A stretch of 64,000 nt of DNA from Trichosphaerium sp. ATCC 40318 (GCA_038496445.1 JALMLS010000440.1:255197-319196); one strand, 5' to 3'; shown: positions 1 through 64,000, counted from the stretch's first letter. A program made the numbers and translations. Notes: a model not told the origin generated them from the sequence alone.

Positions 1-298
1 AACTTTGAAAGTATACTGAGAGCAAAGAGATGTTTTAGTGGACGTTAGACCTGTTACCAACAAAAAACGACATTTTGTTAGCCATTTTTCAGGTTGTACA
101 CAGTCACGTATCTTATGGACTTCAACACAATTAGTCATTCCTTTTTTATCACTTTGAAACGCTTCCCATGCTTATTTTAGACATCTATTCAATACCCAGG
201 GTTGTTTAAAAAACACGTGACTCCCGAAAAAAGTCATAACATTTTAGCTCTTTTTAGATATTTTTTTGGTTGTTTTTGTTATTCACGTGCGCTTATAA

Positions 299-1003
299 AT
301 GTATCGATATTTACTTGTTTTTAAGCTCTCTGGTTCTCATACTCCCTTTGGATTTTGGCACGATATCGCTTCTAGAGTAAACGTATTTACAGGGCTTAAA
401 GTGATTGAGTTTAATAGCGTTGAATTAACTAATTCTGGTCTGAGATCACTACAAGGTGTAAAGACATTAATACTTAATCAATGTAATTCAATATCCGATG
501 GAGGTCTAAGATGTCTTCAGGGTATCCGTACGCTAGTTATATTTGGTTGTCAAGGTATCACACATGAAGGTATATCACCAATGGCTCAAAGTTTACATGA
601 ACTAAAACTCAATAATTCGGCAATTTGTAATGACGGTCTCGAAGACATTATCAAACAAGCAGTTAAGTTACAGACCATTACACTTGGTGAAAACAATGGA
701 ATTAATACAGGGTGTGTCCACGCGCTTTCAAATATACATACAATTCATTTTGAGTGGAGTGATTGCGTTAGAGATCGTGTGATGCATTTTCTTTCAAAAG
801 TTCATACAATCACTTTTAATCAATGTGCACAGTTGACTCCACGTGGTATTTCAAATCTATCTGGAGTTCAATACATTCGTTTAAGGGATTGTTATCTTGC
901 AGGAAATGGTAGTGTATTGGAGTCTGACTATTCAATAATTACAAAAGACGAGGGAGGGTTTAAAGTAGTTGTACTTACTCGTAATACCAAAGATGATTGG
1001 TAG
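299..1003 (+). CDS. Intronless leucine-rich-repeat protein (cysteine-containing LRR type)
   Basis: 234-aa ORF with repeated units such as LQGVKTLILNQCNSISDGGLRCL and LQGIRTLVIFGCQGITHEGI; AATAAA follows the stop. Confidence 0.8.
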   Translation: MYRYLLVFKLSGSHTPFGFWHDIASRVNVFTGLKVIEFNSVELTNSGLRSLQGVKTLILNQCNSISDGGLRCLQGIRTLVIFGCQGITHEGISPMAQSLHELKLNNSAICNDGLEDIIKQAVKLQTITLGENNGINTGCVHALSNIHTIHFEWSDCVRDRVMHFLSKVHTITFNQCAQLTPRGISNLSGVQYIRLRDCYLAGNGSVLESDYSIITKDEGGFKVVVLTRNTKDDW

Positions 1004-1089
1004 TAGTCTTCTGCTTTGATGTGAAGTACAAGAAATAAATAGATTTTTAGCACAAGTGTTCGCGCACTGGCTTGCCTCTATTTGCTACT

Positions 1090-2436
1090 CATGTTCTAGC
1101 TTTTCAGCTTGCTTTATTATAACTTAGCATAGGACTGTATATGACTCTTGTGTCCTTTGGTACAGAGACTAATAATAAACCAAATGCTGTTAACTTTTCT
1201 TGAAGTTTTATTGAACAGGTCGAATAGTCCTCGTGTTTCTTTCCAGTGCGAAGTTGTTTAAAGGTATAGCTACATGACTGGAGACAATCTTCTTATACAT
1301 TGATCTCTATCAGGAGGCATGGTTGGAGGTTCAGGTTGTACAAAAAGCATTGAAGAAATACTGTCAACAAGGAAAGGAATTAAACTAAAAAAAGTGATAT
1401 CCTCTGTACTGATATCCAAAGAAAAATAATTTACATTCGAAATCCCTATAATTACATTATCCGAGATTGCCGTCATGTCTAAGTGTACCAATAAAAAGTA
1501 AGAACAAGCAAGAAAAAACAAAGAAAAACGTAAATAATCTAAAAAAACATGTGCTTACCGAAAACACCTAAGGATGGTGCAGGAAAGTCCAATAGCTTCT
1601 CAAGGGCACAAGTAGATAAAGTATAAATACCCAATTTTTGACGTCCAGCAATGTACATTTTGTCTCCAACTATCTCCACTGGGTAACAGTAATTAGCAAT
1701 GATTAGGTCCGGACATAGCATAAATTGTTTTACAAAAAATTCAATTTACATCACAGTTAGTTCACTACAAATTGCAGGTTCAAATGAACGCTTGTGTGTA
1801 TTGTCGCAAGAGCCAACAGACTAAAGCGAAATAATAACGAAGCTTGGCACTTTCCAAATGGCACCCAATAAATACTGAAGTTGTTTTTATAAACTCCGTA
1901 CATGCTGGTGTGGTTCCAATTTGTGATATATCCACTTCACAAACAACCTCAGTAAAGTCACAACCTGTAATCTTACGAATAGAAGTCCCAATAATGCCAT
2001 ATATTTCTTGTGTATCTCGTCTCGCTGCCAAATTAATAGTAACACCAGTAGCAGCACAAAACAGCTATATGAACAGAAAATAGTTAGTTCAGACATGAAT
2101 ATTTAAGTACTACGGTAATTAATACCTTTTCATCACATGTGAACGGATCTACATGTACAATCTCATCAAACGGTTTTAAAACAAGTGTATTTGTTGATCG
2201 TAAATAAGTCATAGAATTTGGCTGATTAAAGTTTGAGCAGGCTAAAGTGAGGTGGTTATAAGCATCATAATAAAGAGTAGAATAATATTACTTTGTAAAA
2301 TGACATTTATATCACTCATTGATCTTATCTCGAACCCGCCAAGGTTGTGGTTAATTATATAAGCATCAGTGACTTGTCCGAGTACTGTGTAGGTTGTATA
2401 CAAAAATAGGTAGAATAAGATAGCTGTAGCCTTCAT
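1090..2436 (-). CDS. Multi-exon secreted Cys-containing hypothetical protein
   Basis: Signal peptide MKATAILFYLFLYTTYTVLG; several minus-strand ORF pieces flanked by GT..AG; 3' end approximate. Confidence 0.5.
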
Positions 2437-4125
2437 TTTGTGATGGTTACAACTTATTAACTACCTACTTACCTTATACTACAAATCTCGTAAAATCACG
2501 TGTGATTTTTCTTTTCACGACATTCTCGTCGCTCTTAACTCTATAAACTCCGAATCATTGAAGTGCTCAAATAATCTGTTTAAAACATTTTGCTACCACA
2601 ACAGCTATAGAATTACAGAGGTTGGCTATGGTTAACAAACTGTAAGCAATTGTAAAATACAATATGATCACTAGTTTCGTTTATGCATACATTGTTTGTT
2701 TCCCAAACACTGGTGTAGTGATGTACCTACCATAGATTAATATAAATTAATACAAGATTCCGGTACCTATGTATAGCCTTTAGGCAGGTAAGGCAAGCAA
2801 ACTTGTATTCTTTTGGCTTGGTACTTAGAACTTTGTCGAAGTGATAGCTTAAAAAGCCAACAAGCAATGGCTGTAACTTGCGTACCAGGTGTGACTAACC
2901 AATCTGAACCATACATACTGATCATCTGCTGAGGCGCAAGGATCATGTGGGAAATCCCAAAACTGTGGTAGTAGTCACGTGTACCAATCTCAGGAGCGAT
3001 TTTCATCACAAAAAAAGTGCATTGACAGAAGTGTCAGATCTTGCTAGATCTGCTAAAAGTGCTAGAAACTCACTTAGCCGTTGGGTATAGCGACTTACTT
3101 TGTGATGTATGGTTGCACGTTATTACCTTACCTAGCCTAGTAAACTGGTATCTGGTATCACAGTTTGCTTCAATGAGGGTTCACTGGATAGTATAATAAA
3201 GTTTGCTTACAGGCCTAATATTTTGCCAAAACGTTGGAAATTGTTCTACTAAAATTAATACAAGTTTTCGGATAGGTTTTCTGTTGCTCTGCAACTTACT
3301 CCTTCGCCTACACCTGTATACGAAAAAAGGCAAAATTAAAAAAAAAACCAAGTGTCTTGGTTCTATTTTCAAAATGTCATGTTCAGTAATTGTATCATGT
3401 GCGCCCTACAAAAAAGAAATGTCAAAATATTTCCATGGCCACCACGCAATTTGTTCAAAATGACTCAAGCTTAAAAACCCAAAGTCGTTCAACTTCCCTA
3501 CTACGAAAGACAGAAATTATGGGACGGCATAGGGTGTAATTCTGAATTTTTTCCCGTTGGTCAACATGCTTGGAATTCTGGTATATAATAGGAGGATTAT
3601 TGAATAATTTTTGAGCAAATACCAGGTTTTTAACAACAACACAGAAGATCGAAAATCATGCTACAAAAACCTCGTAGTTATGTGTTTTACATTAATGGTT
3701 GAGCTTTTTATAACATGATTTTTGGTGTTTTTTCGATAAAAAAAAAACAAGTTCTAAAATTAAACCACAAAGATGAGTAAAGCATCTCATATATTACGCA
3801 ATGAATCCGAGCTCCATGAGTCTATTTGGGACATGCTGGGGTTTCCAAAAGCGTTCTAAAATGTCAGTTGATTAAATGGGAAAAAAGCGATGTCCTTTTG
3901 GTTTGAGTTATCCTTTTTGGAGAACGTGTCACAATATTCTACGTTTGTTAGATATAGATTAGATTTAACTTTAACTCGTATAAAGGCACTTTCTTGTCGT
4001 AGAGATTATCTTATTGGACAGAATATGTACTTGAACAACACTTACAGAGAGCAAAACAGTTTTAACTCTCCAGGAATGACGTCTTTAGTTGCAGTATATG
4101 GGCATACATCCTAGTATTGGCAGTC

Positions 4126-4201
4126 ACTCACAAACATCCTTCTGAAGCACATTTTTTATAACTGTTGGTAAAAAATGTGCTTCAGAAGGATGTTTGTGAG
4201 T
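4126..4201. repeat. Perfect 33-bp inverted repeat with a 10-nt loop
   Basis: actcacaaacatccttctgaagcacatttttta (4126-4158) is the exact reverse complement of 4169-4201. Confidence 0.95.
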
Positions 4202-4547
4202 TGATTGGGCCCTTAAGAGTGGAAAAACAGTTTGCCGAGTGTCTAACTACTCCGAGGCACTCCGAAACGGAAAAGTCTTTTGATGTTGTTAATGCGTAGT
4301 TCTCAACTACGTTAAGATGGCATTAGCGTACAAAAGTAGTAAATATTTTTCGCGGGCTCGGGCTAATTACGTCACAAATGCTGCAGCAACGCCTATTTTG
4401 TCAAGAAGTAGTTTGACTGCCTTTTTGGCGTTCTGTAACATAGACATCATTTTAGTTAGAGCTAACACTTCGTTTGTTAAATTTGTTTAATAAGATTAGG
4501 TTGTGATTTGATAAGTGATGTTCCGAAAAGATTTTGGTGTGCTAAGA

Positions 4548-6666
4548 ATGAAAAGAGTAGCTACTGAAGTTTTTTTACTGCTGGCTTTCTGCCTGAATAT
4601 TAGCGCCACTCTCGTAGTTATAGACAGCAATGAAGAACCTATGGAGCTTGCTCCAATTAAATTTAGAAAAAATTCTATCACGTGGAACTTTACAGGCGTT
4701 GTATTAGTTCCAGAGACTGCTACGAACTTCTCAGGCAAGTAAAGGCGGAATTGCCAATGACGTGCCTGTAATTCTAAGTTCTGTTTTACAGGCAAACTGG
4801 TGATGCTAGCTGAGCGTGGAGAACCTCAAGAGCCACTTTTAATGCGCATTCAAAGAGGTGGAGCTTTAGGAATTATATCAAGGACAAAGGCGCCTGGGAA
4901 AGGAGAATTTGAGATACATTTTGGTAACGATGACATTTTCGTGAGTATCGAAGACATTTTCTACTCTCATACAGCGAGGGGTATCCCGACTCATAAAACT
5001 TAAACTGCCTAAAACCTTGGCACCACATAATAGATAACAACATTATAAGGGGCAATATCTTTTTTCTTTTTCTTTGCGCGAGATTTAATCGCCAAACTCC
5101 TTGTGGTATACAGATTGAATGCACTTCAAACACTATGTGGCGCCCGCTACCAATGTTTCAAGAAGCAGTTTAAGTTGTACGAGTCGGGATACTCCGCTGT
5201 ATCAGGAGGTAGATTTGGTTGAAAAACACGTGTTTTTTGTAATGAGGGTATTTTTAGATTCCTCTTGGTGAAGTTGATGCTAGTTTTGATTTTGATCTTT
5301 TGGTCGCTAATGGATCTTTTCTTGTTGATGCTATACCTGACGGTAATGTATGGGTGGATACACTGGGTAGTAGTTGGATGATTGTATGGCTCGTAACTAT
5401 TATTACCGTCAACTTCAGTGCACTTGGATACGCATTGTACACGTGCGTAGTAATTAAAATATGCGATTATTGTTTACCAGTCTTCATAGGTTGTATCTCC
5501 TTAAGGTATATGAGCGTTGTCATATCAAGTCTGTACCGATAGTATGTGTTGTTTTGTCAATGTTCGCTATTATATGTCGTCTTATACTGCATGGCACGTA
5601 GTTGTTTTTTAGTATCTTTAAGCTTGCTAACCTATTGTTTCAAATAGCTGTCGACCCTTTTGGTAGCTTTAAAGTTTATCCCTTTTTTATTGTGAGGTCT
5701 GCGTTTACTATTAGTTTGACATTCTCGTGCGTCCAATCATAAACAAAGGCCACTATCTAATTTATTCATTAGTGTAACTTGTTCGGTTTTGGTGGCTTTG
5801 TTCTGGTACTGTGTAATGAAACTAAACTACTGGAAACTAACAAACAGATATAGGCATCAAGTTCTCGCAAGGAAAGATCTCAAAGTTAGGAACTATTTGA
5901 CAAAAACTCAATACGTTTTCTACGGATACTTTGCTGTACTGATGCTCATTACCCTCTTTAACTCAATGGCTCCATTTATCTCGGATAAGAGAGGTTTTTC
6001 TACGGTTTCCTCTGCACTTCTTGTACGCGTCATTCAATCTATTTATAGAGCTTTAGATTTCTCAGTCTCTGTAGGTCCTCACAATACTTGCAGCGTTGAT
6101 ATACTGCCTCGTTATCGCGGGTATTATTTTGGCAAAGCTGAGACTTGGTGTAGAAGATGGTCAAAGTAGGAAAATGGCTTTGAAAGTAAGCGGAAACAAC
6201 CCGATACACTTTATTAAATGGTTTTTTGTAGGTACTTTATCGAATACTTGTTGTTGGAGCTTCGAGTTTTGCTATTCTGTTTTTCTTTGGGCTTTCAATT
6301 ACTTCTGTTTCAGATAACCCTGTAGGTTATGTAATCGTATGGTACTCTTTCTTTATGTTTAGCTCTGTACTTGACTTGGTACGTCGTTTTAAAAGTCACG
6401 TGATACTACAAGAGCTGCCCTCTTTTTAAAGAATACTCGCCATGTTCATGTACATGTAGTTCTAAGGGTGACATGAAAGCTTTTCAACTGCAACAGTATT
6501 CGTTTTTCTAATTCTTTTTGTTTAGCTACAGATTTGGATGGTACAGAAGTCTCAGCAAAAGACAACAACTAGCTTTTCTAACAAGAGCGGAGACAAAAAT
6601 AGTACAATTCCCACCAAGACTAAAGACGTTGTAGGGTCACCTGAAACAACTCTTGTACTTACTTAA
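4548..6666 (+). CDS. Multi-exon membrane protein: signal peptide, extracellular domain, about 7 TM helices, Ser/Thr-rich tail (GPCR-like)
   Basis: MKRVATEVFLLLAFCLNISA signal; successive hydrophobic exons from about 5370 to 6530; last exon LQIWMVQKSQQKTTTSF...TTLVLT*. Confidence 0.65.
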
Positions 6667-7428
6667 ATAAAACTGCCATACAAGTTGAAACTTCGTTTTC
6701 TCACTTTTGTTAATGAGCAACAAAAATACAAACACTTAATTACTATTGTTGTTAGACACCACTTCGAGATTATTAGAACTAGCCTCAAGTGAGAGCTACC
6801 TTGTTTTGTAAGCAATCGCGACGATTACAATATAGATGTTCTGATTTCTAGATAATTTCGCGGATGGTTTTTAGCTAATACCGTGATTTTCTTGCTCAAT
6901 GGAGCTATGAATGGTCTAGTGCGCTCTTTTCAGTGTCAGGCTACATGTTTTGACACTGTCATTTTGATTGGTAGACGGTTTTTTCGAGTATTGCCTTTTG
7001 TTTTAACAACGAATGATGTCGACATTTTTTTTTTTGTCACGTGATTTTTGATTTTAAGGTGTTTTGCTATGTAGGTCGTAAAGCGCGGCGAGTTTGGATA
7101 CGAGAAGGAAATATTGATACAGATATTGGGTCTCTTGTGGCTGATATTTACTTCAATGATACTACTACGAACGGATACGTAATAGAGCGTTGGGCTATTT
7201 ATTCGGTTCACATATCCAAACTTAATTTATTTTTATTTTCAAATATCACAACATCTCCAGTGTCGCCAAAGGAAAAAAAACACTTGTCACGTGATAACAG
7301 AGTCGCACATTACATAACTTGTGTACTACAAGAACTTTCTTGTGCACTCTTATGTAAAAACATGTCGAACATTCTTTACACTTTTCAAACAGCACCTTTC
7401 GTGACGACTTTCCTTCTTCAACTCTAAT

Positions 7429-10400
7429 ATGGAATTAAAGTGGTTATGTATATTTCTTACGTTGTATCTCACCGTATTAGCACACCCTGGGTATATCTAA
7501 CTAACATTAAAAATAAGTAACGCTTTCTCTTAGATACCGCTCTACGCCCTTTGCACCAGCAGGATTCGATTGTGCTGCGCGTAAATTGGCGTACAAATAC
7601 GCATTACAACAGCAAGGCTTTAGAGGAAACTTGAAGTACGCCTAGTTTTACACTTCCGGTACTCAAACTGACACCCCTGACAGGTCAGTATTCGATGCTC
7701 TTGAACTACACACTCTATGCGGTGTACCGGACATTAAGGATATCAAGGCGAAACCAACACGTGCTTTTGGGTCTTCAAAAGCAGAAAAAAAGTTTTTTGT
7801 TTCGCCAACAGGGTATAAAACACGTGGCAAATTGTGGAACAATATTTTTATCCGGAATCTCAGTTTTCCGCATATGCCTTTCATCTCTGAAGGTCATCTA
7901 ATACAACTTAGGTCTGACAGTAATCCTGGGACGCTAGAGAAGCCTTTCAGGACAATAAATGAAGCTGTTGTCAAAGCTAGAAGCATTTCTGGAGGCGTTG
8001 AGATCTTATTGAGGGAGGTACATTAAACAAATACTGTGATTCACTCTGTTTGCTGAGTTGCTTACAAGGGCGTATATTACCTTCAAAAGACGCTGTCTCT
8101 ATCTACCTCGGATTCAGACATCACCTTTGCTAGCTACAACAGTACGCACAGTTCAAAGTACATGTTCCTGCTTTAATGCATTCATGCCTAGACGAAAATG
8201 CTGAGATAAACGGTGGTATTCCTCTTCCAGATCTCACCTGGAAGCCTTATAAAGTAGATAAAACGATGAACATTTACGTAGCTGATTTAAGCAGTTACAA
8301 TATTACAACGCTTCCTGGGTTCAGGTATGACTAGGCATATCCTTCGTTGATTGTTTATGCTGATCACTTTCTTCACAGGGTAAACGGTAGGAGAGCAATC
8401 CGTGCTCGGCATCCAAATGCAAATCCAGAACTAGATATATTTCCAACTGGTTGGATTAGTTCAGTGAGTCATTCTATACCTCAACAACGGCTATTTAGCC
8501 ACGTGTATATAAAGATCTGCTAATATTTTTTACTAGGCACAAGAGTGGCTTGCACCAAAAAAATATGCTCCAGCAACAACACAAATTAACAAAGAATACT
8601 CAAGGACATACCAAACAGAGTTTCAAGTAAGTTAACGAAAAGAAAGTTGTAAAAAAACGCAGTACTTGCTGTGTATTTCCTAGCTAATATTTGTAGAACT
8701 GGACCATTGGTATTGATGGAGCATGTTCTATATATACACCTCCAGAAAGTTATTGGTGTTCTAGCGCTCTTTCTGGTGGCGGTGCTGAGCCATTCAAACT
8801 GCCATCTGGTGTGGTGTACAATGAAAACACCTTTTCAAGTAAGTCTCGTGCTCAACCCTTAGTTTTACTAACTTACTCTTCCAAGATGGTCCATGGGCGG
8901 ATCCTTCGGATGCTGTATTACACGTATTTAGACCTAATCATTGGTCACTGTACGGGAATTTTTTAAAAACCGTGTTCGGACTAACGACTTAAAAAGGTGG
9001 ATGTTTGAACTTGCTTCTTATGATGCAAAGACACGAACAATAAAGTTCGGAAAAGGCGGTTTCCAGGTTCTCCTTGTTTTAAAACAATCCGTATATTAAT
9101 CAACTATTAAAGGGAGCACGTGGAAATAATAAAGGAGCTGATTGGTACATCGAAAATGTGTTCGAAGAGTTGGACTATCCAAACGAATATTACTTCAATA
9201 CTACAACAAAGCAACTGTACTTTTTCTTCAATGGTAGGGTGTCAAACACTTTCGCTCGTGTACTCATATTGATCTCTTTTGTATAGGGACCGGAGCACCA
9301 CCAAGTGATACAAAGTTTGAAGCGACTAATCTCAAGACTCTTATTAGTGTAGTCGGTACTCAACAAGATCCAGTACGAAATGTGGCTTTCAAAGGGCTTC
9401 ATTTCGCGAATACTGCATATACTTTTATGGACCCTCATGGCGTCCCATCAGGTAACTGCTTGTTCAAGCGCTCAATCCTTAATATTAAAATTTAGGCGGT
9501 GATTGGGGACTTCAAAGAATGGGCGCAGTTTTCTTACAAGGAACGGAAAAAGCTACAGTTTCATCTTGTCATTTTGAAGGTCTAGACGGAAACGCTCTTT
9601 TCTTGTCTGGCTATGTAAGGAACACAACTATATCTAAAAACGAGTTTGTATGGATTGGTGATACTGCAATGGCTGCGTGGGGTTTTACAAAAGGTATAGA
9701 TGGTACAGACGGTAGGCAGCCTCGCTATACCTTAATCGAAGAAAACTTGATTCATGAATACGGTATTTGGGAAAAACAGTCAGCAGCCTGGTTTCAAGGA
9801 AAGGCTTGCCTGACAACTATAAGAGGTATCTCCTCCACTGTCACATTATTTCTTTTCATGACGTTATAATCACTATACTCATAGGTAACATATTCTTTAA
9901 TGGTCCGAGAGCTGGTATCAACTTTAATGATGGATTTGGAGGTGGAAACGAAGTCGCACGTGATAAAATAAAATGTCGCACCCTCTTTCCTAATTTTTTC
10001 TTAATAATAGACAGAAAATTTGCTGTTTAATCAATGCAGAGAGTCTAGTGACCATGGTCCGTTCAATTCATGGGATAGACAGGTTTGTAGATAAGTCAAA
10101 TGAATTTAAATGCTAACCAATTTCTCAGCCATTCTTAACGAAGGTTGCCACTGGAAAACCTTCATTGATACCTGCTTACAACGAAATACATAGAAACTTC
10201 ATTATTGGTAACTACGGGTACTGTATTAACTCATACACTTTTGTCATTCATTAATATCTTTAGGTCTTCTATGTGCGTTGATAATGATGACGGAAGCTCT
10301 TGGTACAAGATACATGATAACTTTGAAGTATACGGAGGACACAAGAGTAATTTTGGAGGACACAACAAATTCACTTACAACTCCTTACAAGCTTACGTAC

Positions 10401-10897
10401 AATTATACGGTGGACAATGTTTAGGAAGTAAAAGCATCGTATGTCGAAGCTTGTTCCTCTATCCAAGCTAAATAAGTTTTTGTAGGATAAGGCTGGGTAT
10501 GTTGAAGGGTACTGGAACAACACGTGCATCCAATTCATTACAACTCCATACATTGACATATACCATTGTGATCTAAATGCCAAAGACGTACATCAACACC
10601 TTAACTTAACCCTTCAGTTAAGTCTAACTCCTATGCTTTCTAGACCTTACCTAACACTTACAATAATACGATTTATAATAAGCTTGGTAAAGCAGAGGTT
10701 AGATGTACTAAAACAGAATATGACTTAGCTCAGTGGCAAAAACTAGGATTTGTACGTGTTGTTAACATTTCGCTTGGTTCTTTGAACCGTTTCTTAATGT
10801 TAAATACCTCTAGGAGCAAGGGACGAAAGTTTATGAACTTCCAACTAACGCTCAAGTTATCGCGTGGGCACAAAAGCTTTTGTCGATTGAAGACTAA
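7429..10897 (+). CDS. Secreted right-handed parallel beta-helix (pectin-lyase fold) protein, more than 20 exons
   Basis: Signal peptide; motifs GSDSNPGTLEKPFRTI, WYIENVFEELDYPNEYYF, PSGGDWGLQRMGAVF, FNGPRAGINFNDGFGGGN, RESSDHGPFNSWDRQ, DNDDGSSWY. Confidence 0.8.
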
Positions 10898-11401
10898 ATA
10901 AATACATGGATTTTGAGCTTGTTTCAAAATCGGAATGTTCCTTTCATACGTACCAAATAATAGTTCAGTAATTCTCTACATTTGCTTCGCATTTACCTTT
11001 ATATTTTGTAAGGCTGTACGCTACTTTTATATTCTAAAAACTCCACTTCTTGTTGAACTGTAGGTATAAAGCATTCCATCTCTCTTCGAGAAAGACCGAG
11101 ACGCCGAATCACTCCCGAAAGTGTCGGACTTAGTAATCATGTCACGTGATGGAGAAATATTTTCGTTGAACTTCCTTGTGTTTTGTATTTGCTGTTATGA
11201 TTAGTGTTAAAAACAAGCATTGGTAGTTTTAGAAGAACTACTACTTAGCGCATCATGTTACATCATGGTATACTTCTGCAGTTTAAGCGAAAATATGTTT
11301 AAGGCTACTTTGCTGAAGCCTTTAAGACACTCCGAAAATCATCATTATACAAAAACAACACTAACAGTAAACCTAAAATATCACTACTATAACAAACAAA
11401 C

Positions 11402-12367
11402 ATGTCTGATAAGGATAAGAAATCAAAGAAAGACAAGGTACTAAACAACATTACTTCTTTGTTAAACATCAATTCTGAGCAAGTAGTATCAAAACAACCT
11501 CAAAATAGCCTCAAAATACAAGGCTATTGACGGAGCTTTAATTAAAACGTGAATGACACGTGCTATTTTTATTTTATCGATTTCGCCTGCACTACCACTT
11601 ATAAAATCGGGCTAAACTCCGGAGTGTTTTGAGCAACGTGTACAGACGCTCTTTTTTTTTCTCCTTTTTTTTTTCTTATCTTTTTTACAGTCAACACCAA
11701 TACAGACAAGGGGACACTACTTCGGGCCTGATGCTATTGGAGGCGTGTACGGCGATTTAAAAACTCTTAAAGATGGGGTGGACAGTAGCGATACTGTAGT
11801 TGCTCCTGTTGGGTATTGGTACGATAAAACTAAAATAAATAAGCACAAGTATTCTTTCTTACACTTATAGGCCCTTCCACTTGTTTAAAACTGCAAGTCG
11901 TGCTTCTCCAGAATACGGATTTATAATGATATACGCGCAGAAAGATGGTGACCACGTTGACAATGCTCTTATGGTGATTTATGAAGGAGCAAAGGGTACT
12001 AAGCCAAAAGTCAAGTACAAGTATTTAACAAAGACTGTGTTAGGTCCTATTGGACAACCAACTCATTGTATTCCTCTTATTCTACGAGGTGATAAACAAT
12101 GGACAATGGGTAAACTATCAAACAAGACTTCAAAAGATCAAGTAAGATTATATGCACGTGATCCAGACGGCAAAGGTATGAACTTTATTAATTTTATGAC
12201 ATCCTCAAAATGTCTGTTCAGGAACAACTCCATGCTTTGGTGTTGGTAGAAAGCACTTGAATGAATTTGCACATCTACTAAAGCCTTATGTTCGTGTAAT
12301 TACAAAGGACAGAAAAAAGCAGCTTGGTGTTGCTTTAGAAACATTTGATGATCCCTCACTTCAATGA
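11402..12367 (+). CDS. Hypothetical protein, 4 exons
   Basis: MSDKDKKSKKDK splices through canonical GT-AG introns into ORF 11881-12176 and a final exon ending ...ETFDDPSLQ*. Confidence 0.6.
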
Positions 12368-12654
12368 GCTATAAAGTGTTTGAACACCCAATAAATAACA
12401 ACTATTCAATGTCTTAGCACTTTTTCAATATGACAGTTCACTGGCGCTTTATGTATGTCTCTACCATTATCTCACAAGCTCAACCAAATGGTGTATTATG
12501 ATGATTATCTTTATTTTGAATCAAAACACTAGTAAAAAGATAGTGGAACAAATGTGATCATCTCTGGCTTTCATGTACTATTTTGGTGGTGCAACTGTCG
12601 GCGAGTATATTTCAGACTTACGAGTTGGTGATAAAAGGTATAAAAGGTGTTTTT

Positions 12655-13287
12655 TTATGGTTTTTGTCGAAAATCCAAACCTGATAACTTGTCCCGTATA
12701 ATTTTATGAACACCCAAAAGTGATTTCATACCTTCATATGTAATACCTTCATAACAATGGCTGACATCAATAGTATGAACACCTAATAGTGACTTTATGC
12801 CTTCATCTGTAATACCCTGACACCACCTGAGATAAATACTATGAACACCTGAAAGTGACTTTATACCTTCATCTGTAATACCACCGCAACCACTGAGGTT
12901 GATTGAATGAACACCTGAAAGTGACTTTATGCCTTCATCTGTAATACCCTCACACCAACTAAGACATATTGTATGTACACCAGAAAGAGATTTTAGATCT
13001 TCATTTGTAATAACCTTACACTCACGGAGATCAATGGTATGAACTCCAGCAAATCTTGTTAATGTGCCTTCATAAATGGGTAAGATTCTGATTTTTGTAT
13101 GCCTTAGAGTGCTACTATGTTTTAATAGCACTTCTGCTTGTTCTACAGATGAAATTGTAACACTGTCGTATCCAACAATATCATGAATGATGGAAGCGAG
13201 ACAACGGCACGTTTGGCAAGCTTTAAATCGTGCTTTTGTTGTTTGTCGTAAAATATAGGCTAATATCTCTGTAGGTAACTCCAGCAT
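12655..13287 (-). CDS. Intronless F-box/LRR protein
   Basis: F-box-like MLELPTEILAYILRQ...ACQTCR; four to five near-identical 25-aa repeats SLSGVHSIxLxxCxGITDEGIK. Confidence 0.85.
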   Translation of the reverse strand: MLELPTEILAYILRQTTKARFKACQTCRCLASIIHDIVGYDSVTISSVEQAEVLLKHSSTLRHTKIRILPIYEGTLTRFAGVHTIDLRECKVITNEDLKSLSGVHTICLSWCEGITDEGIKSLSGVHSINLSGCGGITDEGIKSLSGVHSIYLRWCQGITDEGIKSLLGVHTIDVSHCYEGITYEGMKSLLGVHKIIRDKLSGLDFRQKP

Positions 13288-13786
13288 TGGTGCGCTTGCA
13301 AGCGGGATGTTAGAGGATAGATAGGAGTAATTTAAATTACCTTTGATGTACAGTGAGTGTATGTTGTTTTGACATGTTTAGTGTTGTTAAACAATCAGTC
13401 TAAACACGTGAAAACTTTGATCTCAGTCTTATTTTGACTCAGCTTTGACCAAGTGATTTAAGCAGTAAACAGACGAAACCAATCCGATGCTTGTGTTGTA
13501 CTATATACATAACGCGAAATGTGCTCGAATAAAGTCAAGTGAACAACAGTTCCTGAACTATTCTAATTATGTGTTGCATAGCCTGACAGTACTATCCATA
13601 CATCAGTGTTTACACTTCTATCTGTGTATAGCATTTACTTCCTGCAATACCTACCACGTGGTGATGGCCTGAACAACTTTAAGTTAGTCTGTATGAAACT
13701 AACCTTATTACACGTTTTACATTTTATTTTTAGACTACACGTGACATAAGTGTATAGCATGTATTCATTCCAAAACAAACCAGACT

Positions 13787-15182
13787 TCAATCTTTTTTGG
13801 GAACTCTTTGTCTTTTGACATCTTCACTTTTTTGTATTGTTGTCCCGCTATCTCCTTTTCTTTTCAAGCTATTACCATTCTCCTCATTTATTACCTTTAC
13901 TGAGTCTACTAATTTATAATCTCCAACATAAGTACGTAATAAATCAATAACAACAGCACCACAGCCTAATACTTGCCCTAGAAAACGAGTTAACTACAAT
14001 GTTGATTTGAAAAAAAAAGGTGAAAAAAAATCAAAACGTCAACGCTGATACCGATCTAAGCGGTTTTTTCGATTTTAAGGTTAGTGTGTACGTACCCAAG
14101 TTATTACTAATTGATCTAACATAAGTACCATGAGAAGCACTAACTGTTATTTGAGCAATATTCATTGACTTGTCTTGGTTTTTATCAAAAAAATTATTCC
14201 ATTTTTCAATTGTAATGTCTTGACGAAAGTCGCCTTTTACATTAGATAATCTTGTTATAACATGTTCTCTAAGTTTTTCTATACTCCATACTTGTACCCA
14301 ATCAAGTGTTATCTCAAATATTTCGATCTGTTTCTTTGGTATAAGGTGTTTTACTTCATCAATTTTACCCAACTTAGCCCAATAAAACAAAGGCTTGCTC
14401 TTCACACGTACAGACGAGAATGGCGGATATGTTTGTTCATGCTTACCTTTAACTTATTAGTTACAAAAAATATAATTCAGTTCGCTCAAAACAACACGTG
14501 ACATAATCAATGTCAAGCAAAAAAATCGGTTTTTTTCGGTTTTTTTCAAGAAAAAAGTTGTGTACCTGCCATTCCCTCGACATGTTTTGACAGACGTTCT
14601 TCAAAATCGGTCCCACAATCTACGGAGGCACCTACAGACGCATAGCGGTAAGAAACGATGTATTTTTAACGAGAATGGAGCATTCTATTAGTGGCTTGTT
14701 AAAAGCAAGTACAAAGGTGTCGTACCATCTTTAAGAATGCCTAGAACATCATACGTATCCGTAGAAACTCCAAAGGCGCTTTGAAACACATACCTATCAA
14801 TGAATTAGAAATACTCATTTTCGAGCATCTCACGCACTCTTTATCCATTCCTTCGTATTCTTGACGCTTTTTGTTTTCATCGCCAACTAAACAAACCAAA
14901 ACGCCTCGTGCCATTGGGTCAAGGCGCCCAGCACATGCTATCTCATGTAGCTTGAATAACGCGCACTTTTGGGTGAGTTTAACGAACCAATTTTCAAATG
15001 TTTGCCATCAACCGTTTTATAATCAGGATTCTTTACTCGGAATGCGTCTATAGTTTGTAGAGGTGTGAACGACACTAAAGAATCATAAATGAGCTTCAAA
15101 TGCTTCAAATGCTTCACATTCGTATAAATTAATTACCTGGCTTGTATAAGTTAACTACTGACTCCAAGGTGTTCGCCGCCAT
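13787..15182 (-). CDS. truB: tRNA pseudouridine synthase, TruB family, about 7 exons
   Basis: Spliced translation: NLYKPVSFTPLQ, CAGRLDPMARGVL (catalytic Asp), FGVSTDTYDVLG, QTYPPFSSVRVKSKPLFYWAK, GDFRQ, SHGTYVRSISNNLG, LLRTYVG. Confidence 0.9.
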
Positions 15183-15405
15183 CGTTAGCGTTGACAGATA
15201 AAAGTCGCAATTAGTCCAAATTAAACAAAGGTTGAAAGCTTCCTAATACTTTTACCAATCGATACCACTATCATAAAACACACGATAGATAGCGTATAAT
15301 TTAATCTATTTATTGTATAATCGTCACCTGTTTTTGCAAAAGGTATTGATCGCTCTGAAGAGCATGTCTTACTTGTAATAGTTTGATTCACAAGCAATTT
15401 AGCGC

Positions 15406-18694
<3,289 letters not shown>

Positions 18695-19178
18695 AAGAAA
18701 AAAAAAACAACAACCCAAAAAAAAAAGGCAAAAAATACTCCAAAACTACCTCCCCCTATTCTTTGTGTACTTGTAGATAAAACATACTTTATAAACCCAG
18801 TAAATACAGTATAAAACTATTATCACGTGTTAGTTACTTGCTTATACGTATAGCGTTATCACAACATTTTCTAGCTTACACAACTGAAAATCTGTTCCTC
18901 GTACGGAAGAATATATCTACCATTTTCTGCACAACAAAAGGAGTAAGTGATTGTGGCGCGTAGAAAACTCAAAATTTTATACTCTAACCTTCCAAAGGTG
19001 TAAAAAAGTGAGAACCTATGGAAATTAAGTAGTCTTTTAGCAAAGGAATCCATTTGTAACCAGTGGCATGTGACAAAGAGTGCATTATTCGAAGTCTGAG
19101 AAACAAGTTGTAATTTCAGTGAACGGTTTACATTATTTTAAGACACTTTAAACGCCAAACAACAACGCGAACACCTCA

Positions 19179-19427
19179 ATGGATACTTTAAAACAAGATA
19201 ATAGCACAGCGTGGGAAAGAAGCTACAACGGCAAGAAGAAGGACCACAGGTGTCGCTACAGTCAACGAAGCAGGCATTACAAACAAGATAAGGTTCGTGG
19301 TTGGCGCCGTAGAGCCGATAGAAAAGCACAACACAGCGTTAGAACACAAACGCGGTCAGCGTTATCTAAACAAGCGATTAAAGATGCCTCTGATATTCCC
19401 TTTAACAAGTATAAAGCGGGATACTAA
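19179..19427 (+). CDS. Possible small basic protein
   Basis: Isolated 82-aa Arg/Lys-rich ATG ORF; no recognisable motif. Confidence 0.3.
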   Translation: MDTLKQDNSTAWERSYNGKKKDHRCRYSQRSRHYKQDKVRGWRRRADRKAQHSVRTQTRSALSKQAIKDASDIPFNKYKAGY

Positions 19428-19918
19428 CTAAGCACCTGTGAAAAGGGTCTGGAGCATAAAACTTGTATTTCTCATTAAATCTGTACATTAGTCCTCTAGC
19501 TCGCCGTTTGTTCTATCACAGAGTCTACAAAGGGTTGGGTTTCCAACTACAATGTCGTAACCAAATAACGACCAAACAACCGTTACACGTGCGTAAAAGT
19601 TACTGACTGCAGCAACTTAATTGCCACGGTACACTTTGCAAACGCATTGGACACCTGGTTGACTATGGGGAGATAATTTATTGTATCAACAAAGTCGTTT
19701 GAAATCGGTTTCAAGTGGGATGTCAAAGCATATCAATTCAATCTTAACATCTGTTGTCAGCGTCCAAAAAACCTGTCCTGAAGCATTGTGTAACAGGCGT
19801 CACAATTACTGCTACTGATGACACAAACCATCCTGCTGTGAAACACTATCATATCGTAGTACACAGAACTACCATGTGCCTAGTTATGCAAAATAATATA
19901 GTATACTTTATTTAACAC

Positions 19919-20999
19919 CTATTTTGTGACCTCATAGGTATATCTAATACCCATTGACTTGACAGCCTCTTCTGAAATATTATCACAGTCCAGTACAGTA
20001 ATACTTTTCAGAGATTTCAAGTGCTTCAAGCAATCACCAGTAATCATGTAACAGTCATCTAACACAAGTTGTTCCAGGTTAACTAATGTCTTCAAACCTG
20101 AGTTTGTAAAATCACCATACTCAAGATGAAGATGTTTGACATTAGTCAACGCTTTGATTCAGTCATCCGTAAATGATTGAAGGTTGTTTATAATGCGTAC
20201 TGTGTGTACATCACAAAGGTACTCAAGAAATCCATCTTTTCTTGTCGTTCCTTGAATGCCATCATTACTAAATTTAATCTCATGGACACCCTTGAGTGCC
20301 TTTATTCCTTCAATGCCTAAATTATTGCAATCGTGAAGATGAATGGTGTGAACGCCAGCAAGAGCTTTGATGCCCTTATCTGTCACTTTTGGACCATAAA
20401 GATGAATTGTATGAACACTACCAAGAGCTTCAATACCTTTGTAAGTAACGTCAGTATTTAGAAGACTAATGTAATGAACACTAGCAGAGCTTCAACTCCT
20501 TTGTATGTAACATTTGTATCATTCAAATAAATCGTATGAACGCCAGCGAGTGCAATCACACCATCATCTGTTACTCTTGTATAACCAAGGTTTATAGAGT
20601 GAACACCAGCAAGATATTCAATAGCTTCATCATCAATAGGAGTTTGATAAAGGTTAATTGTATGAACTCCTGCAAGCCATTTAACACCTTTAGCTGATAC
20701 CTTAGTTTTACGAAGGTCAATCAAATTGTGTGAACTCCTTTAAATTTTTCCAGAAGATTGTCACCAGGAAACCCTTTAAGTAAATCATTAACTAACCGGA
20801 TATTTGTGTGTTTAATGATGCCCTTGTGTTTTATAACTTCAAGTGCTTGCTTGTTTGTTGTTATACTGACGCTATAGTATCCAATGATGTCATGTATGAT
20901 AGAAGAAAGGAGATGACATGTTTGACAAGCTTTAAATCGTGCTTTCCTTGTAAACAAGAGAATGCTCGCTATAATCTCTATTGGTAGATCCAATAACAT
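19919..20999 (-). pseudogene. F-box/LRR pseudogene, paralog of 12655-13287
   Basis: Same N-terminus (LDLPIEIIASILLFTRKARFKACQTC) and GVHTI repeats; disrupted by a short duplication near 20722, a 1-nt loss near 20485 and an in-frame TGA at 20159-20161. Confidence 0.85.
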
Positions 21000-21618
21000 T
21001 GTTTTAGCAGTCCACTATTGTTTTAGTTAAAATACATTACTGCGTTTTACCGTTTATCCTAGACGTTTGTGAAGTCAGGCTCTATGTCCATGGCTGTGGG
21101 AGGCTTATATCCAAAGAGTACGGAAGAGTGGTTATCGTATTTATTCCCGTGAGATAGTGATCTCCGGGCGGTGTACAAGTGAATCACACTCCTTGAACTC
21201 AGCGGTGTTACATTTTTCACTCTTACAGCTGCGCTTTCCGACAAAAGGAACGGCGAAGACCGTTAATAGCTTGACTGCTACTGAAACGTTCATGTGGACT
21301 CTTTTATAAATTCTAGCCCTTCAAACTTGACAATTCTGCTACAGGTTCTGTCACGTGACATAAGCAAAGTGAGTCTTAAATTCGCTAAAAAGCGTCAATA
21401 AATTAATTACACCACGAACAACAGCTTTGGTATGATCTTAACATGACAATTATCAATTATGCAACTATGTGGTTTTTATTACAATGCAGTTTCCACTTTG
21501 TAAAGCATTGATACGGTCATGTTACTTGTCTTGTAGGCTGTTAACAACATTTATTTGAGCACTCTGAATAAGAATAAAAATGTGTCGTGTACAACATAAG
21601 TCACGTGACTAAATTGTT

Positions 21619-22542
21619 TTAATTCCAGACTCTGATAAACTTGATACCAGCTGCTTCAACATGCTCTTGTATAATATTTGAATTAAAAGTGGCTTCAATG
21701 ACTTTAAGAGATTGCATGTGTTTAAAAAAGTCAGTGTTAATACCAGTACAATGAACCAGCTTAAGGCGTTTAAGGTTACCCAAATTCTTAAACCCTGATC
21801 CTGTTACATTGTAACATTCATACAAGACAAGCCATGTTACATTAGTAAATGCCTTAATTCCTTCATCACTGACTAAGTGAGATCCATGTGAGTTTGGTTC
21901 TTTCAATACAATTGTAGAAGCATTACTAAGGTGGTGAAGATATTCATCTTTTGGGTTTCTTACAATGATGTTATGTACATCTTTAAGTGCTTTAACTCCC
22001 TCTGCAGTTATCCCGAACTTATCACCATTAAAGCTAATATAACGAACACCTGTAAGTGCTTTTAATGAGACATCTGTTAATGATGTATATTCCAAGCTGA
22101 TTGTGTGAATATCATTTTTTTGAACTAATGCAAGAATGCCTTTATCTGTAATCTTCGTGTCATCAAGTAGTATTGTATGTACTCCTGATAACTCTTTAAG
22201 GCATTCATCTGTTACTTTGGTATAAGAAAGCTTTATATTGTGAACACCATCAAGACAAGCCATATCATCAGGTGACACCTGCAAACCCCACACACTTCGA
22301 ATTTTTGTGTTTTTAAGCAATGGGCTGCCCTTTAAAACTTGACAATCTGCTGAGGACTGTAATTCGATGCTTACAAAGCCGAGATTATGTCGAATGATGT
22401 TGTTAAAGAGATGGGAGGTTGTGGTGGCGCTAATACGTTGCTTTTTGGGTAAATACCGTAAGATACAAGTTAACGTCTCTGCTGGTAGCGTGGTAATGCT
22501 AGCGACGCGCTGTGATGACGATTGTTGCTGTTTGTTTTCCAT
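21619..22542 (-). CDS. Intronless F-box/LRR protein
   Basis: ITTLPAETLTCILRYL F-box; repeats LSGVHTILLDDTKITDKGI. Confidence 0.85.
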   Translation of the reverse strand: MENKQQQSSSQRVASITTLPAETLTCILRYLPKKQRISATTTSHLFNNIIRHNLGFVSIELQSSADCQVLKGSPLLKNTKIRSVWGLQVSPDDMACLDGVHNIKLSYTKVTDECLKELSGVHTILLDDTKITDKGILALVQKNDIHTISLEYTSLTDVSLKALTGVRYISFNGDKFGITAEGVKALKDVHNIIVRNPKDEYLHHLSNASTIVLKEPNSHGSHLVSDEGIKAFTNVTWLVLYECYNVTGSGFKNLGNLKRLKLVHCTGINTDFFKHMQSLKVIEATFNSNIIQEHVEAAGIKFIRVWN

Positions 22543-22944
22543 AACGTTGTTTGCGATGCCTATCGTGCTTGTAGCTGTTGATCACTAACGACACAAGTGG
22601 TTCAACCGTGCTGTAGCAAAAACAGACTTTGAGAATTTGGAAGGAACTTGACCGAGTAGAGAACTTCTCTATGAAATTACACTACTTTTTGTTTTTTTTC
22701 GAATTTTCCATGTTGTATTAACACCTACCATTTCCATACCTCTTATTTTGTATGCCATGATCTAGAAGGGTAAGCATAATATTTTTTGCTGGTTAAAACG
22801 AACTACATCCTGACAGTGACTTAACAAATTCTAAAAATTGTTTGTTTATTACTTTACAAAATAAACGATTGAACTTCTGTTTCAGGTGTCGTTATCAATA
22901 CATCATCAGTGTTAAGTACTGTACGAAGCTGGTCTTGTTCGTAT

Positions 22945-25900
22945 CTATTCTTTTTCTTACGCTGAGCATACCATATTGGTATAGGCATCAGAATGAGAAG
23001 AAGACCAAGAACACAATATGCAATGATCAAGTAAACTAAAGTGAAAATAAAGTAAGCTGGTAATGTTCGCTTTGTGTTTGAGTTTCAGCGAACCTTTTGT
23101 TGTCAGGAATGTGGTATTCGCACAAGCGGGTTGCCTGTCGTGTCTCCAGAACCATATACTACCAAGCATCTGCAAGGTAATTCGTTAGAGGCAAAAGAGA
23201 ACGAAGGTAACATAAACAGAAAAAAAGAGGAATAGTGATTCCGAAACTCGTTTCACGTTCTTTTCTCCACGGTTTGTGAGTGGCTTATTTACGTACCAAC
23301 CAAACAAGAGCAGATGCAAAGCTCAGCGCAAAAGTGATGACTGATATCCTAATTAAAATAAGACTTTGTACGAGTTACAAAACAAATAAAGTTGCCGATT
23401 TGATTCAAGTCATACCAGCCTTTGTGCATTCTTCCATCTTCTGATTTTTTGCGCCATAGCCGTGGATAATACACGCATCCAAGAGATAATCCCATGAGTA
23501 ATCCCATAACAACTTGTATGATACCAGTCACGAGCTGTTAAAGAAAAGGTGTAAGTTCAAAGCACTAAAAAGCATTTTTTTGTGTTTGTACCAGAAATAG
23601 TTCTAATGGTGAACAGCTTGGTTGATATTCTGCAAATACATAGAAAAACCATGCGGCTGATCCAAGTAGTATAGCAAGTATTATCAAATAAGTTATCAAC
23701 ACACAACATGTTTGTGCTTTCGAATCTTCAAAAAAACTGTTAGTGGTTTTTTTTGGTTACACTTTGGGTTCTTTTGACGTACTCTTGTCATCTTGTAGTT
23801 CTATAGAATCCATATCTTTAAATGGTTTAACATCATAAATAGCCAAATCAGCAGTATCAAGCTCTATAGGTAGCTTTGGGTACTTGACACGACCTTTTTT
23901 GTCTAATTTGCTGTCTATAAACAAACATGTCAGAAAAAGCACATAAAAAACACGTGGAAACAACTTGAGGTTTCAAAGTAGTTAAGTAGAAACTAATAAA
24001 TATCCGAGTGATGTTGTTTAAAGATTTACAGGAAGATAAAATGTTTTGAGGAGATGATAGAAGAATAGTTTTTTTTTTCATTGTACCTTTTGATACAAGA
24101 ACACTTATTGGCTCTAGTGTGTTATCACCATGTTTGATTACAATCTCATGATCTCCAAATACCTTAGGCTTAAATGTACAACGCATTGTACGATCTTCGC
24201 CTTTAAGAGAGTATTTATCGCTATGCTCTATTTCGTTCTTTGAAGGATCCAAAACTGTGACCTAAAACTTCATCAACAAAAGAGTCTCGTTGACGTAATT
24301 CAGGTTCTAGAAATCTTAACAAGTTTCGTACATGTACATCTCTTGAACTTGATTCTCCTAGTTCAATAACGAAGTAATGAGGTGCTGGCTTCGTTTTTGG
24401 TTTCTCTTCTTGAACAATTGTTAAAAAGAACGAACTAAATACTAGTGTAGCATCACATACCTTCACGATCGAATACAGAGAGTTCCTTTTCTATTGTTTC
24501 TCCTTCATATTCTAAGCTTAAAATATATTTTCCTTGGCTATCTGGAGTGAAAGATAATACAACATCATCACCACTCTTAGAGACCTTAAACAAGTTATTC
24601 TCAAATTATTCTCGCATCTTGCTACAATTTTTTGGGACCTACCTTAGCTGGGTGGACTTGACCATCTTCGGTCTTTACTAAAGCGGTGACTTCTGATGCG
24701 TCAATATCGTCTAAAGGTACAATGTCGCCAAAATCGACCGTTTGGCTGACTTCTTGCTCAGCGACCCAAATCTTACTCCCAACCAGTTTAATAGACGGTT
24801 CTAGCTCCTGCTCTGTTTCCGATGGTTCTAAACAAACTATGAGTAAGAGCAAGAGATTTTTTCTTGGTACCTGGCATAGGATGTACTGTAACATCTTCCT
24901 TAAGTAATAGTTCTCCTTTGTAAGAAACAGTAAGTGGTAAAACACCAACAGATTTTGGATGGAACGTCAATCCAACTTGTCCAACTCTATCACTAAAGAG
25001 AAGCATTAGGATTGAACCACGAGCACAAGGAATACATATCAAGAAGTCGGTTCAAACAAAAGAGTAGCATACGTAGGAGATATAGAAGGATTTGTGATGA
25101 GAGGAATTTCAATGTTGACATTTTCTATTTCAACTGGAAGCACTTCTCCTGTTTTTCTGTTTGTAAATGATATTATTCCATTAACAACAGATCCAGCTAC
25201 TACATCTTCAGGTATACTAGAAGACGCTGTTGCGACTATAAAAAGTAGGTGAGTTTGTGAGCAAAAGCAAAGAGTAAAAGACAGTATGAGAAGAATACAA
25301 GAAAAGTTTTTGCGCGTGGCCTTGGTGGTTAAAAACATTGCTTGAGTCGTACCTATTGTTGGCTTCTTAACTTGAACTTCTGCTGTAACAAGTGGTACAC
25401 CTTTTAGAGTTACTGCTAGCTTCCCTTGGCCAGGATTATTCGGAGTTACTTCGAAAGGCACTTTTCCAGTGATGATAGATTCTTCGACTTTACACTCTTG
25501 GTCATTAAGGAATACTTTAATATCAGCTGCGCTGACATCCATAGCTAATCCAGTCTCACCATCGTTGATAGTAAGAAGACCCTTTTCATCATCTTTGGCT
25601 GTAAGAATTGGAAAACCTGTTGATGGATTTGTTCGATCTGAAGCGAAAGATATCGATGCTTGAGGCATAGGTGGTATTGTTACTTTTGATGTATCAGTCT
25701 TTACGATATCTCCATCATACTCAAAAGTTACTATCATATCACCTTGTTTCTCTGGTGTTATTGAAACGCTTATTTTGTTATCGGTTGGGACATCAATAAG
25801 AATCTTTGATTGAGGTTCTGTTGTCACATTTAATTTCTCTGCATCTATTTCGTGAGGTGATTTGTTGATTTCTCTGTGAATACAAGATCTGCAACGTATG

Positions 25901-28900
25901 TTTTACCAACAGTCATCTTATCAGGCAGCGTCGAAGTGACAGAGAGCTCTAAACGCAAAAGTTAAAAATCAAACAAAACAATTTTTGTTTCTTCAGCACC
26001 TGTTTTTGCGTCAACTGCGAATGCTTGAGGCTCAACTTTAGCACCATCATATGTAATGGATACATGGTGAGTTCCTGGGTTAGGAGCTACGAAATCTACT
26101 GTATCGTTTGTCAGAGTTGTTGGTGTTTCTGGAATGGATATAGCCAGTTTTGATAAATCTATTTTACAAGGTTTTCCGTTCTCTGAGTTTGTTGCTGAAA
26201 CCTTTGCAGAAACTTTAGAACCTGTAATAACATCCTCTGGAATATCTAGGGTTATATTTGGTACTAAACAATTGCGTTAGATAAGCTGTACTTCAAAGAA
26301 AAGGTAACCATAATTCGTACATTGAAGCACATCGACATCTTGTTCGAGGATGTTATTCCCTCCGCTTTCTACGATCATCTTCTGTTTACCAGGATTTGTA
26401 GGTTCAAGATCAATAGTGAATGTACCAGGTACATCACCAACAGATAGTTGTACATCATTACCAGAAAGCGAACAAGAAATATCATCCAAGTCTAAAGGTA
26501 TTGGTTCTTTTGTCTCTTCATCACTTATTGCAAGTTTTGCATTATACTTATTCTTGGCATACAACCGCTCTGGTAGCTCTACAGAAGCAACAATGACTAC
26601 ATACGAATAAGTTAAATATGTCATAATAAATCACGTGATAATTTTTTTAGTTCGTACCTTGTGGTGATTTTGATTCAAAATCCTTTGAAAGAACTTCATC
26701 TCCATCATAAGAAATGACAAGTTTGTTTGGACCAACTTTTTCTGTAAAAATTTTCAAAGGTACTTCATGAGGAACATCAGAAGATCCAATATCTACATCA
26801 CCATCTTCAAGTGTTGCTTTAACTTTCTCTTTATCAATAGGATATCCTTCATCTGATACTGAGTCCTTCGCCTTTAATACAACCTCAAGAGGAGTACCAG
26901 CTAGATTATCTGGTACTTCGCACGTGAAAGTTGGTTTTGATTTAGGCGACACGTCTAGTTTGCATGACGCCATTTCTTTATCTTCGTAGTTTACAACAAT
27001 ATCCACAGGACCTTCGTCACTTGGCGTTAATGAGACGGAAACCATACCAGGCTTGTCTGGGATTGGTTCTACTTTGACAGGAGTGCCGTTTGAAGTTGTA
27101 ACTGATAGTTTGGACATGTCAATTGGCATTGGATCTCCAGATGCGTTATCTGTTAAAGAAAAGTTTGTAGAGAGTTCTGAACCTGCTTTTGGCTCTTCTG
27201 GGATATCTTGGAATGCACCCAAAGGCTCTAAAGGAGAATTAAGTCAGAAAAGTGTTTTTGAGTTCAACGAAAACAAGCTTTCATCGTGTTGGCACTTGCC
27301 TTGTTTGTTGTTTATCTGAATCTCCTTTGACAGTATTTCTTCATTGTCTAGAGTTACCTTTATCGTTGATTTACCAGGTTCGTCAACAGAGAAAGAAACT
27401 GGGAAAGTTCCAAGAGCATCAGAGTCACTAACGTCTATTGTACCATTCTCGATTGTGACATTAATCTTATCTTTTGCAACATCCATAGGTTCCGACTTTA
27501 TGGCGTCTACTACGAATAAAGTAGCATTAACAGTATCACCAACTATCAAGTCTTCAGGTATGTCTTCGATTTTAGCGACTGGTTCTTAGTGAGAAAGAAT
27601 TAAGTTAACAATAAAGATCTAGTTAAGAAAAGTTTTTCTTGATGGCGTTATCTTTACCTTTTTTGGCTTCGAACGTTATATCCTTGGTACCAATAACAGT
27701 TGCTTCATAGAATACTTCAAGCTTTTTGGTACCATCATTAGTGAATGGCAAAGGTATTTTGAATTCTGAAGGGTTATCGGTTGGAGTACATTCGACATCT
27801 TCATCGCCAAGTGTGGCTTTGATGTCATCTGATTCCAATCCTGGGAACGGTTCTGTTGATTCTTCATCAACAACTTTGACGATAGCTTCAGCATCTGTGC
27901 CTTCAGCAACTGTATCTGGTGCTGTAAACTCGGCAACAGGAACTACAAATGAGTTAGTACAAATAAAGTTCGAATTGTACCCTTACCTTTCTTTGATACA
28001 ACAGGGATTTCTTGAGATAGCACATCAGCATCGTTGTATTTTGCAGAGATTGTGAGAGGTCCAACAGATTCAGGAGTGAACGAGATTGATACTTCATTTG
28101 GATGATCATCAACAGACTCAACTGTGACTGGAACATCACCAGAAAGAGTGACATTCAAACTATCTTTATCAATGTCCATTGGATCGCCTGATTCTTTGTC
28201 TGTCATTTGGAGTGTCAGTTGAGATTCGGAACCAGCAATGATCTCATCAGGAGCATCATCAATTGTCATGATTGGTACTAAAATTAACATTAACAAAGTT
28301 TGCGGAAAACAAATGAGATGGTTGTACCTTGTTTCTTTTTAGCATCGAGCTCCTTTGACAATATTTCTTCACCATCATAAGTCACTACTAGTTTGTTGCT
28401 GTCTTCATCAGGGGTGAATGTGAAAGGAACTTGTCCAAGTGTATCAGAATCACCAACTTCAACAGGTTTGTCACCAACAGTGACAGCGAGTTTGTCTTTC
28501 TCGACTTCCATTGGCGATTCTGTGACTGAATCTACAACCTTCAATGTTGCTTCAACAGGTTCACCAATAGTAAGGGTTTCAGGTAAGCCTTCACAAGTTG
28601 CAGATGGAGCTTGAGTGATTGATTAGTAAAATAAGAATAAGTACAGTCCTAGGTTACCTTTCTTGTGTTCAAAGTTGATATCTTTTTTACCGATGATGGT
28701 TGCTTCATAGAGAACTGATAGCGTCTTTTTACCTTCTTCAGTGTACTTTAAAGGTATTTTGAATTCTGAAGGATTATCTGTTGGGGTGCAATCGACATCT
28801 TCATCACCAAGAGTGGCTTTAATGTCATCTGACGCCAAACCTTCAAATGGTTCTTTGGATTCTTCATCAAGCACTTTGACGATCGCTTCAGACTCTATGC

Positions 28901-31900
28901 CTTCAACAACTGTATCTGGTGCTGCAAACTCGGCAACAGGAACTACAAACAGGGTTATTGAAAATTATGGGTTGATGGGAGCTGTAGATGATACCTTTCT
29001 TTGATACAACAGGTATTTCTTGAGATAACACATCAACGTCGTTGTATTTAGCGGATATGGTGAGAGGCCCAACAGATTCAGGAGTGAACGAGATTGATAC
29101 TTGATTTGGATGATCATCAACAGACTCGACTGTGACTGGTGTATCATCAGAAAGAGATACACTCAAACTATCCTTATCGATGTCTATTGGATCACCTGAC
29201 TCTTTGTCTGTCATTTGAAGTGTCAGTTGAGACTCGGAGCCAGCAATGATCTCATCAGGAGCATCATCAATTGTAACGGTTGGCACTAAAATCACGTAAG
29301 GGCTAGAAATCCCCACAGTTCTATGTACCTTGTTTTGGCTTCACTTCAAAGTCTTTTGACAATACCTCTTCACCATCATACGTAACTGTGAGCTTGTTAT
29401 CTCCTGCTTCTTCGACAGTGAAAGTGACAGGTGCTTGTCCGAGAGTTTCAGAATCGCCAACTTCAACTGTTCCTTTGTCAACACTAACATCAAGTTTGTA
29501 GTTCTCAATTGGCATTGGAGTATCTGTTACTGAGTCCTTTAGGCTAATTACGACTTTATTAGGCTCTGAGACTATAACATCTTCAGGTAAGTTGTCACAA
29601 GAAGCCACAGGTACTAGGTGTATGTTATGTTTGGTCGGTGTAATTTTTTAAGTACCTTTCTTGTGTTCGAAGTTTACATCTTTTGTTCCAATAACTGTAG
29701 CCTCGTAGAGCACTGATAGCGTTTGTTTGCCTTCTTCAGTGTACTTCAAAGGTATTTTGAACTCTGAGGGGTTATTGGTTGGAGTACATTCGACATCTTC
29801 ATCACCAAGTGTAGCCTTGATATCATCTGATTCCAATCCTGCAAATGGTTCTTTTGATTCTTCATCGAGAACTTTCACGATCGCTTCAGACTCTGTACCT
29901 TCAACGACTGCGTCTGGTACTGTGAATTCGGTAACAGGAACTAAATAATATTAAACTACAGTATACGTTGTAAACGGTATTAGTGCACCTTTCTTTGATA
30001 CAACAGGAATCTCTTGAGATAGCACATCAGCATCATTGTATTTTGCGGATATTGTAAGAGGTCCAACAGATTCAGGAGTGAATGAGATTGAGACTTCATT
30101 TGGATGATCATCAACAGACTCAACTGTGACTGGAACATCACCAGAAACAGTAACACTCAAACTATCGTTATCAATGTCCATTGGATCGCCTGATTCCTTG
30201 TCTGTCATTTGGAGTGTCAGTTGTGACTCGGAACCAGCGATGATCTCATCAGGAGCATCATCAATTGTCATGGTTGGTACTAAAATTAACATTAACAAAG
30301 TTTGCGGAAAACAAGTGAGATGCTTGTACCTTGTTTCTTTTTAGCTTCAATCTCCTTTGACAATATTTCTTCACCATCATAAGTTGCTGTTAACTTACTA
30401 TTACCTGGTTCATCAATCGTAACAGTGATAGGAAGTTGTCCAAGTGTATCAGAATCACCAACTTCAACAGGTTTGTCACCAACAGTGACAGCGAGTTTGT
30501 CTTTCTCGACTTCCATTGGCGATTCTGTGACTGAATCTACAACATTTAACGTTGCTTCAACAGGTTCACCGACTGTGAAGACTTCAGGCAATCCTTCGCA
30601 TGTTGCAGAAGGTACTAAAGAAATACCATTAATTTTTTCTGCCGTTAACTATCGTATTGTACCTTTCTTGTGTTCAAAGTCTACATCTTTGGTGCCGATG
30701 ACTGTAGCCTCATAAAACACTGATAGGGTCTGTTTACCTTCTTCAGTGTACTTTAAAGGTATTTTGAACTCTGAAGGGTTATCGGTTGGAGTACACTCGA
30801 TGTCTTCATCACCAAGTGTGGCTTTGATATCATCTGGACCCAAACCTTCAAATGCTTCCTTTGATTCTTCATCAAGAACTTTCACGATGGCGTCAGCATC
30901 TGCGCCTTCAACAACTGTATCTGGTGCTGTAAACTCGGCGACAGGAACTAAAAGGGGTTATTGAAAATTATGGGTTGATAGGTGCTGTGGGTGATACCTT
31001 TCTTTGATACAACAGGTATTTCTTGAGATAACACATCAGCATCATTATATTTTGCGGATATGGTGAGAGGCCCAACAGACTCAGGAGTGAACGAGATTGA
31101 TACTTCATTTGGATGATCATCAACAGACTCAACTGTGACTGGAACATCACCAGAAAGAGATACACTCAAACTATCTTTATCAATGTCCATTGGATCGCCT
31201 GATTCCTTATCTGTCATTTGGAGTGTAAGTTGAGACTCGGAACCAGCGATGATCTCATCAGGAGCATCATCAATTGTCATGGTTGGCACTAAAAATAAGT
31301 TACAATGAAGTCATGTACAAATATGTTCTTACCTTGTTCTGGGTTTGCTTCAAAGGCTTTTGATAATATCTCCTCACCATCGTAAGTAACTGTTAGCTTG
31401 TTATCGCCCGGTTCATCAATCGTAAAAGTGACAGGAACTTCTCCAAGCGTTTCAGAGTCACCAACTTCAACATTTCCAGAATCAACAGTCACAACAAGTT
31501 TATCTTTCTCGACTTCTAATGGTGACCCAGATACTGTGTCAATAACTTTAACAACAGATTCAATAGGTTGACCAACAATTATATCTTGAGGTAACTCGCA
31601 TTCAGCACCAGGAACTAAGAGTGAAGAAAGTGAGTCGAGACGAGAAGTGAAAACCCAAAAAAAATCGAAAAAAAGTTTACCTTTCTTTGCTTCGACATGT
31701 ATGTCCTTTGATCCAATTTCATTGTCTTGATAGCTTACAGAAAGCTTCTTATCGCCAGGTTCATTCAGTGGAATACTGACAGTAAACTCCCCAGGGTTAT
31801 CTGAAGGCTCACAAGCTAGATTTTCAGCATCAAGTAGAACTTTGACTTCAGCGGCAGGAATATCCGAAAGTGGCTCATCTGTTGCTGCATCCTTGATAGC

Positions 31901-34900
31901 AATAGCTACAATAGCATCTGTTCCTTCTACTAGTTCATCTGGTAGTACAATACTAGCCGTAGGTACTAAAGAAAATGAATTAAAACTCAAACAAGAAGTC
32001 GTTCTTACCTTTCTTAGCAACAACTTTGAGTTCTTTGTTGATAATATCTTCACCGTTGTACTTCGCAGTAATAGTTGTATCACCAACTTTATCAGGCTTG
32101 AAAGATATCTCTACTTTGCTTGGTTCGCCTTCAACAGGGTCAACAGTAACATCGCTACCATCAGATGTTTCAACGCTCAAGTTTTCTTTGTCAATCTCGA
32201 TCGCATCACCAGACTCCTTGTCTGTGACTTGCATCGTAATTTTAACATCTCCTCCTTCAGTCACTTCTTCAGGACAATCTTCAAAAGCTCCAACAGGGAC
32301 TAAAGGAGAAACTTGTTAACAACGAAGACTTGATTTAAGTGAAACTTTTTGAGGTACCCTGTTTCTTCTTTGATGCGATGTCGGTTGATAGAATTTCTTC
32401 GCCATCATAAGTAGCTTTGAGATTGTTGTCACCTGCTTCATCGATTGTTACAGTGATAGGTACTTCTCCAAGTGTGTCAGAGTCACCGACTTCGACATTT
32501 CCGTTATCAACAGTGACAGCGAGCTTGTCTTTGTCTACTTCCATTGGAGTGTTATCAACTGAATCTACAACCTTCAATGTCGCTTCAAAAGGTTCACCAG
32601 CAAGGATGTCTTCTGGTACGCCTTCACATGTTGCTGATGGAACTTTCTTATGCTTGAAGTCTATGTCTTTTGTACCGATGACGGTTGCCTCATAGAGCAC
32701 TGATAGTGTCTGGTTACCTTCTTCAGTGTATTTCAAAGGTATTTTGAACTCTGAAGGGTTATCGGTTGGAGTACATTCGACGTCTTCATCACCAAGAGTG
32801 GCTTTAATATCATCTGACTCTAATCCTGCAAATGGTTCTTTGGATTCTTCATCGAGCACTTTAACGACAGCTTCAGCATCAGTGCCTTCAACAACTGTAT
32901 CTGGTACTGTGAACTCGGCAACAGGAACTACATAAAACTGTCAGTAGCTGTTTTAAAGAGTTAAGTAGTTCTTACCTTTCTTTGCGACAACAGGAATCTC
33001 TTGAGACAACACATCAGCATCATTGTATTTTGCAGATATTGTTAGAGGCCCAACAGAGTCAGGAGTGAACGAGATTGATACTTCATTTGGATGGTCATCA
33101 ACAGATTCGACTGTGACTGGAACATCACCAGAAACAGTGACACTCAAATTATCTTTATCAATGTCCATTGGATCGCCTGACTCTTTATCTGTCATTTGAA
33201 GTGTTAGTTGTGATTCTGAACCAGCGATGATCTCATCAGGTGGATCATCTATCGATAGTGTTGGTACTAAAACGAAGTTAGTGGATCAAAGTATTGTTTG
33301 TTTATAGAATACCTTTCTTTACTTTAGCTTCGATATCATGAGAAAGTATATCTTCGCCATCATAAGTAGCTTTGAGACTATTATCACCTGCTTCATCGAT
33401 TGTCACTGTGATAGGTACTTCTCCAAGTGTGTCAGAGTCACCAACTTCAACATTTCCGTTATCAACAGTGACAGCAAGCTTGTCTTTGTCTACTTCCATT
33501 GGAGTGTTGTCAACTGAATCTACAACCTTCAATGTCGCTTCAAAAGGTTCACCAGCAAGAATGTCTTCAGGTACGCCTTCACATGTTGCAGAAGGAACTT
33601 TCTTGTGCTTGAAATCTACATCGTTTGTGCCGATGACGGTTGCTTCGTAGAGTACTGATAGTGTTTGGTTACCTTCTTCAGTGTATTTCAAAGGTATTTT
33701 GAACTCTGAAGGGTTATCTGTTGGAGTACATTCGACATCTTCATCACCAAGTGTGGCTTTAATATCATCTGACTCTAATCCTGGGAACGGCTCTTTTGAT
33801 TCTTCATCAAGCACTTTAACGATCGCTTCAGCATCTGCGCCTTCAACAACTGTATCAGGTACTGTAAACTCGGCGACAGGAACTACACAATAATATTAGT
33901 AAGGTTTCTCCAACTGTAGATGTTTACCTTTCTTTGCTACAACAGGTATGTCTTGAGATAGCACATCAGTATCGTTGTATTTTGCGGATATTGTGAGAGG
34001 TCCGACAGATTCAGGAGTGAATGAGATTGAGACTTCATTTGGATGATCGTCAACAGACTCAACTGTGACTGGAACATCACCAGAAACAGTGACATTCAAA
34101 CTGTCTTTATCAATATCCATTGGATCGCCTGACTCTTTATCTGTCATTTGCAAGGTTAACTGTGACTCAGAACCAGCGATGATCTCATCAGGTGGATCAT
34201 CAATCGATAGAGTAGGGACTGTGGTTTTAGTTAGTAAAGTTTTTTTTTTTAGGCTTTTACCTTTCTTTGCTTTTGCTTCTATATCATGGGACAGTATATC
34301 TTCGCCATCATAAGTAGCTTTGAGATTGTTATCACCTGCTTCATCGATTGTTACAGTGATAGGCACTTCTCCAAGTGTGTCAGAGTCACCAACTTCAACA
34401 TTTCCGTTATCAACAGTGACAGCGAGCTTGTCTTTGTCTACTTCCATTGGAGTGTTGTCAACGGAATCTACAACCTTCAATGTCGCTTCAAAAGGTTCAC
34501 CAGCAAGAATGTCTTCTGGTACGCCTTCACATGTTGCTGATGGAGCTTTCTTGTGTTTGAAGTCTACATCTTTGGTACCGATGACGGTTGCTTCGTAGAG
34601 TACTGATAGTGTTTGGTTACCTTCTTCAGTGTATTTCAAAGGTATTTTGAACTCTGAAGGGTTATCGGTTGGAGTACATTCGACATCTTCATCACCAAGT
34701 GTGGCTTTAATATCATCTGATTCCAATCCTTCAAATGGTTCTTTGGATTCTTCATCAAGTACTTTGACGATTGCTTCAGCATCAGTGCCTTCAACGACTG
34801 AATCAGGTACTGTAAATTCGGCAACAGGAACTAAAAATAATATTATGTTAAGTGTTTTAAGAATGACAATATGCGTTACCTTTTTTTGCGACAACAGGAA

Positions 34901-37900
34901 TCTCTTGAGATAATACATCAGCATCGTTGTATTTTGCAGATATTGTTAGAGGTCCAACAGATTCAGGAGTGAATGAGATTGATACTTCATTTGGATGTTC
35001 GTCAACAGACTCAACTGTGACTGGCGTATCACCAGAAACAGTGACACTCAAATTATCTTTATCGATGTCCATTGGATCGCCTGATTCTTTGTCTGTCATT
35101 TGGAGTGTCAGTTGAGACTCGGAACCAGCGATGATCTCATCTGGCATATCATCAATTGAAACAGTCGGCACTTAACAGCGTAAGTAAGTTTAACAACAGA
35201 TCATTTTATGGTTACCTTGCTTTGGCTTCGCTTGGAACTCTTTAGACATAATTTCCTCGCCATCATAAGTAGCTTTGAGATTATTGTCACCTGCTTCATC
35301 AACAGTAACAGTGAAAGGAACTTGTCCAAGCGTTTCAGAGTCACCGACTTCAACATTTCCTTTATCAACAGTGACAGCGAGCTTATCTTTCTCCACTTCC
35401 ATTGGAGACCCTGTCACTTTATCGATAACATCCATGCTCACGCTTACAGGTTCGCCAACAATGACATCTTCTGGTATCTCACATGTGGCGGAAGGCTCTG
35501 TTTTAACAGAAAAGTCAACTTTGGTAAACAAACCAAGATTCCGAGTACCTTTTTTGTGTTCAATAGATAAGTCAGCTTCGCCAATGACTTTATCATCATA
35601 TGATACAGATAACTTCTTATCACCTGGTTCATCGTTCTTGAGATCGATTTTGAACTCACCAGGAGTATCAGAAGGCTTGCAATCAAGATTTTCATCTCCA
35701 AGTGTTGCTTTAATTTTAGCAGGATCAATGTCATCCATCACCTCTTGTGTTTCTGCGTCTTTTATTGATACTGTAACAGAAGCGTCTTCGCCTTGTTTTA
35801 GGACATCAGGAAGCTTAATATCTGCAGTAGGAACTATACAAAGTAAGTCATCAACACAACTTTTTTATCTCTTTATCTAGCTTTTAATTGTGTACCTCTC
35901 TTTGGCTTAACTTCAACTGTATCGTTCAATATTTCTTCTCCGTCGTATGTAGCAACTATATTCTTACTTCCAGGATCATCAAAGGTTATTTTTGCTGCTA
36001 CTTTACTAGAAGAGTCACCATCTTCAAAATCGACATCGTTATCACCAACTTTCAGTTTTAGCTTGTCTTTGTCGATTTCCATATCGTCTCCGGATACTTC
36101 ATCAATGAGACGAAATCCAAGAGGTATCTCAGAACCTGCTTCGATGTCTTCAGGTTTATCATCAACCAAGAGTTTAGGCACTTGAACAGACAGTAAGAAA
36201 AACATCTTCAAAAAGCATGAACAGAGTTACCTTTTTTAGCGTCCACTGTGAATTCCTGAGAAGCAACTTCTTCATTATTTATAGATACCTTGAGTGTGGC
36301 TTTACATGGTTCTTCAAAAGATACTGAAATAGGCACTTTGCCTACTTCATCAGAGTCGCCAATATCTAGCTTCCCGTTTTCAAGAGTAACTTCAAAGTTA
36401 TCTTTATCAACCTCCATAGGATCTCCAGTGACAGAATCTGAAACGCTAATCGTTGCCTTATATTCTTCTCCAGTAACTATATCGTCTGGTATATCGAATC
36501 GTGCGACAGGTACTAGTTAAATTTATCAGCAACAAATCCACAAGAAAGTAGGTTTTTACCTTTTTTGTGATCAACAGAGAACTCTTTTGTGCCGATCTCT
36601 TTACCATCGTATGTGATTGAAAGTTTTTTATCGCCTGGATCATTAAAGTTGAGAGGTAAGGAGAACTCTCCAGGGTTATCAGAGGGTTGAACTTCAATAT
36701 CTTTTCCATCCAAAGTAACTTTTACTTTGGAAATATCAAAGTCTTCAATATCCTCGTTAGATTCCTCATCTTTAACTGTAAACTTCAACTCTGAATCATC
36801 ACCTTGTGTGAGAGTATCGGGTACAGTAACTTCTGCTTTAGGGACTAAAATACAAGATCAATAAACGCGAGAGCAAAAAACGGAGAAAAAGAACAAATTT
36901 CTTAGTTTCTTTGGTACCTTGCTTCTTCGCTACAGCGATATCTTCGTTTAGTATTTCATCGTCATCATATTTGACAACCAATTTCGTATCACCAGGTTCA
37001 GTTGGTTTGAAAGTGAGCACAACTTTTCCTGGTTCATCTGAAGGCTCAATTTGTAGGTCTTCAGCAGGAACGTTTACATTTAATTTATCAATATCAATAT
37101 CAAGAGGTTCTCCAGAGCCTTTGTCTTTTACTTGTACAACCATACGAACTGGTTCTCCAGCTAAAGGCTTCTCTGGCTTCTCTACAACATTACCAACAGG
37201 TTCTAGAAGTAATGAGTAAGAAGAGAATGCGCTAAACTTTTTTGTTCACCTTTTTTAGCTTCAACATCTAGCTCAGATTTGCCGATTACTTGGCCATCGT
37301 AAGACACTTCCAATGGAACCTTTCCTCCTTTATCCAAATTGAGAGGTATTTTAAACTCTCCTGGGACATCAGAAGGCTCACATTGGATATCTTTACCATC
37401 AAGAGTAACTTTAATCTTTGACGGATCAAAATCTTCCAAAGGTTCTGAAGTATTTGCGTCTTTGACATTGAATGTTACTGAACCATCTTGACCTTGAGTC
37501 AACGAATCTGGAACATCAAATGACGCTGTAGGCTCTAAAATACGAAAACGTATGAGAACGATAACTTCGTTAAAAATATGAAACACGTGATATTTTTTTT
37601 GTTTACCTGGCTCAGGTTGAACGTCTATTGTTTCTTTTGCTATTGGCTTTCCATCATAAGATATAGTCACTGTCTCAGCTCCTGGATTCTCTATTTCGAA
37701 AGGTATTTTAAATTCACCAGGTACATCAGTAGGTTCAATCTTAACTTCTCTATCTCCAATAGAAACTGTCAACTTTTCACTTTTTTCAAATGGTTTTCCA
37801 GTGTTAGGGTTTGTGAGGTTTACTTTTATCTCCTGTGGTGTACCAGTTATAAACTCTTTGGGTGGATCGCTTATTTTAGCGAGAGGTTCTGAAGGTAAAA

Positions 37901-40061
37901 GTTAATAGATATCAAATACAAGCACAAAGATTGAGTTACAAAGAAATCCTTTCGTACGTGTCTCAGGTACTGTAAATGTTGAAGATAACATCTCATCATC
38001 TCCGTAATTAACTTTAATACTAGACTCTCCGCTTTCTTGAGGAACAAATTCAATAGCGTATTCGCCTTCGCCTTCTAAAGGTAGTATCTTTACTTCTCCT
38101 TTTGAAGGTACGCTAACTTTGATTTTATCCAAGTCTGGTTTGAAAGGTTTGCCATCTTCCTTGTTTGCAAACTTGACAACGCATTTTACAGGAGAATCTT
38201 CATTAAGATCCTCAGGTAAGGCTTCCAGCGTAGCAGAAGGCACTAGTCAAACATTAAAAAATAGCAAAACGTTGAAGAATAAGATACAAAAGAAGTCGGA
38301 TTCCGTGCCTATTTTAGGTGCTGGCGGTTCAGCTTTAGGTTCTTCTGGAGCCTTTTCTGTTTCTTTTTCTTCTTTGGAATCATCTCCTCCTTCGTCAGCT
38401 TGAACCTCAGCGTTTTTAAAGTAAGCCAAATATGTAGCCATAGCCAAATCATCGGGATGATCTACGATATCTTCTGGCTGTAAAATACTTGGTATGCCAA
38501 ACTTATTCTTGGCAATTTCCATGGCCCTATAGTAAATATTAGTTAACAACGACCACTTGTCTCCTCAGAGAAAATATATAGAGCCATTGCGAGATAGACA
38601 AAGCGACACAAAAGTTCAACAAAAAAAATAACAAAACCAAGTACCGAGCAACATCTTTGTACGCATCTCCCTAGTGTTGTTATTAGTGAATAAAATATAT
38701 TAACGCGTTTGGTTACCGTCATTCCAGACAACGGACATGACCCTTTTTGTAAACTATCTACTAGCGCTGTAAGAGCTTTAGCATCACTCCATCTAATAAA
38801 ACAATTAGAAAATAAAGCTACTTTTTTGGATGAATAAAGCGCACCCTTTTTTGAAGCTAGTCACTTCAACAGGATAATCTAAAAATTATTAACACATGCT
38901 ACGTATAGTAGTGTTTATTTTTTAACCTTTGATCTGTTCTTTGATCCATCTGTAATTTTGTTAGAGGCGAAAAAATTAACGACGTTTTTTTTTTCTTTTC
39001 AAAACACGTACGCAAGCAATGCGTCTTTGACTTGTTTCGCATTTTTTCCTTTACCTCCCTACGTCAATCATTAATATTTAAAATATCTCGCGTTCCATCT
39101 TTAAAAAATATGGACGTACTTTTGACACGTGATAACGAAGTATAAGAGTCCTGTAGATGTCAGAAAATTTAACAATAAAAACGTGTTAAACAAAAAAACT
39201 CCTCATTACCAGATTAACCCAAGAACAAGACTTTCCTTGCCGTCATGAATATCCTCTCCTCCTATATTCACAGTACGAATACCTTGATCCTCAATGAACT
39301 TGAGAGCCTAGTTTACGCATCAGGAAAATATAGTTGGAACGCGGTACAGCCACAAAACGTTTTTGTACAATTTTTTTCGGAGTTTTTTTATTCAAAAACA
39401 AAAACGCCGATCGCGTGGTTCTTGACGCTCAGTAGATTATGATACCCTTTACTAAGAATGGACAACAAAATAAAGAAAAAAAATATCACGTGATACAAAA
39501 AAAAAGATTGTACCACTAAAAAACGCCAAGACATCAAAAACAAGCCAAAGAAGGCGTGACATGTCGAAATAAAACAAAAACAAAAACACAAAAAAAAAAA
39601 CTCTTCACCGTACAATGTTTATATTCTCAATCATCTGAAACTTCATACGTGGCTTCTTACTATACCTTGGAAGAGGCTTATCTGATATTTCCTAAAAGAT
39701 ATCGGTAACGGACTTGACAGTTTTATCAAAGAAGCACTGTCAAGATAACAAGGTACTTACGCCTAGAAGCTCTAATAATTTAACACCACTTTTTAAATCT
39801 TCTACCAAATCTTTTATAGCAACATCTTCACCTAGCTCGCTCATATGGGTGTTACACCATCCTTTAAACGCCTAAAAAAAAAGGTTTAAACAATCACGTG
39901 AGTATCCACGAGGTGGAACAAAAAAAAGATCGATAACGTAGTTAGGAAAGCGGGAAACTGTTTAATACGATCCATAATGGAAGCGCGGTAAAAAACGCGG
40001 TTTAAAGAATACTTACGTTCTTCTGGGATCGTATCCAAGCATTTGGATCTTTTTGCGCCAT
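22945..40061 (-). CDS. Giant filamin/gelation-factor-like protein: tandem CH actin-binding domain, dozens of acidic 90-100-aa Ig-like repeats, C-terminal 4-TM domain
   Basis: CH1 WIRSQKNAFKGWCN...DLKSGVKLLELL...NIGGEDIHDGKESLVLGLIW; CH2 WSDAKALTALVD...AKNKFGIPSILQPED...DDLAMATYLAYF; roughly one repeat per exon; in-frame splicing into four hydrophobic segments ending ...PIWYAQRKKKE*. Apparent 1-nt frame errors near 25856 and 39760. Confidence 0.85.
27240..35500 (-). repeat. Higher-order coding tandem repeat, about 1 kb unit of three Ig-like domains, about 7 copies
   Basis: Recurring VPVAEFTVPDTVVEG..VLDEESKEPF, VPSATCEG.PE..VVDSV and IDD.PDEIIAGSESQLTLQMTDKESGDP with near-identical exon DNA. 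Confidence 0.95.
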
Positions 40062-40566
40062 ATTTGGGCGTAAAAAAAATAAACTAGAGGTGCTGTTGGT
40101 AAAGTGGCTTTTGTGGAAATGAAGAATAAGAAACGGAAAAAAATGTGATTTCCAAATATCAGAAAAAAAAAAAACTCCTACTGACACGTGCTGAGTATGA
40201 GCTCACCAAAGCAAATAACCCAATAAACAATACTGTAGTAGTACAAATACTTATAAACAAAGCCAAGAAATGACAACAGAAGCACATTGAAGGTGAGACC
40301 TGAATGATGCAATGGACTTAACTCCACAATGGAATTCTCAACGACAGTGGCACCTACACCAGCTTCCAACTAACATACTTTACATCATCTCAGCAGCCAT
40401 AGCAGCTCTACCAGTTGCCAAAATTGCAAGCAGTCTCGTGATAAGAAGCAAACCGATTTTGAACCTGAGCATTTTCAAGAATGAGGCAAAAACTCAAAAT
40501 TGAAGCATACTGTCAACAAGTACGAACTACAGAATACAGTGTAAAAATTAGTTTGTGATTTATTAA

Positions 40567-41938
40567 TCAAATGTCTGATTGATCCCAAAAGGAGTTGGCA
40601 CATAATGGATCCAAAGTACATTCGAATCTATCATGACAAAATACAGCACATACATTATCAACACAGTTGGATGCAAAAATACAATCATTTTCTTGAACAA
40701 GACGAAAGCATCTTGCATGACTTTGACAACTTGTTTGAACAGGTACTGTTGGATCCACGTTGATTGACGATAATGTTGGTGGCTCACAGAATGCTGCTGT
40801 GCCTTGCCTGTAAAAAGGACGGTAAGTATTATCACTTGACCATTCATACGTACACAGAACTACCTTCATTTGAACGAATTGGAGGATCTTCTCTGGCGTC
40901 TGTCACAATCGCTGCTCCGATATTATCAATTTGACCAGCACCAACCATACCTACAATGACACTACAAGATACTTCTTCGTTTTCATCAAGAGTTGCTGTA
41001 AAACCAATAGCACCATCACGGGCAATAGATGATGCTACATTTATACAATGAAGCGAAGATGAATCAATAACAGCAATAGATGTATCAAAAGCGAGAGTGG
41101 CAATGATATTCTCAGTTGTTGCTGGTAATGAGTTGTAGTTTTGACACAGGACTCGTATTTCGATTTTGTCACCCACACTCAATTCTTGAAGATCTATTTC
41201 ACCAACAGATGATATTGAATGCCTAGATTAATGTTAAATCGCATCGGTTTGATTAGATACATACCAACAAGATACAATCGGTTGAGAGCATATGTAATCG
41301 AACGAAGTATCTGTTCCATGTCGAATGGTGTGTATTTCTACTTGAACAAGATCTACTGATTCAAGTGTAGCAGCTTGATTACCATAAGGTATGCATACAT
41401 CAACTCCAGGAGGCATAAATATGTATTCCGATACTAGCTCAGAAAGGGTAACTATTTTGAAAATGAATTCACTAAAGATTGACTCTTTAAAGATAGCTCT
41501 TATATCTATAACACCATCATTGCGAATAATATGAAAATTGTAACAACCTGTAGTTGAGGTTAGGTAAACTTCACTTTTAGATCAACGCACTGGCTCCGTT
41601 TTGAAGGAAGTTGATTGGATTTTGCAAAGTATCTACAAGTTGAGTACCACCAGCGTATCTTAGAGTACAAGATCCATTTACCCCAACGCCATTATTAATA
41701 GCAAAATTGGCTCCACTCGTGAAAACACAACTAAAAAAACTATCTATACCGACGCTATCATACTTTGCTGTTGTAACCCTCACACCTCCAACAATAGAGC
41801 TTATAATTAAATTAGAGCTTCTTGAAGGGGTGTCAAGAGTTGCTTCTACTGTAGAAGGGAAGTCAAACGGTCCATTTGAATGGCGTGTATAGCTGTCACA
41901 ATAAATACGAAGAAACATAGAGTGAGTGTTTGATACAT
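40567..41938 (-). CDS. Secreted variable/constant family, gene A (one apparent frameshift near 41869)
   Basis: Signal MYQTLTLCFFVFIVTAIHA; 4 exons; DUF11-like domain LSVGDKIEI..CQNYNSLPA; Cys-rich end CANSFWDQSDI*. Confidence 0.75.
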
Positions 41939-42557
41939 CACACGTGTGTTTTGATCTATTTTTGGTTTTTACTTTGCTTTCACAATTTAAGATATTGCAT
42001 CGCGGTATTGGGGAAGTTCCTTATCAAATACTTGCGAAACATAGCTACAAAAGTCATGTTCCATTTGATAATAATGAAGAATGTAGCTACTTTTCTTGTG
42101 GTATCATGTTCCATGTTATAGTAAACTGGTGGTTGAAAACAGCAGTTTGAAACGTTTGTAAGAAAAACGAGAGGAATCACTGTAACCATATTTTAAGTAT
42201 CTTTATAGTTAGTGTAAAAGGGAATGGCAAAGTGGGAAGGCGGTTTGGTGCTCACAATCTGTTGTGAGTTTCTCAGATTACAGCGGTGCGTATTACGTTC
42301 CTTTGCTGCTCTTAGTTTTCAACTGGAAAGCAGAAAAATAACTTTACATTTCGTTTATCTTGCCTTGAAGAAGTTCTCAACAACATTTTCCCTTACCCTT
42401 TCTATGGAATTGTAACAGTTGTAGAGAACGAGTTTAGCGTTCTTATGTCAGGGAAGTACCGAAGACAGTAGGTGTAACACATTCCAATCTATGCTGTATC
42501 TTGAAATAAACTGTGAACCAAAAAAACTCAAAACCAAAAATAGACTAAACACACGTG
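41939..42557. promoter_or_regulatory. Bidirectional intergenic region of the A/B pair, with an inverted near-identical copy at 48673-49314
   Basis: Direct sequence match between the two regions; CACGTG lies within a few nt of all four start codons. Confidence 0.7.
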
Positions 42558-43944
42558 ATGTACCAAACAGTCGCTCTTTGTTTTTTCGTATTCACAGTAA
42601 TTACAGCAATCCACACCTTTCAAATAGACCCCTTTAATGTAACCTCTTCTACTGTGGCTAGCCCTAATAATCCAAGTACAGTCAATACCGTTTTTGATGT
42701 GTCTATTGCTGGAGGAAAGCGTGATTTGATGGCAACATTGCTTCAGGGACAAGTTGAAGAGCTAAAACTTCACTGTGACATAGCCTTCAATACTATCATT
42801 GAGCTCTGATTTGACTGTACAAGGAAATTGTACAGTTGTCTATTCTGGAATTGATTTATTAAATCCTCGAATGCCAACGCCAATAAACTTTCTTCAAAAT
42901 GGAGCTAGTACGTTGTCATTATATTTTTTCTTTGAATGAAGTATTTACTTTACATGCTAAGGCTGCTTCAACTTTCGTATTATTACAAACGATAATGGAG
43001 TAGGATTGAGAGGCCAGTTTTGGGATTCACTTTCACCTCATGTCGTCACTCTTTCGCATCAGCTCACCATACCAATTAGTTCTGCTATAGATGTATGTAT
43101 ACCGTTTGGAAATGAAGCAAGCCTCCTCGCATCAGTAGATAGAGTAGAACTTGCCTTGGAAGGTTCAATACATTTTGATGGGGCAGTACAAAACATGTGC
43201 TCTCAACCGATTGTATCTTGTTGGTATGTACTCAAGAGAAATGATGAGCGATCTAACACCAAAATAGGCATACAATAGTGGCCATTGGCGAAGCAGATCT
43301 TCAAGAATTGAATGTTGGTGATCAAATCACAATACTAGTTGCCTGTAAAAACTACAACTCATTACCAGCAACAACTGAGAATATCATTGCCACTCTCGCT
43401 TTTGATACATCTATTGCTGTTATCGATTCATCTCAGTACTGTGTTCATCGACTGCAATTTCTAGAATCGCAATTGGAGGTGTTCTTGCTTTTACAGCAAC
43501 TCTTGATGAAAACGAAGAAGTATTTTGTACTGCAGTATTTGATTTGGTTGGTCCTGGTCAAGTTGATAATATCGGAGCAGCAATTGTTACAGACGCCAGA
43601 GAAGATCCTCCAATTCGTTCAAATGAAGGTAGTTCTGTGTATGTAAAATACTATTTGAATGGTCAAGTGATAATACTTACCGTCCATTTTATAGGCAAGG
43701 CACAACAGCATTCTGTGAGCCACCAACATTATCGTCAATCAACGTGGGAGGTCAAGATCCAACAGTACCTGTTCAAACAAGTTGTCAAAGTCATGCAAGA
43801 TGCTTTCGTCTTGTTCAAGAAAATGATTGTATTTTTGCATCCAACTGTGTTGATAATGTATGTGCTGTATTTTGTCATGATAGATTTGAATGTATTTTGG
43901 ATCCATTATGTGCCAACTCCTTTTGGGATCAATCAGACATTTGA
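42558..43944 (+). CDS. Secreted variable/constant family, gene B (apparent frameshifts near 42793 and 43432)
   Basis: Paralog of gene C with the same 4-exon structure and constant C-terminus. Confidence 0.7.
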
Positions 43945-44053
43945 TTTAATAAATCACAAAGCTATTTCACATTGTAGTATGTACTTGTTGATAATATGCT
44001 TCAATTTTGACAGTCATACCAGTAATAAACCATTAACTATTCATACTCTGTTA

Positions 44054-44696
44054 ATGACTACTCAACAAAGGTAGTTTGAACATTTACAAACAAGTTGAAC
44101 GATTTTCATAAAATGATGCACAATTACTTAAAGGATCTTTCACATTTTCTTCAAAACAGATCCTTTTGTTGTCCCTTCTATTGTAACGACCTGACAAGTA
44201 TCCCATTACCTTTCTTGGAATCCCTATCACGTTTTTCTACATCCTTGGCATCACTTGATATCTCCAATCCTTTTGATCAACGACAAATGAATCTCAAGCT
44301 ATTGGAAGAGCTTACAGGTACGAACTCAAACATCAAAACCATTAGTCTTTTTTTTTTTTGCCACCAACTTTTGACAATTTATGGTCGTGTGGGACGTTCT
44401 TGTGGCTCGTTTTGTTGTCAAGAATACGTTAGAACATGAGCATGTTTTAAACTACAAGAGGAAGAAAGCAAAAGGTAGAGACAAAGCGTGAATGAAACCA
44501 AAAAACAACATTTAACTTTTTTCTTGTTATAGATGCTTCTAGCTCACCAAAGAAACAATCAAAGAAATCAAGAGCTGTTCTTGTAAGAACAAGAAGATTT
44601 GGTACTTTAATGGCAAGTAGTGGTATATTACCATTCAGCATTCAAGGCTTTGTTGGCGGACAAGCAATAATTTTCTTATTGGAAAAAACTAAATAA
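44054..44696 (+). CDS. Hypothetical small multi-exon protein
   Basis: ORF 44095-44318 with a GTACGA donor splices in frame to an exon ending ...IIFLLEKTK*. Confidence 0.35.
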
Positions 44697-44918
44697 AAAA
44701 CCAAGATGTAAAAGTTGATTTTTCTTTCGCTTCACGTATCTCGCCTTGCAACTATGATTATTGCCAATCAGATGCTCCCTGTTTCTGATTTCAGGATGAC
44801 ATAATATTCTCTCTACAGGTAGTTATTTTTATTTCACCGACCCTACACCTTAGTAACATACAATGTCCTGCTAATTCTGTTTTTATTTTACCTAACTTTG
44901 CACAATACCTCTTTTTTT

Positions 44919-46813
44919 TCATATCTCATTATCTTCACTCAGTGGGGGCAAGACGTCTTCGTCTTCAGCATTCATGTCAACAACATTCATGTATTTGCTC
45001 ATGTCTGGTACACCAGTTCTTGCTTCACGTGATGATAGCACATTTCTTCTAGACGACTTTGTTATTGGTATTCCTGTCCTTACTTCAAATGGTCGTAGTG
45101 CATTATTCCAACGCGGCATTTTCTTTGTTCGTGGTATTCCTGTCCTTGTTTCTCCGAATTTTGAGGGTTTGTTTTGGTTGTTAGTTTTTTTATGCTGTCT
45201 TTGTAACTCAGCAGCCTCAGCTAATAAGGCATCTTTGTCCTCGATCAATAGCTCATCATCTTCACTCAGTGGGGGCAAGACGTCTTCATCTTCAACATTC
45301 ATATTATCAACATTCATGTATTTGCTCATGATTACTGCCATTATTTCACTCCTTGTTAGTGGTAAACCAGTAAAATTCTTGACAAACTTTGTGTAGGGAA
45401 TACCAGTCTCGATTTCAAATGCATTCAATCCAGATAACATATCCTCGATGGGGAACTCAGGCTTTGTTTCAGGAACACCACTCTCAAGTTCAGTGTTGTT
45501 CATCAATGTCAAGTTTGGTTCTTTTCTCCTGCTTCTATTTTTCTTTTGAGGTCGAGATTTCTTTTCTGGCATCATACCACGCATACCCTTTGTGTGAAGT
45601 TCGTTGGGTACTTGCCTATCGGTGCAAACCTAAACAGAATAAAGTCAGAAACGAGAACTCAAAACAACTTTGGCATAACAATTCTAAATTTGTATACCTC
45701 ATGCCAAACAGTTATCCTTGGTTTGTTTCCATACTGTATTCTATGATTACCAGGTGGTATGGCTTTATTCGAAGCTTTTTCCGTAGCATAACCACACCAC
45801 AATACAGCGCACATGGGCGGTATGTCAATCCACTCATCATCTTGAGGGTCATGGAGTTGTAAGCCTTTCGTGTTTGACCCTAGGTTTAAAGCAAACAACC
45901 CTGGGTCGTAGTGTGCGATACAATTCATTGGAGGGACTGTGCGCTTCTACAAAAATGAGTAAGATAAAGAGAACGTGGTTTATTGTCATTATTGTAAACA
46001 AAGGTAGACGTACCTCGTTGTTGTAATAGTGAGCGAAATCAAGCATGCCATAGTTTGGTTTTTTTGAGTCGGTTTCGAGCATTGGTAGAGTTACACGCTG
46101 GCTTAACTCCTTTACTGAGCATCCAAATAATGTACTAGATGTTGCTTCCATAATTTGGTGAAGAACATCGTCCATCATTACTGAGAGAGGAGAAAGTGTA
46201 GCTTGTAGTTCCTGAGGGTAAAGAGACTTTTCAATGTAACTGAAAAAAAAAACAAGTCAGTTATTTGTGCGACACAACTGTACTTTTGAACATACCTTCC
46301 AGTAAGAATACGAAAGCTCTCTTTATGTGGAACAGCTAGAACATAGATTTAGTATCTCAAAAAGCCAGTGGATAGAAACAATTGAAAGGAACTTTTTTTG
46401 TGGATATTTTCACGAAAATAAATTTACGGTTCAAAAAATCAGTGAAATGAACGGCCTGTCTTTGGTTTGTGGATACGTACGGTTATATCCCATTACCGTT
46501 GGGTAGTGGTATGTCTCTTTGTATTTTTTATCCTTGGAAAAGAAGCGTTCTGCAGCTTTCATGCTTTCCTTTGCCATTGTATTCATACGCTTGTTTAACT
46601 TAAATACAGCCCATCCACGGCGTTTAAGGATCTTGTGGAGTCTATTTATTTCATTTTGATCCTTTTTTAGGACTTTATCTATTTCAATAGCTGGTTCATT
46701 TGACTACAGGCCATGTTAGTTGTAAAACAACGAATTCAGAGTTTTAACGCTAAACGTAGACGCACCAAACTGCCTCCTTGACCTGAAAATGATGTTGATT
46801 GGCTCGTATTCAT
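44919..46813 (-). CDS. 2OG-Fe(II) dioxygenase (IPNS/DIOX-like) with a repetitive C-terminal extension
   Basis: RRGWAVF N-terminal motif; HxD (IAHYDPGLFAL), GLQL..W, distal His (GNHRI) and Arg (KPRIT); last exon continues into the 221-aa ORF 44919-45584. Confidence 0.85.
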
Positions 46814-47013
46814 GTTATCTAAAACTCAGAATGAAAAAAATAACACTTTAGCTCAGAACAGTATTCACGTAAACGAGCCGGCAACTTTCGCACCAACGCA
46901 CACGCCTTTTTTTTTTATTATACTTCTTAGGAGTGATAGACTTTGTGTTGTGGATGTGGTGTTAAAACAATATCACTAGAAGCATTTACAGAATTTATTC
47001 CACTCTACCATAA

Positions 47014-47225
47014 TAGATATGGCAGAAATACCGTATGTACCGATCTCGGGCTGAAACGAAAAAAACGGTTCATAAACGGTTCAAACGGTGCGCTGCCACA
47101 AAAACCTTAGTGAAAAATTTTAGGTTCACTGAATGAAGAACACAGTCTTGTTCTGCACCGCGGTTCGGACTAAAACCGAAGTCAAATGAAAACGGACCGG
47201 TATTAGACCGGTATTTGCCACTTTA
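47014..47225. mobile_element. Putative hAT-type MITE, 212 bp
   Basis: 8-bp direct repeat TACCATAA at 47006-47013 and 47226-47233; imperfect TIRs tagatatggcagaaataccg / cggtatttgccacttta; internal AAACGG motifs. Confidence 0.7.
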
Positions 47226-47294
47226 TACCATAATGCTCTGTCAACAAGTACGAACTGCAGAATTCAGTGTAAAAATAACTTGTGATTTATTAAA

Positions 47295-48672
47295 TCAAAC
47301 GTCTGATTGATCCCAAAAGGAGTTGGCACACAATGGATCCAAAGTACATTCAAATCTATCATGACAAAATACAGCACATACATTATCGACACAGTTGGAT
47401 GCAAAAATACAATCATTTTCTTGAACAAGACGAAAGCATCTTGCATGACTTTGACAACTTGTTTGAACAGGTATTGTTGGATCTTGACCTCCCACATTGA
47501 TTGACGATAATATTGGTGGGTCACAGAATGCTGCTGTGCCTTGCCTATAAAATGAACATTAAGTATTGTCACTTGACCATTCAAATAGCATTTTACGTAC
47601 ACAGAACTACCTTCATTTGAACGAATTGGAGGATCTTCTCTGGCGTCTGTCACAATTGCTGCTCCGATATTATCAATTTGACCAGGACCAACCATACCTA
47701 CAATGACACTACAAGATACTTCTTCATTTTCATCAAGAGTTGCTGTAAAAGCAAGAACACCTCCAATTGCGATTCTTGACTTTGTGTTTACACACACCAG
47801 TGAGGATGAATCGATAACAGCAATAGATGTATCAAAAGCGAGAGTGGCAATGATATTCTCAGTAGTTGCTGGTAATGAGTTGTAGTTTCGACACGTGACT
47901 TGTATTTCGATTTTGTCACCCACACTCAATTCTTGAAGATCTATTTCACCAATAGATGATATTGTATGCCTAGTTTGGTGTTAGATCGCTCATCATTTCT
48001 CTTGAGTACATACCAACAAGATACAATCGGTTGAGAGCACATGTTTTGTACAACCACATCACTAGCTATTGAACCTTCCAAGGCAAGTTCTACTCTATCT
48101 ACAGATCCAAGGTGGCTTGCTTCATTCCCAAACGGTATACATACATCTAGCGCAGGACCATTTCTGATTGGTATGGTGAGCTGATGCAAAAGAGTAACGA
48201 CATGAGGTGAAAGTGAATCCCAAAACTGGCCTCTCAATCCTAGTCTATTATCGTTTTCAATAATACGAAAGTTGAAGCAGCCTAACCTCTTGTTAATACT
48301 TCATCCAAAGAAAAAATATAATGACAACGTACTAGCTCCATTTTGAAGAAAGTTTATTGGCGTTGGCATTCGAGGATTTAATAAATCAATACCGGAATAG
48401 ACAACTGTACAATTTCCAAGAGCACCAGTATCAGAGCTCAATGATAGCCCACCGAACAACGTTCTACAGCGAACTTGTACTGCCCCTGACATTGTTGCTA
48501 TCAAATCACGCTTTCCTCCAGCAATAGACGCGTCAAAAATGGAAATGATTGTTTTTGGATTGTCAGTGTTAGCGATTGTATCAGAAGCTACATTAAAGGG
48601 ATCTACTTGAAAGGTGTGGATTGCTGTAATTACTGCGAATATGAAAAAACAAAGAGTGACTGTTTGATACAT
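47295..48672 (-). CDS. Secreted variable/constant family, gene C (intact)
   Basis: Four exons splice in frame from signal peptide to ...CANSFWDQSDV*. Confidence 0.8.
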
Positions 48673-49314
48673 CACGTGTGTTTAGTCTATTTTTGGTTTT
48701 GAGGTTTTTTTGGTTCACAGTTTATTTCAAGATACAGCAACATAGATTGGAATGTGTTACACCTACTGTCTTCGGTACTTCCTTGACATAAGAACGCTAA
48801 AACTCGTTCTCTACAACTGTTATAATTCCATAGAAGGGTAAGGGAAAATGTTGTTGAGAACTTCTTCAAGGCAAAGTGATATCCGAAATGTAAACGACCT
48901 TGTAAAGTTATTTTCCTGCTTTCCAGTTGAAAACTAAGAGCAGCAAAGGAACGTAATACGCACCGCTGTAATCTGAGAACTCACAACAGATTGTGAGCAC
49001 CAAACCGCCTTCCCACTTTGCTCATTCCCTTTACACTAACTATACAGATACTTAAAATATGGTTACAGTGATTCCTCGTTTTTCTTCTTACAAACGTTTC
49101 AAACTGCTGTTTTCACCAGTTTAGTATAAGATGGAACGCGAAACAACAAGAAAAGTAGCTACATTCTTCAGTGTTATCAAAATGGAACATGACTTTAGTA
49201 GCTATGTTTCGCAAGTATTTGATAAGGAACTTCCCCAATACCGCGATACAATATCTTGCTTAAATTGTGAACCCAAAAGTAAAAACCAAAAATAGATCAA
49301 AACACACGTGGGTG

Positions 49315-50703
49315 ATGTCTCAAACACTCACTCTATGTTTCTTTGTATTCATTGGTACTGCGATACATGCTTTTCAAATAGATCCTTTTGAAGTACCTTC
49401 TATTGTAACAGCAACTCCTGACGACACTCCAAAAACACTCATTGTATTTTCAAATGCTATTGTTGGAAACGTGCGTATTGTTACAGCGAAGTACAGTGGT
49501 TTCGATCCATTGGGTGAGTTTTCTTGTGGGATTGGATTGAACTCCGGCAACTTTTTTATTGCTAATGGCATTGCGGATAATGGAACTTGTATTCTTAGAT
49601 ATGCTGGTGGCACTCAACCTGAAGATACCCTGACAAATCCAATCAACTTCCTTCAAAACGGCGCTAGTACGTTGTTAACCTAAAAGTGAAGTTTATGCTA
49701 AATCAATGATAGGTTGTTACAACTTTCATATTTCCCTCAATGACGGTATTTTCGAAGCGAGAGCTCATTTTCGAGATTCATTCACAGATGAAATAGTTAC
49801 CCTTTCTGAGCTAGTATCTGTTTTCTTATTTATGCCTCCTGGAGTTGATGTATGTATTCCTTATGGTAATCAAGCTGGTAAACTTGAAGCTGTAGATCTT
49901 GTAGAAGTAGAAATACGTTCTGTTCAATATAGGACAGATGCTGCGTTCAGTTACATATGCTCTCAACCGATTGTATCTTGTTGGTATGTACTGAAAGAGA
50001 AATGATGAGTGATCTAACACCAAACTAGGCATACAATATCATCTATTGGTGAAATAGATCTTCAAGAATTGAGTGTGGGTGACAAAATCGAAATACGAGT
50101 CACGTGTAAAAACTACAACTCATTACCAGCAACAACTGAGAATATCATTGCCACTCTCGCTTTTGATACATCTATTGCTGTCATTGATTCATCTTCGCTT
50201 CATTGTATAAATGTAGCATCATCTATTGCCCGTGATGGTGCTATTGGTTTTACAGCAACTCTTGATGAAAACGAAGAAGTATCTTGTAGTGTCATTGTAG
50301 GTATGGTTGGTCCTGGTCAAATTGATAATATCGGAGCAGCAATTGTGACAGATGCCAGAGAAGATCCTCCAATTCGTTCAAATGAAGGTAGTTCTGTGTA
50401 CGTAAAATGCTATTTGAATGGTCAAGTGACAATACTTAATGTTCATTTTATAGGCAAGGCACAGCAGCATTCTGTGAGCCACCAATATTATCGTCAATCA
50501 ATGTGGGAGGTCAAGATCCAACAATACCTGTTCAAACAAGTTGTCAAAGTCATGCAAGATGCTTTCGTCTTGTTCAAGAAAATGATTGTATTTTTGCATC
50601 AAACTGTGTTGATAATGTATGTGCTGTATTTTGTCATGATAGATTTGAATGTACTTTGGATCCATTGTGTGCCAACTCCTTTTGGGATCAATCAGATATC
50701 TAA
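49315..50703 (+). CDS. Secreted variable/constant family, gene D (intact)
   Basis: Four exons splice in frame from MSQTLTLCFFVFIGTAIHA to ...CANSFWDQSDI*; paralog of A. Confidence 0.8.
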
Positions 50704-52315
50704 TTTAATAAACATTTATTATTACAAAACAATCTACTACTTTTATATTATGTTAATGAAGCCTCTCAACATGTAAGGTGGTTATTTAACACAACTGAAC
50801 AGGTGAACTTTTATTGTTAATGATAGCAACTACTGGTAATGCCCTCATACGAATTAACGGTTTAAAATTATTATTATAAGTTGTATAACAGTGGTTTAGT
50901 ACCTGAAAAATGGCAAGCCGGCCTTATAAAGAAATCTTGTAACCTATCACCCAACACTGAGTCTACTGCTCTCATTGTAATGAAAACAAAATGGATTATA
51001 CAAACTAGTTGAATGATACAGAAAACACGTGTTTCGGTATCTCACAAGTGACGAGGATCAGCAGTGAAAACGACAGTACTCAGCACATTTTAGGTATAGA
51101 GTGAACCACAATTGAATCCGAACAACTTATCCGAAGTCAAATGTGGTAAACAAAAAAAAAACTACAAAGTATTTGCTATGTTGTCGGTTGTTGCTATTTT
51201 TGTAGCTTTGTTTATCGTTTACATATTTTTTATACGTCGTACACGTAAAAGGATAAAAGGTCCTCCGGGTGAGCCTATACTTGGTAACATCAGGGAGTTT
51301 ATAAGACAACCAACCGGTAATATACGCTACCAGCTACTGGAGAAGGTACTAGAAGCGTTAGATGTTGTTTTTGAATGACTTACGACAGTTAGTGGCGTAA
51401 ACAGTATGGAGATGTCTATGAAATCTCCCTACTCGGCAGACAGCTTGTAGTGGTGTCTGACGCAGATGACATACGTTACATACTTAACGATCGACCTGGA
51501 GATTTTATTGCTCCGCCTATGTCTCCAAACGTGCTACGGGTACGTAATATGACTATTTTAGTACTTTACAAGCGTATAAGCTAACCTGTGGGTGCTAGGA
51601 ACTTTCCACTAATGGGATGATGGCGACAGTTACAGGACCTCGTTGGAAGCGTTTAAGAAAAGCCGTTGCGCCATCATTTACAAAGGCAATACTCAGAAAG
51701 AACTTTAAACAGATATTTGACGTGTTTACTGAAATGATGGAAAAATGGCACGTGCTCGCCAAAACTGGAGAAGTTGTGTCTGATTTGTACAATCACACTT
51801 CTCAATCTACTCTTGAAGTTATTTCCAGGACTACCCTCGGTATGCGTCCTTCTTTACTAGGTAAGAAAGATTTCGGAAAATACAGCGGTTGGCAAGCTGA
51901 CATATTGATTAGATGAAAAACAAAACCTCAGGTTCCGTGAAGCCTTGGCTATTCTGTTTTCCACAATATTTAAGAGAGGTAACTCGCCTTGGCCGTACTG
52001 GAAGATTCCATACTGTAAACCCCAAGTACGCATATCAGGTGATCACATTCTGAAGCTAGTGTCACTAACAGACTACAAAAAGAAAGAAGCTTTTTTAGAA
52101 AACGAACTCAAAGAATTTGTAAATCCGTTCATTCAAAACGCTATTGATACCGCAAAAAAGAACGTACTGGAAGGCAAAGAACCATCTAACTTAGTAGAGG
52201 TAAAGCAGTGTTTTCTGTTTATTATTGTACTCCACTAATGACTTAAAAAGGCAATTGTTGATCACTCTGGCTGGACTGACGAAGAACTTTTTTCCAATTT
52301 AATCGGGTTGTATAT

Positions 52316-55300
52316 CTCTATGCGCTGAATAGCTAAAAGAGGATTTCCGATACTCCGAATAGTGTTAAACAACTTTAAACACACTGTAGAAACGCTACCT
52401 GCAAGTACAGCTCATAATGTTGAGAATAAAAAAAACGGTTTGTGGTTCACACGTGTTTCATATTTTACAAGGTCTAAGTGCTTCAAACATGAACTTCTTG
52501 TAGAGCGTAGGGTTTTTATGGCCTCTAAAGTGCAGTTGAACGAAGGTACGGAACCGAAAAACGCTAAATAATGAAAGATGTCTTCAATGGGTTTATACTC
52601 CTTCGGAATAGTACCACACTCATGTTTACGCGTAAAATAAGATACCAATCTACTTTAAGCTTCCCAATTAGCTCGTCTAATGTAAATTGTTGATAGATCC
52701 TAATGAATGGCCTCTCGTTAGCTGGCGTAATCATAGCTGTGCTTGGGATGCTGTATACACAGGTTTACATTCTGTTGGTGATAACGTACATTTTTTGAAG
52801 CTGCAAGTGGATTTACACGTGCTAGGTGTTTCCTACTCTTTCAGTGCTTTTGAGAGATCCAAGCACAGAAAATAAAGAATTATTCATTAAACAGTTTTTG
52901 GCTGATCTCTATGAACGTTTTCCGAAGGAGAAAAAGAAGATTGAAGTGGCATATATCAAACAACGTTCTGGCATATATTCAACACTATTCAATGTCGATG
53001 CTGTTCATGAGTTTGTGCAACAACAATGTCTTGCTTTTCATGCGACCTATGAGTATGATGTACAATGCAACTGTGAAGGTATTGTGCCCATATTTATAGC
53101 TATAACATTGCATAGAATACCAAACAAAACCTGTGTTTGTTTTTGCACCTAGAAGCGTCCAACACAATTTTGAAGAATGGGTAAACAAGAAAATTGGCAG
53201 AGCTTCAAACTGCAAAACATGTCGCTATGGTGGTTCCAAAGAAATCAAGGCATACAATATCTCAACATTACAGTGCTTACACAATTATAGGCTATTACTT
53301 TGCCGTTGTTACTTACAGTACTGCCAAAGAATGATTTCAATGACATTCCAGAGTTGTTTATGCATAACAAACAGTACTAACATAATTGTGGTTTCATTTA
53401 ACTTTACATAGTGAGTGGAAAGCACAGTACATAATTATGTGGCAGCCAAATCCAAAACATTTTACATGTTACGTCAGCACCAACAGCGGTTGGTGGTTTG
53501 TGGATAACATGAAAAACCCAACTATTGGTGTTAAATCAAACCCATGTTTGTTTTTTTTGACAAATTAATAGTTGACAACTGTAGGGACAAATACAAAAGT
53601 GCATGGTGATGGGTGGAGAGTTCAGCGTGTAATATACAAATGTGATAATCCATATAAAGTCACTTTGGATGTCAAACATAGTCACAACATTCACACCACC
53701 AAAAGAAGTACTATTCAAATAGACTTGCTTGATGAGCCCAACAGTTCTGATTCTATGTTTGTACCCACCAACAACAATAGCAATGAGCATGATGAGGCTT
53801 TTTCAGTTGAAAATAAAGAGACGGCTAAAGCTACAATATTTGTTCCTGGTCCAAAACACAAGAGCATTTCTATTGTTGTTGTACTTGGTAGACGAAGGGC
53901 CTTGTGGTTTGAAAAGGCTGTGTGTATTATGACATTTTTCAATAGCTAAGTTGTTCTAGGGCAATAGAAAGTGGATTGTACGGGTGAAGATGACAATTAG
54001 TAACAAAACTTGTGTACACGATATGTGGGAAATAGAAGCAAAAGAAATAACTGGCTTTAAGAGAGCATTTAAAGAATGGAAAGCCCAGCAGGACACTATT
54101 TCTAAAGTACGTGATAAAAAGCTATGTGTAACTACTTACATGAATTGGATTACTGGGCACAACAACGAAACACTTAAACAGCTTAACCAACAGCCACTCA
54201 AGCACATAAATGCCAAAGATATACTTGATATAGAGTCTAGTAATAACGCTGTCTGGGCGCACTCTTATCCTCCTTCCATACGTGATGCAGTAAAACAGTG
54301 GTTACACCCATTATTTCAAATGGTTAAACGGTGTTCAAATCAAGGTGGTAAATGTGGTTTTATTGCTTTAATAGTTTGTAGGTTATAGAACACTTCCAAA
54401 CGATCTTCGAGAACAGTACAATGCACTTAAAAAATACAATCTAATCAAGTATACACACAACATGCAAAACAAAACAGTAGAGTTCTATCCAGGTACATTA
54501 TAAGGTTCTGTCATTTTATATTAAGTAATGAAAGATGTGGTCTCAACTAGCTGGTACAAAAACAAGGTGTTAAAGACAAAAAGGAGGCTTAAAAAGGCTG
54601 AAGAAAATGGCATTACCACATTGGAGTCATTGCAAGCACATATTGATGTGAAGAAGTATGTTGCTTCTTGTAACAAAAAAAAACATCATAAATGGACATG
54701 TGCTGGTTCTTGGAATATGGAAGGCATTGAACATTACTTTGGTGTGTTGTTAACAATGAAGTTGTCTCCACAGTTTACTCTTAGCGATTTTTGGAGTACT
54801 GATACAAAATTTGGGAATATAGGCATGTTTATTTAATGTTGCGTAACAAAGTATTATTAACATACCATTAATAGCTATAAAAACAAGTTGTACAAAAGAG
54901 CAATGGCAAGAACTCACAAAACAAATTGACTACCAGCCTTTAGAGGTCCAACGGTATGTGAAATAATCTATGAGTGCTAAAGGATGTAGCTTACTGAATT
55001 CAACTATTAAAAAAAACTTTAATCCCGGAATATTGTCGTGTTTGGATGAAACTGTACTACCAGAGCAAGTACGATGTTGATTACAATGCATTTTGACTTT
55101 GTGTAGAAATATGGTTCACTTGTTTTTGTTCACGTAAACCAGTTAAAGAGGGCTTTTGGGTTTTTGAATTATGTTTTAAGGTACATGGTGATAACTTTAG
55201 CATATTAATATTAAGATAGAATGGTAAGCACGTTTGGCCCTGGATATTGGAAATGCGATTTGGAGAAAGTACTATTCCACCATCTCACATGGCACATTAT

Positions 55301-57006
55301 ATAGCATCACAAATACTCAAAAAAGACAACACAAAGCGTATAACTATAGCAACTGACTCGTACTACACTACACCAATCATTTCTAAGCTTTTAGATGATG
55401 ACAGATTTAAGTTTGTTGGCTTGATGAGTTCCAAAAAAGCACCAAATATGATAAACCATTTGCGACAAGTAAGTAACCATTTGGCGAAATTCCTTAAGCT
55501 TGTTAGATGCTTCCCAACAACGGTGTGGGAGCCCATTGTTGGGTTTATGATGCTGACACTATAAACAATGGTTCTGTTGTTTGTGCTGGTATGTTCAAAG
55601 ACATAAAAGCACATGTTGCGTACATATCAAACATTGGCAATCCAACTGTTTTTGTATCAAGCAAAAAACCAACCAAATCAGATAAAAAAGCTGTAAACAA
55701 GCCAGAACCAGTACACGCATATTCAGAACTGAAGAACTGCTGTGATATTTTCAACAGATTGTCTGTAATACTTTGTTTTATGCCATTGACTGTTTTTAGT
55801 GTGCTTAAGTACAAACGTATCCATTCCACAAAACACACACGTTGGACCACAGCTTTATTGGCAGCATACTTGTACATAGTTATTGTATGGCTACACTAAT
55901 GAGTTTAGTGATTTGTTTCTTGCTTCATCTTTTTGCTGGTATTCAATGCTGAATCCTACTTCAATAAGTTATCCCATGTACATGAACCAAGTTGCAGATC
56001 TGTTGTTGAAACTCACTTCCAAAAGACCTTACACTATACGCCAGCGAAAGCCATCATGCTCACAGTGTAGGTATGCATTTTAAACAACACATAAGCCTAT
56101 TGTTTTATCTAATTCTCTTTAAGAGAGTGGCATAAAAAACTATCAATTGATGCACACAAGCAAAGAAAGCCATCAAGGTCATCAAAACGATTAAGATGTA
56201 CAACCACAACTGTACAAGAACCACCAACCAAGCGACAGTGTGTGAAACATGCTTTATTACACCCTACACACCAGCCAATTAAGATGAAAACCAAATCAAA
56301 CAAACGAAGTCATGAACTTTTGTCGCTTTCACAATCAGATTACCATCAGCATTTACGCCAGCTAAAGTATTCAAATTGTTCTAGAAGAGCTTGCAAAAAT
56401 AGGAATAGGACACTGTAATATTCCTTCTCGTATGTATCTAACAACTGTAGGTTTTGCAGTGGATGCCCTATGTATCGGCAATGGGTTACAATTGATGGAA
56501 AAACAAAGCTTGTTACCATTCCACAGTTTTATTGTACAAAATGCTTTTACAAGTGCCACTAGATTGTATACATTGGTATAGATAATATCCCATACTAAAC
56601 ACTTGTATTTGGGGCTTCTGTAGTATAGGAGAAGCATTTTGTGTAACTGAGGAAGGCGGGTTACACCTAACTATTTGTTTTAGGTAGAATGCTGTTGTAT
56701 TTAACTTCTCTACTTGTTTTGTGAGCTGTACTGAGGTGTTGTCTAAATGTGTTATGTACTTTCATGGTTTGTATCAACGGTAAAATAGCCTATGTGTGAT
56801 TTGAGGTAACATTTGGCGAGATAACACAGCTTTTTGCTTTTTTTGCAAATGTAAAAAAAGGCTAACATCCATGCGCATTTGGATGCATATTTTTTGCATT
56901 TTCAGCACCGCCAAAAACAGCACGGCAGCACTATAAAAGAACAGCGGAGTTGTTTCCGAACGGTTTTACTTCATTTCAGTGAGCTGGGCTTATTCAGCGC
57001 ATAGAG
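52316..57006 (+). mobile_element. piggyBac-superfamily DNA transposon, 4,691 bp, perfect 16-bp TIRs, ATAT TSD
   Basis: TIR CTCTATGCGCTGAATA at 52316-52331 and its reverse complement at 56991-57006; ATAT at 52312-52315 and 57007-57010; removing the element restores ttg tat att gct (LYIA). Confidence 0.95.
52518..56562 (+). CDS. Intron-rich transposon ORF: USP-like cysteine protease, possible chromodomain, piggyBac DDD transposase, Cys-rich C-terminus
   Basis: EHYFGVLLTM..P...DFWS....GN; SCLDETV; RKPVKEGFWVFELC; IATDSYYT; KPEPVHAYSELKNCCDIFN; RW; terminal CSRRAC...FCSGC...YCTKCFYKCH*. First exon uncertain; 1-nt frameshift near 55131. Confidence 0.8.
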
Positions 57007-57964
57007 ATATTGCTGGTATTGAGACCACCTCTGTTAGTATGTTGGCAATTATTTACTTCTTATGCAAGTATCCTGAATATCAAGATGACATATCTTCAGA
57101 AGTTGATTCTGTTCTTTCAAAGGAAAATCCAGGCTACAACGACTTTTTTGATTTACAACATTCGTCTGGATTTGTTTATGAAACAATGCGTTATTTCGGT
57201 CCAGTACCATTCACTAGAGTGAGTGCTAAAAATTCAGTTGTTCTCAAATCAAAGCATGGAGGTACGAGTACTTGTTATGGTGGTAAATAAACACGTGCTT
57301 ACAGTTGTGATAGATTTTGAAATAGAGAAAGGAGGATATATTTTCACAAATTGGCAAGCTGGTGTTTTGATGAATCCGAAGTTCTATAAGGATCCAACGG
57401 CTTTTAATCCATCTAGATATAGTCAAGGAGGTATGGAATATTGTTTTCAAGGGTTTTCAGGCTTAAGATATCTTTAGAAAAAGTTCCACGTGTTGCTTTT
57501 GGTGGAGGTGCCAGAATTTGCCTTGGTTATAATTTAGCTGATATTGAAATGATCGTATTCACTTCTCTATTGTGCCATAATTTCAAGGTATCCTTTTCGT
57601 CTGAAGCACCTAAGCAAGAACCCAATGGATTACGGAGAGTTCCAGATTTCACAATAGTACTTGAAACCAGAAAACAATAAGAATTAGGAATAAAATTGTA
57701 AGAGGCACACCTCAATCTTAAGATGAAGTTGCCAAAGCGCTTTCTGGTGCTCATATGATTAATCTTACCTATACTTCAGTTACAGATGAAGGTATACCTA
57801 TAACGTGGCTAAGTAAGGTTGATACAGTAAAACAGAGCTCAATTGAACGCTATCAAAACAAGTTTGGACTGCAGCATAATTCCAGTAACTTTTTTCAAAA
57901 CTACATGGCTTAGCACTTAACTACTTGAAAAGCAAGTTGTTCAAAACGAACGTGTTTATTGAGG

Positions 57965-58447
57965 TTAACATTGAATACTTCTACCAACTTTTAGTTTGAA
58001 TACTGGGGTATCAAAAGCCAATACATCAAAAGAAAATAAACTACATCCTAGTCCAGATACACAGCAAGAGTTTTGCATAATGATTCGATCAATCTTCTTT
58101 TCTCCAGCATCCTTAAGAAAACGAACATTTGCTCTCACTTTGTATGTAGTATCAGGATGAGATTGGACCTTATAGATAAGCTCTGTATCGAAGGTGCACG
58201 CATTGCTAGTATGGTCACCTATTGTGATGTTTCCAAGGCGCCATGAAGTTTGCTTGTCAACTACCTTGTCAGGTTTTACTTCTACAATACCACCTTCACA
58301 GTTGAACTGCTTAGAGTAGATTTGAGTGTCATCTAATAATTCGAGAACAGCAAGTCCTTCTGGCACTTCATTGTTGAGTAAAAACTCTATGGAAAGTGCA
58401 CTGGTACATACGAATACAGCAAGAAAAGTAGTAATGATGATGTTCAT
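57965..58447 (-). CDS. Single-exon secreted hypothetical protein
   Basis: 160-aa ORF with signal MNIIITTFLAVFVCTSALS; AATAAA overlaps the 3' end. Confidence 0.65.
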   Translation of the reverse strand: MNIIITTFLAVFVCTSALSIEFLLNNEVPEGLAVLELLDDTQIYSKQFNCEGGIVEVKPDKVVDKQTSWRLGNITIGDHTSNACTFDTELIYKVQSHPDTTYKVRANVRFLKDAGEKKIDRIIMQNSCCVSGLGCSLFSFDVLAFDTPVFKLKVGRSIQC

Positions 58448-58720
58448 CCTTAAATTTTGTCATGTGACACAGAAAACTTGTTGTTTTTCAGAATTGTTTA
58501 ACACAGTTTTGGCCTGTTTGAAGTGTCAACATAATATCACTGGTTACTGCACATAGCCTAAAAATACGTCCTAGAAAAATGAGAAAAACATGTTAGGTCT
58601 TGAATATTTAGGACACAAACGTTTACAAAAAAGGAAGCATAGTCAGAACGTGGTCAACACATTTTTAGCTAAAAATGTCTAATCTATCAGTTTTTATCTT
58701 TGTTGACAACACGTGCATGA

Positions 58721-59350
58721 ATGGCAAACAATAAATCAGTCTCAAATAACGACACAACCCTATTATTACCTGTAGAGCTTACCTACCATATTGTAGATCA
58801 AATAAGGTCAAAAAAACAGTTTAACGTTTTTAAATCATTAAACACAATGTACCATGATATAGTCACCAAGAACTTACTCTACAGGGTAACCTTGAAGATA
58901 GAATGACTTATTTTAACACTTATTAGCGTTTTTGTGTTGAAAAGAAAGGTTTTTTTGTATACAGAAGGATGAAGAGATATGCAATACTGGACATTAATGG
59001 ATTACTAATTTACAGAGTACGATGAAGTTCTATTGTTGAACTTACTGAATTAAATGCCAGTCTGCACTTGGTATTAAAAAGCTGGAGCACATCAAGTTTT
59101 CTGATATGATACATGTGCAAAATGAACCTCTAGTATACTCAGTTTGGTCACACTCTTGGTCCGTTAAGTTTCTACAAGAGACAACTCGAAAAGAGACTAT
59201 AAGATTTTATAGCATTAAAACTGAAGAACAAGCACGTGATTTTTATCTAGATTTTATAGTGTTGCCTTTTTAATGTTCTTTAACTCTTTGAATAGAAACA
59301 AGATTGGTTGTATCATATACAACTAGGATGGGACTTGTCAATTGAACACA
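58721..59350 (+). pseudogene. Degraded gene remnant with F-box-like start
   Basis: LLLPVELTYHIVDQI resembles an F-box; downstream frames contain stops. Confidence 0.3.
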
Positions 59351-59788
59351 ATAAATCTCAATAATTATTGAGTTGATCAACTAATTAGTGTTTTATCTTG
59401 CCTGTATTTGCGTTGGTATTGCTGTCACGTTGAAAGTGCTGTAGTAATTTTGTTGCTCAATGCCACTTAAGATAAATAACATCTCTTAAACCAAGGCGTA
59501 AGTAATACAGAACCAAATAAAGTCACTCCAAGGTTGTTGTCTATCACACATTAATTGGCATCATATCAAGTTTTGTTACATGTGCTATCACTGTAAGCTA
59601 CGGTAGCTTAGATGTTCTAACAGGTAGCGTTTTAGAGAAGTTTTACGTTAGACATCAGCTGGATGGGTTATTTGGTGAGTTGTTTTATTGCACAGCGATC
59701 ATGAAGAGTACAAAGGAAGGTTTGATGTGTTTAAACTGAAATACATCGTGATTGTTGTTAACAACTGAGAAGGTCATTGACCACAAAC

Positions 59789-62429
59789 CTAACACCAAGG
59801 CGCCCATATTTTTCCGGCTACTGGATCACTTGGGTGTACAATAGGTCCACACTCAGGATCTAGAGGAGAAAACATCAGCTAAAATTGCGTACAGGCTTTT
59901 AGAATAAAAGGTCACTTACCTGGATGTCCTGTTGGAACGCCAGATTCATCTATTTCTTTTAATCTAGCAAGCAATGTCTTAACAACATCAGGATTTTCAG
60001 CAGCAACATCATGATGCTCTGTAGGATCAGTGGACAAGTCGTATAACTCAACATTTAATTGCGGAAGACTATCATGCCCAGATCCAGAAGTACAGTACCT
60101 AATTCAAAGAAAATAAGTTAAATCACGTGCCCCAAAAAAGGAGAAAAAAACACGAAAGGAAGAAAGTTCAGATTACCCGTAGAGCCTCTTTGTATTTGAA
60201 ACGCTTTTGAATAAGTTGCATTGTGATGTTTCTAGATTTAGTGTCCATGCATTACATGAAGTGTTCTTCATACATGAATCGCAACAAAGAGTTTCAGTGC
60301 TTGAAGCAACTTTTTGGAAAGGTGTTTCTGTGAAACAAACACCAGCAACTGTCTGACATTGAAGAAGAGGATTTAAAGCGTATAAAGGAGCTGTTAGATT
60401 AACAGGAGCATACCATCCATCAGGTGTTCCTATGGTTTGCAGTTACATATAATGAAGGAAAAGTGGATTTAGATTTACCTCCAGATTGTTGTAGAAGTTT
60501 CCATTTTCCTACACGAATGCCTCTGTTCATACTTGGCTTATCATCAACGCCGTAAAGTACTTCATTACGAACTGCTTTTCCAGAATTTGAAATAGAATCC
60601 CATTGATCGACACCTAGAGAAGCACAAGGTTAAGTAAAGCAAGTAACAAAAAACAAAATAAAAACGCTTTCATTTGATTTGTGGTCGCTAATGCGTACCA
60701 TCTAGATCTGAAGGTGCCTTAGCACCTGCTATACTTGATAGCGTTGGCAGCCAATCAGCAGAATGCATCATGTTATTGTTCGTGTAGGCTGTTTTCGCCA
60801 ACATTGTACCATGAACTAAAGCTGTTCCTCTTGTACCACCTTGTGTTGTTAGCGCTTTTAAGTGCTATATTACTGATAACTACTACCTTCCCAAACACTG
60901 TGCTTTCCACCGCGAAGAGGCCAGTTCCTTGAACCTACCGCATCATTTGTAGTAGTAGGTCCTAAACACAACGACCATCAGTACAATAACTCGAGTCATT
61001 AGACAAAATAAGGAATCTCACCGCCATTATCAGTTGTGAATACAGTAAATGTGTTTTCCCACATTCCTTTCTTCTTTAGCGCAGCTGTTACATTTCCCAA
61101 TCCTGTAAAAAATAACTTGTTAAGCCAATTCCTGTGTTTCAAAAAAAAAGTAACAAAACCAATGAAACCAAAGACAAATATTTTAATTCCTTTCACTTAG
61201 TTATAGTTGAAAAAGTATTTCAATAGAACACAGACTCAATAGACTGGCAATACGCATAAAAAACATATTTTTGATTACGTTAACACGAGAAAATAATGAG
61301 AAAACAAAAGAGATAAAAGTACCTTCGTCCATACAGCTAAGCATCCCAGCAAAAGTCCTGCGTTTCTTATTCTCTATAGTATGTATATACGGATCAACGT
61401 AAGACTTAGGAACTTGGGCAGGGGAATGTACAGCTTGATAAGCAAGATACATGAACAAAGGCTTTTCAGCATCATGCTTCTCAATCACCTATTTGCCTAG
61501 GCTTAGCGAGTAAAGAAAAATTACAATACTCACTTCTATTGCTCGTTCAGAAAACAGTGTTGTCGAGTACTTCCCAATAGCTTCTGAAGCTACTCTAGAA
61601 CATCCTTCACCACACCTTTGGAGCAAAGTCAGAAAGTGTTACATACTTTGAACGACAGAGAAAACGTACTGAGAAGAAGTGTCATCTCTGAAGTCATAGA
61701 ACCCACCTTCTTTGTGTTCGAAGTAACTCTCGCCTCCTGATTTCCCAGTTAAACACAAGCACAATTATATGGCCTAATTTTCTTACCTCCATAGTAACCG
61801 TAAAAGCTATTGAAACCTCTGAAAGTTGGTGTGTAATCCCATTTGTGAAATCCGAGATGCCATTTTCCAACTTAAAAAAAAACTAGTTAAGCCAACATTC
61901 TGTCAACACTTCAAAATCTTTTTGAACAAAAAAAAGCGTACTGGCGTGTGTTTCGTAGCCAGCTTCCTTTAATACATCAGCTGTGGTGTTTATATTCAAG
62001 GGTAATCCAAAAGCGCTTGTTGGAGGTATAACGTCATTAATGCCAGTGTGTAGAGGGTATCTAACACAAAAATAATTTATGAGAAAACTGCTGAAGAAAA
62101 AAAGACCGGTTTTCGCTTCTACGTACCTTCCACTCAAAAAAGTCGACCTTGTTGGAGAGCAAACGTCTTGTACGTAGTACTGGTTGAGTATAACTCCTAT
62201 TGGAGGTGGTTAAAACAGTCATTGTATAGCGCGAGAAATTATAAAAAAAACACGTGCCTTCGGCAGCTAAAGCATCAACATTAGGCGTATTTATTTGATG
62301 GGAGCGAAACCCCACATCGTCGAATCCAAGGTCATCCACTATAACGAAAAGTATGTGCGGTTGTTTAGCACTATAAGATAAAGCGCAAAACGCAAGAATG
62401 ATTGATAGGAAAAGCGCACTAGGTGGCAT
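59789..62429 (-). CDS. Arylsulfatase B/I/J-like sulfatase, multi-exon
   Basis: [18 protein letters not shown]; formylglycine motif CSPTR; GKWHLG; [12 protein letters not shown]; [14 protein letters not shown]; FTTDNGG; [11 protein letters not shown]. Confidence 0.93.
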
Positions 62430-62642
62430 AGTCAATCAACTTGTCAATTTACTTTTCCGTTGACTTTTTTTCACAACTCACAACCTCCCTTAACACCTTC
62501 GCGTCCAGTAACACTCAAAGTAGTCCAATTATTACGTATTTACTACTGTGGCAATACTGTTGACGTTTTGACGTCAACATAGATCGTTTATTTGAATCTA
62601 AAAGTACATTGATTCTGTTTTGTTCTTTTTTTTTTTGTTAGT

Positions 62643-63900
62643 TTACAATACCAAGTCATCTCCAAGAATATACTCAGAGGGTGTTGGTAAGTCTAGAAAA
62701 TCATCAATATCTGCACTTAAAAAAGGTTCCGAGATGCTATCTGGGCTGAAAGTAGGCAGTAAGTCAAGCATAGGGTTCTGTTCAACTGCGACTTGACCAG
62801 GAAGAGGAAGAAGAGGAGCGGCGGTAGTTTTTCTTGTTGTCAGCCCGAATAATGCATCAACAATCAAGCTCTTATCGTAGTCCAAACCGGTATCTGCTGC
62901 AAGTTGTACAAGCGACCTATAAGGGAAAAATTAATCCTGAGGTGGATACAATAAAACCAGAATTGCGCTAGCCTACGTGTAGGCAAAATGTCAAACAAAT
63001 TTTTGGTTTTCAGTCACAACAATCAACACGTGATGACTTGAAGTTAATGCAATGTGTCAATTTTATGTTATAGTATAACGTACGGTAATAAATGAGAAGC
63101 TTGAATTGAAAAGTTGGTGTGTAAATACGTGAATATCTAATAGTTTGTTAATATTAAGCTTTTCTTAAAATATTCTTACCTCTAAAAAGAAAGGAGCATC
63201 TCCTGAACGTATAGCTATTGCAGTTAAATCGTATAACATACAAGTAGTAGCTGGACATCTATCTTTGCAAGTTGGCGGTCGAATTAATTGAGAATAGGCA
63301 TCTTTCGCCAACTACAACAAAAAATAGAGTTAAGTGACGTAATACAATACTTGGCTTAGTCTGCCAAAAATATCTTGTACCTTCAATGCATACGTTATAT
63401 ATCCGCCTGAAAAATAAAGAATAGCTGTTATAAAATCAACTATAAAAGTCCATGATACTACAAGGCCATTTTTAACATCTTTACTAGTTATTGCTTTAAA
63501 AAAAGTTTTTACTCTCGTTAGATCATTCAAGTAAACAGCAAATTGATGCTCTGGCTAAACAAAGATGATCAGCGTCTTATACATGAATTAATAAGTTACA
63601 CTTACTATAGTTAATATCTGGAAGCCTCTAGGCCTACGAGCATCACTTGGACCTCGAGGTAGCTCCTGAGAAACAGAGAGCCAAATCTTTAAATTGTTAA
63701 TTTGTTATTGGGTTGCTACCGATGTTGAACTCTTACTTTACCAGCAATACTCCATATTACTTGAACGCCAAGTGGAAGAGATATGTTATCAGGATCATCA
63801 ATGAGGTGTGATATTGATTTATTAATTTTAATTATCTCTGCTAGGGCTTTAGGTCTAAAAAGAAAGTTTTTAGAAAAAAAAAACTAAAAAAGATGAAAGT
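62643..63900 (-). CDS. 3' part of a multi-exon hypothetical gene with an acidic Pro-rich C-terminus; the 5' end probably lies outside the window
   Basis: Minus-strand exon-like ORFs at 63330-63555, 63180-63310 and 62643-62915 with GT/AG ends. Confidence 0.5.
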
Positions 63901-64000
63901 AGTTTTACTTTGCCCTCAGTTCAGGTAGAGTAAAGCATAGCTAAACTACCACAAAATTGCGGGTAACTATTCACTGTGGTTAATTAATTTCGCACGTGCC

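Follow-up and report, generated by a model that had tools for sequence, protein, structure and literature searches.

A transposable element in a cytochrome P450 gene

The 64-kb window, i.e. the whole stretch of DNA that was analysed, contains an interrupted cytochrome P450 gene (51540-57680; this and all following features are on the plus strand unless stated otherwise). Its exons lie on both sides of a transposon of 4,691 bp (52316-57006), which is located within the exon for the I-helix. The element is bounded by two terminal inverted repeats (TIRs), i.e. the 5′ TIR CTCTATGCGCTGAATA at 52316-52331 and its perfect partner on the minus strand at 56991-57006, and by two copies of the target site duplication (TSD) ATAT at 52312-52315 and 57007-57010. 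Pfam matches to PF00067 flank the element (51617-51913, 56979-57287, and 57441-57677), and an empty-site reconstruction, in which the element and one ATAT were removed, restores the P450 frame as ...LIGLYIAGIETTS.... The boundaries of the element and the insertion site are established. The preliminary description had given 52518-56562 as the extent of the element; this interval represents only the coding region.

The TIRs start with CTCTATG, whereas canonical piggyBac termini start with CCY. They have a length of 16 bp without any mismatch, which is within the range of 12-19 bp that has been described for piggyBac TIRs (PMC5381638). The TSD comprises 4 bp, as is typical of piggyBac, and has the sequence ATAT instead of TTAA, one insertion that does not define a preference; ATAT is listed among the rare non-TTAA target sites of piggyBac elements (PMC5381638). 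The perfect ends, the clean 4-bp non-TTAA duplication, and the insertion into a coding exon indicate recent activity. No second copy of the element was found within the 64-kb window. The copy is also of practical value, as its empty site is defined and could serve in excision assays.

An intron-rich predicted gene within the element

A single gene (52518-56562) was predicted by hand and with dynamic programming. Sequence reading places the start ATG at 52518 and the stop codon at 56560-56562, and the 19 predicted exons, separated by 18 introns, would encode a protein of about 1,050 aa. The predicted exons are located at 52518-52545, 52697-52785, 52826-53078, 53116-53249, 53291-53373, 53412-53527, and 53585-53880 (exons 1-7), at 53960-54347, 54382-54492, 54526-54826, 54888-54953, 54990-55068, 55107-55180, and 55220-55468 (exons 8-14), and at 55507-55764, 55810-55871, 55909-56070, 56124-56414, and 56451-56562 (exons 15-19). 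Thirteen of the 18 predicted introns have lengths of 33-45 nt, and the overall range is 33-79 nt, plus one intron of 151 nt. The donors are mostly GTA(C) and the acceptors mostly TAG, resembling the intron at 51540-51598 of the host P450 gene. All 19 predicted exons are open, and the stretches of 84-129 codons have p values of 2e-3 to 7e-5 each (at about 0.072 stops per codon). The earlier claim that short introns hold a single frame from the N-terminal domain into the DDD core and the Cys-rich tail is thus borne out by GT-AG introns and by exons that are open far above chance. A naive longest-ORF splice model was unreliable and was dropped.

A 1-nt slip had also been postulated. In the protease-like part it vanishes if a putative 41-nt GC-AG intron is assumed (53250-53290, GCATAC...TTATAG); its removal places ...GGSKEIK directly before AITLPLLL... 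in phase 0, and the frame is then open for 333 codons (52518-53880). A separate 1-nt frame shift remains in the transposase (55123-55129), in a run of five T at 55123-55127, between KYGSLVF and SRKPVKEGFW. No canonical splice was found that keeps the KP.K.G motif in frame across this shift; an alternative intron of 67 nt (55076-55142) preserves the frame but loses the motif. Apart from this shift, the spliced predicted frame is open throughout.

The protease-like and the transposase halves are joined by a predicted intron of 79 nt (53881-53959, GTACTT...TTCTAG) that is in phase 0 on both sides. The exon with the last protease-like strand is open for 98 codons and joins the next exon of 129 codons in phase. 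Alternatively, the locus might encode two products. Retention of the 79-nt intron would yield the Cys/His protein on its own, with about 355 aa and its end at 53949, and a separate transposase, beginning with the ATG at 53990, would arise from an internal start or from alternative splicing. Retention of the intron indeed leads, after 22 codons, to a stop at 53947-53949 that ends the unspliced frame, and an in-frame ATG follows at 53990-53992. However, stop and ATG are separated by just 41 nt, too few to accommodate both a terminator and a promoter. In addition, the intron has the GTAC...CTAG signature and the phase compatibility of the other 17, and the exon is open for another 80 codons past the last protease-like strand. 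Two products are therefore considered unlikely. The in-phase predicted splice and the open exons make it likely that protease-like part and transposase are encoded by one gene, in line with the fusion that had been proposed.

The C-terminal part resembles piggyBac transposases

The piggyBac identity of the C-terminal part, as judged from its sequence, is solid and agrees with the preliminary description. The spliced transposase was compared with a custom piggyBac profile built from 42 metagenomic ORFs, which had been fetched by degenerate motif scans; for two of these ORFs, the identity was confirmed by matches to PF13843 at 1e-68 to 4e-78. The score was 54.7 bits (E 4e-19). The DDD core is assigned to 54526-56070, and the codons of the three putative catalytic residues D1, D2, and D3 were located by sequence reading at 55045-55047, 55355-55357, and 55744-55746, respectively. 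The alignment with the profile ends near 56242 and takes in the KP.K.G motif, D2 within IATDSYY, and D3 within CCDIFN. The C-terminal Cys-rich domain (C-x4-C ... CxxC ... CxxC-x3-CH, 56377-56559), which was recognised by sequence reading and is interrupted by the intron at 56415-56450, is outside the aligned stretch. Pfam searches with single exons gave a weak match to PF13843 for one exon only (E 0.0056), and a transposase ORF had no match in an index of 5.8 billion proteins.

The N-terminal Cys/His domain and its possible relation to USP/C19 peptidases

The N-terminal part contains a protease-like Cys/His domain of about 255 aa (52697-53643), the motifs of which were read from the sequence. 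The Cys box SWRNHSCAWDAVY (52720-52758), with the candidate catalytic Cys codon at 52738-52740, is followed by two zinc-ribbon-like Cys pairs, CNC (CxC, 53066-53074) and CKTC (CxxC, 53211-53222). Further downstream are the His box KHFTCYV (53455-53475; candidate catalytic His codon 53458-53460), GWWFVDN (53488-53508; candidate Asp/Asn codons 53503-53508), and the terminal aromatic strand WRVQRVIYKC (53614-53643). The Cys box, both Cys pairs, the His box, and the WRVQRVIY strand are all present where they had been reported. The domain is followed by an acidic, Ser/Asn-rich linker, which contains a motif that reads like a SUMO-interaction motif (IQIDLLDEPNSSDS, 53713-53754), and by an open middle exon encoding 129 aa (53960-54347). 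The fold of the latter was not recognised; a single-sequence AlphaFold2 model was poor (pLDDT 43.6), and the Pfam matches were weak and below the threshold.

The preliminary description had equated the motif order with the USP/C19 family. The order of the USP landmarks is indeed kept, i.e. a Cys at the start of an aromatic-rich helix, CxC...CxxC, LP.LL.V, Y.I...H[F]..Y, WW.VDN, and a terminal aromatic strand. The strongest similarity was observed for the exon with the His box. For 76 of its 100 nearest Atlas clusters, identified as language-model neighbours (best score 0.92), the recorded sets included UCH; 48 of them belong to a set with 12% UCH members and 28 to a set with 98%. MAFFT aligned the same exon with the USP His box, matching Y, H, W, and D/N. 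It was the only exon that the unbiased aligner put correctly on USPs, and the score of the colinear alignment was not specific. No UCH-like language-model neighbours were found for the exon with the Cys box.

The assignment to USP/C19 did not stand up in profile tests, none of which exceeded chance. Genes for USPs, OTUs, HNH nucleases, and piggyBac transposases were fetched by degenerate motif scans, and the resulting profiles were tested on the spliced proteins, with the piggyBac profile as a working control for the other three. The USP profiles were based on 86 USPs of giant viruses and 120 database USPs (138 in total after redundancy filtering); they gave scores of -1.5 to 0.2 bits, and 13-36% of the shuffled sequences scored equally well or better. 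The hhalign probability was 0.3, and an ordered-block test gave p values of 0.16 to 0.6. Full-model Viterbi alignments with two USP profiles agreed in the colinear alignment from the CxxC to the end; their apparent support (z = 3-4.5 versus shuffles) was rejected, because equal or higher scores were obtained with unrelated windows of this protein. Six exon pieces had no match to UCH or to any peptidase family in Pfam, even at E values up to 10. Likewise, no matches were obtained in a PDB sequence search, among 1.84 billion representative proteins with exon 3, or in scans of metagenome and viral contigs with pieces. Capture of a canonical USP gene from the host was rejected as an origin, as the domain is unlike any canonical USP.

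Exon 3 is the sole contiguous piece of the six-exon domain with a confident structural model. On its own it is predicted to form a beta-alpha-beta-beta-alpha-beta unit (pLDDT 77.7), and not a helical USP thumb, which speaks weakly against a USP fold. Its Atlas neighbours are MULE-like, i.e. transposase fragments. A serious contender, albeit short of an even chance, is that the domain is not a peptidase, but a lineage-specific zinc-binding module for the binding of DNA or proteins, and that a few residues resemble USPs by chance. This would be in accordance with the non-significant USP profile tests, with the scores of other windows of the same protein, which equal that of the domain against the USP palm model, with the predicted ferredoxin-like alpha/beta unit of exon 3 and its generic matches, and with its transposase-derived neighbours. 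Moreover, long unconserved N-termini are common in piggyBac transposases; one metagenomic locus (L129) has an N-terminal extension of 590 aa with no significant Pfam domain. On the other hand, six USP-type landmarks follow one another as expected and at plausible distances, two independent methods read the His-box exon as UCH-like, and protease cargo recurs in DNA transposons.

It is rather improbable that the domain belongs to the OTU or another non-USP type of clan CA peptidases and has acquired a zinc finger as an insertion. A custom OTU profile (24 viral sequences; PF02338 was identified in two of the four that were checked) gave 3.1 bits, marginally more than the USP profiles, and 1.3% of the shuffles were as good (p = 0.013). 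An ordered-block chain aligned RNHSCAWDAV with the OTU Cys box and NPKHFTCYVS with the OTU His box (p = 0.01-0.04), YGGSKEIKAITLPLLL matched the WGG..E motif in the alignment, and Helitrons and Ginger1 elements are known to carry OTU peptidases. However, the p value is marginal given that several families had been tried, and the exon pieces had no match to the Pfam OTU family. Cys and His are 190 aa apart, whereas this distance is about 125 aa in OTUs. Downstream of the His there are about 45 structured residues, which USPs and papain also have but OTUs lack, and the Atlas neighbours are UCH and not OTU. The idea that the CxC ... QHN ... CxxC region is a His-Me finger (HNH) nuclease module can practically be dismissed. 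The two Cys pairs around His-Asn have a spacing similar to Cys4 HNH motifs, and in KolobokP transposons a His-Me finger has been described together with a DDD transposase (PMC9587614). However, an HNH profile of 114 viral sequences scored -0.9 bits (42% of the shuffles were as good), and Pfam HNH gave no match.

Taken as a whole, the motifs make it plausible that the N-terminal domain is a papain-like protease, while its membership in the USP family is unproven.

A possible deconjugating activity of the transposon

We give an even chance to the reading that the locus is a recent, nearly intact autonomous piggyBac transposon in a P450 exon, with one intron-rich gene for a protease-like N-terminus and a DDD transposase. 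The predicted product would consist of the Cys...zinc-ribbon...His...Asp/Asn domain, the acidic linker with the SIM-like motif, a region of 130 aa, the DDD core, and the Cys-rich tail. The DDD core would catalyse cut-and-paste transposition. The N-terminal domain would most likely be a papain-like (clan CA) thiol peptidase that is part of one polypeptide with the transposase and, by analogy with Ulp1 and OTU, it might strip ubiquitin or a ubiquitin-like protein (UBL) off the transposase, or off chromatin or repair factors in its vicinity. More tentatively, the element may represent a multi-copy, currently mobile piggyBac lineage of a poorly sampled eukaryote with a papain-fold Ub/SUMO isopeptidase that has a USP topology beyond the reach of profiles and is translated together with the transposase.

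If true, no earlier fusion of this kind would exist in the piggyBac superfamily, and DNA transposons would have recruited deconjugating enzymes by a third independent route, after Ulp1 and OTU. With a working Ub/UBL protease, piggyBac would join MULE, Ginger, Helitron, and the IS5-like element in Trichomonas, and this would strengthen the view that ubiquitin or SUMO signalling is manipulated by transposons in transposition or repair. Without protease function of the domain, the element would be an ordinary case, namely a member of a divergent piggyBac family that is rich in introns and has a long extension at the N-terminus.

Comparison with known systems

With USP/C19 peptidases (PF00443) the domain shares the order of the Cys box, two Cys pairs, LP..L, Y.L..H[YF], W..[FV]D[DN], and the aromatic strand. 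It differs in that the Asn precedes the Cys by three residues instead of five, the GxxH.G segment before the catalytic His is absent, and the thumb region is predicted to be alpha/beta, whereas the USP thumb is helical.

The element resembles piggyBac (PF13843) in the DDD core, the Cys-rich C-terminal domain, the 4-bp TSD, and the short TIRs. Among 121 piggyBac loci from metagenomes or viruses, even the nearest one shares only 22-24% identity, and most piggyBac-like elements are intronless, in contrast to the 18 predicted introns found here. Further differences are the target ATAT instead of TTAA, termini starting with CTC, and about 470 aa of additional N-terminal protein.

Protease cargo is known from other DNA transposons, i.e. 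Ulp1 in MULEs and Ginger, and OTU in Helitrons and Ginger1 (PMC2836005). The common features are a thiol-peptidase-like domain of the deconjugating kind together with a transposase, and the same proposed role in transposition or repair. In contrast, the transposase superfamily is different here and the match to OTU is marginal. Ulp1 can be excluded because the catalytic order here is Cys followed by His.

The sole precedent found for a C19-transposase fusion is XP_001314237.1 of Trichomonas vaginalis, which combines a Peptidase C19 domain with transposase_11 of the IS4/IS5 type (PMC2836005). The earlier statement that no USP-like/piggyBac fusion is known must be qualified accordingly, as a C19 peptidase is joined in this protein to an IS4-related DDE transposase. 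According to the description in PMC2836005, the C19 domain of the Trichomonas protein is recognised by a conserved-domain model, unlike the domain described here, and its transposase is IS5-like and not piggyBac.

Lastly, PGBD5, the ciliate TPB2, and PiggyMac are intron-containing genes derived from piggyBac (PMC5381638), and many introns are thus a feature of both. Those genes are domesticated and have no TIRs, whereas the gene analysed here lies between perfect TIRs and a TSD in a disrupted gene, which argues for a mobile copy and not for a domesticated gene.

Element ends and insertion site

The window is eukaryotic, with a GC content of ~0.37. The longest inverted repeat of the region is a perfect 20-mer (52312-52331 and 56991-57010), which is composed of 16-bp terminal inverted repeats (TIRs; CTCTATGCGCTGAATA) and the flanking palindromic 4-mer ATAT. 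The preliminary description had placed a piggyBac-like transposase apparently fused to a USP-type (peptidase C19) deubiquitinase-like protease at 52518-56562. These coordinates delimit the coding region from start codon to stop codon, but not the element, whose TIRs lie outside them.

Cytochrome P450 sequences were found on either flank, with matches to PF00067 at profile positions 88-175, 272-348, and 398-447. After removal of the element and one ATAT in silico, the P450 half-exons fuse in frame (...EELFSNLIGLYIAGIETTSVSML...), and the restored sequence is the I-helix AG.ETT motif. The frame is broken when the duplication is taken to be 0 or 2 bp, showing that the element lies within a coding exon and is flanked by a 4-bp ATAT duplication. 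The transposon (52312-57010 with both ATAT copies) interrupts an I-helix coding exon rather than an intron, and an excision that left behind a single ATAT would exactly restore the reading frame. The perfect TIRs, the perfect duplication, and the otherwise open host gene argue for a recent insertion. Near the 5′ end, a subterminal direct repeat is present (TCCGAATAGT at 52354-52363 and TCGGAATAGT at 52603-52612) that could be a putative transposase-binding site.

Elsewhere in the window, ORFs with F-box and leucine-rich repeats (299-1000, 12655-13284, and 21619-22539) suggest that the F-box/LRR family is expanded in this genome. For a filamin-repeat ORF of 341 aa (33896-34921, − strand), no relative was found at E ≤ 0.001 in an index of 5.8 billion proteins, and likewise none for the transposon pieces; the genome appears to be that of a poorly sampled lineage.

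Gene model

Linking of open segments via GT-AG introns resulted in a predicted gene of 19 exons, from the ATG at 52518 to the TAG at 56560-56562. Most of the 18 introns are very short (13 of 33-45 nt, four of 53-79 nt, and one of 151 nt). The donors are GTAC (8), GTAA (4), GTAT (3), GTGT, GTTT, and GCAT (1 each), and 13 introns have a TAG acceptor. An intron of the host P450 gene (51540-51598) reads GTACGT...GCTAG, i.e. the introns of the element are in the style of the host. Tiny introns (mode 36-40 nt) with the signature GTA(C)...(C/A/G)TAG are thus common to the element (52546-56450) and the P450 gene, which suggests that the host belongs to a lineage whose spliceosomal introns are tiny. 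Exons that are open over 84-129 codons have p values of 2e-3 to 7e-5 each, given a composition-based expectation of ~0.072 stops per codon. The nine bases at the start codon (ATGGCCTCT, 52518-52526) are repeated exactly in exon 2 (52707-52715), 189 nt downstream; this recurrence may be due to chance.

A single 1-nt slip had been proposed for the gene. In the protease-like part, no GT-AG intron resolves the frame break; however, removal of a putative GC-AG intron of 41 nt (53250-53290, GCATAC...TTATAG) connects ...GGSKEIK in phase with AITLPLLL..., so that 333 codons are open (52518-53880). This is likely a genuine intron, with the sole non-GT donor of the gene, so that no slip is needed there. 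A separate frame break is real in this assembly and lies in the transposase: after a GTAC...TGTAG intron (55069-55106), KYGSLVF is followed by SRKPVKEGFW one base on, across a run of five T (55123-55127). The sole alternative that keeps the frame is a 67-nt intron, which deletes the conserved KP.K.G motif; the break may stem from mutation or from a sequence error in the homopolymer.

Beyond the last protease-like strand, its exon is open for 80 further codons, up to a phase-0 GTAC donor, and the following exon, preceded by a CTAG acceptor, also begins in phase 0. If the joining intron is kept, a stop codon is reached at 53947-53949, and the next ATG follows 41 nt further, a distance too short for a separate transcription unit. 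Therefore, it is very likely that both parts are on one transcript, and a fused protein is likely. Intron retention could possibly yield a protease-only isoform; a single fused gene is nevertheless the reading that we regard as probable.

Identity of the transposase

Pfam searches with single exons retrieved only PF13843, with a weak E value of 0.0056, and the transposase exon pieces had no match in the PDB or in a word-indexed protein search. We collected piggyBac genes by a degenerate motif scan (DE..F.GR...Y.P.KP.K.G.K) and built a profile from 42 long ORFs, two of which were confirmed as PF13843 (1e-68 and 4e-78). The spliced product matched this profile with 54.7 bits (E 4e-19), which bears out the proposed piggyBac-like transposase. 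The alignment begins at the KP.K.G motif, includes the second and third aspartates, and reaches into the stretch shortly before the Cys-rich tail; the first aspartate (LSCLDETV) and the tail were recognized by eye. The closest of 121 fetched piggyBac loci have identities of just 22-24%, indicating a very divergent lineage. Taken jointly, the element, its insertion site, and its piggyBac identity are almost certain.

One metagenomic piggyBac locus (L129:2453-5680) encodes a protein of 1,076 aa with an N-terminal extension of 590 aa that is devoid of a significant Pfam domain and unrelated in sequence to the N-terminus under study.

The N-terminal Cys/His domain

Reading of the + strand located all previously quoted motifs of the N-terminal domain, i.e. 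the Cys box SWRNHSCAWDAVY (52720-52758), CNC (53066-53074), CKTC (53211-53222), KHFTCYV (53455-53475), GWWFVDN (53488-53508), and WRVQRVIYKC (53614-53643). In the spliced protein, the landmarks (Cys 24, CxC 119, CxxC 156, LP 170, His 207, and D/N 222) are ordered as in USPs and plausibly spaced. In an independent placement of each of the six exons on a USP alignment, the 38-aa His-box exon (53412-53527) fell on the USP His box, with Y, H, W, and D/N matched, and its closest language-model neighbours are UCH clusters (score 0.92). The remaining five exons had no colinear placement; the neighbours are unrelated for the Cys-box exon (52697-52785) and MULE-transposase-like for exon 3 (52826-53078). 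No exon piece matched Pfam UCH, UCH_1, C98, or OTU at E values up to 10, the domain pieces had no PDB sequence match, and exon 3 had no match in 1.84 billion representative proteins.

For the whole spliced domain, 119 giant-virus USP genes were collected by a Cys-box motif scan (five confirmed as PF00443) together with 120 database USPs, and two USP profiles were built. Local HMMER scores were −1.5 to 0.2 bits, equalled by 13-36% of shuffles, the hhalign probability was 0.3, and the most conserved USP blocks, taken as an ordered chain, gave p = 0.16-0.6. Detection of the piggyBac control shows that the profile method works. Full-model Viterbi scores exceeded those of shuffles (z = 3-4.5), and the second Cys pair and everything after it aligned colinearly, but 105-aa windows of the middle exon (53960-54347) and the transposase N-terminus scored equally or higher on the same sub-model. 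This signal is thus compositional and was dropped.

A single-sequence structure model of exon 3 alone is fairly confident (pLDDT 77.7) and predicts a beta-alpha-beta-beta-alpha-beta arrangement with generic, ferredoxin-like fold matches. The corresponding USP stretch should be an all-helical thumb, so the predicted fold counts weakly against USP membership; its weight is small, as a fragment may fold differently in isolation. The model of the middle exon is poor (pLDDT 43.6). The proposed USP match retains the order and spacing of the landmarks and the His-box exon, but not a significant Pfam, profile, or PDB match.

An OTU domain is a marginal alternative. An OTU profile (24 viral sequences, PF02338 in two of four checked) was slightly ahead of USP (3.1 bits, p = 0.013; block chain p = 0.01-0.04), placing the Cys box on RNHSCAWDAV, WGG..E on YGGSKE, and HY on HF. 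However, these p values are marginal after several families were tried, and both the Cys-to-His spacing and the 45 structured residues beyond the His are more in line with USP or papain than with OTU. An HNH assignment of the zinc-ribbon region was unsupported (p = 0.42). We give a papain-like peptidase of any family an even chance, while membership in the USP family specifically is rather doubtful.

The linker after the domain (53713-53754, IQIDLLDEPNSSDS) has a hydrophobic core with an acidic/Ser run behind it and, from its sequence, looks like a candidate SUMO-interaction motif.

Comparison with known elements

The element represents a divergent piggyBac family that is rich in introns and has a long N-terminal Cys/His domain. 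Its ATAT target and CTC... termini are atypical in comparison with piggyBac elements; ATAT is among the rare non-TTAA target sites, and no protease is mentioned for the 157 elements of that study (PMC5381638). It would be a protease-carrying transposon only if the N-terminal fold proves to be protease-like. Ulp1 and OTU domains are established in DNA transposons. Our literature search found no paper that ties piggyBac to a USP domain; a Trichomonas vaginalis protein with a Peptidase C19 domain and an IS4/IS5-type transposase has been cited (PMC2836005).
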